The notes under the pieces: generated by a model
Told to the model about the DNA's origin: nothing
The model's database searches: none
Seen by the model: the letters and a program-made list of their open reading frames with translations, nothing else
NCBI GenBank assembly: GCA_963665665.1
Contig: OY762428.1
Span: 5,216,001-5,280,000, forward strand
Direction of reading: 5' to 3'
Length of the DNA stretch: 64,000 nucleotides
Source: Candidatus Kapaibacterium sp.
Lineage (GTDB): Bacteria; Bacteroidota; Ignavibacteria; Kapaibacteriales; UBA2268
Shown: positions 1 through 64,000 of the stretch, piece after piece
Layout: each line of letters opens with the position of its first letter
Position numbering within the stretch: the first letter of the stretch is position 1
Position numbers and translations under genes: made by a program

Positions 1-1
1 G

Positions 2-607
2 ATGCTTGTTATCAAAACGAATCCTGTCAGGAACTTCTTTGGTTTCTTCGGGCTGGATATGGAAACTGCCGGTATCGGTGAAAAGAACAAAGGAGCCGAA
101 ACTGCCGTTCCTTTTGCAGTGAAAGAAAAAGTCTTTCCACTGGCTGAACTGCTTACAAATGCCATTATTCCTGATGATTTTATTCCTGTTTCAAGGAAAA
201 CTATCAGAAGAGCATTCATTCGTTACAGCCTTTGGGTGATAATTATCAGTTTTGCTGCTTTTTGGTTTTATACATGGGCTATTACTCTATTGGGCTTGCT
301 GCCACTTGTATATTATTTTGCTTACATACGCTGGAAATACAGGGGGTACAGGTTTAGTGAAGATTTTATTTATATAAAGCAGGGTTTCTTATCCAGAAGG
401 ATTTCAGTTGTTCCAATTAAAAAAATCCAGACCCTGAATATATTCAGGACATTTTTCCAGCGCAGGCTGGGGCTTTCCACACTTCATATCGACACAGCGG
501 CAACTTCATTGACCGGTGATGCTACAATTATTGATATCGATTCGGATGATGCCGTTATTATGATGGAAGACATTAACTCCAGGTTCAAGCAGAAACAGGC
601 TTTATAA
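2..607 (+). CDS. YdbT-like membrane protein with bacterial PH (bPH_2) domain, 5'-truncated
   Basis: TM pair followed by GFLSRRISVVPIKKIQ...FQRRLGLSTLHIDTAA, typical of bPH_2; open at window edge. Confidence 0.75.
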   Translation: MLVIKTNPVRNFFGFFGLDMETAGIGEKNKGAETAVPFAVKEKVFPLAELLTNAIIPDDFIPVSRKTIRRAFIRYSLWVIIISFAAFWFYTWAITLLGLLPLVYYFAYIRWKYRGYRFSEDFIYIKQGFLSRRISVVPIKKIQTLNIFRTFFQRRLGLSTLHIDTAATSLTGDATIIDIDSDDAVIMMEDINSRFKQKQAL

Positions 608-643
608 TTTTGTGTCAGATTTTTTTCTTTTCTAAAAAAAATC

Positions 644-651
644 TATCTTTG
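644..651 (+). promoter_or_regulatory. putative Bacteroidota-type -7 promoter element (TAnnTTTG) for accD
   Basis: TATCTTTG about 40 bp upstream of the ATG. Confidence 0.5.
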
Positions 652-690
652 ACAATATTATTAAATCAATTATGATTACCGAGGTAAAAA

Positions 691-1530
691 ATGGCTTGGT
701 TTTTAAGATCGAAACAAAAAATTGAAACTGAAGAATCCAAAAATATGCCTGATGGCTTATGGACAAAATGTCCTTCATGCAGCGAGGTTATATATAAAAA
801 AGAACTTGAGGAAAACCTTTTTACCTGTCCGAAATGTGATTACCATTTCAGGATAAGTTCTTTGGATTATATAGACATACTTCTGGACGAAGATAGTTTC
901 GAGGAAACAAATATTAATATAAAATCTTCTGATCCTCTTGAATTTCATGATACTAAACCTTATCCGCAGAGAATAGAAGAAGGTTCAAAAAAGTCAGGAA
1001 TGAATGATGCCCTGACTACAGGAACTGCAAAAATTAACGGAAAAGATGTATCGTTTGCCATCATGAATTTTAACTTCATTGGGGGCAGTATGGGGGCAGT
1101 TGTTGGAGAAAAATTTTACAGGGCGGCTAAATATGCTCTTGATAAGAACATTCCTTTTATAATGGTTAGTGCCTCGGGAGGGGCTAGGATGCAGGAAGCG
1201 GCTCTTTCCCTGATGCAGATGGCAAAAACATCAGCAATCCTTTCGGAACTGGATGAAAACGGAGTGCCATATATATCACTTCTGACTGATCCTACCACCG
1301 GAGGCGTAAGTGCTTCATTCGGTATGCTTGGAGACCTGAACATAGCCGAACCAGGGGCGTTGATTGGTTTTGCGGGCCCGAGAGTAATCGAGCAGACTAT
1401 TCGCAGGAAGTTACCAAAGGGATTTCAAAGAGCAGAAGGAGTTCTGAAAAACGGTTTCCTTGATTTTATTACCCATAGGAAAGAATTAAAGGAAAAATTA
1501 GCTACCGTTTTGAAATGGTATGGATATTAG
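691..1530 (+). CDS. accD: acetyl-CoA carboxylase carboxyltransferase beta subunit
   Basis: LWTKCPSC...CPKC zinc finger, GGSMG, SGGARMQE, PTTGGVSAS, IGFAGPRVIEQT. Confidence 0.97.
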   Translation: MAWFLRSKQKIETEESKNMPDGLWTKCPSCSEVIYKKELEENLFTCPKCDYHFRISSLDYIDILLDEDSFEETNINIKSSDPLEFHDTKPYPQRIEEGSKKSGMNDALTTGTAKINGKDVSFAIMNFNFIGGSMGAVVGEKFYRAAKYALDKNIPFIMVSASGGARMQEAALSLMQMAKTSAILSELDENGVPYISLLTDPTTGGVSASFGMLGDLNIAEPGALIGFAGPRVIEQTIRRKLPKGFQRAEGVLKNGFLDFITHRKELKEKLATVLKWYGY

Positions 1531-1552
1531 AATTATTATAAAATAGTTGATT

Positions 1553-1591
1553 ATGTCCAATGTTCAGTTCGAATATTGGACATATTTTTTT
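1553..1591 (+). terminator. intrinsic terminator after accD
   Basis: ATGTCCAAT...ATTGGACAT stem followed by a T-tract. Confidence 0.65.
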
Positions 1592-1704
1592 AATTATTGA
1601 TAAAAATCAAACTTGTTTAATACTCAAATCGTTTATATTTTAAATAATCCCGGTTCAGAATATACTGAATTGGCCGATATTATTAGTGGATTGGTACGTG
1701 ATAT

Positions 1705-3321
1705 ATGAAAAGTAACAAATATATATTATTTATTTTGCTGGGGATATTATCATATTCCTGCTCTTCTGTTCCTGAAGAATCAGATTCAATGAGAAGGCTG
1801 CTAAAAGCAGAATTTTCCAGAATGAATTATATCGACACGAATGATATAGAAGATAAGGTTCGGGGCTTTGTTATCAAAGGTTCCGAATATCAGCAGCAAT
1901 GGGAATACGCAGAGGCTGCTATTGAGTTTCAGGAAGCTTTAAGGTATGATTCTTCAGCAACGATTCATTATGCCCTTGCCCGATGCTATAAAGAACTCGA
2001 AAAATATCATCTTGCTGTTGAGCAAATAAATTTTGCATTGGAAAGGGAACCAGAATTTGTACCTGCACTCGAACTTCTTGCAGAAATATATATCAGTACA
2101 TCTGAACTTAACAATGCGATAGCTGTATACAAAAGGCTTTCTGAAGTAAGTAACAATACTGAGTTTTTAAAAACTCTTGCCAGGCTTTACGAATTTGATG
2201 ACCGGGATAAAGCAATTGAAATATACGAGCAGTTACTTGAAAAGGGAGAATATCCAAACATCTTGAACAGGCTTTCGGGATTGTACAGGCAGGCCGGAAA
2301 ATATAATGAATATCTTGAAGTAAATAATAAATTATTTGATTATAATCCAAATGCCCGTAGTGCTGTTAATATTGTTGACGGCTACGTAAATGAAAAAGAT
2401 TATGAAATGGCGATAAATTTTCTTGAAAAAGTTGATAATTCTCTTCCATCAACAGAATTGCCCGTTATCTACTCTGCCATAGCTAATGCTTTGTACAGTG
2501 ATAATAATGTTGATACGAACTTGATCAAATCGTTTCTGTCAAAATTAGACAATAGATTTTATTTCGAATGGCGAATAATGATCATGGGGGGATTTCTTTG
2601 TCATAAGATAGATGAAGACGACAAACGAGATGAGTATTTCGACAGGGCAATATCTGTTTCGGACAGTGTTTCGGATATTCCATTTCAGATTGGCTTGTTT
2701 TACTTCCAGAACAAAGAATATTTACCTTCACTTGAGATTTTTCAAACAAATGAGAAAAATTTTCCCGATGACATTAGATATCCTCTACTTCAGGGAATCG
2801 TGCTTTCGCAAATGGGAAAAAATGAAAGGGCCATTGTACCACTAACCCGGGCCTTGGTAAAAGAACCTGAGAATGTTGAAATATTGTCGCAAATAGGAAT
2901 TATTTATGACCAACTGAAAAATTTTGATTCTTCAAGGGTATACTATCAAAAAGCTCTAATTGAAGCCCCCGGAGATCCACTTATAAATAATAATCTGGCA
3001 TATAATATGGCTGTTGCCGGGGAAAATCTTGAAAAGGCACTTAGAATGAGTAAACTTGCGATTACATCAGAGCCCGAAAATTCTGCATACATGGATACTT
3101 TTGGCTGGATAAATTATAAAATGGGAAAATATCATATAGCCCTGGAATACGTTTTGAAAGCTGTAAACAGCGGCGATGCAGGGGCAGAAGTATATGAACA
3201 TCTGATCGAAATTTATATTAAATTGGACAGGAAGGAAGATGCCTTAAAAACAATAGAAAAAGCGGCACGAATTTTTCCTGATAATAATATTTTTAAGAAA
3301 GAAAAATTCTTAATTAAATAA
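1705..3321 (+). CDS. tetratricopeptide-repeat lipoprotein
   Basis: lipobox-like LSYSC, many TPRs, C-terminal NNLAY...YMDTFGWINYKMG...EVYEHL pattern. Confidence 0.85.
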   Translation: MKSNKYILFILLGILSYSCSSVPEESDSMRRLLKAEFSRMNYIDTNDIEDKVRGFVIKGSEYQQQWEYAEAAIEFQEALRYDSSATIHYALARCYKELEKYHLAVEQINFALEREPEFVPALELLAEIYISTSELNNAIAVYKRLSEVSNNTEFLKTLARLYEFDDRDKAIEIYEQLLEKGEYPNILNRLSGLYRQAGKYNEYLEVNNKLFDYNPNARSAVNIVDGYVNEKDYEMAINFLEKVDNSLPSTELPVIYSAIANALYSDNNVDTNLIKSFLSKLDNRFYFEWRIMIMGGFLCHKIDEDDKRDEYFDRAISVSDSVSDIPFQIGLFYFQNKEYLPSLEIFQTNEKNFPDDIRYPLLQGIVLSQMGKNERAIVPLTRALVKEPENVEILSQIGIIYDQLKNFDSSRVYYQKALIEAPGDPLINNNLAYNMAVAGENLEKALRMSKLAITSEPENSAYMDTFGWINYKMGKYHIALEYVLKAVNSGDAGAEVYEHLIEIYIKLDRKEDALKTIEKAARIFPDNNIFKKEKFLIK

Positions 3322-3330
3322 AGGTTAAAC

Positions 3331-4185
3331 ATGTTTGTAATTATTGGTACTGTTATCGTTTTTGCCAGCCTTATTATCGGTTATACCATGCACCATGGTA
3401 ATCTTGCCGTTCTGATGCAGGTGAACGAGTTTATCATTATCGGCGGTGCTGCAATCGGATCGCTGTTAATTGCCAATCCAATGCATATAATCAAAAAAGT
3501 TATTGCAGGGCTGATCGGTACTTTGAAAGGTCCAAGTGTTAATAAAAAGGCATATATTGAGCTTATGCAGATGATGTATGAGTTATTTCAGTTTGCCAAA
3601 AGAGAGGGTTTGATAGCTCTTGAATCTCATGTTGAGGATCCTCCAAGTAGTCCGATAATTTCAAAATATCCGACTTTCCTTTCAAATCATCACGGAGTGG
3701 AATTTCTTTGCGATACACTGAAGATCGTTCTTTCAGGTGGCGTACCTGCACATGACCTGGAAGAATTAATGGATATTGATATTGAAGTTCTTCACGAAAC
3801 CGAAGCAATTCCGCCGGCAGCTATGACAACAGTTGCGGATGCTTTTCCCGGCCTTGGTATCGTGGCCGCCGTGCTTGGTATTATCATCACGATGGGCCAT
3901 ATCAACGAGGGTGCTGAAGCTGTGGGAGCCAGTGTGGCTGCCGCTCTTGTGGGAACTTTCTTTGGTGTGCTGATGTCATACGGCGTTATCGGGCCTATAG
4001 CAAAAAATATGGAAAACAATATGGTTACCGAAGCAAAATATATTATGGCAATTAAGTCTGCCTTGCTTTCTTTTGCAAAAGGTGCCCCGGCAGCTGTAGC
4101 TATTGAATACGGCAGAAGGTCAATTGATCCTGAAAACAGGCCAAGCTTCTCTGAAACAGAAGAAGCTCTTAAAGCAACTAAATAA
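3331..4185 (+). CDS. motA: flagellar-type motor stator protein MotA
   Basis: KREGLIALE, DAFPGLGIVAAVLGII, AALVGTFFGV, AIEYGRRSI...RPSF. Confidence 0.95.
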   Translation: MFVIIGTVIVFASLIIGYTMHHGNLAVLMQVNEFIIIGGAAIGSLLIANPMHIIKKVIAGLIGTLKGPSVNKKAYIELMQMMYELFQFAKREGLIALESHVEDPPSSPIISKYPTFLSNHHGVEFLCDTLKIVLSGGVPAHDLEELMDIDIEVLHETEAIPPAAMTTVADAFPGLGIVAAVLGIIITMGHINEGAEAVGASVAAALVGTFFGVLMSYGVIGPIAKNMENNMVTEAKYIMAIKSALLSFAKGAPAAVAIEYGRRSIDPENRPSFSETEEALKATK

Positions 4186-4198
4186 TTAGAGGTTCATT

Positions 4199-5128
4199 AT
4201 GGCTGAAGATCAAAATAGCGGTCAGCAAAAAAAAGAAGAACCGATTATAATAAAGAAAAAGAAGGGCCATGGCGGCCACGGGCATCACGGTGGAGCCTGG
4301 AAAGTTGCTTATGCTGACTTTGTGACGGCCATGATGGCGTTTTTCATTGTAATGTGGATTCTTGCTTCCAGTCAGGAAACAAGGGATTCAATCGACCAGT
4401 ATTTTAACCATCCCGAACAGTTTGACTTTTTTTCAGGTAAGCCACTTGTGGTGGATCTGAACCTGAAACCTACCGGTTCCGGCAAAGGTGATAAAGAAGG
4501 AGATAAGGATGGAACTCAGCCATTCCAGATTTCTTTCGATCAGGAAACGGTTGATTCCGTTGTTGCAAAATTGCAGCAGCAGGCAAGAGCAGACAGCGCT
4601 GCCGCCGCCGACAGAGTTGATAAGATCAGGCAAACCCTTGAAGAATATATTGATGAGATGGTTATCAGCAAGCCCGATCTGGAAGAACTGCTTAATTCTA
4701 TAAAATTTGAATATACCGATGAAGGGCTTAGGGTTGAGCTTATCGAATCTTCTGAATCAATGTTCTTCGAAGTTGGCAGTGCTACCCTGAAACCTAAGGC
4801 TGTTGAAATACTCCGTAAGCTTTCGGGTGAAATTGGTAAACTACTCAATGATGTTGAAATTGAAGGCCACACTGACAGCAGGCAATATGCTTCCTCATCC
4901 GGATATACCAACTTCGAGCTTTCATCCGACAGGGCAAATGCTGCCAGGAGAGTCCTTGAACAAACAGGACTTTGGGAAGGCCAGATAAAAATGGTTACAG
5001 GCTATGCCGACAGAAAGCTACGAAATCCTGATAATCCTTTTGATGTTTCTAACAGGAGGGTTAGCATTCTTGTAAGACATTTCAAATCAGATGATCTATT
5101 GCCAACAACAGGCGAGGAAGAGAAATGA
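4199..5128 (+). CDS. motB: motor stator protein MotB
   Basis: HHGGAWKVAYADFVTAMMAFF with the essential Asp; OmpA-like domain (EGHTD, NFELSSDRANAARR, NRRVSI). Confidence 0.95.
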   Translation: MAEDQNSGQQKKEEPIIIKKKKGHGGHGHHGGAWKVAYADFVTAMMAFFIVMWILASSQETRDSIDQYFNHPEQFDFFSGKPLVVDLNLKPTGSGKGDKEGDKDGTQPFQISFDQETVDSVVAKLQQQARADSAAAADRVDKIRQTLEEYIDEMVISKPDLEELLNSIKFEYTDEGLRVELIESSESMFFEVGSATLKPKAVEILRKLSGEIGKLLNDVEIEGHTDSRQYASSSGYTNFELSSDRANAARRVLEQTGLWEGQIKMVTGYADRKLRNPDNPFDVSNRRVSILVRHFKSDDLLPTTGEEEK

Positions 5129-6330
5129 GAAACACTATCCTTATAGTCGATGATGAAAAAGCTTCATTGCTGGCTCTGAAAAGAAATATTAATAAGGCCT
5201 TCAATGAACTTGATATTATAATTGCATCCGACGGCCTGGAAGCCTGGAATTTAATCAAAGATAACCGTCCGGATATCCTGCTTACTGACGTGGTTATGCC
5301 AAAACTTGATGGTATAAGGCTGCTGGAGAAGATACGTTCTTCAGAACAGTATAACAATCTATATATTATTATAATGACCGGACAGGTTGACCACAATCGT
5401 AGTATTGAAGCTCTTGACAAAGGAGCCGATGATTTTCTTTCCAAACCGGTTAATAACGATGAACTTATCGCGAGAATAAAATCGGCATTAAGATTTGCGC
5501 AGCTACAGAACAGGCTTATTGACGAAAATAGCCTGCTGATGCAGCTTGCTTCGGAATTGGAAAGAGATATTGATGATATGACCAAACTTGCTGTTAAATT
5601 TCTTCAGGCAAGAATACCACAATCATACGATACACTGCGTCGAGTTGCAGCAGCTTCAGTCTGGATTGCCAGGCAATTAGACGAATTGGATGATGATGAA
5701 ATAAAAGATATTGAAATAGCTGCTTTTCTTTGTCAGGCTGGAAAAGTTGTTTTACCTGATGAATTAATTAACAAGCCGGTTGTTTACGACGGGCAGGCTA
5801 CTGACAAAATTATGTATCAGGTGCCTGTAACGGCAAGGGATATTGTTGGTTCCGTTCGAAGATTCAAAGATGTGTCCGACATGCTTTACAGTATGTACGA
5901 GAATTTTGACGGAAGCGGATTTCCTGAAAAGAGGCAAAGCTGGCAAATTCCCATTGGAGCCCGCATTATTCGTGTGGCTCTGGATTATGAAATTTTCAGG
6001 GATTATTCCGGCATGACTGCCAGAAAAAGTGTGAATGCCATAAAAACTGCTGCCAAAAGATTTTATGACCACAGGGTGGTTCTTCTGTTAGAACACTATG
6101 TAAGAAGTATTTTGAAAGAAGACTATGACCCTGACGAGATGGCTGTTCGCTTGTCAAAACTTGTTCCAGGTATGCTTCTGACAAGAGATATCATAACTAA
6201 TTCGGGATTGAAATTAATGCCCTCTGGTGCCGTCCTGAAGGAAAGAACAATAAACCAGTTAATAAACATTAATACATCCGATCCTATTCTCGGAAATATT
6301 TACGTTAAGAAAAGATTATCATCAGGCTAA
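5125..6330 (+). CDS. response regulator (REC) with degenerate HD-GYP domain
   Basis: ILIVDD...LTDVVMP...KP receiver; YENFDGSGFP and IPIGARII; ATGA overlap with motB stop. Confidence 0.85.
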   Translation: MRNTILIVDDEKASLLALKRNINKAFNELDIIIASDGLEAWNLIKDNRPDILLTDVVMPKLDGIRLLEKIRSSEQYNNLYIIIMTGQVDHNRSIEALDKGADDFLSKPVNNDELIARIKSALRFAQLQNRLIDENSLLMQLASELERDIDDMTKLAVKFLQARIPQSYDTLRRVAAASVWIARQLDELDDDEIKDIEIAAFLCQAGKVVLPDELINKPVVYDGQATDKIMYQVPVTARDIVGSVRRFKDVSDMLYSMYENFDGSGFPEKRQSWQIPIGARIIRVALDYEIFRDYSGMTARKSVNAIKTAAKRFYDHRVVLLLEHYVRSILKEDYDPDEMAVRLSKLVPGMLLTRDIITNSGLKLMPSGAVLKERTINQLININTSDPILGNIYVKKRLSSG

Positions 6331-7050
6331 TCCGATAAATGCAGACATACGTCCCGATTTATCACCATCCCTTCGGTAGGAGTGGTAATCTCTGTTTTCT
6401 ATTGTACAAACATTCGAAATCTCAATATTAGATTCCTTTATTCCTGATTTGACAAGCTGCCTTTCAATTTCTTTTCGGATATCAAGCAGATACTTTCCGT
6501 TGGTTTTTGCTTTTATACCAATTGAAAACAATTCTGCTACTTCACTTCCAACTTCATAATTATCTCCTGAAGCACATGCTGATAAATATACCTGCATGTT
6601 TTCTGGTGTGGAATCATATTCTTTTTCCATCATAGAAATTCCTTTCGCAGCAATATTCAGGCTTGTTCCGCGCCAGCCTGAGTGCAGCGCTGCAATTACC
6701 TTTAACACCGGATCATGAATCAATATAGCACAGCAGTCGGCAATTGTTACATTAAGAATCAGCCCCGGAATATTTGTAATCATTCCGTCGGATTCTTCTT
6801 CAATCGAATCCCTACTTATGATTCGAATTAAATTCTTGTGAACCTGCCTTTGGAATTTTAATCTGTCCAATTTACTATTCAGGTTTTCTGCCAGAATTCT
6901 ACGGTGTTGGATAACTTCTTCATTAGCCAGTATTTTTCCCGGGAATATCGAAAAACCCTTACCATGAAATATTTCAAAATTAGATTTTGTTACTCCCGAT
7001 ATTATTTCGTCGTTGTTAAATATTGTTGGTTTATTAATTTCAATTTTCAT
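6322..7050 (-). CDS. pgeF: polyphenol oxidase-like / peptidoglycan editing factor PgeF (YfiH family)
   Basis: QVH, DGMIT, TIADC, HSGWRGT, YEVG, HSYRRDG; start set at MKIEINK (the ORF-track start at 7116 overlaps comEC heavily). Confidence 0.9.
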   Translation of the reverse strand: MKIEINKPTIFNNDEIISGVTKSNFEIFHGKGFSIFPGKILANEEVIQHRRILAENLNSKLDRLKFQRQVHKNLIRIISRDSIEEESDGMITNIPGLILNVTIADCCAILIHDPVLKVIAALHSGWRGTSLNIAAKGISMMEKEYDSTPENMQVYLSACASGDNYEVGSEVAELFSIGIKAKTNGKYLLDIRKEIERQLVKSGIKESNIEISNVCTIENRDYHSYRRDGDKSGRMSAFIGLA

Positions 7051-8929
7051 TTTCAATCTCAATAATTTGTTCCAATCTTCTAATTCCGAGTTCCCCGCAT
7101 ATTCTGTCCTGCTCATATAGAGTCAGGTCGATAAGTTCGGCATCAGTATCATCACAAATATAATCATACAGATTATAACCATTATTCCCGTTAGCAAAAA
7201 TTTTAATCTCTTTATTATTTTGTTCTTTTAAATATTGTTCGAATGCAATATCTCTTTTGGGATATAATGCAGGTTTTCTGTCTGCGGCAATTATATATAA
7301 AGTATTGCTGTTATTAATTATTACAGAGGATAGGTGTTTTCTTGCGGATATTATAAGATCGTTGTTTCTTTCGTAATACTTATCTGTTATAGTTATCCCG
7401 GAAAATAAAATAAAAGCAGATACCATTAATCTGAAAAAAACTTGCTTTTGTCGGATTGAGTTTATTAAATATAAAATTACAATGCTGATTATTAGTGAAA
7501 GGACAAAAGCAGATTTTCCACTATAATGTGAGAATGGGATACTTGCTAACAAATCAGTAATGTAAAGGGAAACTGAAAAACAAAGGTCGGCAGTATTAGC
7601 AAAAATTTCTGATGCAAACGGGATAACAAAACTCAAGGCAATCCCGAGATATGAGTATATCATACCGAGAATCATACAAGGGACGACTATAAGATTGGCT
7701 ATTATCTGAGAGAAAGAAAATATACCGAAATAGTAAGCCGTCAGAGGAGCTACTGTTATCGTTACTGAAATAGTTAAAGCTATAGAACGCCATAAATAAT
7801 CTGCAATGAAGTCTCCGGATTTGAATATCATTTTTAACTTTTCCAGAATAACCGGGTAGAACAGCACAATTCCTGCCACTGCAAATACCGACATCCTGAA
7901 ACCGGCAGAAAATATGAGTTTGGGCTGCCATAGTATAGTAACAATAACAACGAATGCCAGGATATTTATGATGTTTATCCGATGGTTGAAAGTATAAACA
8001 TAATAAATCAGGCAGGATAATAAGCCCGCCCGAATTCCTGAGGGCTGAAATCCGGTCAGGAATATAAATAGCATAACAATTATCGAAAATAATAAAATTT
8101 TCGTTAGTCTGGATTTTATAGGCAATAAAATAAAATTAATTAAAAAGGCAATAATTCCAATGTGAAGCCCGCTTATTGCAAGTACATGGGCCGTTCCTGT
8201 AACAGAGAAATTTTGCTTTGTATCTCTGTCTATCCTGCTTTTATCACCAGTTGCCAGAGCATACACAATATTTCCGGAAGACTTGCCAAAAAGGAATTGA
8301 ATCTTGTTGTCAATATCCGAAAGAATTGAATTTCTGGTGGATTTAATGATGCCGGGTGCTGACAGGATCGAGATATTCCTATATCTTACAACTCCGCACC
8401 ATGAGACGCCGATTCCCCTGCAATAATCAGCCATTGGAAAATCAGTTTCCAGGTTTCCGTTGTTTGGTAATTCCAGATGAAGGTTAGCGAATATTTCACT
8501 TCCGCAATCAATCCTGTCTGTTGGTTTGTATTTGAATATTGTAAGTACTACTCCTTGTGACTGTATTTTGGGAAGATATTTCGTATCAACCATACCCCTG
8601 AAAATAACACGTGAATATCTATCAGTTTCGATTAATATTTTCTCTACTTGTCCTTTAATTATAGCCGGAGTATCCTGCATTATCTTGTTGGTTTCAGGCA
8701 AAACTAAATTGCTTATTCTGATAAACAAAATAATTGAAATGAAAAATGATGACAGAATATAAGCAGCAAAATATTTTCTGGATAATAAGGATAAAACTAT
8801 AATTATCCCGGTAAAAGCCAATATAAGCCAATAATTATTAAAAGTAATCAAATCTGAAATATATAATAAAAGGGAAAAAGTTGTTATCATTAGCAACAAT
8901 TTGACTGCGGGTAGTTTCAGGTATTTCAT
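7040..8929 (-). CDS. comEC: ComEC/Rec2 family competence membrane protein
   Basis: GTAHVLAISGLHIG, PSGIRAG, SAGFRMS, multiple TMs; no clear C-terminal MBL domain. Confidence 0.88.
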   Translation of the reverse strand: MKYLKLPAVKLLLMITTFSLLLYISDLITFNNYWLILAFTGIIIVLSLLSRKYFAAYILSSFFISIILFIRISNLVLPETNKIMQDTPAIIKGQVEKILIETDRYSRVIFRGMVDTKYLPKIQSQGVVLTIFKYKPTDRIDCGSEIFANLHLELPNNGNLETDFPMADYCRGIGVSWCGVVRYRNISILSAPGIIKSTRNSILSDIDNKIQFLFGKSSGNIVYALATGDKSRIDRDTKQNFSVTGTAHVLAISGLHIGIIAFLINFILLPIKSRLTKILLFSIIVMLFIFLTGFQPSGIRAGLLSCLIYYVYTFNHRINIINILAFVVIVTILWQPKLIFSAGFRMSVFAVAGIVLFYPVILEKLKMIFKSGDFIADYLWRSIALTISVTITVAPLTAYYFGIFSFSQIIANLIVVPCMILGMIYSYLGIALSFVIPFASEIFANTADLCFSVSLYITDLLASIPFSHYSGKSAFVLSLIISIVILYLINSIRQKQVFFRLMVSAFILFSGITITDKYYERNNDLIISARKHLSSVIINNSNTLYIIAADRKPALYPKRDIAFEQYLKEQNNKEIKIFANGNNGYNLYDYICDDTDAELIDLTLYEQDRICGELGIRRLEQIIEIENEN

Positions 8930-9036
8930 CTTTCTGATCAATTATTTCCGACAGAATACATTACAAAATAAAATACTGATAATAATTGTATTTCCAAATA
9001 GTTTTTTCATTGTTGAGCCGATATGTTATTTTTTCT

Positions 9037-9044
9037 TAGTTTTG
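9037..9044 (+). promoter_or_regulatory. putative -7 promoter element for glmS
   Basis: TAGTTTTG about 50 bp upstream of the ATG. Confidence 0.5.
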
Positions 9045-9091
9045 TATTAATTAGAAATTAATACAAAATAAATTTATATCAGGGAAATTAT

Positions 9092-10924
9092 ATGTGCGGA
9101 ATTGTTGGTTATATCGGAAGTCAGAATGCAGCCGGATTATTGATGAACGGACTTAAAAGGCTGGAATACAGGGGGTACGATTCGGCAGGAATATCTTTAA
9201 TTGAAAATGGCGAGATCAAAACATTCAAGCAGGCAGGTAAAGTTAGCGATCTGGCAGATAATCTTGAATACGACAAATTGAAATCCACAATAGGAATTTC
9301 TCATACACGATGGGCAACCCACGGATTTCCTAACGATGTTAATGCTCACCCTCATACCGATATGAGCGGTAAGATCAGCATTGTCCATAATGGTATTGTT
9401 GAAAACTATGCTGCTATAAAAACAAGCTTGCAAAGGGACGGCTATACATTCAGGTCGGATACTGATTCTGAAGTTCTTGCAGTATTTATCGGGGCGATAT
9501 ATGATAAAACCGGCGATCTTGAAAAATCTGTTCGCTACGCTTTGAACGAAGTTGACGGAACATTTGGGATTTGCGTGGTTTCAAGCCACGACCCTAACCT
9601 TTTGATTGCTGCAAGAAGGGGCAGTCCTATGGTACTCGGCGTATGCAAAGGGGAGTATATTGTTGGATCGGATGCTGCTGCAATTATTCAGCATACACGC
9701 CAGGTTATATATCTTTCTGATAATGAAATGGCTGTTCTAAGACGTGAGGGATACACAACAAAAACTATTCACAACGAAAAAACACAGAATGAAGTTTATG
9801 AATTGGAATTTGACATCGACCAGATAGAGAAGTCCGGTTATGAACACTTTATGCTGAAAGAAATTTACGAGCAGCCAGAGACAATCCAGGATGCTTTCCG
9901 AGGCAGGCTTCTCGTAGACCAGGGAAATGTTAAGCTTGGCGGCCTGCGTCCGGTTCTTGATAAACTCAGGGACGCAAAGAGAATTATATTCACTGCATGT
10001 GGCACTTCATGGCATGCAGCCCTGGTTGGTGAATATATGATAGAAGCCCTTGCCGGCATTCCCGTTGAAGTGGAGTATGCTTCTGAATTCAGATACCGCA
10101 GCCCTGTTCTTTTCCCGGAAGATGTGGTTATTGCAATATCCCAAAGCGGCGAAACAGCAGATACTCTTGCAGCAGTGAAAGAAGCAAGGCAAAAAGGTGC
10201 AACTGTTCTTGGCCTTGTGAATGTTGTTGGCAGTACCATAGCCCGCGAAACAGAAGCGGGTACTTATATTCATGCCGGGCCGGAAATCGGAGTTGCCTCC
10301 ACAAAAGCATTTTCATCCCAGCTTATAGTATTATCATTATTAGCTTTGCAGCTTGGCAGAATGAAAAACCTTTCCCAGCTTGACGGAAAGAAAATTGCCC
10401 GTGAAATTCAGCTGCTGCCCGAAAAAATTAAAAAAATTCTTGCTACCGACGAGGAAATAAAGAAAATTGCGAAAGAATATTCCGCAGCAAAGAACTTTAT
10501 TTACCTCGGACGCGGATATAATTTTCCGGCAGCCCTCGAAGGTGCTCTGAAATTGAAAGAAATATCGTATATCCATGCAGAAGGTTACCCGGCAGCTGAA
10601 ATGAAACACGGCCCGATAGCTTTGATAGACGAGAATATGCCCGTAGTTTTCATAGCAACTCACGATGAAATTTACGACAAAATAATCTCGAACATCGAAG
10701 AAGTCCGTGCGAGAAAAGGCAAAGTTATAGCCATAGCAACTGAAGGGGACGAGAGAATAAAGGAAGTAGCAAACCATGTGATCTATATCCCGGATTCCCT
10801 GCCGATGCTGGCCCCGCTGCTTGCAGTTATTCCTTTCCAGCTTCTTGCATATCATATTGCAGTTGAACTTGGCTGCAATGTGGATCAGCCACGAAACCTG
10901 GCGAAATCAGTAACAGTTGAGTAA
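9092..10924 (+). CDS. glmS: glutamine--fructose-6-phosphate aminotransferase
   Basis: MCGIVGY, RLEYRGYDSAG, HTRWATHG, C-terminal QPRNLAKSVTVE. Confidence 0.99.
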   Translation: MCGIVGYIGSQNAAGLLMNGLKRLEYRGYDSAGISLIENGEIKTFKQAGKVSDLADNLEYDKLKSTIGISHTRWATHGFPNDVNAHPHTDMSGKISIVHNGIVENYAAIKTSLQRDGYTFRSDTDSEVLAVFIGAIYDKTGDLEKSVRYALNEVDGTFGICVVSSHDPNLLIAARRGSPMVLGVCKGEYIVGSDAAAIIQHTRQVIYLSDNEMAVLRREGYTTKTIHNEKTQNEVYELEFDIDQIEKSGYEHFMLKEIYEQPETIQDAFRGRLLVDQGNVKLGGLRPVLDKLRDAKRIIFTACGTSWHAALVGEYMIEALAGIPVEVEYASEFRYRSPVLFPEDVVIAISQSGETADTLAAVKEARQKGATVLGLVNVVGSTIARETEAGTYIHAGPEIGVASTKAFSSQLIVLSLLALQLGRMKNLSQLDGKKIAREIQLLPEKIKKILATDEEIKKIAKEYSAAKNFIYLGRGYNFPAALEGALKLKEISYIHAEGYPAAEMKHGPIALIDENMPVVFIATHDEIYDKIISNIEEVRARKGKVIAIATEGDERIKEVANHVIYIPDSLPMLAPLLAVIPFQLLAYHIAVELGCNVDQPRNLAKSVTVE

Positions 10925-11296
10925 AGTGATTATTTTTCTGTTGGAGTCTCTTTACTCTCATTTTAGAATAATTGATAATATAAGAATGAAAATTCAATAG
11001 GGAAACTGTATCCTTGATGTTGTATTTGTTGATTGAGTTTTAGAAAAATGAAAGTTTATTGCAACTAAGTAATTGAAATATATAGTTTTCATTAAATGTT
11101 AAGATCAAAGTAGCACTCAATTTTTATAAGTGAAGCTATAAAGAATTTAATTTGATGAATAATTCGGGGCAAAGAATCAAGGAAAACCCTCAGAAGCTGA
11201 GTAAAGAATACTTATACTCCGCATAATTTGGGTTTTATCCCCGTGATTATATTTCCAACTGGCTTGGAAGATTTATTTATTACGTTGGAGTTTATC

Positions 11297-13741
11297 GTGA
11301 AAAATATTGCAATTATTTTATTAATATCATTATTTTCTTTACAATTCAATATTTCAGCCCGAGAGAGCGGAGCGCTCTGTAGCTGGGGATCTTTTCAATT
11401 TGGAGAACTTGGAATCGGGGAGGATTCATGGACTCCGGAGAAATTAACTGATCAAAACGATTGGGTATCAGTTGAATGTGGTACACAACACACACTTGCA
11501 ATAAAAGAAGATGGTACGCTGTGGGGGTGGGGTGGTAATCCTTACGGTCAATTAGGTGATGGAACATTTTTTACCAGTTTAATACCAATACAGATTGGCC
11601 TTGATAATGACTGGTCCGTTGTGTCATGCGGAATGAATCATTCGGTAGCAATAAAAACTGACGGATCGCTCTGGGCATGGGGAAGAAATTCTTATGGACA
11701 GGTTGGTGATGGATCAATCATGGATAGGAATATTCCGAGAAAAATTGGAAATACTTCTGACTGGAAATCAATTTCATGCGGCTGTTTTTATACCATTGCA
11801 ATAAAAACTGACGGATCACTTTGGGGTTGGGGACGAAATACTTTTGGTGAGATTGGTGTGGAATCAAGGAGAGACATAAACCAACCAATACAAATTGGAA
11901 CAAGTAATGATTGGGAAAAAGTAGCATGTGGAGCTCATTTTTCGTTGGCAATAAAAACAGATAGCTCCCTTTGGGCTTGGGGTGCCGGACCTCTGGGAAA
12001 TGGAACTGATGACGATCATTTTATTCCTGTCCGAATAGGACACGATAATACCTGGTCTTCTATTGATTGTGGTTATCATCATTCCATAGCACTGAAATCG
12101 GATGGTACTCTTTGGTGTTGGGGAGATAACGAATATGGTCAACTTGGCGATAGCAGCAATTCAGAATCAAAAATTCCTTTGTTAGTTGATAACAACAAAA
12201 AATTCAGATCGGTTTTTTCAGGATATAATAATTCCTTTGCTGTTGAATCGGATGGTACTCTTTGGGCCTGGGGGGATAATAGGTTTGGTAAACTGGGTAA
12301 CGGAATACCCGAAAATATTAATTTTCCGATTAAAATCGGAGAATCCAAAGACTGGTTGCATATAACTGGAAGTAGCGGAAAAACAATTGCCATAAAATCT
12401 GATGGTTCTTTATGGACTTGGGGAATTGGAGTGCTTGGAGAAAGGGAAAGAACAAGTAAAAATTCGATTTATAATATTGGAAAAGATATTGACTGGCATT
12501 CTGTAGATTGTGGTTATCATCATACTTTGGCTATAAAAAAAGACGGCTCGCTTTGGGCCTGGGGATATAATTCTTTTGGGCAACTCGGTGATGGTTCTTA
12601 TGTTGATAAAAATATTCCTGTTCGTATAGGTAACGATTATGATTGGTCTGTTGTTACTTGCGGGTCAAATTTTTCTGTTGCGATTAAAACAGATGGCTCA
12701 CTTTGGGCTTGGGGAAATAACTATTATGGCCAATTCGGGAACGGATCGAATACAGATAGTAATGTTCCTGTTCGTTGTGGCAATGATAACGACTGGAATT
12801 CCGTTGCTTGTGGAAGTTCTCATACTGTAGCAATAAAAACTGACGGTTCACTTTGGGTTTGGGGCCAGAATTTTTTTGGAAATTTGGGAGATGGTACAGA
12901 AGAGCATAAATATTTACCCGTTCAAATATGCGATAGCATTAAATGGAAAGCCGTATCTTGTGGGTATGCACATACTATAGCTTTATCAAGAAATGGTGAA
13001 TTATGGTCCTGGGGATTAAATAGCAATGGTCAACTGGGTAATGAAAATATTTCATATAATGTTGTTGTTCCCATTCAAATCGGAGAAAGTAGCAACTGGG
13101 AAGCCATATCATGCGGAAGTTATTTTTCTGTTGGTATAAGAACTGATGGTACTCTTTGGTCTTGGGGAAATAATAAATACGGCCAACTTGGCGATAGTTT
13201 AAGGCAAAAATATAAAATTCCAGGTCAAATTGGCTACGATACTAATTGGTCATTTATAAAATGTGGACATGAACATTCCGTTGCATTAAAAAATGATTAT
13301 TCCTTATGGACATGGGGACAAAATAATTACGGTCAAATTGGTGACAGAACTTATGAAAATAAAAAAGTTCCGACAAGAATTGGCAAAGATAATAATTGGT
13401 TATATATTTCTGCCGGCGGCTATCATACAATGGCTATAGGAGTAAACCCAGTAGCAGTTATTGATAAAAATAAAATTGAGGATAATTTTGCTCTGTTCTG
13501 CATTCCCAACCCTGTAGCAGAAAGTACAACTATACACTATTACCTTCCGGCTACAGCCGAAGTTTCAATTAAAGTTTATTCAATAACCGGAGAATTAACC
13601 CGGAAAATAGATTTAGGTGTTGTTTCAGTTGGTGATCATTTTGTTTTATTTGATACAAATATACTTTCCAATGGGGTATATAATATTCAGTTAATTGCAG
13701 GAAAATATTCAGTTAATAAATTAATGGTTGTTCAGAAATAA
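11297..13741 (+). CDS. RCC1/BLIP-II repeat beta-propeller protein with T9SS C-terminal sorting domain
   Basis: about 14 repeats of xDGxLWxWG(xNxxGQLG); signal peptide from GTG 11297 with upstream GGAG; CTD IPNP...GVYNIQL...KLMVVQK. Confidence 0.88.
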   Translation: MKNIAIILLISLFSLQFNISARESGALCSWGSFQFGELGIGEDSWTPEKLTDQNDWVSVECGTQHTLAIKEDGTLWGWGGNPYGQLGDGTFFTSLIPIQIGLDNDWSVVSCGMNHSVAIKTDGSLWAWGRNSYGQVGDGSIMDRNIPRKIGNTSDWKSISCGCFYTIAIKTDGSLWGWGRNTFGEIGVESRRDINQPIQIGTSNDWEKVACGAHFSLAIKTDSSLWAWGAGPLGNGTDDDHFIPVRIGHDNTWSSIDCGYHHSIALKSDGTLWCWGDNEYGQLGDSSNSESKIPLLVDNNKKFRSVFSGYNNSFAVESDGTLWAWGDNRFGKLGNGIPENINFPIKIGESKDWLHITGSSGKTIAIKSDGSLWTWGIGVLGERERTSKNSIYNIGKDIDWHSVDCGYHHTLAIKKDGSLWAWGYNSFGQLGDGSYVDKNIPVRIGNDYDWSVVTCGSNFSVAIKTDGSLWAWGNNYYGQFGNGSNTDSNVPVRCGNDNDWNSVACGSSHTVAIKTDGSLWVWGQNFFGNLGDGTEEHKYLPVQICDSIKWKAVSCGYAHTIALSRNGELWSWGLNSNGQLGNENISYNVVVPIQIGESSNWEAISCGSYFSVGIRTDGTLWSWGNNKYGQLGDSLRQKYKIPGQIGYDTNWSFIKCGHEHSVALKNDYSLWTWGQNNYGQIGDRTYENKKVPTRIGKDNNWLYISAGGYHTMAIGVNPVAVIDKNKIEDNFALFCIPNPVAESTTIHYYLPATAEVSIKVYSITGELTRKIDLGVVSVGDHFVLFDTNILSNGVYNIQLIAGKYSVNKLMVVQK

Positions 13742-13787
13742 TTCTCAATAAACAACTTATACATTGAATTCAAAAGATAAAAAAATA

Positions 13788-13816
13788 AAAGCCCGGTTGA
13801 TAATCAGCCGGGCTTT
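13788..13816. terminator. bidirectional intrinsic terminator between the RCC1 gene and pnp
   Basis: AAAGCCCGG-loop-CCGGGCTTT between convergent genes. Confidence 0.85.
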
Positions 13817-13841
13817 AAAAATATAATGGTCTCAGATATTA

Positions 13842-16115
13842 TTATCTGTTCCTGTTATCTCTTCTCGGAGGACGTCTGTCCCTGTCGCCGCCGGGCTTGC
13901 GATAATTATCGCGCCTGCCGCCGCGGTCGCGGTCGCGGTCGTTATATCTATTATTATCTCTTCTCGGAGGACGTCTGTCGTAATCGTCACTTTCAACCCA
14001 TCCTTCGGGTTTGGGAAGGAGTACTTTACGGCTGAGTTTAAATTTACCGTCGCGAGTAATATCAAGGAGTTTTATCTCGATTGTATCACCGGCATTCAGG
14101 TATTCAGCTACGTCTTCAACTCTTTCTCTTGCAATCTGGGAAATATGCAGAAGGCCTACCTTGCCGGGCATAAATTCAACCAGTGCGCCAAGTCCTTCCC
14201 TGATCTCTTTTACTTTACCCTCGTAAACTTTACCAATTTCAGGTTTTGCAGTAATGGCTTCAATCCATTCTTTTGCTTTCTCGGCAGCGTCGCCTGATGT
14301 AGCAGCAATTGTAATTACACCATCGTCGTCAATATTAATATCTGTTTCTGTATCCTTGCAGATAGCCCTGATAGTTTCACCACCAGGCCCTATTACTGCG
14401 CCAATCTGATCCTGATCTACAGTCATTCTTGTAAATCGGGGGGCATAGTTGGAAAGGTCTTCCCTCGGTGCTTCAATAGCTTCAGCCATCTTCCCAAGTA
14501 TATGTAGTCTGCCTGCTTTTGCTTGGTTAAGAGCTTTCGTCATGATATCAACAGAAAGGCCGTCGATTTTAATATCCATCTGGCATGCAGTGATACCGTC
14601 AACGGTACCTGTTACTTTAAAGTCCATATCGCCAAGGTGATCTTCGTCGCCAAGAATATCACTAAGTATAGCAACGCCTTCACCCTCTTTGATAAGTCCC
14701 ATTGCAATACCTGCAACAGGTTTTTTCATCGGGATACCTGCATCAAACATTGATAAACTTCCGGCACATACTGTTGCCATTGAAGAAGATCCGTTTGATT
14801 CAAGAATGTCAGATACAACTCTGATCGAGTATGGGAAATCACCATTACCGGGAAGCATACCCTTGAGCGCTCTCCATGCAAGATGCCCGTGCCCGATTTC
14901 TCTTCTGCCAACGCCCAATCTTTTAACTTCGCCAGTAGAGAAAGGCGGGAAATTATAATGAAGAATAAATCTTTCAGTATAGGTGGGGAGGAGGCCGTCA
15001 ATCATCTGTTCATCTCTGGAAGTACCAAGAGTAGCAGTTGACAGCGACTGTGTTTCGCCCCTTGTAAATAATGCGGAACCATGAGTTCTCGGCAGAATTC
15101 CAACTTCGCATTTAATATCCCTGATCTCGTCGAGTTTACGTCCGTCAAGACGTACCTGCTCTTCGATGATCATTTTTCTCATTTTATCTTTTTCAATATC
15201 TTCAAGCACTGTTTTTGCATATTTTTCAACAGGTACTTCTTCAAATTCTTCTTTTTCCGCGAATTCTTCAGCAACTGCTTCAACAACCTTTTCTTTAAGA
15301 TCGCGCCTGATCTTGGAACGTTCTTTCTTTGAAGTAGGTTTATGAATATATTCGTCCACGTCGTCGCTAATTAGGTTGGTAACGAAATCAACGATTTCTT
15401 CAGGTATTTCAGTTACTTCAACTTCAACTTTTTCCTGGGATGCCATTGTGACTAATTCACGCTGAAGATTGTTCAGAGTACGGATATGCACGTGTGCAAA
15501 ATCCAGGGCACCAAGGAAAACTTCCTCTGAAACTTCGTCGAATTCACCTTCAACCATAACAATTGATTCGTCCGAACCGGCAACTGTAATGTCCATTTCG
15601 GATTTTTCAAGAAGTTCGAACGATGGATTTAATACGTATTCTCCTTCAACCCTGCCGATTCTAACTTCTGCAATTGGCCCGGCAAAAGGAATGTCGGAAA
15701 TCATAAGAGCAGCAGAAGCGCCAAGTGCTCCGAGCGTGTCCGGATCAACTTCCGGATCGAAAGAAAATACTGTTGCGAGTATTTGTGTTTCATAATACCA
15801 GCCTTTTGGAAACAGAGGCCTGATAGGCCTGTCAATAAGCCTTGATGATAAAATTTCCTTTTCAGAAGGCCTTCCTTCTCTTTTCAGGAAGCCACCCGGG
15901 AATTTACCCGAAGAAGCTGTTTTTTCCCTGTACTCAACCTGCAGGGGCAGGAAGCCTGCATCAGGAATAGGATCCTTGGATGCAACTGCTGTAACTAAGA
16001 CCATACTGTCGCCGGCCCTAACCATAACGGAACCATTTGCAAACCTGGCCATTTTGCCGGTTTCCAGCGAGTAAGTTTTTCCGTCTAATTCAATGGATAC
16101 TTTGTGTTCTGCCAT
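13842..16115 (-). CDS. pnp: polyribonucleotide nucleotidyltransferase (PNPase)
   Basis: PGGFLKREGRP, RLIDRPIRP, ESNGSSSMA, DHLGDMDFKV, KH and S1 domains, Arg/Asp-rich tail. Confidence 0.99.
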   Translation of the reverse strand: MAEHKVSIELDGKTYSLETGKMARFANGSVMVRAGDSMVLVTAVASKDPIPDAGFLPLQVEYREKTASSGKFPGGFLKREGRPSEKEILSSRLIDRPIRPLFPKGWYYETQILATVFSFDPEVDPDTLGALGASAALMISDIPFAGPIAEVRIGRVEGEYVLNPSFELLEKSEMDITVAGSDESIVMVEGEFDEVSEEVFLGALDFAHVHIRTLNNLQRELVTMASQEKVEVEVTEIPEEIVDFVTNLISDDVDEYIHKPTSKKERSKIRRDLKEKVVEAVAEEFAEKEEFEEVPVEKYAKTVLEDIEKDKMRKMIIEEQVRLDGRKLDEIRDIKCEVGILPRTHGSALFTRGETQSLSTATLGTSRDEQMIDGLLPTYTERFILHYNFPPFSTGEVKRLGVGRREIGHGHLAWRALKGMLPGNGDFPYSIRVVSDILESNGSSSMATVCAGSLSMFDAGIPMKKPVAGIAMGLIKEGEGVAILSDILGDEDHLGDMDFKVTGTVDGITACQMDIKIDGLSVDIMTKALNQAKAGRLHILGKMAEAIEAPREDLSNYAPRFTRMTVDQDQIGAVIGPGGETIRAICKDTETDINIDDDGVITIAATSGDAAEKAKEWIEAITAKPEIGKVYEGKVKEIREGLGALVEFMPGKVGLLHISQIARERVEDVAEYLNAGDTIEIKLLDITRDGKFKLSRKVLLPKPEGWVESDDYDRRPPRRDNNRYNDRDRDRGGRRDNYRKPGGDRDRRPPRRDNRNR

Positions 16116-16172
16116 ATAATTCAATTCTCAAAAAAATAAATCATTTATTAAAATATCAGTTTCAGTATATAC

Positions 16173-16199
16173 AAAAAAACGGCGTAGCCGCCGTTTTTT
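16173..16199 (-). terminator. terminator/hairpin between rpsO and pnp
   Basis: AAAAAAACGGCG-TAGC-CGCCGTTTTTT. Confidence 0.8.
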
Positions 16200-16206
16200 C
16201 AAGAAT

Positions 16207-16473
16207 TTACTTACGAAGTTTAAGCGCTTTCAGGATAGCCCTGTAGCGTTCAATGTCTGTCTTGATCAGGTAATCAAGAAGCTTCCTGCGTTTGCTAACA
16301 AGTTTTATCAGGCCGCGGCGGCTGTGATTGTCTTTCTTGTGTGATAGCAGGTGCTGGGTTATATCATTGATCCTGGCTGTGAGAAGCGCAATCTGAACCT
16401 CGGCTTTACCGCTGTTCTTGGTCTCACCACCGAATTTCTCGATGATACCCGCTTTTTCTTCTTTAGTAATCAT
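16207..16473 (-). CDS. rpsO: 30S ribosomal protein S15
   Basis: [32 protein letters not shown]. Confidence 0.98.
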
Positions 16474-16570
16474 TTCAAATCTCCAAATAGTGATTATTTT
16501 ATCAAAACTCAGATAACTTACAAAATTAGTTAATATTTCTTATAAAGCCAAATAATACTTGCAATTTGTT

Positions 16571-17515
16571 CTAATTCTCTTTTTCTTTTATTCTGTTATG
16601 GCATTCCTGCCGATCCTTTTTCAGTTGATTAAGGAACTCATCTTTTCCGGAGAATTTCTCTTCATGGCGTATAAATGAGTGGAATTCAATAGTTAAGTCT
16701 TCATCATAAATATCCTGGTCGAAATCAAAAAAGTTTATTTCAAGAACTGACTGAATATCATCAGTAAACGTAGGGCGGAATCCGATATTTGCCATACCGT
16801 AGTATCTTTTGCCATGTATTATTGAGGATACAAGATAAACACCGTTTCCGGGCATAAGTTTATTTTCCTCGTAAGGGCGAATATTGGCTGTTGGTATCCC
16901 AAGAGTTCTGCCCCTGCCATCTCCGCGGACAACCCGTCCATAAACATAATAGTCATATCCAAGCATCTCGTTTGCTATCGAAACATTAGAGTCGGAAATG
17001 TGATTTCGGATTTTTGTACTGGATATAATTATATCTTTGTTTTGCAGGGCAGGCATTTTTTCTACTGAAAACTGTAATTCACGGCTTAACTCATCAAGAA
17101 GCAGGGGAGTGCCTTTCCTGTTTTTACCGAACATGTGGTCGTACCCGATAAGAATTTTTTTCATTCCGACTTGTCCGTGAATATAGTCGCGAATAAAAAT
17201 ATCCGGGGGTGTTTTAGCAAATTCTTTTGAAAATGGAATTATCAATAGATGTTTAATACCCAGCTTTTCGAAAATAATTATTCTTTCTTCAATTGATGTC
17301 AGAAGCTTAACAGGGGGGAGGCCGTCTTTTTTCAGGACTATTTGCGGATGCGGGTAAATTGTCATTGCAACAGCACGGAGATCGTCTTTAGCAGCAATTT
17401 TCATCAGCCTGTCCAGAATTAACTGGTGTCCTTTGTGAACGCCGTCGAAAGTACCCAGGGTAACGACCGTGTTTTCGTTTCTTTCAATTTCTTCGAATGA
17501 CCTGTATATTCTCAT
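16571..17515 (-). CDS. ribF: bifunctional riboflavin kinase/FAD synthetase
   Basis: GTFDGVHKGHQ, GYDHMFG, ISSTKIR, GRTLGIPTAN, NIGFRPT. Confidence 0.96.
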   Translation of the reverse strand: MRIYRSFEEIERNENTVVTLGTFDGVHKGHQLILDRLMKIAAKDDLRAVAMTIYPHPQIVLKKDGLPPVKLLTSIEERIIIFEKLGIKHLLIIPFSKEFAKTPPDIFIRDYIHGQVGMKKILIGYDHMFGKNRKGTPLLLDELSRELQFSVEKMPALQNKDIIISSTKIRNHISDSNVSIANEMLGYDYYVYGRVVRGDGRGRTLGIPTANIRPYEENKLMPGNGVYLVSSIIHGKRYYGMANIGFRPTFTDDIQSVLEINFFDFDQDIYDEDLTIEFHSFIRHEEKFSGKDEFLNQLKKDRQECHNRIKEKEN

Positions 17516-17550
17516 TTTCTTTTCAGTATATCCGGATGTTCGCATATAAA

Positions 17551-18282
17551 TTAATCTGTAAATGTCTTTTTATGTTTTTCCATTAACTCAACCATATCGG
17601 AAATTGTAAGAGCTTCAGCAACATTGTATTCACCGATATCAGTTCTCCTGAGAGCAAGAAGATAGCCTCCTGTTTCAAGTGTATTGCCAATGTCTCTGGC
17701 CAATGCCCTGATATAAGTGCCCTTGGAACATTCCACTTCAATATCAATCAGGGGATTATCGAATGAGTTCATTTTCAGGGTATGAATTTCCACTTCAACA
17801 GCTTCTATCTCTATTTCCTGATTCTTTCTGGCAAGCTTGTAAAGTCTTTTTCCTTTTACTTTCTTAGCAGAAAATATAGGTGGTTTCTGCATTATTTTAC
17901 CGGTATACTCCGGCAGCACCTTATTAACCATTTCATGAGTAATATGTGAACTGTCGGTTATATTTTCTTCCTCGCCTTCGGAATCATCTGTTTTAGTTGT
18001 AGCACCAAGTTTAATCACACCACTGTATTTTTTGGGAAGATTCTGGTAGTTGACAATAGTCTTTGTTGCTTTTCCAAAGCAGAGAATCAAAAGGCCTGTG
18101 GCCAGTGGATCCAGAGTACCGGCATGGCCAATTTTTTTGATATTCAGAAGGGGCCTGAGCTTTCCGATCACATCAAATGAAGTCCAGTCCGTACTTTTAT
18201 CAATCAGGGCCACAGCTCCGGTTGATTTTGCTTCTTTTAGCCAGAATGAGAAATTGTCTTTGTTTGATTTTGTGAGTATCAT
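17551..18282 (-). CDS. truB: tRNA pseudouridine(55) synthase
   Basis: KIGHAGTLDPLATG, SKGTYIRALARDIG. Confidence 0.97.
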   Translation of the reverse strand: MILTKSNKDNFSFWLKEAKSTGAVALIDKSTDWTSFDVIGKLRPLLNIKKIGHAGTLDPLATGLLILCFGKATKTIVNYQNLPKKYSGVIKLGATTKTDDSEGEEENITDSSHITHEMVNKVLPEYTGKIMQKPPIFSAKKVKGKRLYKLARKNQEIEIEAVEVEIHTLKMNSFDNPLIDIEVECSKGTYIRALARDIGNTLETGGYLLALRRTDIGEYNVAEALTISDMVELMEKHKKTFTD

Positions 18283-18653
18283 TATTCCGCGTCGTTATTT
18301 TCTTCAGTTTGTTCGGTTTTCTTAACAGAATCCAGCAGATCCTGAATTTTGTCCATCTGATCGAGTGTGTCGTCAAGGAAAAATCTGATCTCGGGGGTTT
18401 TTCTGGTTCTAATACTTCTGCCTAAAATTGAGCGAATATATCCGGCCTTAGCTTCCAAAACATTGATAAAGGCCGCGGGAGTTGTTTTTCCCCCGTAAAT
18501 ACTGACATATATTTTTGCAACGGAAAGGTCGCGCGAAAGCCGGACACTTGTTATGGTAACAAGCCCTGCATTTTTTTCCTCGGCAATTTCACTTATTGGC
18601 CTTGACAAGGATTTTTTTATTACGCTGGAAACTTTGTCTGCTCTGATTGACAT
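18282..18653 (-). CDS. rbfA: ribosome-binding factor A
   Basis: LSRDLSVAKIYVS, RKTPEIRFFLD; between infB and truB. Confidence 0.93.
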   Translation of the reverse strand: MSIRADKVSSVIKKSLSRPISEIAEEKNAGLVTITSVRLSRDLSVAKIYVSIYGGKTTPAAFINVLEAKAGYIRSILGRSIRTRKTPEIRFFLDDTLDQMDKIQDLLDSVKKTEQTEENNDAE

Positions 18654-18697
18654 TTTATTCCGTCCATTTTATTATCTATAAATAATTCAATTACTAA

Positions 18698-18740
18698 TTT
18701 GCCGAAAAGCATTCAATAGAGTTGACTGCTTTCCGGCAAA
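18698..18740 (-). terminator. stem-loop between infB and rbfA
   Basis: TTTGCCGAAAAGCA...TGCTTTCCGGCAAA imperfect inverted repeat. Confidence 0.55.
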
Positions 18741-18759
18741 AAATATTGTTTACTTTCTT

Positions 18760-21700
18760 TTACGAGAATTTTCTTTTTATTTCGACTTCTCTGTATGCTT
18801 CAATAATGTCATCCTGACGAACATCATTGTAGCCGTCAAGCTGAATACCACATTCATATGCTGTGTCAACTTCTTTCGTATCGTCTTTACCTCGTTTAAG
18901 CGAAGCAATAGTTCCGTTGAAAATTTCTAATCCGTCGCGTAAAAGTCTTACTTTATTGTTACGGTGAATCTTTCCGCTCAGTACATAACAACCGGCAATC
19001 GAGCCAAGACGACTGATCTTGAATACTTTTCTAACTTCAACAGTACCAAGAATTTCTTCTTCAATATCAGGAGTAAGAAGGCCTTCAAGAGCCAGTGTAA
19101 CATCATTAATACAATTGTAGATAATATCGTACTGGCGAATTTCAACAGCTTCGTTTTCTGCGATTCTCTTTGCCTGGCTTGTAGCGCTTTGATTAAATCC
19201 GATTATGATAGCGCCTGACGCAGATGCCAGAGTAACATCAGATTCTTTTATGGCTCCAACGCCTTTCAGGATAATATTAACCCTTACTTCATCACGTGAA
19301 AGCTTAAGCAATGAATCGCTTAGTGCTTCAACTGAACCAGCTACATCGCCTTTAATAATAAGGTTCAGATCTTTAACTCCACCAAGCTGAATTTGTGCAG
19401 AGATGTCATCAAGAGTAACATGCCTTATCTGCCTGAATTCCTGCTCGCGGCGCAGCTGCTGCCTTTCGATAGAAATCCTTCTCGCTTCGGAATCAGATTT
19501 TGCTACCATAAATATATCACCAGCTTCAGGTATTCCGTCGAAACCGATAACTCTTACGGGAGTACTCGGACCAATCTCAAATACTTTATTGCCTCTTTCA
19601 TCAAGCATTGCCCTTACTCTGCCGGAGAATGACCCTGCAACGAAAGGATCACCGATTCTGAGAGTACCTTTCTGGACGATAATTGTGGCTATGTTTCCAA
19701 GGCCTTTGGTCATGTGGGATTCAATTACAGTGCCTCTGGCAACCCTGTCAGGATTGGCTGTAAGTTCCAGCATTTCAGCTTCAAGCAAAATAGCGTCCAA
19801 AAGTTTGTCAACATTGATGCCTTTTTTAGCTGAAATTTCTACACTCTGGTATTTACCGCCCCAGTCTTCCACAAGAATATTGTGATCTGAAAGCTGTTGT
19901 TTAATCCTGTCGGGATTGGCATCAGGTTTGTCAATTTTGTTAATAGCCACAACAATTGGAACTTCTGCCGCCTGGGCATGGCTGATAGCTTCAATTGTCT
20001 GAGGCATAACAGCATCGTCGGCAGCAACAATCAGGATAACAATATCAGTTACCTGAGCACCCCTTGCCCTCATAGCCGTAAATGCTTCGTGGCCCGGAGT
20101 ATCAAGGAATGTTACTTTATTACCGCTATCAGTTTTCACCTGGTAGGCTCCAATATGCTGAGTGATTCCACCCGCCTCACCGGCAACAACGTTAGAATGC
20201 CTGATATAATCAAGAAGTGATGTTTTACCGTGATCAACATGGCCCATGATAGTAACGATAGGATGCCGGGGTAATAATGATTCTTCCGGATCTTCAATAT
20301 CAGTTACAACATCGAATGCTTTCTGTTCTACGAATTCCACTTCATAGCCATAATCATCAGCAATAAGAGTAATGGTGTCTTTATCAAGCCTTTGATTAAT
20401 TGTCACCATAATTCCAAGAGCAAGACATTTAAGGATAACATCGTTGGAATTAACATTCATCAGGTTTGCCAGGTCGCTGGTAGTCACAAATTCAGTAAGT
20501 TTAAGAATTTGAGATTCTTTTTCGGCCTGCTGTGCTGCAGCCATTTCTTTCTCTTCTCTCTCGGCTTTTTTCTTTTGCCTCATTTTGGAGCGTGAACCAC
20601 TGCCACCATGATGTTCCATACCCCTGAGAGTTTCCTTGATTGCCTTATCAACATCTTCCTGAGAAATAGATTCCCTGATAGATTTCCTTTTGCGTTTACG
20701 TTTTCTATCTTCAGGTTTAGCTTTTTTCTGCTGCTGTGCTTCCTGCTCGATGTTGATTTCCTTACCTTTGGTTTTTTTACGTCTTCTTTTTGATGTCTTT
20801 GTGTCCTGACTGTCGTCATCTTTTTTTTCGGCATCAGCTTTCTGAGGCCTTTTCTTTTTATTTCTTCTTTCCTGTTCCTGTTTCGCAGCAATATCAATTT
20901 TTCCTACAATTGTCAGGCCGGGGAGTTTCCTGTCGTCTTCTTCATCAAGATCGACTTCGAGTATTTTCTTGGATTTTTTCTTTCTCCTGGTAGGTTTACG
21001 GTCTGACTTGGAATTTCGGGAACTATTCCCGGATGAATCAGATTTGCTATCCTCGGAAACCTCTTCTCCGGATTCTCCGGTGGTTTTCTGAGCAGCAGCT
21101 TTTCCAGCAACATCCGCACCTTTATCTGATTTTATAGTATCGGCCTTAGCTTCCTGTTTTTCAGATTTTTTATCAACAACTTTATCTTTTGCAGTTTCAA
21201 CAGGTTTCTTTTCAGCAACAGGTACCTGGTTTCGTTTATCAGTTTCAACTTTGTGAACTTTTTCAGTGCCATCCTGAGATTTTACAGAAGCAGCATTCTG
21301 AGTTTCGGATTTAGATTCCTGTACAGGCTTCACTTCAGGAGCAGGCGCTTTTTCAACCTTCACTGTTGATTCATGTGCCTCTTTTTTCCTGGAACTGCGT
21401 TTAGCAGGCCTGGTGGGTTCCATTCTTTTTTCTAATTCAGCAAGGTCAATTTTTTCGAAAGGCTTGGGCTCGTCAGATATCTCATCTGTTTTGTCAACTG
21501 CAGGCTTTTCTTCTTTCTGCGGAACGGCTTTAGGTTCCTCAATAATTTTTTCTGCTTCGGTTGTACTTTTCGAAGCGTTATCAGTTACAACAGCTCCTGT
21601 ATCCGGCTGATCGTCAACGGAAGCAACGCCACTTACACTTGAAGTTTCATCATCAGATTGTTCTTCCGATTTGTCTTTTGTCCTGATTATTTTATGTTTA

Positions 21701-21906
21701 ACCAGTTTTTCTCTTTGAACTTCGGCAGCGCGTTTTTCCCTTTTGAATTTATCATAAATAAGTTCAATCAGATCGGGAGTAAGTGTGGTTGTTGCCTTGT
21801 TATCAATTTCATGGCCCTTGCTTGCCAGGAAGTCAACAATAGCATCCTTACCGATGTTTATTTCCGAAGCTATTTTAAAAAGTCTTTTTTTTCTGCCAGC
21901 AGTCAT
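18760..21906 (-). CDS. infB: translation initiation factor IF-2
   Basis: GHVDHGKTSLLD, GEAGGITQHIGAY, DTPGHEAF, NKID; long low-complexity N-terminus. Confidence 0.99.
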   Translation of the reverse strand: MTAGRKKRLFKIASEINIGKDAIVDFLASKGHEIDNKATTTLTPDLIELIYDKFKREKRAAEVQREKLVKHKIIRTKDKSEEQSDDETSSVSGVASVDDQPDTGAVVTDNASKSTTEAEKIIEEPKAVPQKEEKPAVDKTDEISDEPKPFEKIDLAELEKRMEPTRPAKRSSRKKEAHESTVKVEKAPAPEVKPVQESKSETQNAASVKSQDGTEKVHKVETDKRNQVPVAEKKPVETAKDKVVDKKSEKQEAKADTIKSDKGADVAGKAAAQKTTGESGEEVSEDSKSDSSGNSSRNSKSDRKPTRRKKKSKKILEVDLDEEDDRKLPGLTIVGKIDIAAKQEQERRNKKKRPQKADAEKKDDDSQDTKTSKRRRKKTKGKEINIEQEAQQQKKAKPEDRKRKRKRKSIRESISQEDVDKAIKETLRGMEHHGGSGSRSKMRQKKKAEREEKEMAAAQQAEKESQILKLTEFVTTSDLANLMNVNSNDVILKCLALGIMVTINQRLDKDTITLIADDYGYEVEFVEQKAFDVVTDIEDPEESLLPRHPIVTIMGHVDHGKTSLLDYIRHSNVVAGEAGGITQHIGAYQVKTDSGNKVTFLDTPGHEAFTAMRARGAQVTDIVILIVAADDAVMPQTIEAISHAQAAEVPIVVAINKIDKPDANPDRIKQQLSDHNILVEDWGGKYQSVEISAKKGINVDKLLDAILLEAEMLELTANPDRVARGTVIESHMTKGLGNIATIIVQKGTLRIGDPFVAGSFSGRVRAMLDERGNKVFEIGPSTPVRVIGFDGIPEAGDIFMVAKSDSEARRISIERQQLRREQEFRQIRHVTLDDISAQIQLGGVKDLNLIIKGDVAGSVEALSDSLLKLSRDEVRVNIILKGVGAIKESDVTLASASGAIIIGFNQSATSQAKRIAENEAVEIRQYDIIYNCINDVTLALEGLLTPDIEEEILGTVEVRKVFKISRLGSIAGCYVLSGKIHRNNKVRLLRDGLEIFNGTIASLKRGKDDTKEVDTAYECGIQLDGYNDVRQDDIIEAYREVEIKRKFS

Positions 21907-22010
21907 AAATCTTAATAATTTATTTATCAATAACTTGTTTCAATCTTGTGTTCAATAATATTTGTATTGCCCGTAAAGGGATAACTATCAAATTCAATAA
22001 AATGCACTAA

Positions 22011-23381
22011 CTATATGTTATCGTCGGCCCTGTCCAGTATATCGTCGATAACATGGTCATCATCAGAATAGTTCTTTATTTCATCAATTGTTTCCTGGGT
22101 TTCTTTTTCTTCGAACTCTTCAAGCATAATTCTTCTGAGTTCAATAAGTTTATCCTTGGAAATCTCATCAAAAGCGAGCATAAACCCGACATCAGAATCA
22201 AGGAAGTCACGGGCGGACATAATACCTGATTCATTAAGAATATCAAGCAAGTCTTCGCCAAGTTCATCCTGGAATTCACTAAGGTCAATATCCTCGGCAC
22301 CTTCTTTGATCAGTGTAAGTGAGAATCCAGTAAGCTTGGATGCAAGGCGCACGTTCTGTCCGCTTTTACCAATTGCAAGCGATACCTGGTCTTCTGCTAC
22401 TGTAACATTTGCCGTTTTAGTTTCGCGGTCGAGAGAAATATCTTTAACCTTTGCCGGCGACAGACTTCTTGCAATAAATACTTCAAGGTTGTCTGAGTGC
22501 TGTATAAGATCGATATTCTCGTTGTTCAATTCTCGAACGATGGAATGTATCCTGATACCTTTCATACCAACGCAGGCTCCAACAGGATCGACTCTGTCGT
22601 CGAAGGAAACCACGGCAACTTTAGATCTTTCACCGGGATCGCGGGCTATAGCTCTGATTTGAATGATTCCGTCATAAATTTCAGGAATTTCAATTTCAAA
22701 CAATCTGGCAAGAAAGTCTTCCGAAGCTCTGGAAAGAATTATTTCCGGTTGGCTTCCCTGGCCTGACCTTTTTACTTCTTTAATAATTGCCTTGATTGTC
22801 TGGTTTTTCTTGAATTTATATGGTTCGTTCGGAATTTGCTCTTCCCTTGTCAGGCGCATTTCCACACCTTCGTGCATGATAAGAATATCATGTCGTCTGA
22901 CCTGGTATATCTCACCAATGATGATCTCGCCAACGCGTTTTTCATATTCCTGGTAAATGTTGTCTTTTTCAACTTCCCTGATCCTCTGGTTCAGGTTCTG
23001 TGTTGCCAGAGATATAAGCCTTCTGCCGAAGTTGTCGGCAATATTATCAAGGGTAATTTCTTCGATGAATTCATCGCCAAGCTCGTAATCATCCTCGACA
23101 GCATATTTCATAGCCTCTTCAAGGCTGATTTCGAGTGAAGGGTCTTCGACTTCTTCAACAACGGTACGTAGCAGGTAAATTTCAATATCACCTTTGTCCA
23201 TATTTACAATTATCTCGAAATTAGCCTCGGGGGTGTATTTTTTCCTGATAATCATTGATATGGTTTCTTCGACGATACCTTGCAGAAGGTCGCGGTCGAT
23301 ATTCTTGCTTTTAGCCATCTCTGCAAAAGCATCGATGATTACTTTTTTATCTACCTGGAATTTCTTTTTGCGACGACGCAT
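22011..23381 (-). CDS. nusA: transcription termination/antitermination factor NusA
   Basis: ARDPGERSKVAV, DPVGACVGMKG, SLAIGKSGQNVRLA. Confidence 0.98.
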   Translation of the reverse strand: MRRRKKKFQVDKKVIIDAFAEMAKSKNIDRDLLQGIVEETISMIIRKKYTPEANFEIIVNMDKGDIEIYLLRTVVEEVEDPSLEISLEEAMKYAVEDDYELGDEFIEEITLDNIADNFGRRLISLATQNLNQRIREVEKDNIYQEYEKRVGEIIIGEIYQVRRHDILIMHEGVEMRLTREEQIPNEPYKFKKNQTIKAIIKEVKRSGQGSQPEIILSRASEDFLARLFEIEIPEIYDGIIQIRAIARDPGERSKVAVVSFDDRVDPVGACVGMKGIRIHSIVRELNNENIDLIQHSDNLEVFIARSLSPAKVKDISLDRETKTANVTVAEDQVSLAIGKSGQNVRLASKLTGFSLTLIKEGAEDIDLSEFQDELGEDLLDILNESGIMSARDFLDSDVGFMLAFDEISKDKLIELRRIMLEEFEEKETQETIDEIKNYSDDDHVIDDILDRADDNI

Positions 23382-23445
23382 GATCTAAAACAACTATGTT
23401 AATAAAAATTTCTTTAGTTAGCAGCGGACAAATTATTCCCCGAAT

Positions 23446-23466
23446 AAAAAAAGGGCTCATCAGCCC
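23446..23466 (-). terminator. leader terminator/attenuator upstream of nusA
   Basis: minus strand GGGCT-GATG-AGCCC-T7, just downstream of a TATTTTTG box at 23478-23485. Confidence 0.65.
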
Positions 23467-23713
23467 GTCACTGATTACAAAAATACAACTTTTTGAGTGT
23501 TCGGCAATGACATAAATTAAAAAAATCAATTTTTTTTATTATCAATCCTTGCTTCAATCCGTTTAATTTTCAAATTTTCAACAAAATTATGAAACTTATC
23601 TGTAATTTAAAGCTAATTAATTCGTTAAATCAGAAAATTAACAAAATTTTCTACATTTAACTAAGTTATTGAAAATTATATGATATTATAAAAATTACTA
23701 TTGGAGATTAATA

Positions 23714-24877
23714 ATGGCTTTTCAGGGTGTTGACTATTATAACATGGATGAACTTTTTACATCCGACGAAATACTTGTAAGGGATACGGTTAGAGATTTT
23801 ACTACTAACGAGGTAATACCACTTATAGAAGAATATTATATGAAGGGAGAATTCCCGATGGACCTTATTCCGAAGATGGCGGAACTTGGCCTGTTGGGAA
23901 TAACCATTCCGGAAGAGTTCGGTGGTGCCGGAGCCAACAGTACCTGCTACGGCCTTGCGATGCAGGAACTTGAAAGGGGAGACTCGGGCGTTAGGTCATT
24001 TGCATCTGTTCTTAATTCACTTGTGATGTTTCCTATCAATGAATATGGGACAATTGAACAGAAAAAGAAATGGTTGCCAAAGCTTGCTTCGGGTGAGGCC
24101 ATAGGATGCTTCGGCCTGACAGAACCGGATTATGGCTCAAATCCCGGCGGGATGGTAACCAAAGCTGAAAAAATTGACGGCGGATACCTTCTTAACGGTG
24201 CAAAAATGTGGATTACGAATGGTACTTTTGCCGATGTTGCTGTAGTTTGGGCAAAATTTGAAGGCAAAGTGCATGGTTTTCTTGTAGAAAAAGGAATGAA
24301 CGGATTCACAGCCCCGGAAATGAAAGGCAAACATTCATTAAGGGCTTCTGTTACTTCCGAATTGGTATTCAGGGATGTTGAAATACCCGAAGAAAACAGG
24401 CTTGAAGTTACAGGTTTAAGGGGGCCGCTCAGCTGCCTGAACAAAGCCCGCTACGGAATAGCCTGGGGAGCTGTAGGAGCGGCAATGTCTGTATATGATT
24501 CGTCCGTGGAATACGCAAAATCCAGGATTCAGTTCGGCAAACCGATTGCCGCTTTCCAGATACAGCAGCAAAAACTTGCCGATATGCTTACCGAGATCAC
24601 TAAAGCGCAATTGCTGAATTTCAGGCTAGGACGATTAATGGACGAAGGCAGGGCGCGCCACCAGCAGGTTTCGCTGGCAAAGCGTAACAATGTATATATG
24701 GCTTTGCAGGCCTCGCGCACAGCGAGGGAAATCCACGGAGCCAATGGCATAACTAATGAATACCCGATTATGCGCCATGCAGCTAACCTGGAATCGGTAC
24801 ATACTTACGAGGGAACTTATGACATTCACACATTGGTTCTCGGGGAGGATATTACAGGCATTCCGGCTTTTAAATAA
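23714..24877 (+). CDS. gcdH: acyl-CoA dehydrogenase, glutaryl-CoA dehydrogenase-like
   Basis: GCFGLTEPDYGSNP, KMWITNG, TYEGTYDIHTL, GIPAF. Confidence 0.82.
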   Translation: MAFQGVDYYNMDELFTSDEILVRDTVRDFTTNEVIPLIEEYYMKGEFPMDLIPKMAELGLLGITIPEEFGGAGANSTCYGLAMQELERGDSGVRSFASVLNSLVMFPINEYGTIEQKKKWLPKLASGEAIGCFGLTEPDYGSNPGGMVTKAEKIDGGYLLNGAKMWITNGTFADVAVVWAKFEGKVHGFLVEKGMNGFTAPEMKGKHSLRASVTSELVFRDVEIPEENRLEVTGLRGPLSCLNKARYGIAWGAVGAAMSVYDSSVEYAKSRIQFGKPIAAFQIQQQKLADMLTEITKAQLLNFRLGRLMDEGRARHQQVSLAKRNNVYMALQASRTAREIHGANGITNEYPIMRHAANLESVHTYEGTYDIHTLVLGEDITGIPAFK

Positions 24878-24997
24878 ACTCTTGTCAATAGTGATTTCTT
24901 ATTGCTAAATTTGCTGTTTGTCATGGGGTACCCGTAAGGCGGGTTGGCGAAAAATTAGATTGAGAATAAATTCAAGAAGAAGAAACCACACCTTTAA

Positions 24998-25016
24998 TCC
25001 CCTCCAATGGAGGGGA
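24998..25016. repeat. short REP-like palindrome
   Basis: TCCCCTCC-AAT-GGAGGGGA perfect hairpin in intergenic DNA. Confidence 0.5.
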
Positions 25017-25236
25017 ATGATATCTAATTTTTTCTTTTCCTTACGAAGCTTGGCATCAAAGTATCATAGTAAAACTTAGTAGGAAATACTCAATCCCAAG
25101 TTCAAATTGGGATGTAGAGAATAACTGTGGAAAGAGATAATATCACCACCATTTTTCTGATTATTCCTACTTGCAGATGTCCAACACCGTTAAGCGTAGG
25201 ACATCTTTTAATAAATCATTTTTTATGCTACCAGGC

Positions 25237-26049
25237 TTACACGTATTCTCTTCTAAGCTCATCAAGCATATCGTCCGTAAGTTTTTCTTTCTTACGGATT
25301 TCCGCGAACTTATCCAGCAGGTCGTTGGTGGTAAGGCGGCGTTTTTCCTCAAGGGAAATATCTTCAATTACTTCGCCTTTGTTCATCATTATTGTCCTGT
25401 TGCCGAGTTCCAGGGCCTGCTGCATGGAATGCGTTACCATTACAGTTGTCAGTTTGTCACGTTCAACAAATTTCTTTGTCAGCTTAATTACCTGCGCCGC
25501 CGATTTCGGATCGAGCGCTGCGGTGTGTTCGTCCAGCAGAAGCACTTTGGGCTTTAATATAACTGACATAAGCAGAGTCAGAGCCTGGCGCTGCCCGCCT
25601 GAAAGCGAGCCTATCTTGTTGGACAGCCTGCCTTCAAGCTGCATTTCCAATGCCTGAACATCTTCGGACAGTTCTCCCATTCGTGACTTGCTAAGCCCCC
25701 CGAAAGGCATCCTTTTCCTGCCGCGAAGCGAGGCTATATGCAGGTTCTCTGCAATTGTCATATTAGCGGCAGTCCCCTGGAAAGGATTCTGGAACACCCT
25801 TGAGATCAGCTTTGCCCGCTGGTAATCCTTTTTGTGAGTCATGTCCTTTCCGTCGATAAGTATAGTTCCCCTGTCGGGCAGGAAAGTTCCTGCTATTGCA
25901 TTCAGAAGCGTTGACTTTCCGGAACCGTTTGTTCCGATAATAGTAATAAAATCGCCGTCGTTTATATGGAGGTCAATGTTTTTCAGAGCATAAACCTCGT
26001 TTATACTACCGGGATTAAAAGTCTTGTGAAGGTTTTCAATTTTAATCAT
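25237..26049 (-). CDS. ABC transporter ATP-binding protein
   Basis: GTNGSGKST Walker A, LSGGQRQ, LLLDEHTAALDP. Confidence 0.95.
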   Translation of the reverse strand: MIKIENLHKTFNPGSINEVYALKNIDLHINDGDFITIIGTNGSGKSTLLNAIAGTFLPDRGTILIDGKDMTHKKDYQRAKLISRVFQNPFQGTAANMTIAENLHIASLRGRKRMPFGGLSKSRMGELSEDVQALEMQLEGRLSNKIGSLSGGQRQALTLLMSVILKPKVLLLDEHTAALDPKSAAQVIKLTKKFVERDKLTTVMVTHSMQQALELGNRTIMMNKGEVIEDISLEEKRRLTTNDLLDKFAEIRKKEKLTDDMLDELRREYV

Positions 26050-26058
26050 TTTTCTCTC

Positions 26059-29000
26059 CTAATCCCTGTATTTTTCAATATTATCAGATAATTCAGACGG
26101 GAGTTTAAGCCCGTATTCTTCCATCAGCTTCATGTTAACCGCTCTCTTTTCGGGAACATAATCCTGTATGGGTATTCCTGCCGGTTTTTCTCCATTCATT
26201 ACCATAATGGCAACTTTTGCTGTTTGCTCGCCAACTGTTACATAATCGGCGCCTATCCCCATTAGTGCACCCCGGCCTCCTGTAACATCAGTAGGATCGT
26301 TAGTAAAGTATGGAATTTTATCTTTGTGAAGCAAATCTGCAATGGTCGGTATAGCAAGAAATACGGTATTGTCGCCCGAAGTAAGGAAAGCGTCAATATC
26401 TTTACCAATCAGTGTTTTGGTTGCATCAAGAACCTCGCTTGTTGATGATACAGTAGATTCGATTAGTTCAAAGCCGTATTTCTTTGCTGCGTCCCTTGCT
26501 TTGTATGTGCAGGCTTCCGAACATGCTTCGGAAGGATTCCAGACAATACCGATTTTCTTTGCATTGGGGAGCAGCGCCCTGATAGCTTTGATAGTGGATT
26601 CAACCGGTTGGAATGTAGCCACGCCAGTTATGTTTTCCCGATGCTTCTTTGAACTTTCAGCAATTCCCATCCGGTAGGGATCGGTTACTGCGCCGAAAAT
26701 GTGAGGGATGCGGGTATTGGCATTTGCCATAACCTGCAAAGCCGGAGTAGATACCGTTATTATATAATCAAATTCCTGTCTGACAATATCATCAGCAACA
26801 GACTGGGCCATTGTAAATTCATTCTGGGCGTTGAAATCGGTTATTTCAATATTGTTATCGTTCAAATAACCTGTTTTCTTAAATTCGTTCAATATTCCTT
26901 TTCTGGTTTGGGTCAGCACCGTATTGTCGCTGAAAAGGAATAGAGCAAGGTCTTTCTTTTCTTCAGTTTTCTTTTTTTCAATTACTTTATCTGCCCTGGA
27001 AAGAATACCCTTGTTGATTTCAATTCCCATTTTATCCGAAAGCTCTTTATTGATATATAGCAGGGTTCTTTCAGTCTGGTGAATCGGAATATCTGCTGTT
27101 TTCTCTCCGTTTAGTACCCGTGACAAATACAATCCGCCTTCGAAACCGGTTTGAGTGTAATCCGGCCCGAGGCAAACCATAGCTCCGTTCTCGATCAATT
27201 CTGAATCAACTGAAAATACAGGGATTTTATTATCACCTGCTACCTTGGCAAAACTGTCGAATGAAACATTCAGCGTATTATCGCCGGCATTAAGGAAAAT
27301 TTCAGCTCCTTTATTTGCGAGTGACCGCGAAGCTTCAAGAACTTCAGATGGAGTAGTAACTGTTTGCTCAATAATATCGAGCCCGATTTTCCTGCCGTAA
27401 GGCCGTAGTTTATTCATTACTGCTTCGGAATTTGCTTCGGAACTGTTCCATACTATCCCGATTTTTTTCCTGGCGGGGAACATTTCCTTTATTAGCCCAA
27501 GAACTTCCTGAACAGGGGGGAAGCATGCCACGCCGGTCATGTTTGGTTCGTGTTTTTCGGGTGTTTCTGCCGCGCCGATTTTATATGGATCGAAAATATA
27601 TGTAAATACCACTTCCGGTTTCTTTTTTCCCCTTGTCAGGTTTACAGCTGACTGAACACATGGTGTTGAAAGAGGAACTATAATATCGACGTCACGCCTG
27701 ATGAAATCCTGGATAATGGAATTTATCATTGCGAAATCAGCGTTGGCATTTTTATAAATTATATCAATATTTTTCTGATCTTCGTAGCCGTTTACCTTCA
27801 GCGCCGCAAGGATACCTTTCTTACACATTTCAACATTGGGTTCCATAGCAAACTGAACTATCCCGATTTTCTTTTTCTCTTTGGTTTCAACGGCATCAAT
27901 TCCGACAAAAGTAGTTGCTCTTGCCAGTACGCTAACGGGAACTTCGATACCACTTTCTTTTGCAGTTTTCAGATTTATCCCGAGTTCGGTTTTCTTGTAT
28001 TGTTCGAAGGGAATATCAGCAGGGCTTTCCCCGTGGAGTATTCTGTCAACAAGGTGAGCCGCCTGGTGGCCGCTTGATGTATAATCATATCCATAAGCAG
28101 CAAAAGCACCGTCTTTAAGTCTTGAAACATCGCTTAGGATGATAGGAGTTTTAGATTTCATTGCTGCTTTTACAACAGCTTCAAATGCAGAATAAACCGT
28201 GTTATCCGGTGGTAGAAGTATCAGGTCAACATCTTCTTTTATCAGTGCTAGGGCTGCATCATGAACTTCGGTTGTTGATGTTACGGTCATGCCTTCCATT
28301 TCAACATTCGGATTATTTGCAACTGCTTTTTTCAGCCTTTCTACATTGAAAACAGAGTTTGCATGAGCAGGATCCCACAGGGAACCGATTTTAAGCTTCC
28401 CTTTAAATATTTCCGCTGCAAGCTCAAGTGTTTCGTCCATTTTTACCCAGCCGTAAATACCCGTAATACCGGGTAAATGTTTTGTATCGCTTTCCCCTGC
28501 GTCGATAATGAAGGGGTTGGCAACGGTGGCGAATACGATTGGTATATCTTTAACTTTATTAAGTGCTGCCTGAGTTGCCGGCGTTGAGATTGTCACGATC
28601 AGGTCATAATCATCCATAATATATTTATCAACAATATTATTCAGGGTGTGCAGGTCTCCATTAGCATTATCCAGCCTGATTGAACAATTTTCCCCGTCAA
28701 AATATCCAAGTTCCTGCATTTTTTCTGAAAATGCGTCCCTTGTAACATTCAATAATCCGTTATCACTAACCTGCAAAACTCCGATTTTATAGTATTTATC
28801 TAATGTGGCAGGACCCGAACCTATATCCCTTATAAGCCATATCCCGACAGCAATAACTATAACAGCTCCAATTGTTGACCATACAAGTTTGGGCTTCTTT
28901 GCAATAGCTCCTATTCTTTTGCCTATACTTGCCGATCCGTTTGATTTGCCGGAAGCCATTTTGGAGACAAACAATGTAAGGAGTACAAAAACTGCCGTGA

Positions 29001-29805
29001 GCAATTTCAGGTCAATCGGATCCATACCAACGTAAAGTGCAAATGCTATCATAAACCTGAAAACAATTGAACCGATGATAGCACTTAGCACCATAACAAC
29101 AACTGAATCCTTTCGCAGAATCGCCTCACCGATAATAACAGATGCAAGGCCGATTACAACTGTACCGATACCCATTCCTATGTCGGCAAATCCCTGATAC
29201 TGTGCAACCATTCCTCCGGAAAGAGCAACAAGGCCGTTTGAAAAGGCGATGCCGAATATTTCCATACGGTTTACATTTATACCTGATGCGGATGACATTA
29301 TTTTATTATCCCCGGTTATCCTGAAGGTTATACCAAGGTCTGTTTTAAAAAATGCCGACAGCAGCATCCATACTAATGTCATTATCACAACAAGACAAAT
29401 TACCAGCCAGATTTCAGTATCCATTCCGGGATTCAGGTTGTTGAAAAAATCAACAAACCCCGGCATTTTCAACAGGGGAATATTTGAACGCCCCATAATA
29501 TGGAGGTTTATTGAATACAGCCCGATCATTACCAGAATACCGGCAAGCAGCCCGTTGATTTTCAGCCCGGTATATATCATACCGGTAACAGCTCCGGCAA
29601 GTGAACCTGCCAGAAATGCTATTAGCAATGCCAGGAAAGGATTCCAACCTGATATGATTAGCACGGCTGCAGTAGCAGCTCCCGTTGTAAAACTTCCATC
29701 CACAGTAATATCAGGAAAGTCCTGAATCCTGAAAGTTATCAGGACTCCGATTGCCATGAGAGCATATAAAAGCCCGAGATTTAAAGCTCCGATCCACAAT
29801 TCCAT
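26059..29805 (-). CDS. ABC permease fused to three ABC substrate-binding domains
   Basis: N-terminal permease (FPDITVDGSF, QYQGFADIGMG, GLASVIIGE), one extra TM, then three repeats of about 300 aa (STP...; DxAxANS/SSEANS/PSEACS; DNT...; DY..xG). Confidence 0.85.
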   Translation of the reverse strand: MELWIGALNLGLLYALMAIGVLITFRIQDFPDITVDGSFTTGAATAAVLIISGWNPFLALLIAFLAGSLAGAVTGMIYTGLKINGLLAGILVMIGLYSINLHIMGRSNIPLLKMPGFVDFFNNLNPGMDTEIWLVICLVVIMTLVWMLLSAFFKTDLGITFRITGDNKIMSSASGINVNRMEIFGIAFSNGLVALSGGMVAQYQGFADIGMGIGTVVIGLASVIIGEAILRKDSVVVMVLSAIIGSIVFRFMIAFALYVGMDPIDLKLLTAVFVLLTLFVSKMASGKSNGSASIGKRIGAIAKKPKLVWSTIGAVIVIAVGIWLIRDIGSGPATLDKYYKIGVLQVSDNGLLNVTRDAFSEKMQELGYFDGENCSIRLDNANGDLHTLNNIVDKYIMDDYDLIVTISTPATQAALNKVKDIPIVFATVANPFIIDAGESDTKHLPGITGIYGWVKMDETLELAAEIFKGKLKIGSLWDPAHANSVFNVERLKKAVANNPNVEMEGMTVTSTTEVHDAALALIKEDVDLILLPPDNTVYSAFEAVVKAAMKSKTPIILSDVSRLKDGAFAAYGYDYTSSGHQAAHLVDRILHGESPADIPFEQYKKTELGINLKTAKESGIEVPVSVLARATTFVGIDAVETKEKKKIGIVQFAMEPNVEMCKKGILAALKVNGYEDQKNIDIIYKNANADFAMINSIIQDFIRRDVDIIVPLSTPCVQSAVNLTRGKKKPEVVFTYIFDPYKIGAAETPEKHEPNMTGVACFPPVQEVLGLIKEMFPARKKIGIVWNSSEANSEAVMNKLRPYGRKIGLDIIEQTVTTPSEVLEASRSLANKGAEIFLNAGDNTLNVSFDSFAKVAGDNKIPVFSVDSELIENGAMVCLGPDYTQTGFEGGLYLSRVLNGEKTADIPIHQTERTLLYINKELSDKMGIEINKGILSRADKVIEKKKTEEKKDLALFLFSDNTVLTQTRKGILNEFKKTGYLNDNNIEITDFNAQNEFTMAQSVADDIVRQEFDYIITVSTPALQVMANANTRIPHIFGAVTDPYRMGIAESSKKHRENITGVATFQPVESTIKAIRALLPNAKKIGIVWNPSEACSEACTYKARDAAKKYGFELIESTVSSTSEVLDATKTLIGKDIDAFLTSGDNTVFLAIPTIADLLHKDKIPYFTNDPTDVTGGRGALMGIGADYVTVGEQTAKVAIMVMNGEKPAGIPIQDYVPEKRAVNMKLMEEYGLKLPSELSDNIEKYRD

Positions 29806-29843
29806 TTTATTAACCTAATTTATGTATCAATTATCAGTATATA

Positions 29844-31049
29844 CTAATCCAATTCCAGGGGAACAACTGCTATTAGTCCGTTGCTGAATTTACTTTTGCC
29901 GAGTAAATGCTGTACTTTTTTAGCTTCAAGAGTTGTTATAATCCTGGTAAGCTCATTGTCGAAATTATCAATATCAGGATTCAAGAGATCCTGCTCGAAT
30001 AAAGCAGCATGTATATGATGATTCGTGCTGCTTGTAAAAAACTCATCGAATTTACGTCCGTTATCTTTAGCTCTGATTAATCCGGATGCAACTATTACAG
30101 AATTAAAATCGGTAGGTTCAACCGGGAAATTCATCCATTCCGTGAAGTTTCTGTCCGAGAAAATTTCTTCCCCGTTTTCTGGTTTATTGTCAATAACGGG
30201 AGACTTCTTCAGATGCATCCCAAAAATACCCTTACTTTCCAATATCATAACAACACCGGCAGCATCAATATTCAACATTGATGAAATATCTTCAACAAGG
30301 GTATTCAGGTCAATAAATGATTCTCTTGCTTCGAAAGCTAATATTCCTGAAAAATCACCACTGAATGAAAAACCATGCAGGAAATTATAATTAAAATCCA
30401 TTTCAGGATCCAGGCTAAGCATAAAGTCCACATTCGGATTATTCATTGCCGGATAGAAAAATAAGCTATTTTTTATCACAACAGATTCCCCGAAATAAGG
30501 CTTGCACTCATCAAAATTCTGGCCGATTGCAGCCAATCCTGTTCCATAATCAATGCTTCTTGCCGATATAACCTGCATATCGCTGTCAGAATAATCCGAT
30601 TTTGCAAGTTTGCTACTGCTTCCTATTGTCCGTAGTTTCCCTTTTGTTTCATTGATACTTTTAATCTTATATGAAGTTCCGTTAATATTTTCTTCCTGTA
30701 TCCTGGCAGATATTTGTTCTGCATTCCCGTCATCAATTTCAGATTCTTCAATGATATTGAAGAATTTCAGGAAACCGCCCATTTTAAACACATCCATAAC
30801 GTGCGCGGGCAGGGCTGTAAGCATCAGGTTGCCGCCAGCTTGTTTCAGCGAGCCGTGGACTTTCAGGAAAACCCTCAATCCGGCACTGCTGATATAAGTT
30901 ACTTCCGAAAAATCTATCAGGATTTCCCTGTTGCCTTTTCTTGTAATTGAATCCAGTTCTTTTTGAAGTTCACCGGATGTAACACTGTCGATTCTGCCAT
31001 CAGGAACAACTTTAATAAATTTTTGATTTACTGTGGTTTTAATATTCAT
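29844..31049 (-). CDS. STAS-domain protein fused to an uncharacterised C-terminal domain
   Basis: GRIDSVTS...DFSEVTYISSAGLRVFL; about 290 aa unrecognised C-terminus; SD-like AAGGGG before M at 31049. Confidence 0.75.
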   Translation of the reverse strand: MNIKTTVNQKFIKVVPDGRIDSVTSGELQKELDSITRKGNREILIDFSEVTYISSAGLRVFLKVHGSLKQAGGNLMLTALPAHVMDVFKMGGFLKFFNIIEESEIDDGNAEQISARIQEENINGTSYKIKSINETKGKLRTIGSSSKLAKSDYSDSDMQVISARSIDYGTGLAAIGQNFDECKPYFGESVVIKNSLFFYPAMNNPNVDFMLSLDPEMDFNYNFLHGFSFSGDFSGILAFEARESFIDLNTLVEDISSMLNIDAAGVVMILESKGIFGMHLKKSPVIDNKPENGEEIFSDRNFTEWMNFPVEPTDFNSVIVASGLIRAKDNGRKFDEFFTSSTNHHIHAALFEQDLLNPDIDNFDNELTRIITTLEAKKVQHLLGKSKFSNGLIAVVPLELD

Positions 31050-31242
31050 TAAGAATTCCCCTTTGGAATATGAATTGGTCAATTTTTCTGATCCAAAATA
31101 TTTCGTTCACTTTCAGTATTTAATTTAACAGGAATAATAATAAATTGCAACTGATATTAACACTGTCTAAATTTTGTTTTTCTTTTTACTGGTTTTTGAT
31201 AAATTTGTACTATAGTTGAAAATAAAAAATACGGCTTCTAAA

Positions 31243-31659
31243 ATGGCGAAAACAATTGAATTATTCCTGAATAACGATATCGATGAAATACAAAGGCTTC
31301 ATGGCTTCATTGAAGAAAAATTTGCAGAAAATAATATCGACCCAAATATAATTTTTAGTTTCGATCTATCGTTGGATGAACTTGTAACAAATATTATTTC
31401 GTATGGCCTTGACGACAAAGAAGGCCATGAAATCAAACTTTACTTCGAATTAAATGAAAATTCTATCAAATGTACCGTCAGCGATACTGGAATTGAGTTT
31501 GATCCTTTCAATGCTCCTGAACCGGATACAAATATTCCTCTTGAAGACAGGCAAATAGGTGGGCTGGGCATACATTTTATCAGGAAAATGATGGATAACT
31601 TCGAATATAAAAGGGATAATGGACGAAATATCGTGATTTTGGAAAAGAAAATTAATTAA
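31243..31659 (+). CDS. anti-sigma factor Ser kinase, RsbW/SpoIIAB family (HATPase_c)
   Basis: LSLDELVTNIISYG, DTGIEFDP, IGGLGIHFIRKMMD. Confidence 0.9.
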   Translation: MAKTIELFLNNDIDEIQRLHGFIEEKFAENNIDPNIIFSFDLSLDELVTNIISYGLDDKEGHEIKLYFELNENSIKCTVSDTGIEFDPFNAPEPDTNIPLEDRQIGGLGIHFIRKMMDNFEYKRDNGRNIVILEKKIN

Positions 31660-31688
31660 TATTTAAATAAATAATTTTAAAGGATATT

Positions 31689-32021
31689 ATGAGTTTCGAA
31701 AAACAAATTGGATCGGATTACTCGCTGATAAAAGTATCGGGAAGGCTGGATGTAACAAATTCAGAATCACTGGAAAATGAATTTAACGAACTAATCAACC
31801 TTGATTCACCAAAAGTGATTGCTGACTGTTCGGGCCTGGACTATATTTCATCTTCCGGATTGAGGGTTTTCCTGCTTGTTCTGAAAAAAATATCAGCCAA
31901 GAAAGGTTCTTTTATACTTTCCGGATTGCAGGCAAACATCAAACAGGTTTTCGATATTTCCGGCTTTACATCTCTTTTCAAGCTGGCAGAAAACAATGAA
32001 GAAGCCGAAAAAATGTTATAA
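31689..32021 (+). CDS. anti-anti-sigma factor, RsbV/SpoIIAA family (STAS)
   Basis: GRLDVTNS, LDYISSSGLRVFL, VFDISGF. Confidence 0.92.
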   Translation: MSFEKQIGSDYSLIKVSGRLDVTNSESLENEFNELINLDSPKVIADCSGLDYISSSGLRVFLLVLKKISAKKGSFILSGLQANIKQVFDISGFTSLFKLAENNEEAEKML

Positions 32022-32040
32022 ATTGAAGAATAATCATTAC

Positions 32041-32078
32041 AAAAAGCGTATCATCCAAATAATTGATACGCTTTTTTT
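32041..32078 (+). terminator. intrinsic terminator
   Basis: AAAAAGCGTATCA-loop-TGATACGCTTTTTTT. Confidence 0.85.
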
Positions 32079-32249
32079 GTTTTTTTTACAACAGATACTA
32101 AATCAATACAAAATAAAATATTGATAGATTATAATCGCCTTGAAGATTCATGAATTCGGGCAAATGATTTTTTGAATTAATATATTGTATTGTATATTTG
32201 TTTTTCTAAAATTTACTATTGCAAATTATTATTGTCTCCGGGAATAAAT

Positions 32250-34610
32250 ATGGCTAAAACAGCTACAAAAAAGAAAACTACTGCTAAAAAGACGACGAAA
32301 AGAAAATCTCCGGCAAAAAAAACTAACAAAACTTTACTCATAGTGGAGTCGCCGGCAAAAGCGAAAACTATAAATAAATATCTCGGTTCAACTTTTGTTG
32401 TGGAAGCTTCAGTCGGGCATATTAAGGATCTTATTAAGGTTAGGCTGGGAGTTGATGTGGAAAACGGTTTCCAACCAAAATATTCAACCATAAAAGGTAA
32501 GGGCGATATTATTAAGCGCCTGAAACAACTTGCCCAGACTTCGAAAAGAGTCCTGATCGCGACTGACCCCGACCGTGAAGGCGAGGCTATAGCATGGCAT
32601 CTTGCTGAAGAAGTCAAACAGAAAAACGATAATGTTCAGCGGGTTCTTTTCAATGAGATAACGAAAACCGGAATTAAAAAAGGTATAGATGATCCACGTG
32701 AAATTGACACAAACCTGTTTATGAGCCAGCAGGCCCGCAGGGTTATGGATCGACTTATTGGCTACCAGGTCTCACCTTTTCTTTCCAGGGCATTGCTTGA
32801 AGTTACATCTAAACCGCTTTCAGCTGGAAGGGTACAATCTGTTGCTTTACGCATGATATGTGAACGCGAACAGGAAATCAGAGATTTCGAACCGATCGAA
32901 TACTGGAACCTGAATGCACAATTTGATGTTGATTCAGGCAAAAAACTTGAAGCAAGATTAGTGGAATTTGATTTAAAATCGATGAAAAATCCCGAAGGTT
33001 CTGCAAAAGTTTTCAAAGAGAACGGCAAATATCATTTTATAAATAATAAAGAACAGGCTGATGATATCCTTACCAGGGTAAAAAATGAAGATTACCAGGT
33101 AAGTTCTGTTCAGAAAAGGAAAGTAAAAAGGAATCCACAGTCGCCGTTTACTACATCACTTATGCAACAGGAAGCTTCCAAACGCCTTGGTTTTTCAAAT
33201 AAGAAAACTATGATGATAGCCCAGAAATTATACGAGGGTGTAACACTCGGAGAAGAAGGCCAGGTTGGTTTGATTACATATATGAGGACCGACTCTACAA
33301 GATTATCACCTGAAGCCGAATCTTCTGCAAGAGATTTCATTGCTAAGGAATATGGAAATGAGTACATGCCGAAAAGCTCGCCAAAATATACATCAAAAAA
33401 ATCAAATATTCAGGATGCTCACGAAGCTATAAGGCCGACGAGTACCATATATAGCCCGAAAAGTTTGCGTTCCAAATTGAGCAAAGACGAGTATAAATTA
33501 TACGAGTTAATTTTTAATCGTTTCATAGCTTCGCAAATGTCGCCTGCACAGCTTGAACAATCAACAATTGAACTTAAAGGCGGAGATTTTGTTTTCAGGG
33601 CAACCGGTTCCGTGATAGTTTTCCAGGGTTTTTTGAAAGTATATGCTGACCTTAAAGAAAATGACAAAAACGGAAAACAAAAGCTTCCGGCAGGTATCGA
33701 GAAAAATATGCCTGCTGAATTACTGAAAGCTGATTCCAGTCAGTCCTTTACTAAGCCTAAGCCACGATTCACAGAGGCCAGTCTGGTGAAGGAACTTGAT
33801 GAACTTGGTATTGGAAGGCCGAGTACTTATGCACAGATAGTCTCTACAATTATTGACCGCGAATATGTACGGCTTGAGAAGAAATCTTTCTCTCCCACAG
33901 AATTAGGAGAAGAAGCAAATGGTGTCCTGGTTCATAACTTTCCTGATTTATTTAATGTTGATTTTACAGCAAGTATGGAAAATGAACTTGATACGATTGC
34001 CTTGGGTGATAAAGAATACGTAGATATGCTTAATGGTTTTTATCAGCCATTTACAAAATCTTTGAAGCATGCAGAGGAGCACGGGAATATACCTGAAATT
34101 CCCTGCGAAGAATGCGGTGCCCCTATGCTAATAAAAGTCAGCAGAAGAGGACGTTTCCTTGGATGTTCGAAATATCCTGATTGCACATTTACCAAGCCAC
34201 TTCCCAAACCAAAAGATGAACCGGATAAAAAAGAACCGATTATTATGGAGAATATCAAATGTGATATTTGCGGCAAACCTATGGCGCTCAGGGAAGGGCG
34301 CTTCGGACGCTTTTACGGATGTGTGGATTATCCGAATTGCAAAGGAATAAAACCAATTACTACCGGGGTGAAATGCCCTGAATGCAGCAAAGGTGAAATG
34401 GTGGAAAGATACAGTCCCAAATCCAGGAAAAAATTCTGGGGATGCTCTAATTATCCTGATTGTAAAAATCTTACCAATTACGAACCGGTTGATAAAAAAT
34501 GCCCCAATTGCGGCCACTATTTTCTTGAAGTCCGATTCAAAAAAGTTGCCAACGGATATGAGAAGTATCTCAACTGTCCGAGCTGTAAAGAGAAATTTGG
34601 TATAGAGTAA
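32250..34610 (+). CDS. topA: DNA topoisomerase I
   Basis: IVESPAKAKTI, ATDPDREGEAI, SAGRVQS, LITYMRTDS, GIGRPSTYA, C-terminal Zn ribbons. Confidence 0.98.
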   Translation: MAKTATKKKTTAKKTTKRKSPAKKTNKTLLIVESPAKAKTINKYLGSTFVVEASVGHIKDLIKVRLGVDVENGFQPKYSTIKGKGDIIKRLKQLAQTSKRVLIATDPDREGEAIAWHLAEEVKQKNDNVQRVLFNEITKTGIKKGIDDPREIDTNLFMSQQARRVMDRLIGYQVSPFLSRALLEVTSKPLSAGRVQSVALRMICEREQEIRDFEPIEYWNLNAQFDVDSGKKLEARLVEFDLKSMKNPEGSAKVFKENGKYHFINNKEQADDILTRVKNEDYQVSSVQKRKVKRNPQSPFTTSLMQQEASKRLGFSNKKTMMIAQKLYEGVTLGEEGQVGLITYMRTDSTRLSPEAESSARDFIAKEYGNEYMPKSSPKYTSKKSNIQDAHEAIRPTSTIYSPKSLRSKLSKDEYKLYELIFNRFIASQMSPAQLEQSTIELKGGDFVFRATGSVIVFQGFLKVYADLKENDKNGKQKLPAGIEKNMPAELLKADSSQSFTKPKPRFTEASLVKELDELGIGRPSTYAQIVSTIIDREYVRLEKKSFSPTELGEEANGVLVHNFPDLFNVDFTASMENELDTIALGDKEYVDMLNGFYQPFTKSLKHAEEHGNIPEIPCEECGAPMLIKVSRRGRFLGCSKYPDCTFTKPLPKPKDEPDKKEPIIMENIKCDICGKPMALREGRFGRFYGCVDYPNCKGIKPITTGVKCPECSKGEMVERYSPKSRKKFWGCSNYPDCKNLTNYEPVDKKCPNCGHYFLEVRFKKVANGYEKYLNCPSCKEKFGIE

Positions 34611-34613
34611 ATT

Positions 34614-34643
34614 AAAAAAAGGCGGGGCGTATGTCCCGCTTTT
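34614..34643 (+). terminator. intrinsic terminator after topA
   Basis: AAAGGCGGGGC-GTAT-GTCCCGCTTTT stem-loop. Confidence 0.65.
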
Positions 34644-34685
34644 GTTATATAGCTGATAATTGTTAACATATATTGGGATCTTACA

Positions 34686-35231
34686 ATGAGATTAAAAAAA
34701 GAAGATTGCGTGGCAATATGCCTTGATGTGCAGCAGAGGCTTTTTCCGATTATTGACGGAAACGAGAAACTGGAAAATAATATGCTTAAGCTTGCTAAAG
34801 GGTTGAAAGTACTTGCTGTTCCAACAATTGTAACCGAACAGTATCCCAAAGGTATCGGTGCTACAATTCCATCATTACAGGAAGTCCTTGGTGATGAATA
34901 TAAAGTAATTGAAAAATTATCATTCTCCTGCTGGGGAGAGGAAAAATTTATAAAAGCTGTTGAAGATTCGGGAAAAAAAACTATCCTGATCTATGGGATT
35001 GAATCTCATGTTTGTGTTTTACAAACAGTTGTTGATATGATTGCCGAAGGCTTTAACGTTGTAGTTGCCGCCGATTGTGTTTCTTCACGCGATCCTTACA
35101 ACAAGAAAATTGCGCTAAAAAGAATGAGGGAAGAAGGAGCTTATATGACAACAGCAGAAAGCATTCTTTTCGAATTTCTGGAGCGCTCCGGAACAGAAGA
35201 ATTCAAAGCTATATCGAAGATCGTAAAATAG
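34686..35231 (+). CDS. isochorismatase-family hydrolase (ISOC/YcaC-like)
   Basis: DVQQRL, TEQYPKGIGAT, KLSFSC, GIESHVCVLQT. Confidence 0.9.
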   Translation: MRLKKEDCVAICLDVQQRLFPIIDGNEKLENNMLKLAKGLKVLAVPTIVTEQYPKGIGATIPSLQEVLGDEYKVIEKLSFSCWGEEKFIKAVEDSGKKTILIYGIESHVCVLQTVVDMIAEGFNVVVAADCVSSRDPYNKKIALKRMREEGAYMTTAESILFEFLERSGTEEFKAISKIVK

Positions 35232-35300
35232 TTGGTTCAAAGTGAATCAGATGTAAACAGTTTTTTTTCTTCTAATCTGGAATTGAGCAAAAATGATTTT

Positions 35301-35329
35301 TCCCGGGGCCTGATCCCGGGATTTTTTTT
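35301..35329 (+). terminator. intrinsic terminator
   Basis: TCCCGGG-loop-CCCGGGA-T8. Confidence 0.75.
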
Positions 35330-35506
35330 CCATATTGCAGCAGTTCTGATGATTCTCAATATCTCTGCTGATACATCCAATTTAGGAAAACAAGCCAGAA
35401 ATTCTTATTTTCACACTGATCAGCTGGAATAAATATTTAATTTTGAATACAAATCCTAAAATCAATATTTTTGCAAATTGAAAATATTTATTAACATGGA
35501 ATAATT

Positions 35507-37231
35507 ATGGATATCCCTTTAGATCAATTTGAGTTTTATATTGAAGAAAAAATATTGGAACGCGGACTGAAGTATTGCACCAGCGGACTTGTGCAGCAGC
35601 CCGAAGACAGCTTTGACGGCGGATATAAATTCCTGGTTGAAGGTAGCAATGATTATACTGTGAAATTCAAATTAAAGGATGGGGTGATAAGTGATCACCT
35701 TTGTACCTGCCCGTATAACGACGGCCCTGTTTGCAAGCATGTGGCTGCGGCAATTTTTTATATTCAAAAAGATGAGCTCGGACTGAAAATCAGGAAACGA
35801 AGAAAGAAACAAAACACAAAGAAAAAATCTTTGACTCAGGAAGAGCAGGTTGAATATATAATCAAATTGATTCAGGAAGATGAATTGAAGGATTTTGTGC
35901 TGGCTGAAGTACATCGTAACAAAAATTTCCGGGATATGTTTTTATCAATATTTTCAAAATATAGCCCGATAGAAACAAAGGCTTCGTATCAAACTGTTTT
36001 GAAATCCGTAATTAAATCTAATACGGATAGGTGGGGATTGAAACATAACGGAGAAGATAATATTGCTAATGCAATCAGAGGCATGATTGATTCTGCAAAA
36101 CATCAGCTTGGGTCAGGAAATATCAAAGCTGCATTGGCTATATCAACTGTTGTTTTTGAAAATGTACTGACAACGCCTGTACTTATCGGGGAGGGGGAAT
36201 TAAAAATCGCTGCATTAATAACAGACACAGTCGATTTATTTGAACGAATTGCCGCTAATAATGCCGATGAAAGAATCAGAAAGAATATGTTGAAATTCTT
36301 TACAAAAATATTTGATGACGACAGAATTTGGCAATATGATATTAATATGAATATTCTTAAATCAGCATCTTTTTTTGCGAAAAATCCGGAAGAAATAGCT
36401 CAAATTGACAAAATGACATTTCAGAATGACAGGAATGAAGCTAAATACAGGAATGTAGAAACACTCAAATACGAGCTAATGCTGGATATGGTTAGCGAAG
36501 AGCAGGCTGAAGATTATCTGGAAAAGAATATGGATAATAAAAATGTAAGGTTTGTTGCGATAAACAGGGCAATTGACAAAAATGATTATCAAAAAGCCGA
36601 GAAACTAACACGGGAAGGAATAAAAAGAGAAATTGAAAATAATGGCAGGGGATTAAATGAATGGTATGAAATTCTGTTTAATATCGGAGATTTGACTAAT
36701 AATAATGATATGCTGATCGAGAGCACCAGATTTCTTTTCATTAATTCCTATGAATTTATTGTTGAATATTATAAAGAATTGGTTGATGCAGTTGACCCGG
36801 ATAAATGGGAAGTTTTTTTAAAAGAAGTTATTGGTGAAATTCAAAAAAAGAAATATGTGGAAATTGAATTTCTTCCTGATCTTTATGTAGAAGAAATGGA
36901 TTGGGAATCTTTATTCGTGGAAATAACAAAATATGCTCATAAAGATCTCTGGAATGGTTATACAAATTTCTTTCAATTGCTAAATAAATACGATGAATAT
37001 CTTGCCGATAATATCGGCGGACGATTCTTTCAAATGTATGTTGAATTTATAAAAGAATTTGTTTTGAATAGCAAAAAAGGGAAAGATTATGTAAAAGTAC
37101 GAGAAGAAATTGAAAGAATGATTATGCTCGGAGGTGAGGATGAAGCAATGAAACTATTGGATTATCTAAGGGTTAAATTTAAAGGTAGAAAGAGTTTGCA
37201 ATATGAACTTTCAAATGTCAGGTATTGGTAG
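35507..37231 (+). CDS. SWIM zinc-finger domain protein with helical C-terminus
   Basis: ERGLKY...VEGSNDYTV...CTCPYNDGPVCKHVAA. Confidence 0.82.
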   Translation: MDIPLDQFEFYIEEKILERGLKYCTSGLVQQPEDSFDGGYKFLVEGSNDYTVKFKLKDGVISDHLCTCPYNDGPVCKHVAAAIFYIQKDELGLKIRKRRKKQNTKKKSLTQEEQVEYIIKLIQEDELKDFVLAEVHRNKNFRDMFLSIFSKYSPIETKASYQTVLKSVIKSNTDRWGLKHNGEDNIANAIRGMIDSAKHQLGSGNIKAALAISTVVFENVLTTPVLIGEGELKIAALITDTVDLFERIAANNADERIRKNMLKFFTKIFDDDRIWQYDINMNILKSASFFAKNPEEIAQIDKMTFQNDRNEAKYRNVETLKYELMLDMVSEEQAEDYLEKNMDNKNVRFVAINRAIDKNDYQKAEKLTREGIKREIENNGRGLNEWYEILFNIGDLTNNNDMLIESTRFLFINSYEFIVEYYKELVDAVDPDKWEVFLKEVIGEIQKKKYVEIEFLPDLYVEEMDWESLFVEITKYAHKDLWNGYTNFFQLLNKYDEYLADNIGGRFFQMYVEFIKEFVLNSKKGKDYVKVREEIERMIMLGGEDEAMKLLDYLRVKFKGRKSLQYELSNVRYW

Positions 37232-37480
37232 TTATTTCAAAATTTCTACAGCTTTCAACTGATAATTATTTCAAAGTAATTGTTAATCGAATAACTAAAT
37301 TCATAACAAAAAAATTTATGAAATTTCTTTTATTATATTATTAAACCCATGCGCCTGTCAACGCAAAATGTGCAAAACTAATTGCAAAAAAGCCCTGATT
37401 TTATAGGGATAAGTCGCCTGAAATTCGTATTTTTGTAAGTTATAATAATTATTATTTGATAATTCAACAATTGAGACGAA

Positions 37481-39979
37481 ATGTCACTTTTTGCTAAAGA
37501 ACACATAGTGCCGACAATACTCGAAGACGAGATGAAGACGTCCTATCTGGACTACTCCATGTCTGTTATCGTTTCAAGGGCATTGCCGGACGTTAGGGAC
37601 GGGCTGAAACCTGTTCACAGAAGAATTTTATTTGCTATGCACGAGTTGGGCCTGCAACCAAATAAGTCTTATAAGAAATCAGCAAGGCTTGTGGGTGAAG
37701 TGCTCGGTAAATACCATCCGCACGGCGATTCAGCCGTATATGACGCAATGGTCAGGATGGCACAGGAATGGTCTTTGCGCTATCCATTTGTTGACGGCCA
37801 GGGTAACTATGGCTCAATTGACGGCGATTCACCGGCTGCCATGCGTTATACTGAAACCAGGATGGCATATATTGCAACAGAGGTTCTGAAAGATATTGAG
37901 AAAAATACTGTTGATTTTACTCCCAACTTTGACGAGTCTCTTGAAGAACCGACTGTACTCCCATCCATAGCGCCGACATTGCTTCTGAATGGGGCCAGCG
38001 GTATTGCTGTTGGTATGGCTACCAATATTCCCCCACACAATCTTAATGAGATCGCCGCCGGAATTAAAGCCTATATTGAAAATCCGGAAATTACTGATGA
38101 AGAATTAATTCAACATGTTCCGGGCCCTGATTTCCCGACTGCCGGGATCATATATGGTTATAGCGGTGTAAAAGATGCCTACATGACAGGCCGCGGCAGG
38201 ATAATTGTCCGTGCTAAAGCATTTATCGAAGAGAATAAAACAAAATCTGCAATTGTTGTTTCAGAACTGCCCTACCAGGTTAATAAGGCTAACCTTATTG
38301 AAAAAATTGCCGATCTGGTAAAAAATAAATCAATCGAAGATATATCAGATATCAGGGATGAATCTGACAGGGACGGCATCAGGGTTGTTATCGAACTAAA
38401 AAGGGATGCTATACCCGGTGTTGTTCTGAATAACCTGTATAAACATACTCAGATGCAGGTAACTTTTGGCGCTAATATGCTGGCCCTTGTGGACGGAGCT
38501 CCAAAAGTTCTGACTCTTAAACAGATGATCCACCACTTCGTCAATCACAGGCTGGATGTTATTGTAAGAAGGACACAGTTTGAACTTGACGCTGCTCAGA
38601 AACGCGCCCACATATTGGAAGGCCTTCTGAAAGCGCTCGACCATATTGATGAAGTTATAAATATTATAAGAAGTTCAAAAGATACACCGACAGCATCGAA
38701 AAGATTGCAGGAAACTTTTGAATTTTCCGAGATTCAGGCAAAAGCAATTCTCGAAATGAGGCTTTCAAGGCTTACAGGGCTTGAAAGAGAAAAACTCCAG
38801 GCTGAGTATGCCGAGCTTATCAGGGAAATCGAAAGATTGAAAGCAATTCTTGCAAGCCGTGAGCTTCAGTATCAGATGATTATTGAAGACATTGATGCAC
38901 TGGTTGCCAGGTTTGGTGATGAACGCCGTACTGAAATAGTTTTCAATGCCGAGGAATTCTCTGTTGAAGATATGATTGCAAACGAAGATGTGATTATTAC
39001 AATTACACATAACGGTTTTATCAAGAGAACCAAAGTAAGCAATTACAGACGGCAGAATAAAGGCGGCAGGGGAGCGAGTGGTGCCGGAACCCACGACGAG
39101 GATTTCGTTGAGCATGTTTTCCAGACTGCCACACACCACTTCCTGTTGTTCTTTACGGATATGGGCCGAGTCTACAGGGTTAAGGTATATGACCTACCTG
39201 AAGGAAGCAGGAATGCCAAAGGTCGCTCACTTGCTAATGTTATTCAGAAAATGCCGGATGAAACTGTTACAGCATATCTGCCGGTTAAAGAATTTACTGA
39301 CGATCAGTTCATTCTGATGGGAACATTGAACGGAACGATAAAGAAAACTGTTCTTTCTGCTTTCCAGAATGTCAGGCAGAATGGTATTATCGCATTAACA
39401 CTTGCAGAAAATGACAGGCTTATTTCCGTAAGGCTTACAGACGGGAAATGTGATGTTATACTTTGTTCAAGAAACGGCCTTGCCTGCCGGTTCCGTGAGT
39501 CAGATGTCCGTGCTATGGGCCGTACTGCTGCTGGTGTTCGCGGAATTTCTCTTGCTGACGGCGATATTGTCAAATCAATGATAGTTATTACCCGGCCTGA
39601 CGAGCAAATACTCGTTGTTGGCGAGAAAGGTTATGGCAAACGAACTAAGTTTGAAGATTTCAGGCTTACAAAGCGTGGCGCCAAGGGTGTTATTGCAATG
39701 AATATCACTCCTAAAACCGGTAAGATCGTTGGTATGAAATCAGTTGTTGACAGCCAGGACCTGATTGTTATAACTGTTAAAGGTATCCTGATACGTCAGT
39801 CAATAAAACCAATCAGAACTATTGGCAGGAATACCCAGGGTGTTAAGTTGATAAGGCTTGATCCGGGCGACACAATAGCTGATATTACAACCGTTACCAG
39901 AGAAGAGAACAGTGATAACGACGAAAAAGAAACTGATATTCCCGGACAGGACGGGGTTCAGGAAACAATGGGATTCTGA
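37481..39979 (+). CDS. gyrA: DNA gyrase subunit A
   Basis: [29 protein letters not shown], GyrA-box QNKGGRG. Confidence 0.98.
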
Positions 39980-40013
39980 TTCTGTTGATTTTCTGATTTG
40001 AGTAATAAAATAT

Positions 40014-40052
40014 AAACCTTTCGAAGATGAAAAAATTCGGAAGGTTTTTTTT
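40014..40052. terminator. terminator between convergent gyrA and K+ channel genes
   Basis: AAACCTTTCGAA...TTCGGAAGGTTTTTT. Confidence 0.7.
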
Positions 40053-41097
40053 ATTCGCCATTCAGGGCAATTTTTTCGAATTTCGCTGTTTGTTCTTTTG
40101 TCCCCATTACAAGAACCCGATCGCCGGCAAGGATTTTGAATTGTCCGTTAGGATTCATGAAGGATTGGCCATTTCTAATAATTGCCAGTACACTGGCGCC
40201 GCATTTCTTCCTTATATCAAGTTCTATCAGTGTTTTTCCGTTCCATTTGCTGTTTGCCGGAAGCATCACGCTATCCACGCTAATATCAATATCCCCGGAT
40301 GCGAGGCTCGATTCCATGAATTCAACCACATTGGGGTTCACCATCTGCTGGGCAAGTCTCATACCGCCAATACTGTATGGGTTCACAATCTGATTAGCTC
40401 CGGCCTTTTCAAGTTTCGTAACTGAGCTTTCCTCGTCGGCACGAGCCACAATATGCAAATCCGGTTTCAGAACTTTAGCACTTAGAACAACAAAAACTGT
40501 TGTTGCCGAATTGGCTGTTGTAACAATTATTCCTCGTGCCCGTTCTATTCCTGCTTTGATAAGGGTTTCGTCTTCGGTGGCATCACCCACGATAAAGAAA
40601 TTACCTTCTTTCTCAATTTCATCCTCGCTGCCGCCAAGATTTTCCTCAACAATAACAAGGGTTTCATTATGCTTATTCAGTACTTTTGCAGCTAACGAGC
40701 CAACCCTGCCATATCCGATAAGAATAATATGATCTGAAAGTTTAGCTATTTTTTTTTCCATTTTTTTCTTTCCCCGGATATTGTGCAATTGAATAATAAA
40801 AAGGTTTTCCATAAATATCGACAAAACGTAAAAAAGACTGCCAATCCCCAGAACACCGATTGCTATAGTAAATATTCTGCCAATACTGTCCAGAGGATAA
40901 ACCTCCTCGTATCCTATTGTAGTAATAGTAATAAAAGTCATATAAAAATGATCCAGCCAGTTGGAGTTTGTATCCTGCCATAATACTCCATACCCGAAAG
41001 TACCGCCTACAATAACTGCCAATAAAATTAAAATCGGCAATATCGGCCTTTTCAATTCAATATTTTCTTCTTTTGCAGTTCTTAGCAGGTTTAGCAT
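40051..41097 (-). CDS. potassium channel with RCK (TrkA-N/C) domains
   Basis: 2 TMs with TITTIGYEEV filter, GYGRVG, GDATEDETL, TrkA-C. Confidence 0.9.
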   Translation of the reverse strand: MLNLLRTAKEENIELKRPILPILILLAVIVGGTFGYGVLWQDTNSNWLDHFYMTFITITTIGYEEVYPLDSIGRIFTIAIGVLGIGSLFYVLSIFMENLFIIQLHNIRGKKKMEKKIAKLSDHIILIGYGRVGSLAAKVLNKHNETLVIVEENLGGSEDEIEKEGNFFIVGDATEDETLIKAGIERARGIIVTTANSATTVFVVLSAKVLKPDLHIVARADEESSVTKLEKAGANQIVNPYSIGGMRLAQQMVNPNVVEFMESSLASGDIDISVDSVMLPANSKWNGKTLIELDIRKKCGASVLAIIRNGQSFMNPNGQFKILAGDRVLVMGTKEQTAKFEKIALNGE

Positions 41098-41775
41098 AAT
41101 TTTGTCAAAATTTATAGTAATATAAGATATAAAACCAAAAAGCAAATTAAAAATACGAAAAAGCTGAATATTAAGGAAACATATTTTTTTGAATAGTTCC
41201 GCAAATTTCAGAACTCCGGAATCCGCGTAATCTATAAATTCGTTGTTGCTGATTATTCCAAATCAGTTTCCGCCCCCAAAACACACACAGTGCGGAACAC
41301 ACACACATTTATTTAAGGCATTGATTTTTTACCTTTTTGATTTTCTGTCCAAAATCAGCTTTGGTTCGGCTCACATCCAAAACCGGGAGATTTAGCATAA
41401 GTTTCATTATTCTTAATATTAAGAGATCACTGCCGCCAACAGCTGACGGATTAGTAGCGGATAAAGCCGGAAAATGTTGCACTGAAGCAAGTGAAGGAGT
41501 CATTCTTCTTGATTTTATCATAGAAACAAGTGTATTCTTTATTTCGATTCTGCCACTGCCGAAGAATTTTATTCTTTCCCGGGGGCTTGAAAACGCATAA
41601 TTTGGAGAAATTAATCCCTGAATATAATTGAATTTCAACTATCCGGATCATATTCCTGTCAAATTTTTACTTATTTCCTATCCGTCCTCATAATTGACTG
41701 ATATTATTGATATTAATACCTTTTATACATCCTTCTGAAACGATTTTTTACAGCCCAAATCCCTTTTTCTGAGCT

Positions 41776-41971
41776 TTCCGAGCGTTCCCCCGTGCCTTCC
41801 GAGCGTTCCCTCGTGCCTGCCGAGCATTCCCTCGTGCCTGCCGAGCGTTCCCCCGATCTTTCCGAGCATTCCCCCGACCCTGCCGAGCATTCCCTCGTGA
41901 TTTCCGAGCGTTCCCTCGTGCTTTCCGAGCATTCCCTCGTGCCTGCCGAGCGTTCCCCCATGCCTTCCGAG
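41776..41971. repeat. 21-bp tandem minisatellite, 9 full units plus a partial
   Basis: consensus T(T/G)CCGAGC(G/A)TTCCC(T/C)CGTGCC, units starting at 41776, 41797, 41818 ... 41944, 41965. Confidence 0.95.
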
Positions 41972-42416
41972 ACACTTTTTCAGGTAAAATTCTACTCAGA
42001 AAAGACAGAGTTTCAATTTTTTGATATAGAATTTCGTTCTATTGGTCAGTTCGTTCCCCTTGATCAATTGATGTTTTAATAGGAAAGTAGCGGAATTTGC
42101 TATGGCGATGAAAATATTCAGTTGAAAAACATTGAAGTTTGCTATGCCCGGCAAACTTAATGATCATTTTGCACAGAATTTCAATCGGATGAGGGTAGAG
42201 ATAACTAAGTTACAATATGTATCAGGTTTCGGAGAGTATAATCTTGCAATACAAGCTTTAATCCCCGATATTTGATACCGCCCCCTTTTCGTATTACCCC
42301 TGACAAAGCAATAAAAATAAAGATGAAGCCGCCTGATAAGCTGACCTTGTGTCACTTTGATTGCAACGAAGAGTCCATATCCTGGAAATTATACCTTAGA
42401 TAGTTGTCCCGACAGT

Positions 42417-42902
42417 CTATTCCTTTTCTTCACCCGATTCAATACGGATTTTGCCGTCCTTTTGCAGTTGTTCTTTTGATTTTGCATGCACCATGTGCGA
42501 AAACTCCTGCTCGTTTTTATAAACTGCATCAGAAATTGTAACAAGTAGTCTTTGCATTTTCCTGCCAACCGGACTTTCGTAGAATTTGATGAGTTCTTTG
42601 ATTTCGGAATGAGTAAAATTTTCATCATACACGGGAATATTCATTTCAATGAACTTGTAGGGGCTATGCATTTGCATCAGTTTTGTCCAGTATTCATCAG
42701 GAGCGTCAACATATCTCTGGTAGGAATTAACAACATATTTGATTATGTTGTAAGCAACCTGTTCATTACCCATTAGCGTAAGAAGTTTAACGATATCTGC
42801 TTTTTTAGCAGGATTGATTTCTGAATTATTTTCCTGTGAAAATGATGAAAGCGAAGAAAATAATATCATGACTGCAATAATCGATACAAATTTTTTCATC
42901 AA
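42417..42902 (-). CDS. secreted DUF2059-like protein
   Basis: signal peptide; YDENFTHSEIKELIKFYESPVGRK. Confidence 0.8.
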   Translation of the reverse strand: MMKKFVSIIAVMILFSSLSSFSQENNSEINPAKKADIVKLLTLMGNEQVAYNIIKYVVNSYQRYVDAPDEYWTKLMQMHSPYKFIEMNIPVYDENFTHSEIKELIKFYESPVGRKMQRLLVTISDAVYKNEQEFSHMVHAKSKEQLQKDGKIRIESGEEKE

Positions 42903-42971
42903 TAACTCTCCGTTTTTAATAATTTTTATTATTCAAATACATTAACAATTTATAACTGATAAAATCAACAT

Positions 42972-44219
42972 CTATTGCATATCATTAAGTTTTTCGACAA
43001 CTGTTCCAATTTCTGCCCGGACTTTTTTAAGTTCGGAAACATCTTCACTGTTGGTTTCAACAATTTTTATGAAAGCCTGAATTTCCTTGATCCTTAAAGA
43101 GCAATATTCAATTAAAAGGGCCTGGCGCTTTGCGGATTTTCCTTCCAAATCCTCGACTGATCGGGCAACTTTCAGAGCGTTCTGCCAGTTTAACATCACG
43201 TCATTGCGCAACTTATCCAAATAAATATCTTTGTTCTGATCGGTCAGGTTTGAAGTAACTTCGTCGAATGATTTCAATGCCTTTTCCTGATATTTGTATA
43301 TCTCATCACTGGCTTTGATTAATTCCATTGACGAAGTTTTGGGTATATAGGAAAGTGCTGTAAAAAGAATTGCTGCTGCTGCCAAAGAAACAATAGCTGT
43401 AATTGAATTATTCGGGCCACTCTGAAAATTGAAAAGATCCTTTTTATATACAATCGCCAGAAGAAATCCTGAAACTAAACCGCCAATATGGGCGGCGTTG
43501 TCAATACCTGGGCTGAAACCAAGGCCAAGATTGATAACTATCATCGGCCCGATACTTCTAAGCATATTTTTTCTGAAAACAGGGTTTAACATATCCCTTT
43601 TGAAAATTAAAACCCCAAGCAGGAAGCCGAACATACCGAATACTGCTCCCGAAGCACCGGCACTTACAATGTCCGGATTCCAGTAAAGGCTGAGAATATT
43701 TCCTGCTATACCGCAAATCAAATAAGAACTAAGAAATCTTGCCCTGCCGAGCAGTGGTTCAAGAATTGAGCCGATAAACAGAAGGGCGTACATATTGAAT
43801 CCGATGTGAATTATCCCGATATGAAGGAATGTACTGCTCAGAAGCCGCCAATATTCACCTTCCAGTGTTAACGGGCCATAATCAGCCCCCCAGTCAATCA
43901 ATTGCTGAATTGAAGGGCCCATTATTCCTGCACCCATTGCAAGATTAACAATAAAAACGAGGATATTAACAGCAATTATCCCCTGGGTAATAATTATAAG
44001 TGGATTTGGTTTAAAAAAGGAGTTCCCCGAATCGTCATTTTCGAGTGGAATAGAATCCTCATTCATACCGTTGATAGTTTCGTCTTCGATATTGTAACCG
44101 AATCTTCTGTTTAATTCAATTACTGCGTTATTAACAGTTTCCCTGTCGAATTCAGCCTGGTTCTCCAGGATATTTTCAAGTTCTGATTTCGATAAATTTT
44201 TTAAATGATCGTTATCCAT
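42972..44219 (-). CDS. rhomboid intramembrane serine protease
   Basis: WRLLSSTFLH, HIGFNM, GASGAVFG, AAHIGG. Confidence 0.93.
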   Translation of the reverse strand: MDNDHLKNLSKSELENILENQAEFDRETVNNAVIELNRRFGYNIEDETINGMNEDSIPLENDDSGNSFFKPNPLIIITQGIIAVNILVFIVNLAMGAGIMGPSIQQLIDWGADYGPLTLEGEYWRLLSSTFLHIGIIHIGFNMYALLFIGSILEPLLGRARFLSSYLICGIAGNILSLYWNPDIVSAGASGAVFGMFGFLLGVLIFKRDMLNPVFRKNMLRSIGPMIVINLGLGFSPGIDNAAHIGGLVSGFLLAIVYKKDLFNFQSGPNNSITAIVSLAAAAILFTALSYIPKTSSMELIKASDEIYKYQEKALKSFDEVTSNLTDQNKDIYLDKLRNDVMLNWQNALKVARSVEDLEGKSAKRQALLIEYCSLRIKEIQAFIKIVETNSEDVSELKKVRAEIGTVVEKLNDMQ

Positions 44220-44308
44220 ATTTTCTCTTTTCAAAGCTTCTTTCCTTAGTAAAAAGAAAATTTACAAAAGGAAAGGTTAATAACAAAAGATAAATGGAAA
44301 ATATGTTT

Positions 44309-46144
44309 TTATTCTTTGATAAATTTCAATTTTAATGGGTTTCCATTCGATGAATAAATAAAATAATATGCTCCGGAAGCTAACACTGAAATGTTTATCT
44401 TATTTCCGTATCCATATCCCTGCAAAACAATCCTGCCGGAATTATCCATTATTTGATAATATCCTTTCAGATCACAGTTCCCAATGTTAATATAATCGGA
44501 AGCCGGGTTGGGGTATAAAAAAGACTGACCTTCTTCAAAATCTTCTACTCCGTTTATAATTTCAGAGAATTCAAGTTCTGACATCAGTATAGGTGAATTA
44601 TCAGCATCATCCCTGAGTTCTATAAATTTTTTAGCATCATCAGTTTCAATATGTCTAAGATGATCTATCCATGCAGGCTTTACGGTTTGGTATAATAACT
44701 CAATTTCAACATCAATTTTTTCTGAATTTCCAATGGGAATCCGGTACATAATATTATCTTCGCCGTAGCTGGTTTGATTTTCATTATTCAAATAATCCGG
44801 GTCGTCTGTTGCTTCTCCGTTCACAAACTGATCAATTGATGAACCGTCCGGAAGTATAAACATATCCGGAAGCAAACGGTTATCTTTACTGTTTCTGGCA
44901 GCCCTGAGTAGAGTGTAGGTCATTTCACCGTTCACATCAACCGGAACAGCCTCGTATATTTGTATCTCGTCAGGACTGCTGATTTCCTGATAGTGAGGGT
45001 GGAATTTTTCTCCGCTGAATAATTCGCCATCGTCATTATAATCACCGGACTCGAATAAAATATTCTGTTGTCCATCCTTAACTTTTACGTGGAGCCACAT
45101 TCTCCTTAAAGGAATACCTGTTGGCAGCTTATGTCCGGTCAGGTTTTTAATATTGATATTAAGCAGTAAAGTTCCATTTTCGATTTCATGTGTTTGAGTG
45201 ATATTTTCCGAAAGGCTGAAATTTTCATTTACAAGATCAAGAGTTGAATTAAATTGAGTTGTATCCGCTCCAAGATTAAGGTTATCGGTATTTGCTTTTA
45301 ATATATTCAGCATCCAGGAGTTTCCTCCAACGAATTCATGCTTAAAGAAGGGGCTTCTTTTTGTATCAAGCCATCCCGGCCTGCTGGCAATTATCTGCCC
45401 TTCATCTGCTGCTTTCATGTGGCATGCCTGACACGATCTGTCCTCACGTGCATGGGAACTGTGAATCCATTCAAGATAAGGTGCCTGCTCGGTATATGTG
45501 CCTGCTATTTCACCGGCATCATCAAAATAAGGGGTAATCAGAGTATGGCAGGTAGCACATAGGGCGGATTCGCTAACATGTTCTGAATGAACCGGAGTAT
45601 AGTTTGTACTGCCTTGCATTTGTTGAGTCAGAGGATTTTCATAAGGCCCGAATATCTCTTTATTTTCACCAATAATATAAGATCCTGTATAGCTTTCTGC
45701 CTGGCCGAAATTATCACTTTTTATCTGATGACATAATGTACAACTTACTCCGTCCAAAGCCATATGTGATTCCTTAATTTGAGAAAGCGTAAAATGCTCT
45801 TCACCGTTTTTATCTGATTGATACCAGCCCATTGGTGCATGACACCTGGCGCACGTGCTTTCAATCAATTCGGCAGCATGAGGAAAATGGTCTGATTCCT
45901 CGGACACAACAGCCCTCCATAGTGGATCCTTTGATGAATTAGCCATCATTGTACTTCGCCACATATTAACCGGCGAAATATCTCTTTCTCCTGCCATCAT
46001 TATGGTACCATTTGAAGCATGACAAACTTCGCAATTTCCGGATCCGGAAAATGTTTCACTGGTTTCAGTCGGAAGGGGAATAATAAAAAAAGTAAAACCA
46101 CAGGCAAAAATCAGAATTGTTATTAAACCCGATAGTAATTTCAT
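44309..46144 (-). CDS. multiheme c-type cytochrome (5 CxxCH) with T9SS C-terminal domain
   Basis: CEVCH, CARCH, CTLCH, CATCH, CQACH; GHKLPTG; C-terminal LYPNPASDYI...SGAYYF...KFIKE; N-terminal signal. Confidence 0.88.
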   Translation of the reverse strand: MKLLSGLITILIFACGFTFFIIPLPTETSETFSGSGNCEVCHASNGTIMMAGERDISPVNMWRSTMMANSSKDPLWRAVVSEESDHFPHAAELIESTCARCHAPMGWYQSDKNGEEHFTLSQIKESHMALDGVSCTLCHQIKSDNFGQAESYTGSYIIGENKEIFGPYENPLTQQMQGSTNYTPVHSEHVSESALCATCHTLITPYFDDAGEIAGTYTEQAPYLEWIHSSHAREDRSCQACHMKAADEGQIIASRPGWLDTKRSPFFKHEFVGGNSWMLNILKANTDNLNLGADTTQFNSTLDLVNENFSLSENITQTHEIENGTLLLNINIKNLTGHKLPTGIPLRRMWLHVKVKDGQQNILFESGDYNDDGELFSGEKFHPHYQEISSPDEIQIYEAVPVDVNGEMTYTLLRAARNSKDNRLLPDMFILPDGSSIDQFVNGEATDDPDYLNNENQTSYGEDNIMYRIPIGNSEKIDVEIELLYQTVKPAWIDHLRHIETDDAKKFIELRDDADNSPILMSELEFSEIINGVEDFEEGQSFLYPNPASDYINIGNCDLKGYYQIMDNSGRIVLQGYGYGNKINISVLASGAYYFIYSSNGNPLKLKFIKE

Positions 46145-46223
46145 GATGAACTCCTATAAATTTCTGACAATATGACTATATAGTAAAATAATGATTGAAA
46201 ATCAAATTATAATCTGATTATGT

Positions 46224-46250
46224 AAAAAAAAAGCCCCGTATCTACGGGGC
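46224..46250 (-). terminator. intrinsic terminator
   Basis: GCCCCGTA-TC-TACGGGGC with an A9 run on the plus strand (T-tract on minus). Confidence 0.8.
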
Positions 46251-46359
46251 CAAAGTATGAGTCTCAATTATAAAATTATTTTATTACTTTTAATATAATT
46301 ATAATACAATCTGGCAATTATTATAAAATCATCAAGTTTATTAAAATTTAACAGGAAAA

Positions 46360-46575
46360 TCAGAATTCTTCTTCCCAGTCACTTTGTATGAGTTCGAAAA
46401 TTTCATTTACCGGCTTTTCGAATATTTCTGATATTTTCAGCGCAAGGACAGTTGAAGGCACATACCTGTTATTCTCGATTGAGTTAATGGTTTGCCTGGA
46501 AACCCCGATCTTTTTGGCCAGGGTTTCCTGAGTCATGTCTTTAAGGGCCCTCTCTATTTTTATGGAGTTTTTCAT
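46360..46575 (-). CDS. XRE-family helix-turn-helix regulator
   Basis: MTQETLAKKIGVSRQTINSIENNRYVPS...LALKIS..F. Confidence 0.93.
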   Translation of the reverse strand: MKNSIKIERALKDMTQETLAKKIGVSRQTINSIENNRYVPSTVLALKISEIFEKPVNEIFELIQSDWEEEF

Positions 46576-46970
46576 TACCTTCTTTTCTTAAGTGAATAGA
46601 AAATAAAAAAGTAATAAATCATCATTGTGAGCAAGAGGCCGTCAGCTTCTTTTGTAATTCTGAAGTCACCGTCAAAGAGAAGATTAATATAAGGGTCTAC
46701 AATTACCAGGCTAACTCCTAAAATAAAGGTAGAGGCTATAGCTTTAAGCCTCAGTTTCATGGTTAATTCATCTTCTTCTTTATCTCTGGATAGGCTCAGG
46801 GCTAATAGGCAGACAAGTAAAACATTCATAACTATTTGTCCCAGGAAGTCGTGATCAGTCAGGACACCGAAACCGTCAAATATTACTATAATAAATGCTA
46901 TAGCCATTACAATAATAAAATACTTTTTGTATTGATACGGAAACAATCGAAGTTCATTTTCTACATTCAT
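46575..46970 (-). CDS. small membrane protein co-encoded with the XRE regulator
   Basis: 4 TMs, SRDKEEDELTMKLR; TAATG coupling to the HTH gene. Confidence 0.75.
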   Translation of the reverse strand: MNVENELRLFPYQYKKYFIIVMAIAFIIVIFDGFGVLTDHDFLGQIVMNVLLVCLLALSLSRDKEEDELTMKLRLKAIASTFILGVSLVIVDPYINLLFDGDFRITKEADGLLLTMMIYYFFIFYSLKKRR

Positions 46971-46983
46971 ACTTAATTAAATA

Positions 46984-47024
46984 ATGTAAAACATATTTGA
47001 CTATATGGCAAATATACTTTACAT
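46984..47024. promoter_or_regulatory. putative XRE operator (inverted repeat)
   Basis: ATGTAAAACATATTTG-N9-CAAATATACTTTACAT, 14/16 match, directly upstream of the operon. Confidence 0.55.
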
Positions 47025-47202
47025 ATTTATCTTTTCCAATAAATAATTCTACTGATTATCAAATTATTAATAGATATATGTGAAAAATATTACAAATAAA
47101 TGAAAAATATGTCATATTAATTTGGTGATATTAATATTTTTTAATATATTATATCAAGAACATAAGATAATGGTGTGTTTCAGTAAAGCAAGGAGATTTG
47201 AT

Positions 47203-47661
47203 ATGAACAGAATTTTGGTACTTTTTCTTATGATTGCAATCGGTGGGATGTTTTCATCTTGTGATAACCTTCCTAACGATCCGGGAGATGATTCTTATCA
47301 ACCTATTGTAATTGACGATGGCGGCGGCGGTGACATAGGAGATACTGGCGACACTGGAGGTACTGACGACACTAACGATGATAATAATTCCGAGAATGAT
47401 TATATTGTTGTTTTTACAAAAGACGGGCCTGTTGAGACAGACATTCCAAATTACCTTGTTGACGAAGAAACAGGTAAAACTCTTCAGGATTACATCCTTG
47501 AGTGCTGGGAAGATTCTCATAGGAATAATAAGTATAACCATGGTACTTATGTAAGTTGCATTGCTCATCTTACCCGCGATATGGTCAGGGCCGGAATAAT
47601 TACAGGTGCTGAAAAAGGTGTTATTGATGCACTTGCAGCCAGGTCTGAAGAAGGAAAATAA
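47203..47661 (+). CDS. hypothetical lipoprotein with acidic linker
   Basis: AGGAG SD, lipobox FSSC, D/G/T-rich linker, C-terminal NHGTYVSCIAHL helical module. Confidence 0.75.
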   Translation: MNRILVLFLMIAIGGMFSSCDNLPNDPGDDSYQPIVIDDGGGGDIGDTGDTGGTDDTNDDNNSENDYIVVFTKDGPVETDIPNYLVDEETGKTLQDYILECWEDSHRNNKYNHGTYVSCIAHLTRDMVRAGIITGAEKGVIDALAARSEEGK

Positions 47662-47683
47662 TTTTTCCGAAAATATTTTAATC

Positions 47684-47714
47684 GAGGCTCCTTTTTCAGG
47701 AGCCTTTTTTATTT
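47684..47714 (+). terminator. intrinsic terminator
   Basis: AGGCTCCT-TTTTC-AGGAGCCT-T-tract. Confidence 0.85.
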
Positions 47715-47815
47715 CAGTAATTCTTTGATTAAAGTTATCTGCAAACAATAATAAATACTTTCTAATCGTGTTTAATTAAAGGGCTTATTATATAATTTCT
47801 CCGGAGGTCGCCTCT

Positions 47816-48358
47816 ATGAAAACCACAATTAGAGAATTGATGATACCAATTGACAGCTATGCTTCTGTTAATGAAGATGCAACACTTCTTGATTCTGTCA
47901 GGGCGCTGGAACTGTCAAATTCCAAACCCTCTGAAAACGGGCCTTTCAGAGCTGTAATTGTTCGGGATAAAAATAATGAGATAATCGGAAAGATCGGCCA
48001 AATAGGAATGCTAAAAGCATTTGAACCCAAATACGAACTTGCTGAGGAAGAAATTGCACGTCTTGCCACCATAGATTTCGATCATTTGATAATTCAGTCC
48101 ATTATGCAGAAACATAAATTATGGGATGAAGGATTCAAAGAGAGCCTGGAACGTGCCGGAAAAATAAGGGTTAAGGATGTTATGAACTCTTTGAGCGATT
48201 CAATTAACATCAATGCCAAGCTGGTGGAAGCTATTCATAAACTTATAAGTTTGAATGTACTGGCTTTATTTGTAAAGGAAAAAGGAAACTTAGTCGGGAT
48301 AATCAGGTTGTTTGACATATATGATGCAATGGTTGCCGGTACAAACGAGATTATTTGA
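47816..48358 (+). CDS. CBS-domain pair protein
   Basis: IRELMIP...DATLLD, VKDVM...LVGIIRLFDI; GGAGG SD. Confidence 0.85.
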   Translation: MKTTIRELMIPIDSYASVNEDATLLDSVRALELSNSKPSENGPFRAVIVRDKNNEIIGKIGQIGMLKAFEPKYELAEEEIARLATIDFDHLIIQSIMQKHKLWDEGFKESLERAGKIRVKDVMNSLSDSININAKLVEAIHKLISLNVLALFVKEKGNLVGIIRLFDIYDAMVAGTNEII

Positions 48359-48448
48359 ACCAAATCCTGGCAGTAATAGCTTAAAAAATATACCGGTTAG
48401 CCGCAGAAAACTTTTCCATAGTATGCTTTGGGGGGCTTGCCTGTGATT

Positions 48449-49159
48449 TTACTGTAGCTCATCAAACGGTATATCCATTAATTTGAAATTTTCCCATCCC
48501 TGGTAATCATAGTGCCACCATTCAGTGGGGTAAACAGTGAAGCCATGTCTTTTCATAATATCAATCAGGAATTCTCTGTTTGCTTTAACTGAATCCGGAA
48601 TATCCTCGTAATATGGCCCGGCTTTTTCTGAGAAATCGTCAAATTCGGTCGGCATAGGTATTTCTTTTCCATTTTCCAAATAAGCCAGGCTAATATCCAC
48701 AGCACAGCCGCGATTATGTCGGGAACCATACCATGGCGCAGCTACGAAATTTGTATCCGGGTAAACCTCATAAAATTTCAATGTAGCAGCGTAGGGGCGG
48801 TAAGCATCATAAATAATTAGTGCCAGTCCTGAGTCAAGAAGTTCCTCCTGAATACTTCCAAGGGCTTTAACAACAGGCTTACGGGCGAATGCTTTTGGAG
48901 CAGTATAAACCACATTACCTGTAAAATTTTTATCTGTTGCGTAGCGAATATCAAGAATTACATCGTCGATTATTTCAATATCAATAAGCTCATTGTCGGA
49001 ATTTTCATTTACTGTTTGTAAATATTCCTCGTAACTGCATATTAAATCAAGATTGTAAGGGTTATTGCATTCGTTCTTGTTTTCATCCTCTGAACAGGAA
49101 AATAAAAGAAATGGAATAAAGAAAGAAAGAAGAGTGGCTGATTTTTTTAAATAATTCAT
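48449..49159 (-). CDS. ddpX: D-Ala-D-Ala dipeptidase (VanX/M15 family), lipoprotein
   Basis: DIRYATDKNFTG, YDAYRP, SRHNRGCAVD, EWWHY; lipobox LFSC. Confidence 0.88.
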   Translation of the reverse strand: MNYLKKSATLLSFFIPFLLFSCSEDENKNECNNPYNLDLICSYEEYLQTVNENSDNELIDIEIIDDVILDIRYATDKNFTGNVVYTAPKAFARKPVVKALGSIQEELLDSGLALIIYDAYRPYAATLKFYEVYPDTNFVAAPWYGSRHNRGCAVDISLAYLENGKEIPMPTEFDDFSEKAGPYYEDIPDSVKANREFLIDIMKRHGFTVYPTEWWHYDYQGWENFKLMDIPFDELQ

Positions 49160-49301
49160 TTTCAATTGTTTATTAATTATAAAAACACTATCTGTCAAAG
49201 TTTTAATTTCTTTTTTCATATTTTTCAATTTACTAATAAAGTATACTCCGCACCAATACAAATAATTGATTTAACAAATGATCAAAATATACTTGTAAAA
49301 A

Positions 49302-49335
49302 TGTCATTCTGAAAGAGCCAAGTGACTGAAGAATC
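49302..49335. repeat. single REP-like element
   Basis: TGTCATTCTGA...GAAGAATC resembles a widespread intergenic repeat style; one copy only. Confidence 0.35.
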
Positions 49336-49387
49336 CACTTTCATTGCAGAAAATATTGAAGTACTAATTCTTTAAAACTCTCATTTT

Positions 49388-49422
49388 AATCTCTATCCCA
49401 AGCCTCGCTTGAGATAGAGATT
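49388..49422 (-). terminator. hairpin downstream of the OmpA-family gene
   Basis: AATCTCTATC.CAAG...CTTG.GATAGAGATT. Confidence 0.6.
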
Positions 49423-49471
49423 TCAATAAAAGTTTTATTTATTAGAATTATGCTATTCATTCAAAATAAAT

Positions 49472-51436
49472 CTATTCATAAATTGTTTCAACAATAACAT
49501 TTACAGTACGGCAATAGAAACGGCCTTCAGGAAGATCGTTATTGAACAGCAGATTTTCTTCGCCCATACCTACTGCTTCCACATTTTTTAGTCCAAGGGC
49601 ATCCTTGACGCTTCCCGCTCTGCGTGCTGAAAGAGACTGATTGCCTTCCTCGCTGCCTATCCTGTCCGTGTGTCCTGTGATTGTCACTTTGGAATTCGGT
49701 GCAATTCCGCCTTTAATAATATCTACTATTTTGCTGTTGTTTTTCCCGAGTTTTGCCGTGTTGAAATCAAACAGTATAAGGCTGTATTTCTGTATTTCCC
49801 GGTCGCGAATTTTCTCGCTGCGTTTTTTCTGTACAGTGATTACCTCAACAGGAATAGATTTTGTTTCAGATTCAACAATCGAATTCCTGTCATCCTTAAC
49901 AGAGATAGAGTAATCAAGAGTATTGGCATATATTGGTGTGTTTTCTGATAAATGCCAGTCGTAGGATTCATCCGGATCATCATTACCATTGAAGGCTTTC
50001 AATTGTTTTGACCTCTGGATTGCTTTAATATTCCATGCGGCTATATCTTCGTCGGAATCAACTTCAGGATAAAATCTGAGAATTTCGGGATTTGTTTCTC
50101 TGAGTGTATCGAAAGCCATTACGGGTTTGATTATTTCCCAGTTATCCGAGTAAATTTCAACTCTTCGGTTTTCAGTCAGGCCGTCTTCTTCTTTTATATT
50201 CGATGGTGTTGCAGGCAGGTTACGGTTCTTGGCCGTTATCCGTGAAGGACTGATCTTCCATGTATCAACAAGATATTTCTTCACAGCGTCCGAACGATTT
50301 GCTGATAATTGCTTATTTCCTTTTTCACTTTCATCATTGTCGTTGCAACCTGTAAGTACGATTTTAGCATCAGGATTTTCAATCATCCTACGTGCAATAA
50401 TATTTAAAACATTGTAATAAATGTACATGGTTTCCTGCCCGTACATATTCTCCTCCTGGAAATCACCGGTTTTATTTGTATTAAGCAATTCGTATCTGTC
50501 CGGGATTTCAGATGAGTTTTTATCAAAGAAAACATAAGTCAGGAGAGGGTGGAGCTGCATGGATGAAAATTCTTCTATTACAATTTTTGCAGCAGGGTTT
50601 TCATTTCCTTCCTTATCAATTCCATAGGCGCGGATATCAGCGTCCAGACGAGATTCACCCGGAGCTGCATGTTTTGATTTAGAAGGCGAGTATTTCAAAG
50701 CCAGGCCGATATTCAGTGTATTTACTTTCCAGTCAACATCCTCCATAAGATTGTTCAGCCCGAGATAATACCTGAGTTCCGGCGCCAGGATAAAAGTGTT
50801 TCGTTTATTCAGAGGTAATTCATAGCTAAGCCCTGCAAAACCGAAGAGGTGAATGGAAGAAGCTCCGTCAATCTCAGAGGACCATTCGTTTCGAACACGG
50901 CTTCGCGTATCGTTGCCGTCTTCATCCATGAATGTACCACCCTCGAAAGGGTTGGAAATTTTCTCTGCGCCATCGGCTTCCATTGTCATTTTAAATCCAG
51001 CCCTGAGTCCTCCACTAATAAATAATTGCTTGGTAAGGCCATAGCTCAGGTAGGCTTCAAGTCCGATATTGTCGATGGTAGCGTCAATAGAATGTTCGAA
51101 CTCCCCTTCGATTATTTCACCGTAAGCAAACATCATTGTTTTTTCGGTTTTTGTCAATTCTCCGTTCAGCGAAGAATAACCAGCCCTGAAACCGAGTAAT
51201 AATCTTTTAGCAATCGGCATTTCGTATAATAACCCTATTGCAATGCCGCTACCCGAACCTTCGTCAAATATCGGGCAGCAAGTCGGATAATCAGGCAGGC
51301 TGTTAAAATCCGGTGAGTGCATATTAATTTGGTAATGGCCATAAATACCGTATCTGGTATTTAGTTTTTCCTGAGAAAATGATAAACATTGAATGAATAT
51401 CAGAATAAACGGAATTATTACTATTATCTTTTTCAT
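49472..51436 (-). CDS. OmpA-family outer-membrane protein (N-terminal beta-barrel plus two OmpA-like domains)
   Basis: barrel ending LNIGLALKY; domain 1 (VFFD...LTGCND...LSANRSDAVK...NRRVEI); domain 2 (LFDF...GHTDRIG...LSARRA...CRTV). Confidence 0.85.
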   Translation of the reverse strand: MKKIIVIIPFILIFIQCLSFSQEKLNTRYGIYGHYQINMHSPDFNSLPDYPTCCPIFDEGSGSGIAIGLLYEMPIAKRLLLGFRAGYSSLNGELTKTEKTMMFAYGEIIEGEFEHSIDATIDNIGLEAYLSYGLTKQLFISGGLRAGFKMTMEADGAEKISNPFEGGTFMDEDGNDTRSRVRNEWSSEIDGASSIHLFGFAGLSYELPLNKRNTFILAPELRYYLGLNNLMEDVDWKVNTLNIGLALKYSPSKSKHAAPGESRLDADIRAYGIDKEGNENPAAKIVIEEFSSMQLHPLLTYVFFDKNSSEIPDRYELLNTNKTGDFQEENMYGQETMYIYYNVLNIIARRMIENPDAKIVLTGCNDNDESEKGNKQLSANRSDAVKKYLVDTWKISPSRITAKNRNLPATPSNIKEEDGLTENRRVEIYSDNWEIIKPVMAFDTLRETNPEILRFYPEVDSDEDIAAWNIKAIQRSKQLKAFNGNDDPDESYDWHLSENTPIYANTLDYSISVKDDRNSIVESETKSIPVEVITVQKKRSEKIRDREIQKYSLILFDFNTAKLGKNNSKIVDIIKGGIAPNSKVTITGHTDRIGSEEGNQSLSARRAGSVKDALGLKNVEAVGMGEENLLFNNDLPEGRFYCRTVNVIVETIYE

Positions 51437-51483
51437 ATTAAATTCAATTTATAATTTTATACAAAAGTAAAGTGATCGATCAA

Positions 51484-53373
51484 TTACTTGAAAATCCTGA
51501 GCAGTACGCATTTGCTGACAGTTGGAGTTGTCAGCCTTAATCCATATAAGCCGGAATGCAGGTTTTCTGTGTTATAAGATATTTCAATCAGGCTTTCGCC
51601 GTTGATTGTCCTGTCGAGAATTGTTCCCACAATCCTTCCGGTTATATCAATTATTTGAACTGTTGTCCTGCCGTCTTCGATAAGTTCAATTTCCAAATCA
51701 GCAGTTTCACCTGCCGGGTTCTCATGAAGAATAATATTTGGTTCACCCTCAGGATTAATCAGTCTCTTTCCACCGGCGTTACATACTTCAATACAGGCGC
51801 AGCCACTTGTCAGGTTCAATGTATCAGTATTGTATGAAATTCCGTTTATTGTCAACCCGATGATATCAATTGTAGTGGATTCCTGTTTGCCAAGTCCGGC
51901 GTAAAATTGGATTTCTCCACCCATAATATAACCATTCCCGGAGCTTATTGTTTCCCTCAGAGTAGCAATTCTATATATCCCATCCTCGAAAGATGCCTGA
52001 ATCTTTGTATCATCAGGATAAAGAATAAAACGATCGAACTGAATCTGCGCTTCCACAATACCGCTCATATTTCCGCTTTTAAGTATCTCGTCGGAATATT
52101 CGATTGTGTATGGAATTGATACTTTATTACCCGGTACGGTACAGTTTATCATATCACATTCAAAACCCATTTCGGGATTCAGCCCTACAACGTCGCTTGT
52201 ATCGGGGTCGGGATCGGTATTGCTGGTATCGGAACTGACCGGAACTGCCCAGGCTCTGGCCGGCAGTCCTTTCAATGAGAGTTTACCTTCCAGATAAACG
52301 GCATCTTCTGCAAAATTACATGCTGTTCCTGCTGCATTTGGATTATCTATTCTATGAAGAAAATCATGCTTGTGGCTTGCAACATAAATTTTATCGTCAG
52401 GCCCGAGCATAAGGGCAGAGTAATGATCCATGTTCTCGTTACCCTCAACTTCTGCGAGTGTTATCCTTGAATCATTGATTGCATCTTCACTGCCAAGGCT
52501 TAGGTCATACTGGAAAACTCTTGAAGGAGCTCTTCCTCTTTTGCTGCAATATAGTTTGCTTCCATCTGGCGAGAATTCAACACCGTAAGCATATTGTCCG
52601 AATCCGTCCAATGGATTTAAGACTATAAGATTATCAAATTCCCCAGTACTACTATTGAAATCATAAACTAAAACAATTCCTGCAAAATACATTGCCATTG
52701 CCATTTTACTGAAATCACGTGTAAAAGTCATATATCCGGCGCGATTCCAAGTATGATTCAGGTTCAGGTCATATCCCAGCGGGCTGTAAACAGGCTCACC
52801 GATTCCGTTATTGGTTATAGGCCAGGCAATAATTCTGTTCTCAAGGAATTCATGCGTGCAAATCCATTTATCTGTTCCGTTATCATGCTCGGCGATTCCG
52901 ATTTTCTCAGATCCCCTTTCAAGAAGCATTACATTGGCAACATCACTGAAATCTCCAAGGCCGTCTTCGAGTGACATATCTATTACAGAGTATCTTAGGC
53001 CATAAATACATCCGCCCTCCTGTGCTCCTGAGGAGAATAAATAGCACTTGGTACTATCGCCGGGATAAGCACATGGCACACCTTTTTGGGTAGCTGAATT
53101 GTTACTCATAAGGAGATTGCTCAACATTGGTTCGTGATTGCGATTATATACCATCCCGCCGCCAGTATATAAAAGCAGATTCCCGTCAGGGTCGCAAACA
53201 ACTCCGCTTCCTTCTTCAACAATTATTCTGTTATTTGTAATTGCTTTCGGGGGATCGTAGTTAAAGTCCAGGCCTGCATTTTCACCGAAATACCATATCT
53301 TGTTTTCGGTCTGAGCAGGACACAGGTAAACAGTGAATAAAATAATCAGTAGAAAGATTGATTTTTTCATCAT
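51484..53373 (-). CDS. secreted beta-propeller protein with T9SS-type C-terminal domain
   Basis: NKIWYFGENAGLDFN, YGVEFSPDGSKLY, LGPDDKIYVA; C-terminal ENP...DITGR...SGLYGLRL. Confidence 0.78.
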   Translation of the reverse strand: MMKKSIFLLIILFTVYLCPAQTENKIWYFGENAGLDFNYDPPKAITNNRIIVEEGSGVVCDPDGNLLLYTGGGMVYNRNHEPMLSNLLMSNNSATQKGVPCAYPGDSTKCYLFSSGAQEGGCIYGLRYSVIDMSLEDGLGDFSDVANVMLLERGSEKIGIAEHDNGTDKWICTHEFLENRIIAWPITNNGIGEPVYSPLGYDLNLNHTWNRAGYMTFTRDFSKMAMAMYFAGIVLVYDFNSSTGEFDNLIVLNPLDGFGQYAYGVEFSPDGSKLYCSKRGRAPSRVFQYDLSLGSEDAINDSRITLAEVEGNENMDHYSALMLGPDDKIYVASHKHDFLHRIDNPNAAGTACNFAEDAVYLEGKLSLKGLPARAWAVPVSSDTSNTDPDPDTSDVVGLNPEMGFECDMINCTVPGNKVSIPYTIEYSDEILKSGNMSGIVEAQIQFDRFILYPDDTKIQASFEDGIYRIATLRETISSGNGYIMGGEIQFYAGLGKQESTTIDIIGLTINGISYNTDTLNLTSGCACIEVCNAGGKRLINPEGEPNIILHENPAGETADLEIELIEDGRTTVQIIDITGRIVGTILDRTINGESLIEISYNTENLHSGLYGLRLTTPTVSKCVLLRIFK

Positions 53374-53636
53374 TTCTCCAGGGGTTAGTTAATCATATAA
53401 TTAATTTCAAAATTTTTTCTATTTCCTATAAATATTATAGAAATATATAATATTTTCAGGAATAATAAAAATCTAAATTCAATAAAATCAATATGATTGA
53501 TTAGCAATATATCTGTGGTTTTTGTTTCAATGATAGAAAGAAGCCCAAAAAGCGGAGGGGTATTATTATATTAAAGCAGAGTGGCAAACAGATGAAAATA
53601 GTGATGATAAGGCAGTTTAAACATAATAATAATCCA

Positions 53637-54413
53637 CTATAAAAGCCTGTTTAATACAACTGCTGATGCAGCTGCAACATTTATTGATTCGATATTGTCG
53701 GTGATTGGAATATGAACAACAGCATCGCTTATATTCAATATTCCTTCGGATATGCCCCGGCCCTCACTGCCAAAAACGAGAACTGAACTTTCAGGAAAAG
53801 AAAAATCACTGACCGGAATTGATTTATTAGTAATTTCGACAGATATCACTTTAGTGCCCGATGACTTTAACTGTTGCAAATCATCAATAATATTTGTCGA
53901 TTTCCTGCAATCTACGTAAAATATGCCACCCTGAGATACCCTAACAGCCCGGCGCATAAACGGGGAGCTTGTTTCGGAATCCCAAAGCAAAGATTTAATG
54001 CCAAATGCCGCACAATTCCTTATTATCGCTCCAACATTTTCAGACTTTAATATCCCGTTAAGAACAACCATTGGAAAGGGGAGAGCCGTCAATTCCTTTT
54101 CTTCCGGCTGCCGGGCCATCGCCATAATACCTTTATGAAGCCGAAAGCCGACAATCTGATCCATTATTTTTTTATCAGCAAAAAATAATGATGAAGATGA
54201 AATATTATTATTTTCAATAGCTTTGCCGTATTGCTTAAAGTACTTTTCAAGAGCAAATATTGAAACTATCTCGAAGTCACTTCTTATTAGTTGCTTGAAT
54301 AGCCTGTCACCTTCTGCGATGAAAATATTATCGCGGGTATGGGATTCCGGCGTGTATTTAAGCGAACGGTAATGCTCAATTCGCGGGTCGTCAATATTTT
54401 TTATCTGAATCAT
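53637..54413 (-). CDS. TrmH/SpoU family RNA methyltransferase
   Basis: FIAEG, ENVGAIIRNCAAFG, FGSEGRGI, ESINVAAA. Confidence 0.92.
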   Translation of the reverse strand: MIQIKNIDDPRIEHYRSLKYTPESHTRDNIFIAEGDRLFKQLIRSDFEIVSIFALEKYFKQYGKAIENNNISSSSLFFADKKIMDQIVGFRLHKGIMAMARQPEEKELTALPFPMVVLNGILKSENVGAIIRNCAAFGIKSLLWDSETSSPFMRRAVRVSQGGIFYVDCRKSTNIIDDLQQLKSSGTKVISVEITNKSIPVSDFSFPESSVLVFGSEGRGISEGILNISDAVVHIPITDNIESINVAAASAVVLNRLL

Positions 54414-54425
54414 TCTATAAAATAT

Positions 54426-54449
54426 AAAAAAGGCGGGAAAAACCCGCCT
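54426..54449 (-). terminator. intrinsic terminator after pruA
   Basis: AGGCGGG-loop-CCCGCCT with T-tract on the minus strand. Confidence 0.8.
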
Positions 54450-54474
54450 CAAATATTCAAACTAAATAAAGATA

Positions 54475-56040
54475 TTAGTCTTTTGTTGTGATGTCAGTGA
54501 TCTTTTCGCTGACTGATTTGCCCTGTGTGAAGAGAGCAAGATAATCACGGCTGCCGGCTTTTGAATCTGTACCGGACATATTGAAACCGCCAAATGGGTG
54601 AACGTCAACGATAGCGCCGGTACATTTACGGTTGAAGTAAAGGTTACCTACGTGGAATTCACGGGCTGCGCGGTCGAGTTTTTCCCTGTTCATAGAGTAA
54701 ACAGCGCCAGTCAGACCATAGATTGTGTTATTAGCTATTTCAAGGCCATGGTCGTAGTTATCTGATTTGATAACTGCAAGTACCGGGCCGAAGATTTCTT
54801 CCTGAGAGATTCTTGCCATAGGATCAATGTCGATAAATACAGTAGGCTCAATGTAATATCCGTTAAGTCCTTCAACTTTTTTACCGCCTGTAAGAAGTTT
54901 ACCTTCTTCATTTCCGATCTTGATGTACTCAAGAATGCTGTTTTCAGCTGCCTGGTTAATAACCGGGCCCATGCGAACGTCATCCATCGGATCACCGATT
55001 TTGATTTCTTCAACTGCAGCTTTAAGTTTTGTATTAAATTCATCATAGATTGATGCGTCAACGATTGCCCTTGAGCAAGCTGAGCATTTCTGGCCCTGGA
55101 ATCCATAAGCTGAAGCAACAACGCCTGCAACTGCATCATCAACATTTGCTTCGCTGTCAACAACGATAGTGTCTTTACCGCCCATTTCAGCTATAACGCG
55201 TTTAATCCAGATCTGGCCTTCTGATTTTTTAGCTGCCAGTTCGTTTATCCTGAGGCCGACTTCCATTGAACCTGTAAAGGAGATAAAGCGTGTTTTCGGA
55301 TGCTGAACCATGTAGTCACCAGCCTGGGCGCCACTTGCAACGAAGAAGTTAAGAACGCCGTCGGGAAGCCCTACTTCTCTCATTACGTCAGCAAAGAGCC
55401 ATGCCATTTTCGGTGTATCGGATGAAGGTTTCATTACAACTGTGTTACCGGAAACAATTGCTGCACTTGTGATACCAAGCATGATAGCAAACGGGAAGTT
55501 CCACGGCGGAATACAGATACCAACGCCAAGAGGGATATAGAAGTATTTGTTTTTTTCGCCCGGGAAAGGAGTAAGGTCCTGATTCTGTGAGTAGCGAACT
55601 GCTTCGCGTGCATAAAATTCAAGGAAATCTATTGCTTCGCAAGTATCGGCATCGGCTTCAATGAAATTTTTACCTGCTTCAGAGATCATCCATGCGTTGA
55701 TCTCGTAGCGGCGCTGACGAAGAATTTCGGCAGCTTTCAGAAGATACTGTGCTCTTTCTTCAGCAGGAACGTTTTTCCATGTTTCAAAAGCTTTTGCTGC
55801 TGATTGAATGGCAGCTTCAGCATCATCTTTTCCGCCTTTTTGGAATGTACCGATAAGTTCGTCGGCGCGGCCGGGATTGTATGATAAAGTTTTCTTTTCT
55901 GTCAGAACTTCTTTGCCGTCAATAATATTGGGGTATTCTTTTCCGAACTCTGCGCGTACTTTTTCCAGCGCTGCTTTCTGTGCTTTTGCGTGCTCTTCCT
56001 TGGAAAAGTCGAAAGGCATCAAATTTTCAAACGTTGTCAT
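54475..56040 (-). CDS. pruA: L-glutamate gamma-semialdehyde (P5C) dehydrogenase
   Basis: PPWNFP, FTGSMEVG, AEMGGKD, FQGQKCSACSR, GNLYFNRKCTGA, PFGGFNMSGTD. Confidence 0.95.
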   Translation of the reverse strand: MTTFENLMPFDFSKEEHAKAQKAALEKVRAEFGKEYPNIIDGKEVLTEKKTLSYNPGRADELIGTFQKGGKDDAEAAIQSAAKAFETWKNVPAEERAQYLLKAAEILRQRRYEINAWMISEAGKNFIEADADTCEAIDFLEFYAREAVRYSQNQDLTPFPGEKNKYFYIPLGVGICIPPWNFPFAIMLGITSAAIVSGNTVVMKPSSDTPKMAWLFADVMREVGLPDGVLNFFVASGAQAGDYMVQHPKTRFISFTGSMEVGLRINELAAKKSEGQIWIKRVIAEMGGKDTIVVDSEANVDDAVAGVVASAYGFQGQKCSACSRAIVDASIYDEFNTKLKAAVEEIKIGDPMDDVRMGPVINQAAENSILEYIKIGNEEGKLLTGGKKVEGLNGYYIEPTVFIDIDPMARISQEEIFGPVLAVIKSDNYDHGLEIANNTIYGLTGAVYSMNREKLDRAAREFHVGNLYFNRKCTGAIVDVHPFGGFNMSGTDSKAGSRDYLALFTQGKSVSEKITDITTKD

Positions 56041-56252
56041 TAAACCTTCTCCAATTGTGTAAAATTTTAGTTTATAATTATTTAGCGGCATTTTCAATTC
56101 AAAAAAAACACTTGTATAATTATGTAATGCCATAAGAATTACAAAGATAACTAAGTATTAATATTTTAACAAGAATAATAAATAAATGTGGATAATATTT
56201 AGAGTTGAATATATAGATTTCAAATAATCTAAATGTCAAAAATTGGATATAT

Positions 56253-56879
56253 CTATAATTTCGGAAATACTTTCTTTTTTAATTCAGGAATACTTCCGCT
56301 TAAAAAAACTATTGAAAGCCATAAAACAATTACAACGAAAACAGTTGTTCCCATTTCTGTTTCGGTTATTAAAAGCCCGCTGAAAAGATTTATAACTGAT
56401 TGAACGCCTGAGGATAACTCAACAGTTTCAAATTTTCCCTGCTCGCCTGATAAGAAAAATATTATGAATTTAAAGAATATGAATAAATTTGCTAAAATGG
56501 CTCCAATTACTGCGTAATGTAATCTTTTCCTGAAGTTCAGCGGTGTGGCAAGAAAGAAAATGATTATAAGGAAGATTGGAATCAATACAAAAGTACGTAC
56601 ATTAGCCCGCTGGACTTTAGAGAGTATTCTGCCATCAGGGGCTACAAATTCAATGTTTCCAATTTTTATTTTTATCCTGAAGTATCCCTGATTTGGTAGT
56701 TTTTCAGTTTCATTTTCGATAATTCTTTTGTCTGAATCAGTAAGAATTCTGAAAACCGGTTGTGTCAGGCTTCCGTAAATATCGGCTGCAGGTTTGCTCA
56801 GAACAGGGGAGAGTATCTGGAAAATTATTATCCCTGCAAGAATTATTGCACTGAAAAGTGTTATCTGGCGAATGTTCAT
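56253..56879 (-). CDS. exosortase-associated membrane protein (exosortase-like, no catalytic Cys)
   Basis: multi-TM, FFLATPLNFRKR motif parallel to the exosortase IAFPLAWKFK; ATGA overlap with the exosortase gene. Confidence 0.6.
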   Translation of the reverse strand: MNIRQITLFSAIILAGIIIFQILSPVLSKPAADIYGSLTQPVFRILTDSDKRIIENETEKLPNQGYFRIKIKIGNIEFVAPDGRILSKVQRANVRTFVLIPIFLIIIFFLATPLNFRKRLHYAVIGAILANLFIFFKFIIFFLSGEQGKFETVELSSGVQSVINLFSGLLITETEMGTTVFVVIVLWLSIVFLSGSIPELKKKVFPKL

Positions 56880-57436
56880 GCTGTTTTATCCAATTTGGAT
56901 TTATTAAAAGCCCAGTTAATCCATATCAGCCATGTTATCATAGCGAAAATTATAAATATTATCGGAAAAATTTCCGTGTGGAACTGTTCGAACATCGAAT
57001 GCCAGTGAATGCCGATATAATATAAAGCAACAATGCGTAATACATTTAAAACAATAAGAATTAACGATCCTGCAACAATTCCCTGCCACTTGAATTTCCA
57101 GGCAAGCGGAAAGGCAATCAATGCAGCGAGAAATAATACAAGTGGTTCGCTTCCTTCACAGCCGACACCAATGGTCAGCATGAAGCGGGGTGAGCTTAGC
57201 ATTATTCCGCTTTGCACCGCATCTTCACCAAACACATTCAATACTATGACAGAAAGCCAGGCGTTAAAAGAAGAGAATGATTCAAGAAATCCCTCGCTCA
57301 GACCGGTTTTTAACAAAATATAGTAAGTGGAAACTATGGCTACAAATCCTGCAAGGAATTTAATCAGGAGGATTTTACTTTTCTTTTTATCTTTTTTTTC
57401 AACTGCTTTTGAAAGTTTTGTTGTTTTCTTCGACAT
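56876..57436 (-). CDS. exosortase, XrtH-like (exosortase/archaeosortase family)
   Basis: catalytic triad motifs GCEG, LNVLRI, FH; AFP-x-x-W-x-x-K. Confidence 0.85.
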   Translation of the reverse strand: MSKKTTKLSKAVEKKDKKKSKILLIKFLAGFVAIVSTYYILLKTGLSEGFLESFSSFNAWLSVIVLNVFGEDAVQSGIMLSSPRFMLTIGVGCEGSEPLVLFLAALIAFPLAWKFKWQGIVAGSLILIVLNVLRIVALYYIGIHWHSMFEQFHTEIFPIIFIIFAMITWLIWINWAFNKSKLDKTA

Positions 57437-57476
57437 AAAAAATATTCATTTGATTATTTTACTAAAAAACAAAAAT

Positions 57477-57503
57477 AAAAAAAAGCCGCTGAATAAGCGG
57501 CTT
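57477..57503 (-). terminator. intrinsic terminator of the decarboxylase operon
   Basis: AAGCCGCT-loop-AGCGGCTT with a long A-run on the plus strand. Confidence 0.8.
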
Positions 57504-57528
57504 AATAAAAAATAAATTTTATTTTTAA

Positions 57529-58671
57529 TTAGAATCCAAGAAGGAAACTCAACAGAATACCGGCAGCTACGGCAGAACCGATAACACCTGATACATTAGG
57601 CGCCATGGCATGCATAAGCAGGTAATTGGTCGGGTCTTCTTTAAGTCCCATACTGTGAACAACCCTTGCTGAATCAGGAACAGCGGAAACACCTGCCGCC
57701 CCTATCATCGGGTTGATTTTATCATCGTCTTTAAGGAAAAGATTCATAATCTTGGCAAATATCAACCCGCCTGCTGTTGCAATCATAAAGGAGATAGCAC
57801 CGAGTATGAAAATAAATACAGACTGCGGGGTCAAAAATGTTGTTGCCTGGGTTGATGCTCCAACAGTAAGCCCGAGCAGAATAGTAACAATGTCGATCAG
57901 TGAATTACTTGCAGTATCAGCTAATCGTTTTGTTACGCCGGATTCTTTCAGCAGGTTGCCGAAGAAAAGCATACCGAGAAGCGGGAGTGCACCCGGAGAA
58001 ATAAAACAGGTAAGAATAATGCCAATGATGGGGAAAATTCTTTTTTCTGTTTTTGAAACTGCACGCGGCGGTTTCATTTTGATTTTTCTTTCTTTTTCTG
58101 AAGTCAGAAGTTTGATAATCGGCGGCTGAATAACCGGTACAAGCGCCATATACGAATAAGCCGCTATAGCAATAGCACCGAGCAGCTCGGGAGCAAGCTT
58201 CGATGAAAGAAAGATAGCCGTCGGGCCGTCTGCTCCGCCAATGATACCTATAGCGCCGGCCTGATCCGGAGTAAATCCGAGAGCCAGGGCGGCAAGAAAT
58301 GTTGCAAAAATACCTACCTGAGCCGCAGCCCCGAGTATCATCAATTTCGGGTTCGACAATAGTGCGGAAAAATCGGTCATTGCTCCGATACCAAGGAAGA
58401 TCAGGGGTGGGTAAACTCCTTTCAGCACGCCAAAGTATAGGTAGTTCAAAACCGATCCCTGCTCGTAAATACCAAGCTGAAGCCCGGCATCTTCGATAAA
58501 TGGTACATTTCCCACTAAAATGCCGAATCCTATTGGCACAAGCAGAAGCGGTTCATAATCATATTTTATTGCCAGATAAATAAACACCAGGCCGACAAGT
58601 ATCATAACCAGGTGGCCGATTGTTACATTGGCAAATCCCGTGTATTCAATAAACTGGTATAAGCCTTCCAT
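57529..58671 (-). CDS. mmdB: Na+-translocating decarboxylase beta subunit
   Basis: EPLLLVPIGFG, IGIIGGADGPTAI, AYSYMALVP, GVSAVP, NVSGVIGSAVAAG. Confidence 0.93.
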   Translation of the reverse strand: MEGLYQFIEYTGFANVTIGHLVMILVGLVFIYLAIKYDYEPLLLVPIGFGILVGNVPFIEDAGLQLGIYEQGSVLNYLYFGVLKGVYPPLIFLGIGAMTDFSALLSNPKLMILGAAAQVGIFATFLAALALGFTPDQAGAIGIIGGADGPTAIFLSSKLAPELLGAIAIAAYSYMALVPVIQPPIIKLLTSEKERKIKMKPPRAVSKTEKRIFPIIGIILTCFISPGALPLLGMLFFGNLLKESGVTKRLADTASNSLIDIVTILLGLTVGASTQATTFLTPQSVFIFILGAISFMIATAGGLIFAKIMNLFLKDDDKINPMIGAAGVSAVPDSARVVHSMGLKEDPTNYLLMHAMAPNVSGVIGSAVAAGILLSFLLGF

Positions 58672-58676
58672 TTGTA

Positions 58677-59114
58677 TTAATCTCCTATCTCTACAAGTAC
58701 ATCGCCTTCAAGAACGGAATCGCCATTGTTAACCTTAACGGCACTGATTGTTCCGGCCCTGTCTGCTTTAATGTCATTTTCCATTTTCATAGCTTCCATA
58801 ACAAGAAGTGTCTGCCCCATGGTAACGCTGTCTCCGGTTTTAACTTTCATTTCCAGGATAGTTCCGGGTAATGGAGCCTTAATACCGCCACTTCCTTTTC
58901 TTTCAGCGGGCTTGCTTGTTTTTGCCTTGCCTGACTCGTGTACCTGGTGAGCCTGGCTACGAATAAGAGTAGGAGTTTTGCTTGTTTTTATTTCTTTATC
59001 TATTGACACCTGGTAAGAAGTGCCGTTAACTTCAATTTCTGCGATATTGTCTTCCATTTTCTGGATTTCAACATCATATTGGTTTCCGCGAATTGTAAAC
59101 TTGAATTTTTTCAT
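58677..59114 (-). CDS. mmdC: biotin carboxyl carrier subunit
   Basis: APLPG...EAMKMEN biotinylation motif. Confidence 0.9.
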   Translation of the reverse strand: MKKFKFTIRGNQYDVEIQKMEDNIAEIEVNGTSYQVSIDKEIKTSKTPTLIRSQAHQVHESGKAKTSKPAERKGSGGIKAPLPGTILEMKVKTGDSVTMGQTLLVMEAMKMENDIKADRAGTISAVKVNNGDSVLEGDVLVEIGD

Positions 59115-59143
59115 TTTTTCTGCCGTTTATGATTTATAAAATA

Positions 59144-59581
59144 TCAGCTTCCCTTAGGATTTCGAGTAAAGTTGTATACTTTGGAATTCCAGGGGGAATA
59201 CCTTCTCTGAATTTTATCAAATGTTACAACATAGTTTTCCATGTCGTGAGCTTCTTCGAAATGCAGGTAAAGAGCCATAGCTATTGCAGCGTTTATATCA
59301 CCGCTGATGTGAAGTTCGGGTCTGTCTGCCGATCTGTGCCCCTCGCTTTTAAGGCGTTTTCTTTGGGATCTGGTCATTATCTTTGCAAGCATTGTAACAA
59401 TAAAAGCAAGGAAAATCAGAGCCAGAAAAACAATTATATAACTTAAAATGGACTGGGTTATGCCATCGGCTTCGATAATATTGCCAAGATTGAATGACAA
59501 ACTGCCCAATTTGTCGCTGCTTGCGGCTTCTGTGGCAGTTTCTACTACCTTTAATATCATATTGTTAATAATACCAAACAT
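59144..59581 (-). CDS. mmdD: OadG/MmdD-family decarboxylase subunit
   Basis: TM IVFLAL, AAIAMAL, YSPWNSK; operon context. Confidence 0.8.
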   Translation of the reverse strand: MFGIINNMILKVVETATEAASSDKLGSLSFNLGNIIEADGITQSILSYIIVFLALIFLAFIVTMLAKIMTRSQRKRLKSEGHRSADRPELHISGDINAAIAMALYLHFEEAHDMENYVVTFDKIQRRYSPWNSKVYNFTRNPKGS

Positions 59582-59593
59582 TCTTTCCTCGTT

Positions 59594-61153
59594 TTATAAT
59601 GGAATATTACCATGTTTTCTTGGCAGGTTCCTGTCCTTTTTCGTTGTCAGCATTTGCAATGCCCTGATGATCCTGAACCTTGTATTCCTAGGTTCGATAA
59701 CATCGTCGATGTAACCATATTTAGCGGCAACATAAGGATTCGCAAATTTTTCGCGATATTCCGCTTCTTTGACGGCAATAAATTTTAGTTTTTCTTCATC
59801 CTTATCAATTTTTTTCAAATCGCGTTGGTGAAGAACTTCAACTGCGCCTTTGGCTCCCATTACAGCTATTTCTGCATTTGGCCATGCGTAGTTGATATCG
59901 CCGCGAAGGTGCTTGGATGACATCACGTCATAAGCTCCGCCGTAAGCTTTTCTCAGGATGATTGTAATTTTCGGAACTGTAGCTTCGCCGAAAGCGTAAA
60001 GCAATTTAGCTCCGTGAATGATAATTCCGCCGTATTCCTGTGCTGTTCCGGGAAGGAAACCGGGAACGTCAACCAGTGTGATAACCGGTATATTGAAGGA
60101 GTCGCAGAAGCGAACAAATCGTGCACCTTTTCTTGAAGCATTTATATCAAGAACGCCTGCAAGATAGTTTGGCTGATTTGCAACAATACCTACCGGCTGT
60201 CCATTGAATTTTGCAAAACCTACAACCATATTCTGTGCATAATAACGCTGAACTTCTAAAAACTCACCATAATCTGCTATAGAGTGAATAACATCTTTAA
60301 CATTATAAGGTTTGTTAGGATTGTCGGGAATGATTTCATTCAGTGCGTCTTCAAGTCTTTCTATCGGGTCGTCGCACTGAGTTACAGGTGGTTCTTCCAT
60401 ATTGTTTTGGGGAATGTAGCTGAAAAGTTTCCTCAGAAGCATAATGCCTTCTTCTTCATTTTCAGCAACGAAATGATTAACACCTGATTTAGTGGCATGA
60501 ACCATCGGCCCGCCAAGTTCTTCGGTAGTAACGATCTCGTTCGTAACAGTTTTCACTACTTTGGGGCCGGTAACAAACATATAGCTTGTGTCTTTGGCCA
60601 TGATAATAAAGTCTGTAAGAGCAGGAGAGTAAACAGCTCCGCCGGCACATGGGCCGAAAATAGCAGAAAGCTGTGGAACAACACCTGATGCCATGATATT
60701 TCTCTGGAAGATATCAGCATAACCACCAAGTGAAACAACACCTTCCTGGATACGAGCTCCGCCACTGTCATTTATTCCGATAATCGGGGCACCCATTTTC
60801 ATTGCCTTATCCATTACTTTACAAATTTTCTGCGCGTACATTTCAGATAATGAACCGCCGAAAACAGTAAAGTCCTGCGAGAAAATATAAACAAGCCTGC
60901 CGTCAATAGTACCGTAACCTGTAACAACACCATCAGAAAGATATTGCTCATTTTCCAGCCCGAAATCGATACATCTGTGCGAAACAAACATATCAAATTC
61001 TTCGAAACTACCATCATCAAGGAGCATATCGATACGTTCCCTGGCCGTGAACTTCCCTTTCTTGTGCTGCGATTCAATTCTTCTTTCACCGCCGCCTAGA
61101 CGCGCTTTCTCGCGCATATCCATTAAGTCTTTAATTCTTTCTTCAATGGCCAT
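59594..61153 (-). CDS. mmdA: methylmalonyl-CoA decarboxylase alpha / PccB-type carboxyltransferase
   Basis: [55 protein letters not shown]. Confidence 0.88.
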
Positions 61154-61619
61154 TTTAAACCCTTTTTCGGAAATGATTATATATAAATCGTTTGTTTATT
61201 TTCAATTTCAATAACTCTGTATAAAAATCCATGCATATAATATAAATTACATGCCATAAAAGGAGAATTGCTATAAATATCTATAACATATAAAGATAAG
61301 GTTTTCATGTAACTTTCAATATTTGCATTATTGAGAATTTCTTTTTCAAAATCGAAAATCATTAAAAGTTTTTTTTAAAAGCTTCTGATCATCAGATTCA
61401 ATAGCTGCAAATTAAATAATATTGCCGAAAATTAAAAATCAATTATCTCTATAAATTATTGATAATTAAATGATTAAATATTCATACCAAAATTTTTGTA
61501 TTCCATCTGTTGCATCAATTTGAAATAAGTAAAAAAATCAAATTATAGCGGAATTTTGCTACAAAAAAAAAATTGTTATAGTTTTGCGAAAATATTTGAT
61601 AATAAAATTGAGAACACTA

Positions 61620-62447
61620 ATGAAACATTTTTGGATAATTGCTGTTTTTGCAATCATGGTTGTAAGTTGCGGGAGTGAAAAAAATGATAACAAAATTGAA
61701 AAATCAGATGACACCAATGATAATTCAAAAAATGAGATGCCAGCGACAGCCGAAAAAATGCAACCTGACCTTGCGAAGAAAACCGATTTGAGTAGTGATG
61801 ACCAAACTGAAGAGATTATTAATCAGCATTTTAAAGCAAGGGGACAGGATAGACTCTCTGAAGTGAAAATTCTGGGAACAAAAGGTTCTTTCACACAAGG
61901 GCAATATAAGAGTGATTTTTTCTCGTTTATTTCCAGACCCGGAAAGTATTATTTTGAAGGCACTTTCGGAGATAAAAAATTCGTGCAGGTATTTGACGGT
62001 GAGCACGGCTGGGCAATAAAGCCATGGATTCCTGATTCGGTTACTGCTATTGGTGGTATGCAGCTTGCTGCTATGAAGGAGCAGGCAAATATGGACGGAC
62101 AGCTTCACAACTGGAAATCAAAATATCTGGCTGTTAATTATATAGGAGAAGGAAACGTAAGGGGCAAACCTGCGTATATCCTGAATGTAAAAAGAACTGA
62201 TGGCAACGAGGTTAAATATTTCATAGGCAAAACAAGCTTTCTTGTATTAAAAACGGAATCTACCGCAAATTATAACGGACAAAATGTGACGACAGAATCC
62301 TTTATGCTTGATCATAAGAAAATTGACGGGATATTCTTTCCATTCAGATATGAAACTGTTGCCAATGGAAGTATAATAAGCGAGATAAATGTAAAAGAAA
62401 TTACTATCGATCCTGAAATTGATAAGTCAATATTCAAGAAACCATAA
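61620..62447 (+). CDS. lipoprotein with LolA-like / outer-membrane lipoprotein-sorting fold
   Basis: lipobox VVSC; EEIINQH..ARG, FDGEHGW, DHKKIDGIFFP, IDPEIDKSIFKKP. Confidence 0.7.
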   Translation: MKHFWIIAVFAIMVVSCGSEKNDNKIEKSDDTNDNSKNEMPATAEKMQPDLAKKTDLSSDDQTEEIINQHFKARGQDRLSEVKILGTKGSFTQGQYKSDFFSFISRPGKYYFEGTFGDKKFVQVFDGEHGWAIKPWIPDSVTAIGGMQLAAMKEQANMDGQLHNWKSKYLAVNYIGEGNVRGKPAYILNVKRTDGNEVKYFIGKTSFLVLKTESTANYNGQNVTTESFMLDHKKIDGIFFPFRYETVANGSIISEINVKEITIDPEIDKSIFKKP

Positions 62448-62471
62448 AACTTCAAAATATTTAAAAATATT

Positions 62472-62508
62472 AAATTTATCCGATGACTGAATAGCATCGG
62501 ATAAATTT
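62472..62508. terminator. bidirectional terminator
   Basis: AAATTTATCCGATG-loop-CATCGGATAAATTT perfect 14-bp stem between convergent genes. Confidence 0.8.
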
Positions 62509-62585
62509 GCTTGGATTGTAAACAGAACAATAATTGAAATTTACATTAGTGCCAACTTCTGTTTGTCAATTCGTATATTTCCGGT

Positions 62586-63140
62586 TTACTTCCATTTAAT
62601 ATTACATCCAATTGATGGTATTTGAACATCCGGTATGGGCTGTCCGTCATTTACAGAATCAAGAACAGCACGAATATCTTTACCTGTAACAGGAATAGTA
62701 TTTCCCGGACGCGAACTATCAAGCTGGCCACGGTAAATTAGTTCCATTGCATTATTGTAAATAAAAAAATCCGGAGTGCAGGCTGCACCGTATGCCATAG
62801 CTATTGCCTGTGATTCATCATACAGATAGGGGAAAGGATAGCCCAGGTTTTCGGCATATTCCTTCATTTTTTCGAATGAATCTTCAGGATAATTTTCTGC
62901 ATCGTTTGAACTGATTGCAATGAAGCTGAAACCTTTTTGGATATATTCTTCGGCAAGTTTTACAAGCTGTTCATTTACATGTTTTACAAACGGACAGTGG
63001 TTGCAGATAAACATTATTACGGTTGCTTTTTCAGACCTCATTTCTTCAAGTGAAATATTTTTTCCACTTATTGGATCAGGAAGTGAAAAGTCACGGGCCT
63101 TGCTGCCAATATCTATCATTTTTGAAGCTGTTTCTGCCAT
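62586..63140 (-). CDS. thioredoxin-like / AhpC-TSA family protein
   Basis: FICNHCPFV, YPEDS, PYLYDESQ, ACTPDFF, SIGCNIKWK. Confidence 0.92.
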   Translation of the reverse strand: MAETASKMIDIGSKARDFSLPDPISGKNISLEEMRSEKATVIMFICNHCPFVKHVNEQLVKLAEEYIQKGFSFIAISSNDAENYPEDSFEKMKEYAENLGYPFPYLYDESQAIAMAYGAACTPDFFIYNNAMELIYRGQLDSSRPGNTIPVTGKDIRAVLDSVNDGQPIPDVQIPSIGCNIKWK

Positions 63141-63437
63141 AATTAGTAAAAAATTAATTCAACAAAATATAAATTTCTTATCCGGAATAACGAAAAGAGG
63201 CAAATAAGATTTTGGGTTGGCTAAAAATTATCCTTATTCTATTGTTGTAATTTTATAATCAAAAAAATTTAAATTATTATTCTGTAATAAAATATCATAT
63301 TTATTAATGGAATATTAAAATAACATTAATAATTAAAAATATATATTCCATAAGCAATTGTCATATAGTTAGATACTAAAATATTTCGTATATTGAAATA
63401 ATATTTTATTATATACAATAACCTATGGGAGGTTAAT

Positions 63438-63650
63438 TTGGAAAACGAGAAGAAAATGAAGTACGAAGTTCCGGAAGTTATTGGCTTTGAATGGATGAAC
63501 TCGATAGGAACTTGTTTTTCGAATGGTTCTGCTGATACTGGAAGATGTAGCGGAAATGGATTAACAGCGAATTATACTTGTGCCGGCAATGGTAATACGG
63601 CATTAACCCAATGTCAGGCTCAGGGAAGCGGTTTTACCGGAGGAACTTGA
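63438..63650 (+). CDS. putative Cys-rich RiPP precursor peptide 1 (70 aa)
   Basis: GGGAGG SD 5 nt before TTG; leader MENEKKMKYEVPEVIGFEWMNSIGT; Cys at 26, 37, 48, 59. Confidence 0.8.
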   Translation: MENEKKMKYEVPEVIGFEWMNSIGTCFSNGSADTGRCSGNGLTANYTCAGNGNTALTQCQAQGSGFTGGT

Positions 63651-63716
63651 TTCTTAATATTTGTGATACTATTTTATTTGCTTCGACAAAAAATAGATCA
63701 ATTTTGCGAGAATAAA

Positions 63717-63959
63717 ATGGAAAATGAGAAGAAAATGAAATATGAAGTTCCTGAAGTGATTGGTTTTGAATGGATGCAGTCAATTGGTACTTGTTCGTCC
63801 GGATCTGCTGATGGTTACAATTGCAGTGCTGACGGTAATTCAGCCGGTTCATCTTGCAGCGGTCATGGTATGGTTCCTGACGGAGGATGCAATCTGGCCG
63901 GATTAGGTGATACTGCTGCAGGTTGTTCAATAGGATTTGACGCAGCAACATTTAATTAA
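63717..63959 (+). CDS. putative Cys-rich RiPP precursor peptide 2 (80 aa)
   Basis: same leader except one residue (N21Q); Cys at 26, 36, 47, 58, 70; start reassigned from 63663 by homology to peptide 1. Confidence 0.8.
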   Translation: MENEKKMKYEVPEVIGFEWMQSIGTCSSGSADGYNCSADGNSAGSSCSGHGMVPDGGCNLAGLGDTAAGCSIGFDAATFN

Positions 63960-64000
63960 TTCCATTTCTATTCAACCCCATTTTTAGCTATTTTTGCAAT

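What the first reader, a model, noticed from the sequence alone, without database searches (positions are those of the whole stretch)
63438..63959. Tandem RiPP-like precursor genes: conserved YxxP leader with hypervariable Cys-periodic cores (best candidate for an undescribed system)
Seen: two peptides of 70 and 80 aa share MENEKKMKYEVPEVIGFEWM(N/Q)SIGTC and then diverge into Gly/Ser/Ala/Asn-rich cores with 4 and 5 Cys. A strong SD and a long AT-rich promoter region precede the first gene. Known: a constant leader with a variable core is the hallmark of RiPP precursors, and YxxP(x)L/V leaders are bound by PqqD-like RRE domains in lasso and radical-SAM pathways. Regularly spaced Cys with nearby Asn/Asp is typical of ranthi/sactipeptide substrates. 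The SynChlorMet-type rSAM/PqqD cassettes are the closest context I can suggest, unverified. Inference: the 5' end of a multi-precursor radical SAM/SPASM RiPP cluster in a poorly studied lineage. The enzymes are not visible because the window ends 41 bp after gene 2.
Basis: partly seen in the sequence, partly recalled or inferred. Interest (0 to 1): 0.9.

Follow-up and report, generated by a model that had tools for sequence, protein, structure and literature searches.

The report
Orphan SynChlorMet-type peptide precursor pair
Two small neighbouring genes encode cysteine-repeat peptides that look like raw material for a radical-SAM peptide-modifying gene cluster lying far away in the same genome, a catalogued cluster type whose chemical product nobody has yet determined.

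Summary
Two tandem ORFs (63438-63650, 70 aa; 63717-63959, 80 aa) share a 26-residue leader and have divergent cores with 4 and 5 Cys. The leader codons differ at 10 synonymous sites and 1 non-synonymous site.

These genes are not the 5' end of a cluster. Downstream lie a secreted M64 peptidase, DUF5777, YceI and other genes, with no rSAM or RRE.

The same genome carries two SynChlorMet (Scm) cassettes. The cassette at 1.44 Mb (ScmD/E/F/C, S26 peptidase, extra rSAM, HprK-like kinase, sulfotransferase) holds four precursors. Only these four share the window's Y-x-x-P-E-V...F-x-W-M leader.

The genome has 22 family members, 15 of them outside the cassettes. NCBIfam already has a precursor model (ScmA, TIGR04252), but it misses the window peptides. 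Profile comparisons link them to it: hhalign gives 97.8%, and a profile built from other phyla hits both peptides.

I found no paper on this cassette, and its chemistry is unknown. An earlier pass of this scan had already reported the second cassette.

Verdict: real, divergent, remotely encoded ScmA-like precursors, a new variant of a known but uncharacterised kind.

The parts
63141..63437 (.). AT-rich intergenic region upstream of gene 1, the presumed promoter region
   Evidence: It is 297 nt at 17.8% GC against 38.8% for the window. The sigma-70 consensus scan was no better than shuffles (13 found against 12.2 expected). There was no Rfam match at E<=1. An 18-nt element at 63393-63410 recurs at 63661-63678 before gene 2 (83% identity).
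63428..63432 (+). Shine-Dalgarno-like GGAGG, 5 nt before the TTG start of gene 1
   Evidence: Read from the sequence and located.
63438..63515 (+). Gene 1 (W1) leader, codons 1-26, containing Y9-E-V-P12-E-V and F17-x-W19-M20, up to the first Cys
   Evidence: The TTG start gives 8 residues before the Tyr, as in the four cassette-1 paralogues.
63516..63650 (+). Gene 1 core (Gly/Ser/Ala/Asn-rich, Cys at residues 26, 37, 48, 59) and stop codon
63651..63716 (.). 66-nt spacer between the two genes (22.7% GC)
   Evidence: No terminator-like site was found.
63717..63794 (+). Gene 2 (W2) leader, codons 1-26, ATG start
63795..63959 (+). Gene 2 core (Cys at residues 26, 36, 47, 58, 70) and stop codon

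Best explanation
The two genes encode divergent ScmA-like precursor peptides of the SynChlorMet (Scm) radical-SAM RiPP system, placed far from their enzymes. The proposed path is inferred unless marked shown. Each gene is translated into a 70 or 80 aa precursor. The N-terminal leader carries the [Y/W]xxPx[L/V/I] motif, which is bound by a PqqD-type RiPP recognition element. Here the cognate element is ScmD of the cassette at genome position 1.44 Mb. The four precursors in that cassette are the only other genes in the genome with the extended leader Y-x-x-P-E-V/I-x-x-F-x-W-M (this sharing is shown). ScmD presents the peptide to the two rSAM/SPASM enzymes ScmE and ScmF. They act once per C-x-x-G...A module (10-11 residue period), most likely making one Cys-derived cross-link per module. 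That gives 4 cross-links in W1 and 5 in W2. The cassette's extra enzymes may tailor the product further: a third rSAM, an HprK-like kinase, ScmC and a sulfotransferase. An S26/SipW-type peptidase then removes the leader. The pair is part of a 22-member precursor family dispersed over the genome and served by only two Scm cassettes.
For: Coding and under selection: the leader shows 10 synonymous and 1 non-synonymous difference over 26 codons, while the core has diverged. No enzymes are adjacent. Cassette 1 (genome 1439720-1448413) scores as follows against NCBIfam and Pfam. ScmE reaches 491.9 bits (cut-off 400). ScmF reaches 461.4 bits (cut-off 400). ScmD reaches 87.4 bits (cut-off 100). ScmC reaches 117.7 bits (cut-off 125). 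It also has an S26 signal-peptidase-like gene, an rSAM without SPASM, an HprK-like protein and Sulfotransfer_1. Four precursors lie inside it. In the 6-sequence alignment of these four with W1 and W2, M1, Y9, P12, E13, F17, W19, M20, G24 and C26 are invariant. A profile of this leader subfamily finds exactly these 6 genes in the genome, and none in the other 300 genomes of the class that were searched. The whole genome has only 5 SPASM domains (4 of them in the two cassettes) and 4 PqqD domains. Link to ScmA: my own-genome HMM finds 56 small ORFs in 41 of 80 ScmE loci from other phyla. Of these, 33 lie on the same strand 0.9-2.5 kb after ScmE, which is just behind ScmF. Nine of 26 such peptides hit TIGR04252 ScmA at E<=1, one above its cut-off. 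The hhalign comparison of the window subfamily with ScmA-type peptides gives 97.8% probability, E 7.9e-13, over 53 columns with the leader in register. A profile built only from peptides of other phyla hits W2 (E 3.6e-6) and W1 (E 5.3e-4). The same core module occurs in both sets: Gly at Cys+3 in 84% of cases, Ala the commonest residue at +6, modal spacing 10-11. Complex prediction of ScmD (cassette 1) with W2 residues 1-40 gave weak support: score 0.45 against a best control of 0.01. The runs agree in at least 90% of contacts and the partner pLDDT is at least 54. That mark was reached by 58 of 80 solved complexes and 2 of 110 mismatched pairs, but scores at or under 0.60 came from only 7 of those 80 and from both mismatches that passed. 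RRE-leader complexes have been solved, so the pass may reflect likeness only. The [Y/W]xxPx[L/V/I/F/A] motif as an RRE ligand and SipW-type leader peptidases are described in PMC13381572 (section 6 and passages read).
Against: The curated ScmA model does not see the window peptides (0 families at E<=10). Only 2 of 18 subfamily members match it weakly (best E 0.0041). ScmD and ScmC of cassette 1 fall below their curated cut-offs. The pair lies about 1.6 Mb from cassette 1 by the shorter way round, if the single contig is circular (3.8 Mb in linear coordinates), and I have no expression data at all. No terminator was found between gene 2 and the M64 peptidase gene 69 nt downstream, so the pair may be co-transcribed with unrelated genes. 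The profile comparisons involve short, compositionally biased repeats, which can inflate scores. No product, cross-link or binding has been measured for any Scm cassette: searches for SynChlorMet and for the TIGR accessions found 0 papers. I could not inspect the genomic context of subfamily homologues from metagenomes. The complex score is weak.
Confidence: 0.62

Rival explanations
1. The pair are genuine Scm-type precursors, but they are processed by the second cassette (3.06 Mb) or promiscuously by both cassettes, rather than specifically by cassette 1.
For: Cassette 2 has the higher-scoring ScmE (546.6 bits) and ScmC (225.5 bits), and it carries its own ABC exporter. All family members share Y-x-x-P/L and the C-x-x-G module. 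One enzyme serving many dispersed precursors is known for prochlorosins (PMC10783134, abstract in the search listing).
Against: Over the 18 residues from the Tyr, W2 shares 8-9 with three cassette-1 precursors. The fourth was mis-registered by that script and gives 11 by my own count on the alignment. The other members share at most 5 (four rows of that table were mis-registered and were not counted). The subfamily profile separates the 6 genes cleanly from the other 16. ScmD1 and ScmD2 are only 44% identical. RREs can discriminate between similar YxxP and WxxP leaders (PMC13381572, passages read).
Confidence: 0.12
2. The pair are duplicated precursor copies that have escaped the pathway. They would be unmodified small Cys-rich peptides (disulfide- or metal-binding, or decoys that titrate an RRE), possibly expressed with the downstream M64 peptidase operon.
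For: There are no maturases nearby. Only 69 nt and no predicted terminator separate gene 2 from the M64 gene. Fifteen of 22 family members are scattered among housekeeping genes.
Against: The leader, useless without an RRE and peptidase, is the part under purifying selection (10 synonymous against 1 non-synonymous). There is no signal peptide for export. M64 is absent from all 80 ScmE loci (0 tblastn hits), so the neighbourhood is not conserved.
Confidence: 0.12
3. The pair are decaying or silent gene copies (pseudogenes in the making) with no product.
For: The family does produce relics. The copy at genome position 3043353-3043508 has 1 TGA and 1 TAA inside. No RNA data exist.
Against: Both frames are intact. 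Gene 1 keeps a GGAGG 5 nt before its start. The pattern of substitutions shows selection on the protein.
Confidence: 0.08
4. The pair are precursors of another RRE-dependent pathway in this genome, namely the lasso-peptide cluster at about 2.30-2.31 Mb.
For: That cluster has a PqqD B1 protein (87.1 bits, cut-off 80) and a B2 protein (81.7 bits, cut-off 33). It also has a cyclase-like protein (232 bits, below its cut-off of 525), an HprK-like kinase and a sulfotransferase. Lasso RREs also bind Y/WxxP leaders (PMC13381572).
Against: The cores are 45-55 residues long with periodic Cys and are homologous to ScmA-type cores. The leader extension is shared only with cassette-1 precursors.
Confidence: 0.03

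Closest known systems
ScmA precursors of the SynChlorMet (Scm) cassette (NCBIfam TIGR04252 with ScmC TIGR04249, ScmD TIGR04248, ScmE TIGR04250, ScmF TIGR04251)
   Same: Both have a leader with an aromatic-x-x-P-x-(L/V/I) motif and a core of C-x-x-G...A modules every 10-11 residues. They are homologous by profile comparison. Paralogues with the same leader lie inside a cassette whose ScmE and ScmF pass the curated cut-offs.
   Different: The curated ScmA model does not recognise them. The leader is extended by F-x-W-M. Asn is frequent at Cys+3 (35% in the subfamily against 2-8% elsewhere). The genes are not adjacent to any Scm gene. The cognate cassette carries extra genes: a third rSAM, an HprK-like kinase and a sulfotransferase.
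Prochlorosins (many Nif11-leader precursors, one promiscuous ProcM)
   Same: Many precursor genes have a conserved leader and hypervariable cores and are dispersed over the genome away from few modifying enzymes. Here there are 22 genes for two cassettes. PMC10783134 was seen only as the abstract in a search listing. The count of about 30 precursors in one strain is recalled.
   Different: The enzyme class (rSAM/SPASM plus a discrete RRE, against a LanM synthetase), the leader family and the phylum all differ. Processing in trans is inferred here and not shown.
LPP (linear polyphosphorylated peptide) and paeninodin-like lasso clusters of Bacillota (PMC13381572)
   Same: Both use a discrete PqqD-type RRE that reads a YxxP leader, a SipW-type S26 peptidase as leader peptidase, an HprK-like kinase and an MsbA-like exporter. 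Several RRE systems coexist in one genome, which raises the problem of leader discrimination.
   Different: Those clusters have no radical SAM enzymes (the paper has 0 occurrences of 'radical SAM' or 'SPASM'). Their cores are not Cys-periodic, and their precursors lie in the cluster.
Ranthipeptides and sactipeptides (PapB, CteB, SkfB, AlbA type rSAM/SPASM maturases)
   Same: Both have Cys-rich cores, SPASM-domain rSAM enzymes and repeated short motifs that could each receive one thioether.
   Different: ScmE scores far below those families' cut-offs: PapB 91.7 against 340, AlbA 88.8 against 850, SkfB 95.7 against 300. The nearest solved structures are remote: SkfB at E 7e-21 over the rSAM core only, CteB at E 1.7e-8. 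The bond type is unknown.

Membership tests
ScmA (NCBIfam TIGR04252, SynChlorMet precursor) | Scores above the curated cut-off (35 bits) of the family HMM | tested here: not met
   Both window peptides gave 0 NCBIfam families at E<=10. Two of 18 subfamily members hit weakly, best E 0.0041. For comparison, 9 of 26 ScmE/F-adjacent peptides hit at E<=1, and only 1 exceeded the cut-off.
ScmA (NCBIfam TIGR04252, SynChlorMet precursor) | Homology to peptides encoded beside ScmE/ScmF | tested here: met
   hhalign gives 97.8% probability, E 7.9e-13, over 53 columns. A profile of 10 peptides from other phyla hits W2 at E 3.6e-6 and W1 at E 5.3e-4.
ScmA (NCBIfam TIGR04252, SynChlorMet precursor) | Gene lies inside a cassette with ScmD, ScmE and ScmF | tested here: not met
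   No rSAM, SPASM or PqqD lies within 20 kb downstream or 6 kb upstream. The feature is met by the four closest paralogues at 1.444-1.447 Mb.
RRE-dependent RiPP precursor | Leader motif [Y/W]xxPx[L/V/I/F/A] | tested here: met
   Y9-E-V-P12-E-V14 is present in both peptides. In the 18-sequence subfamily alignment P12 is invariant and Y9 nearly so. The motif definition comes from PMC13381572, section 6.
RRE-dependent RiPP precursor | Physical binding of the leader by the RRE | tested here: inconclusive
   The prediction gave weak support only: 0.45 against a best control of 0.01. At 0.60 or under, only 7 of 80 solved complexes and both passing mismatches fall there. No binding was measured.
SynChlorMet cassette (present in this genome) | ScmE and ScmF above their curated cut-offs, with ScmD and ScmC beside them | tested here: met
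   In cassette 1, ScmE scores 491.9 and ScmF 461.4 (cut-offs 400), while ScmD (87.4 against 100) and ScmC (117.7 against 125) fall just below. In cassette 2, ScmE scores 546.6 and ScmC 225.5.
Ranthipeptide / sactipeptide | Cys S to C-alpha/beta/gamma thioether bonds made by the rSAM enzyme | not testable with these tools
   This needs mass spectrometry and NMR of the product. Enzyme homology to PapB, AlbA and SkfB is far below those family cut-offs.
Lasso peptide precursor | Short core beside a lasso cyclase and B1/B2 proteins | tested here: not met
   The cores have 45-55 residues with periodic Cys. The only lasso-type genes lie at about 2.30-2.31 Mb.

The most novel reading that the evidence does not exclude
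This genome may run a radical-SAM counterpart of the prochlorosin strategy with leader-coded routing. Twenty-one intact, dispersed precursor genes would be sorted between two orthogonal Scm cassettes, and kept away from a co-resident lasso RRE, by two leader dialects: Y-x-x-P-E-V..F-x-W-M and K-Y-x-K-P/L-x-L. The window pair would be trans-encoded substrates of a hybrid cassette that adds lasso-type phosphorylation and sulfation, plus a third rSAM step, to the unknown Scm cross-links.
Probability: 0.3. Interest if true: 0.7.

Novelty: new variant of a known kind. Interest (0 to 1): 0.5.

Why it matters
The SynChlorMet cassette is widespread in anaerobes: 246 ScmE relatives turned up in one scan of species-representative genomes. 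Yet I found no paper on it, so its product and chemistry are unknown.

This genome offers an unusually rich test bed. It has two divergent cassettes, 21 intact natural substrates with two leader types, and several substrates encoded far from any enzyme. The same profile finds 12 copies here against 0-1 in each of five other complete genomes that have ScmE.

The window pair shows that the curated ScmA model misses a whole leader subfamily. It also shows that genome mining restricted to cluster neighbourhoods would overlook such precursors. For RiPP enzymology the system makes two questions directly testable: how RREs discriminate between leaders, and how tolerant the rSAM enzymes are of different substrates.

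Tried and rejected
1. Downstream cluster. I read 30 kb beyond the window and ran Pfam on 10 downstream and 6 upstream proteins. No maturase was found.

2. Close homologues by word search. Only the window's own two proteins came back (2 of 3 candidates).

3. Relatives. Fourteen of 41 genomes 'matched' at E<=10, but every match outside the own genome had E>=0.0998, which I treat as noise.

4. Context of subfamily homologues. The metagenome scan returned one 1070-nt contig, which was of no use. The tool for encoding contigs is closed, so the neighbourhoods of the metagenomic subfamily members remain unseen.

5. Expression. No RNA holder was listed. Laying contigs of 4 runs showed only that identical DNA fragments exist in two other runs, with no variants.

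6. Promoters and terminators. The sigma-70 scan was no better than shuffles and found 0 terminators. I saw no shared upstream motif by eye among the 22 genes. There was no Rfam match.

7. ABC exporter 7.4 kb downstream as the missing exporter of cassette 1. It is 31% identical to the cassette-2 ABC protein, but three other ABC genes in the genome score 29-31% as well, so there is no specific link.

8. M64 peptidase as a pathway member. There were 0 tblastn hits in 80 ScmE loci.

9. Literature. There were 0 papers for 'SynChlorMet' and for the five TIGR accessions. Nothing relevant came from ScmE/ScmF or from two broader term sets. Papers outside the held library and all supplementary files were not seen.

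10. Script failures. One search timed out and was repeated without --max. One search failed on a regex and was corrected. In one search, four rows of the leader-identity table were mis-registered by the regex: one cassette-1 precursor, the relic, and the copies at 3.82 and 4.95 Mb. I did not count them.

Full report
**1. What is in the window**

One search lists two + strand ORFs. W1 runs 63438-63650 (70 aa, TTG start). W2 runs 63717-63959 (80 aa from its ATG). They share residues 1-26 except position 21 (N/Q). After that they diverge into Gly/Ser/Ala/Asn-rich cores with 4 and 5 Cys spaced 10-12 residues apart.

A GGAGG lies 5 nt before the TTG. The 297-nt upstream spacer is 17.8% GC, against 38.8% for the window. 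A 91-nt direct repeat (82% identity, period 279) covers each start region and leader.

Eleven of the 26 leader codons differ between the copies. Ten differences are synonymous (counting TTG/ATG) and one is non-synonymous. The cores differ by many replacements and indels. The duplication is therefore old, and selection keeps the leader peptide constant while the core drifts.

The TTG/ATG starts are supported by the paralogues. All of them have 8 residues before the conserved Tyr.

**2.

I laid the whole genome (the window is 5216001-5280000 of a single 5.46-Mb contig) and read on past the window end. The next genes were run against Pfam:
- a signal-peptide-bearing M64 peptidase, 69 nt downstream
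- DUF5777
- YceI
- a tRNA_anti-like protein
- a CarboxypepD_reg protein
- a beta-helix protein with a T9SS tail
- on the other strand, an ABC transporter and a RecD-like helicase

Upstream lie an AhpC/TSA-like gene, a LolA-like gene and an oxaloacetate-decarboxylase-type operon. None of these is an rSAM, SPASM or PqqD gene.

**3. The enzymes are elsewhere in the same genome**

A six-frame search with W2 found five further paralogues in the own genome, at E 9.2e-9 to 2.8e-4. It found only noise (E>=0.0998) in 40 relatives.

Four of the paralogues lie at 1444255-1446833. They are embedded in a gene set that NCBIfam and Pfam identify as follows:

| Gene | Score | Curated cut-off |
|---|---|---|
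| ScmD (PqqD-like) | 87.4 bits | 100 |
| ScmE (rSAM/SPASM) | 491.9 bits | 400 |
| ScmF (rSAM/SPASM) | 461.4 bits | 400 |
| ScmC | 117.7 bits | 125 |

The same gene set also contains:
- an HPr-kinase-like protein
- a Sulfotransfer_1 protein
- a third rSAM without a SPASM domain, on the opposite strand
- an archaeal-type S26 signal-peptidase-like protein

A family search over 401 genomes of the phylum found ScmE above its cut-off in 8 of them. Seven belong to one other family. Three of their contigs have the same lengths as records titled Chlorobiaceae. The own genome has two copies.

The second cassette (3056038-3062980) has three precursors, ScmD, ScmE, ScmF, an ABC exporter, ScmC (225.5 bits) and an S26 peptidase. 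Earlier notes of this scan had already described this second cassette, its precursors and a nearby relic. I re-derived those points independently.

The genome holds only 5 SPASM domains, 4 of them in the two cassettes, and 4 PqqD domains.

**4. A dispersed family with two leader dialects**

An HMM iterated on 66,534 small ORFs of the genome converges on 22 members: 21 intact and 1 relic. Seven lie in the two cassettes. Fifteen are scattered among housekeeping genes, including six around 1.483-1.491 Mb.

The window pair and the four cassette-1 precursors form one subfamily. M1, Y9, P12, E13, F17, W19, M20, G24 and C26 are invariant across the six.

A profile of this subfamily, enlarged with metagenomic members, finds exactly these six genes in the genome. 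It finds nothing in the other 300 genomes of the class that were searched.

Over the 18 residues from the Tyr, W2 shares 8-9 with three cassette-1 precursors. The fourth gives 11 by my own count on the alignment. Other members share at most 5. Four rows of the table were mis-registered and were not counted.

The other 16 members use a K-Y-x-K-(P/L)-x-L leader, like the cassette-2 precursors. The two ScmD proteins are 44% identical and the two ScmE proteins 53% identical, so the cassettes are not recent copies of each other.

**5. Link to the catalogued precursor family**

ScmE has 246 confirmed relatives in a scan of species-representative genomes. Eighty loci were fetched, from Desulfobacterota, Victivallales, Aminicenantes, Chlorobiaceae, Nitrospirae, Omnitrophota, Methanocella and others.

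My own-genome HMM finds 56 small ORFs in 41 of these 80 loci. Among the 61 loci with at least 3 kb downstream of ScmE, 36 have a hit. Fifty-one of the 56 hits are on the ScmE strand, and 33 lie 0.9-2.5 kb after ScmE, which is directly behind ScmF.

Of 26 such peptides tested, 9 match NCBIfam TIGR04252 'SCM_precur_ScmA' at E<=1, one of them above the 35-bit cut-off. The precursor family is therefore already catalogued.

The window peptides do not match that model at E<=10. Only 2 of 18 subfamily members match it weakly. Three other results link them to it all the same:
- hhalign of the subfamily against ScmA-type peptides gives 97.8% probability, E 7.9e-13, with the Y-x-x-P-E-L/V in register.
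- A profile built solely from 10 peptides of other phyla hits W2 (E 3.6e-6) and W1 (E 5.3e-4) in this genome.
- The core module is the same in both sets: Gly at Cys+3 in 84% of cases, Ala the commonest residue at +6 (36% and 45%), modal Cys spacing 10-11. In the window subfamily a C-x-x-N-G variant is common.

An exhaustive profile search of 1.84 billion representatives found 121 proteins at E<=1e-3 and 19 at E<=1e-10. Several carry the F-x-W-M leader. None has a name other than 'hypothetical protein'.

**6. Mechanism**

These points are shown:
- The genes code for protein and the leader is under selection.
- They are homologous to precursors that sit beside ScmD/E/F.
- Their leader type is shared exclusively with cassette 1.

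The rest is inferred. ScmD of cassette 1 would bind the Y-x-x-P-E-V leader. ScmE and ScmF would modify each C-x-x-G module. Tailoring and S26-type leader removal would follow.

The [Y/W]xxPx[L/V/I/F/A] motif as the ligand of discrete RREs, SipW-type leader peptidases and HprK-like kinases in RiPP clusters are documented for LPP and lasso systems in PMC13381572 (outline, section 6 and passages read).

A complex prediction of ScmD with W2 residues 1-40 gave weak support: 0.45 against a best control of 0.01. That mark was reached by 58 of 80 solved complexes and 2 of 110 mismatches. Scores at or under 0.60 came from only 7 of those 80 and from both passing mismatches. The partner pLDDT was at least 54 and the runs agreed in at least 90% of contacts. 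Solved RRE-leader complexes exist, so the score may be memory of those.

The bond chemistry cannot be inferred. ScmE is far below the cut-offs of PapB, AlbA, SkfB, PqqE and MftC, and the nearest solved structures are remote.

**7. What is new and what is not**

The system is known bioinformatically through the NCBIfam models. I found no publication on it in the held library. Supplements and papers outside the library were not seen.

Four things are new here:
- A leader subfamily that the curated model misses.
- Precursors encoded far from any enzyme.
- A family expansion: 12 hits with the foreign profile, against 0-1 in each of five other complete ScmE genomes.
- A cassette variant that has recruited a kinase/sulfotransferase pair paralogous to that of the genome's lasso cluster (28% and 44% identity).

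The closest functional analogy for dispersed precursors served by few enzymes is the prochlorosin system (PMC10783134, abstract in the listing).

**8. Verdict**

The pair is a new variant of a known but chemically uncharacterised kind. Interest is moderate (0.5).

Noticed in passing
genome G000:C1:1439720-1448413 (L017:3720-12413), outside the window: This is a SynChlorMet cassette variant. Besides ScmD/E/F/C and an S26 peptidase it carries a third rSAM without a SPASM domain (minus strand, between the precursors), an HprK-like protein and a Sulfotransfer_1 protein. No ABC exporter lies inside it. An ECF sigma factor and a T9SS-tail protein lie just beyond it.
   Followed up: partly
genome G000:C1:about 2303500-2310300 (L129:4547-11305): A lasso-peptide-type cluster lies here. 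It has a cyclase-like protein (232 bits, below its cut-off of 525), B2 (81.7 bits), PqqD B1 (87.1 bits), a Fic-like protein, a sulfotransferase, an HprK-like kinase and a 339-aa protein with no NCBIfam match. Its sulfotransferase and kinase are 44% and 28% identical to those of Scm cassette 1. I did not look for its precursor gene.
   Followed up: partly
genome G000:C1:1483128-1491326 (L036): Six further family members are strung between pyruvate:ferredoxin-oxidoreductase-sized, ferritin/rubrerythrin-like and NADH-dehydrogenase-like genes, with no Scm enzyme nearby. The gene names here are by eye from the ORF listing and were not tested.
   Followed up: no
genome-wide family, e.g. C1:1487983, 1491060, 1862381, 2398887, 1483128: Six of the 16 members with the K-Y-x-K leader have Leu instead of Pro in the Y-x-x-P motif, including the relic at 3043419. 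Pro is important for RRE binding in other systems (PMC13381572). Whether these copies are still bound is open.
   Followed up: no
genome G000:C1:4952715-4953071 (minus strand, L018): A longer family member with at least 7 Cys lies directly downstream of a 2128-aa protein with long Q/A/N-rich coiled-coil-like repeats. It has no obvious ATG near the leader.
   Followed up: no
genome C1:5295279-5296119, 5306718-5307503 and 4960585-4960847 (beyond the window end): Stretches of short tandem repeats open in several frames (heptad-like LTEHLVD and NKRGIKS units) recur at several places in the genome, next to sequences that look like a repeated element.
   Followed up: no
window 63634-63951, minus strand: A 105-aa antisense ORF overlaps gene 2. 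There is no evidence that it is a gene.
   Followed up: no
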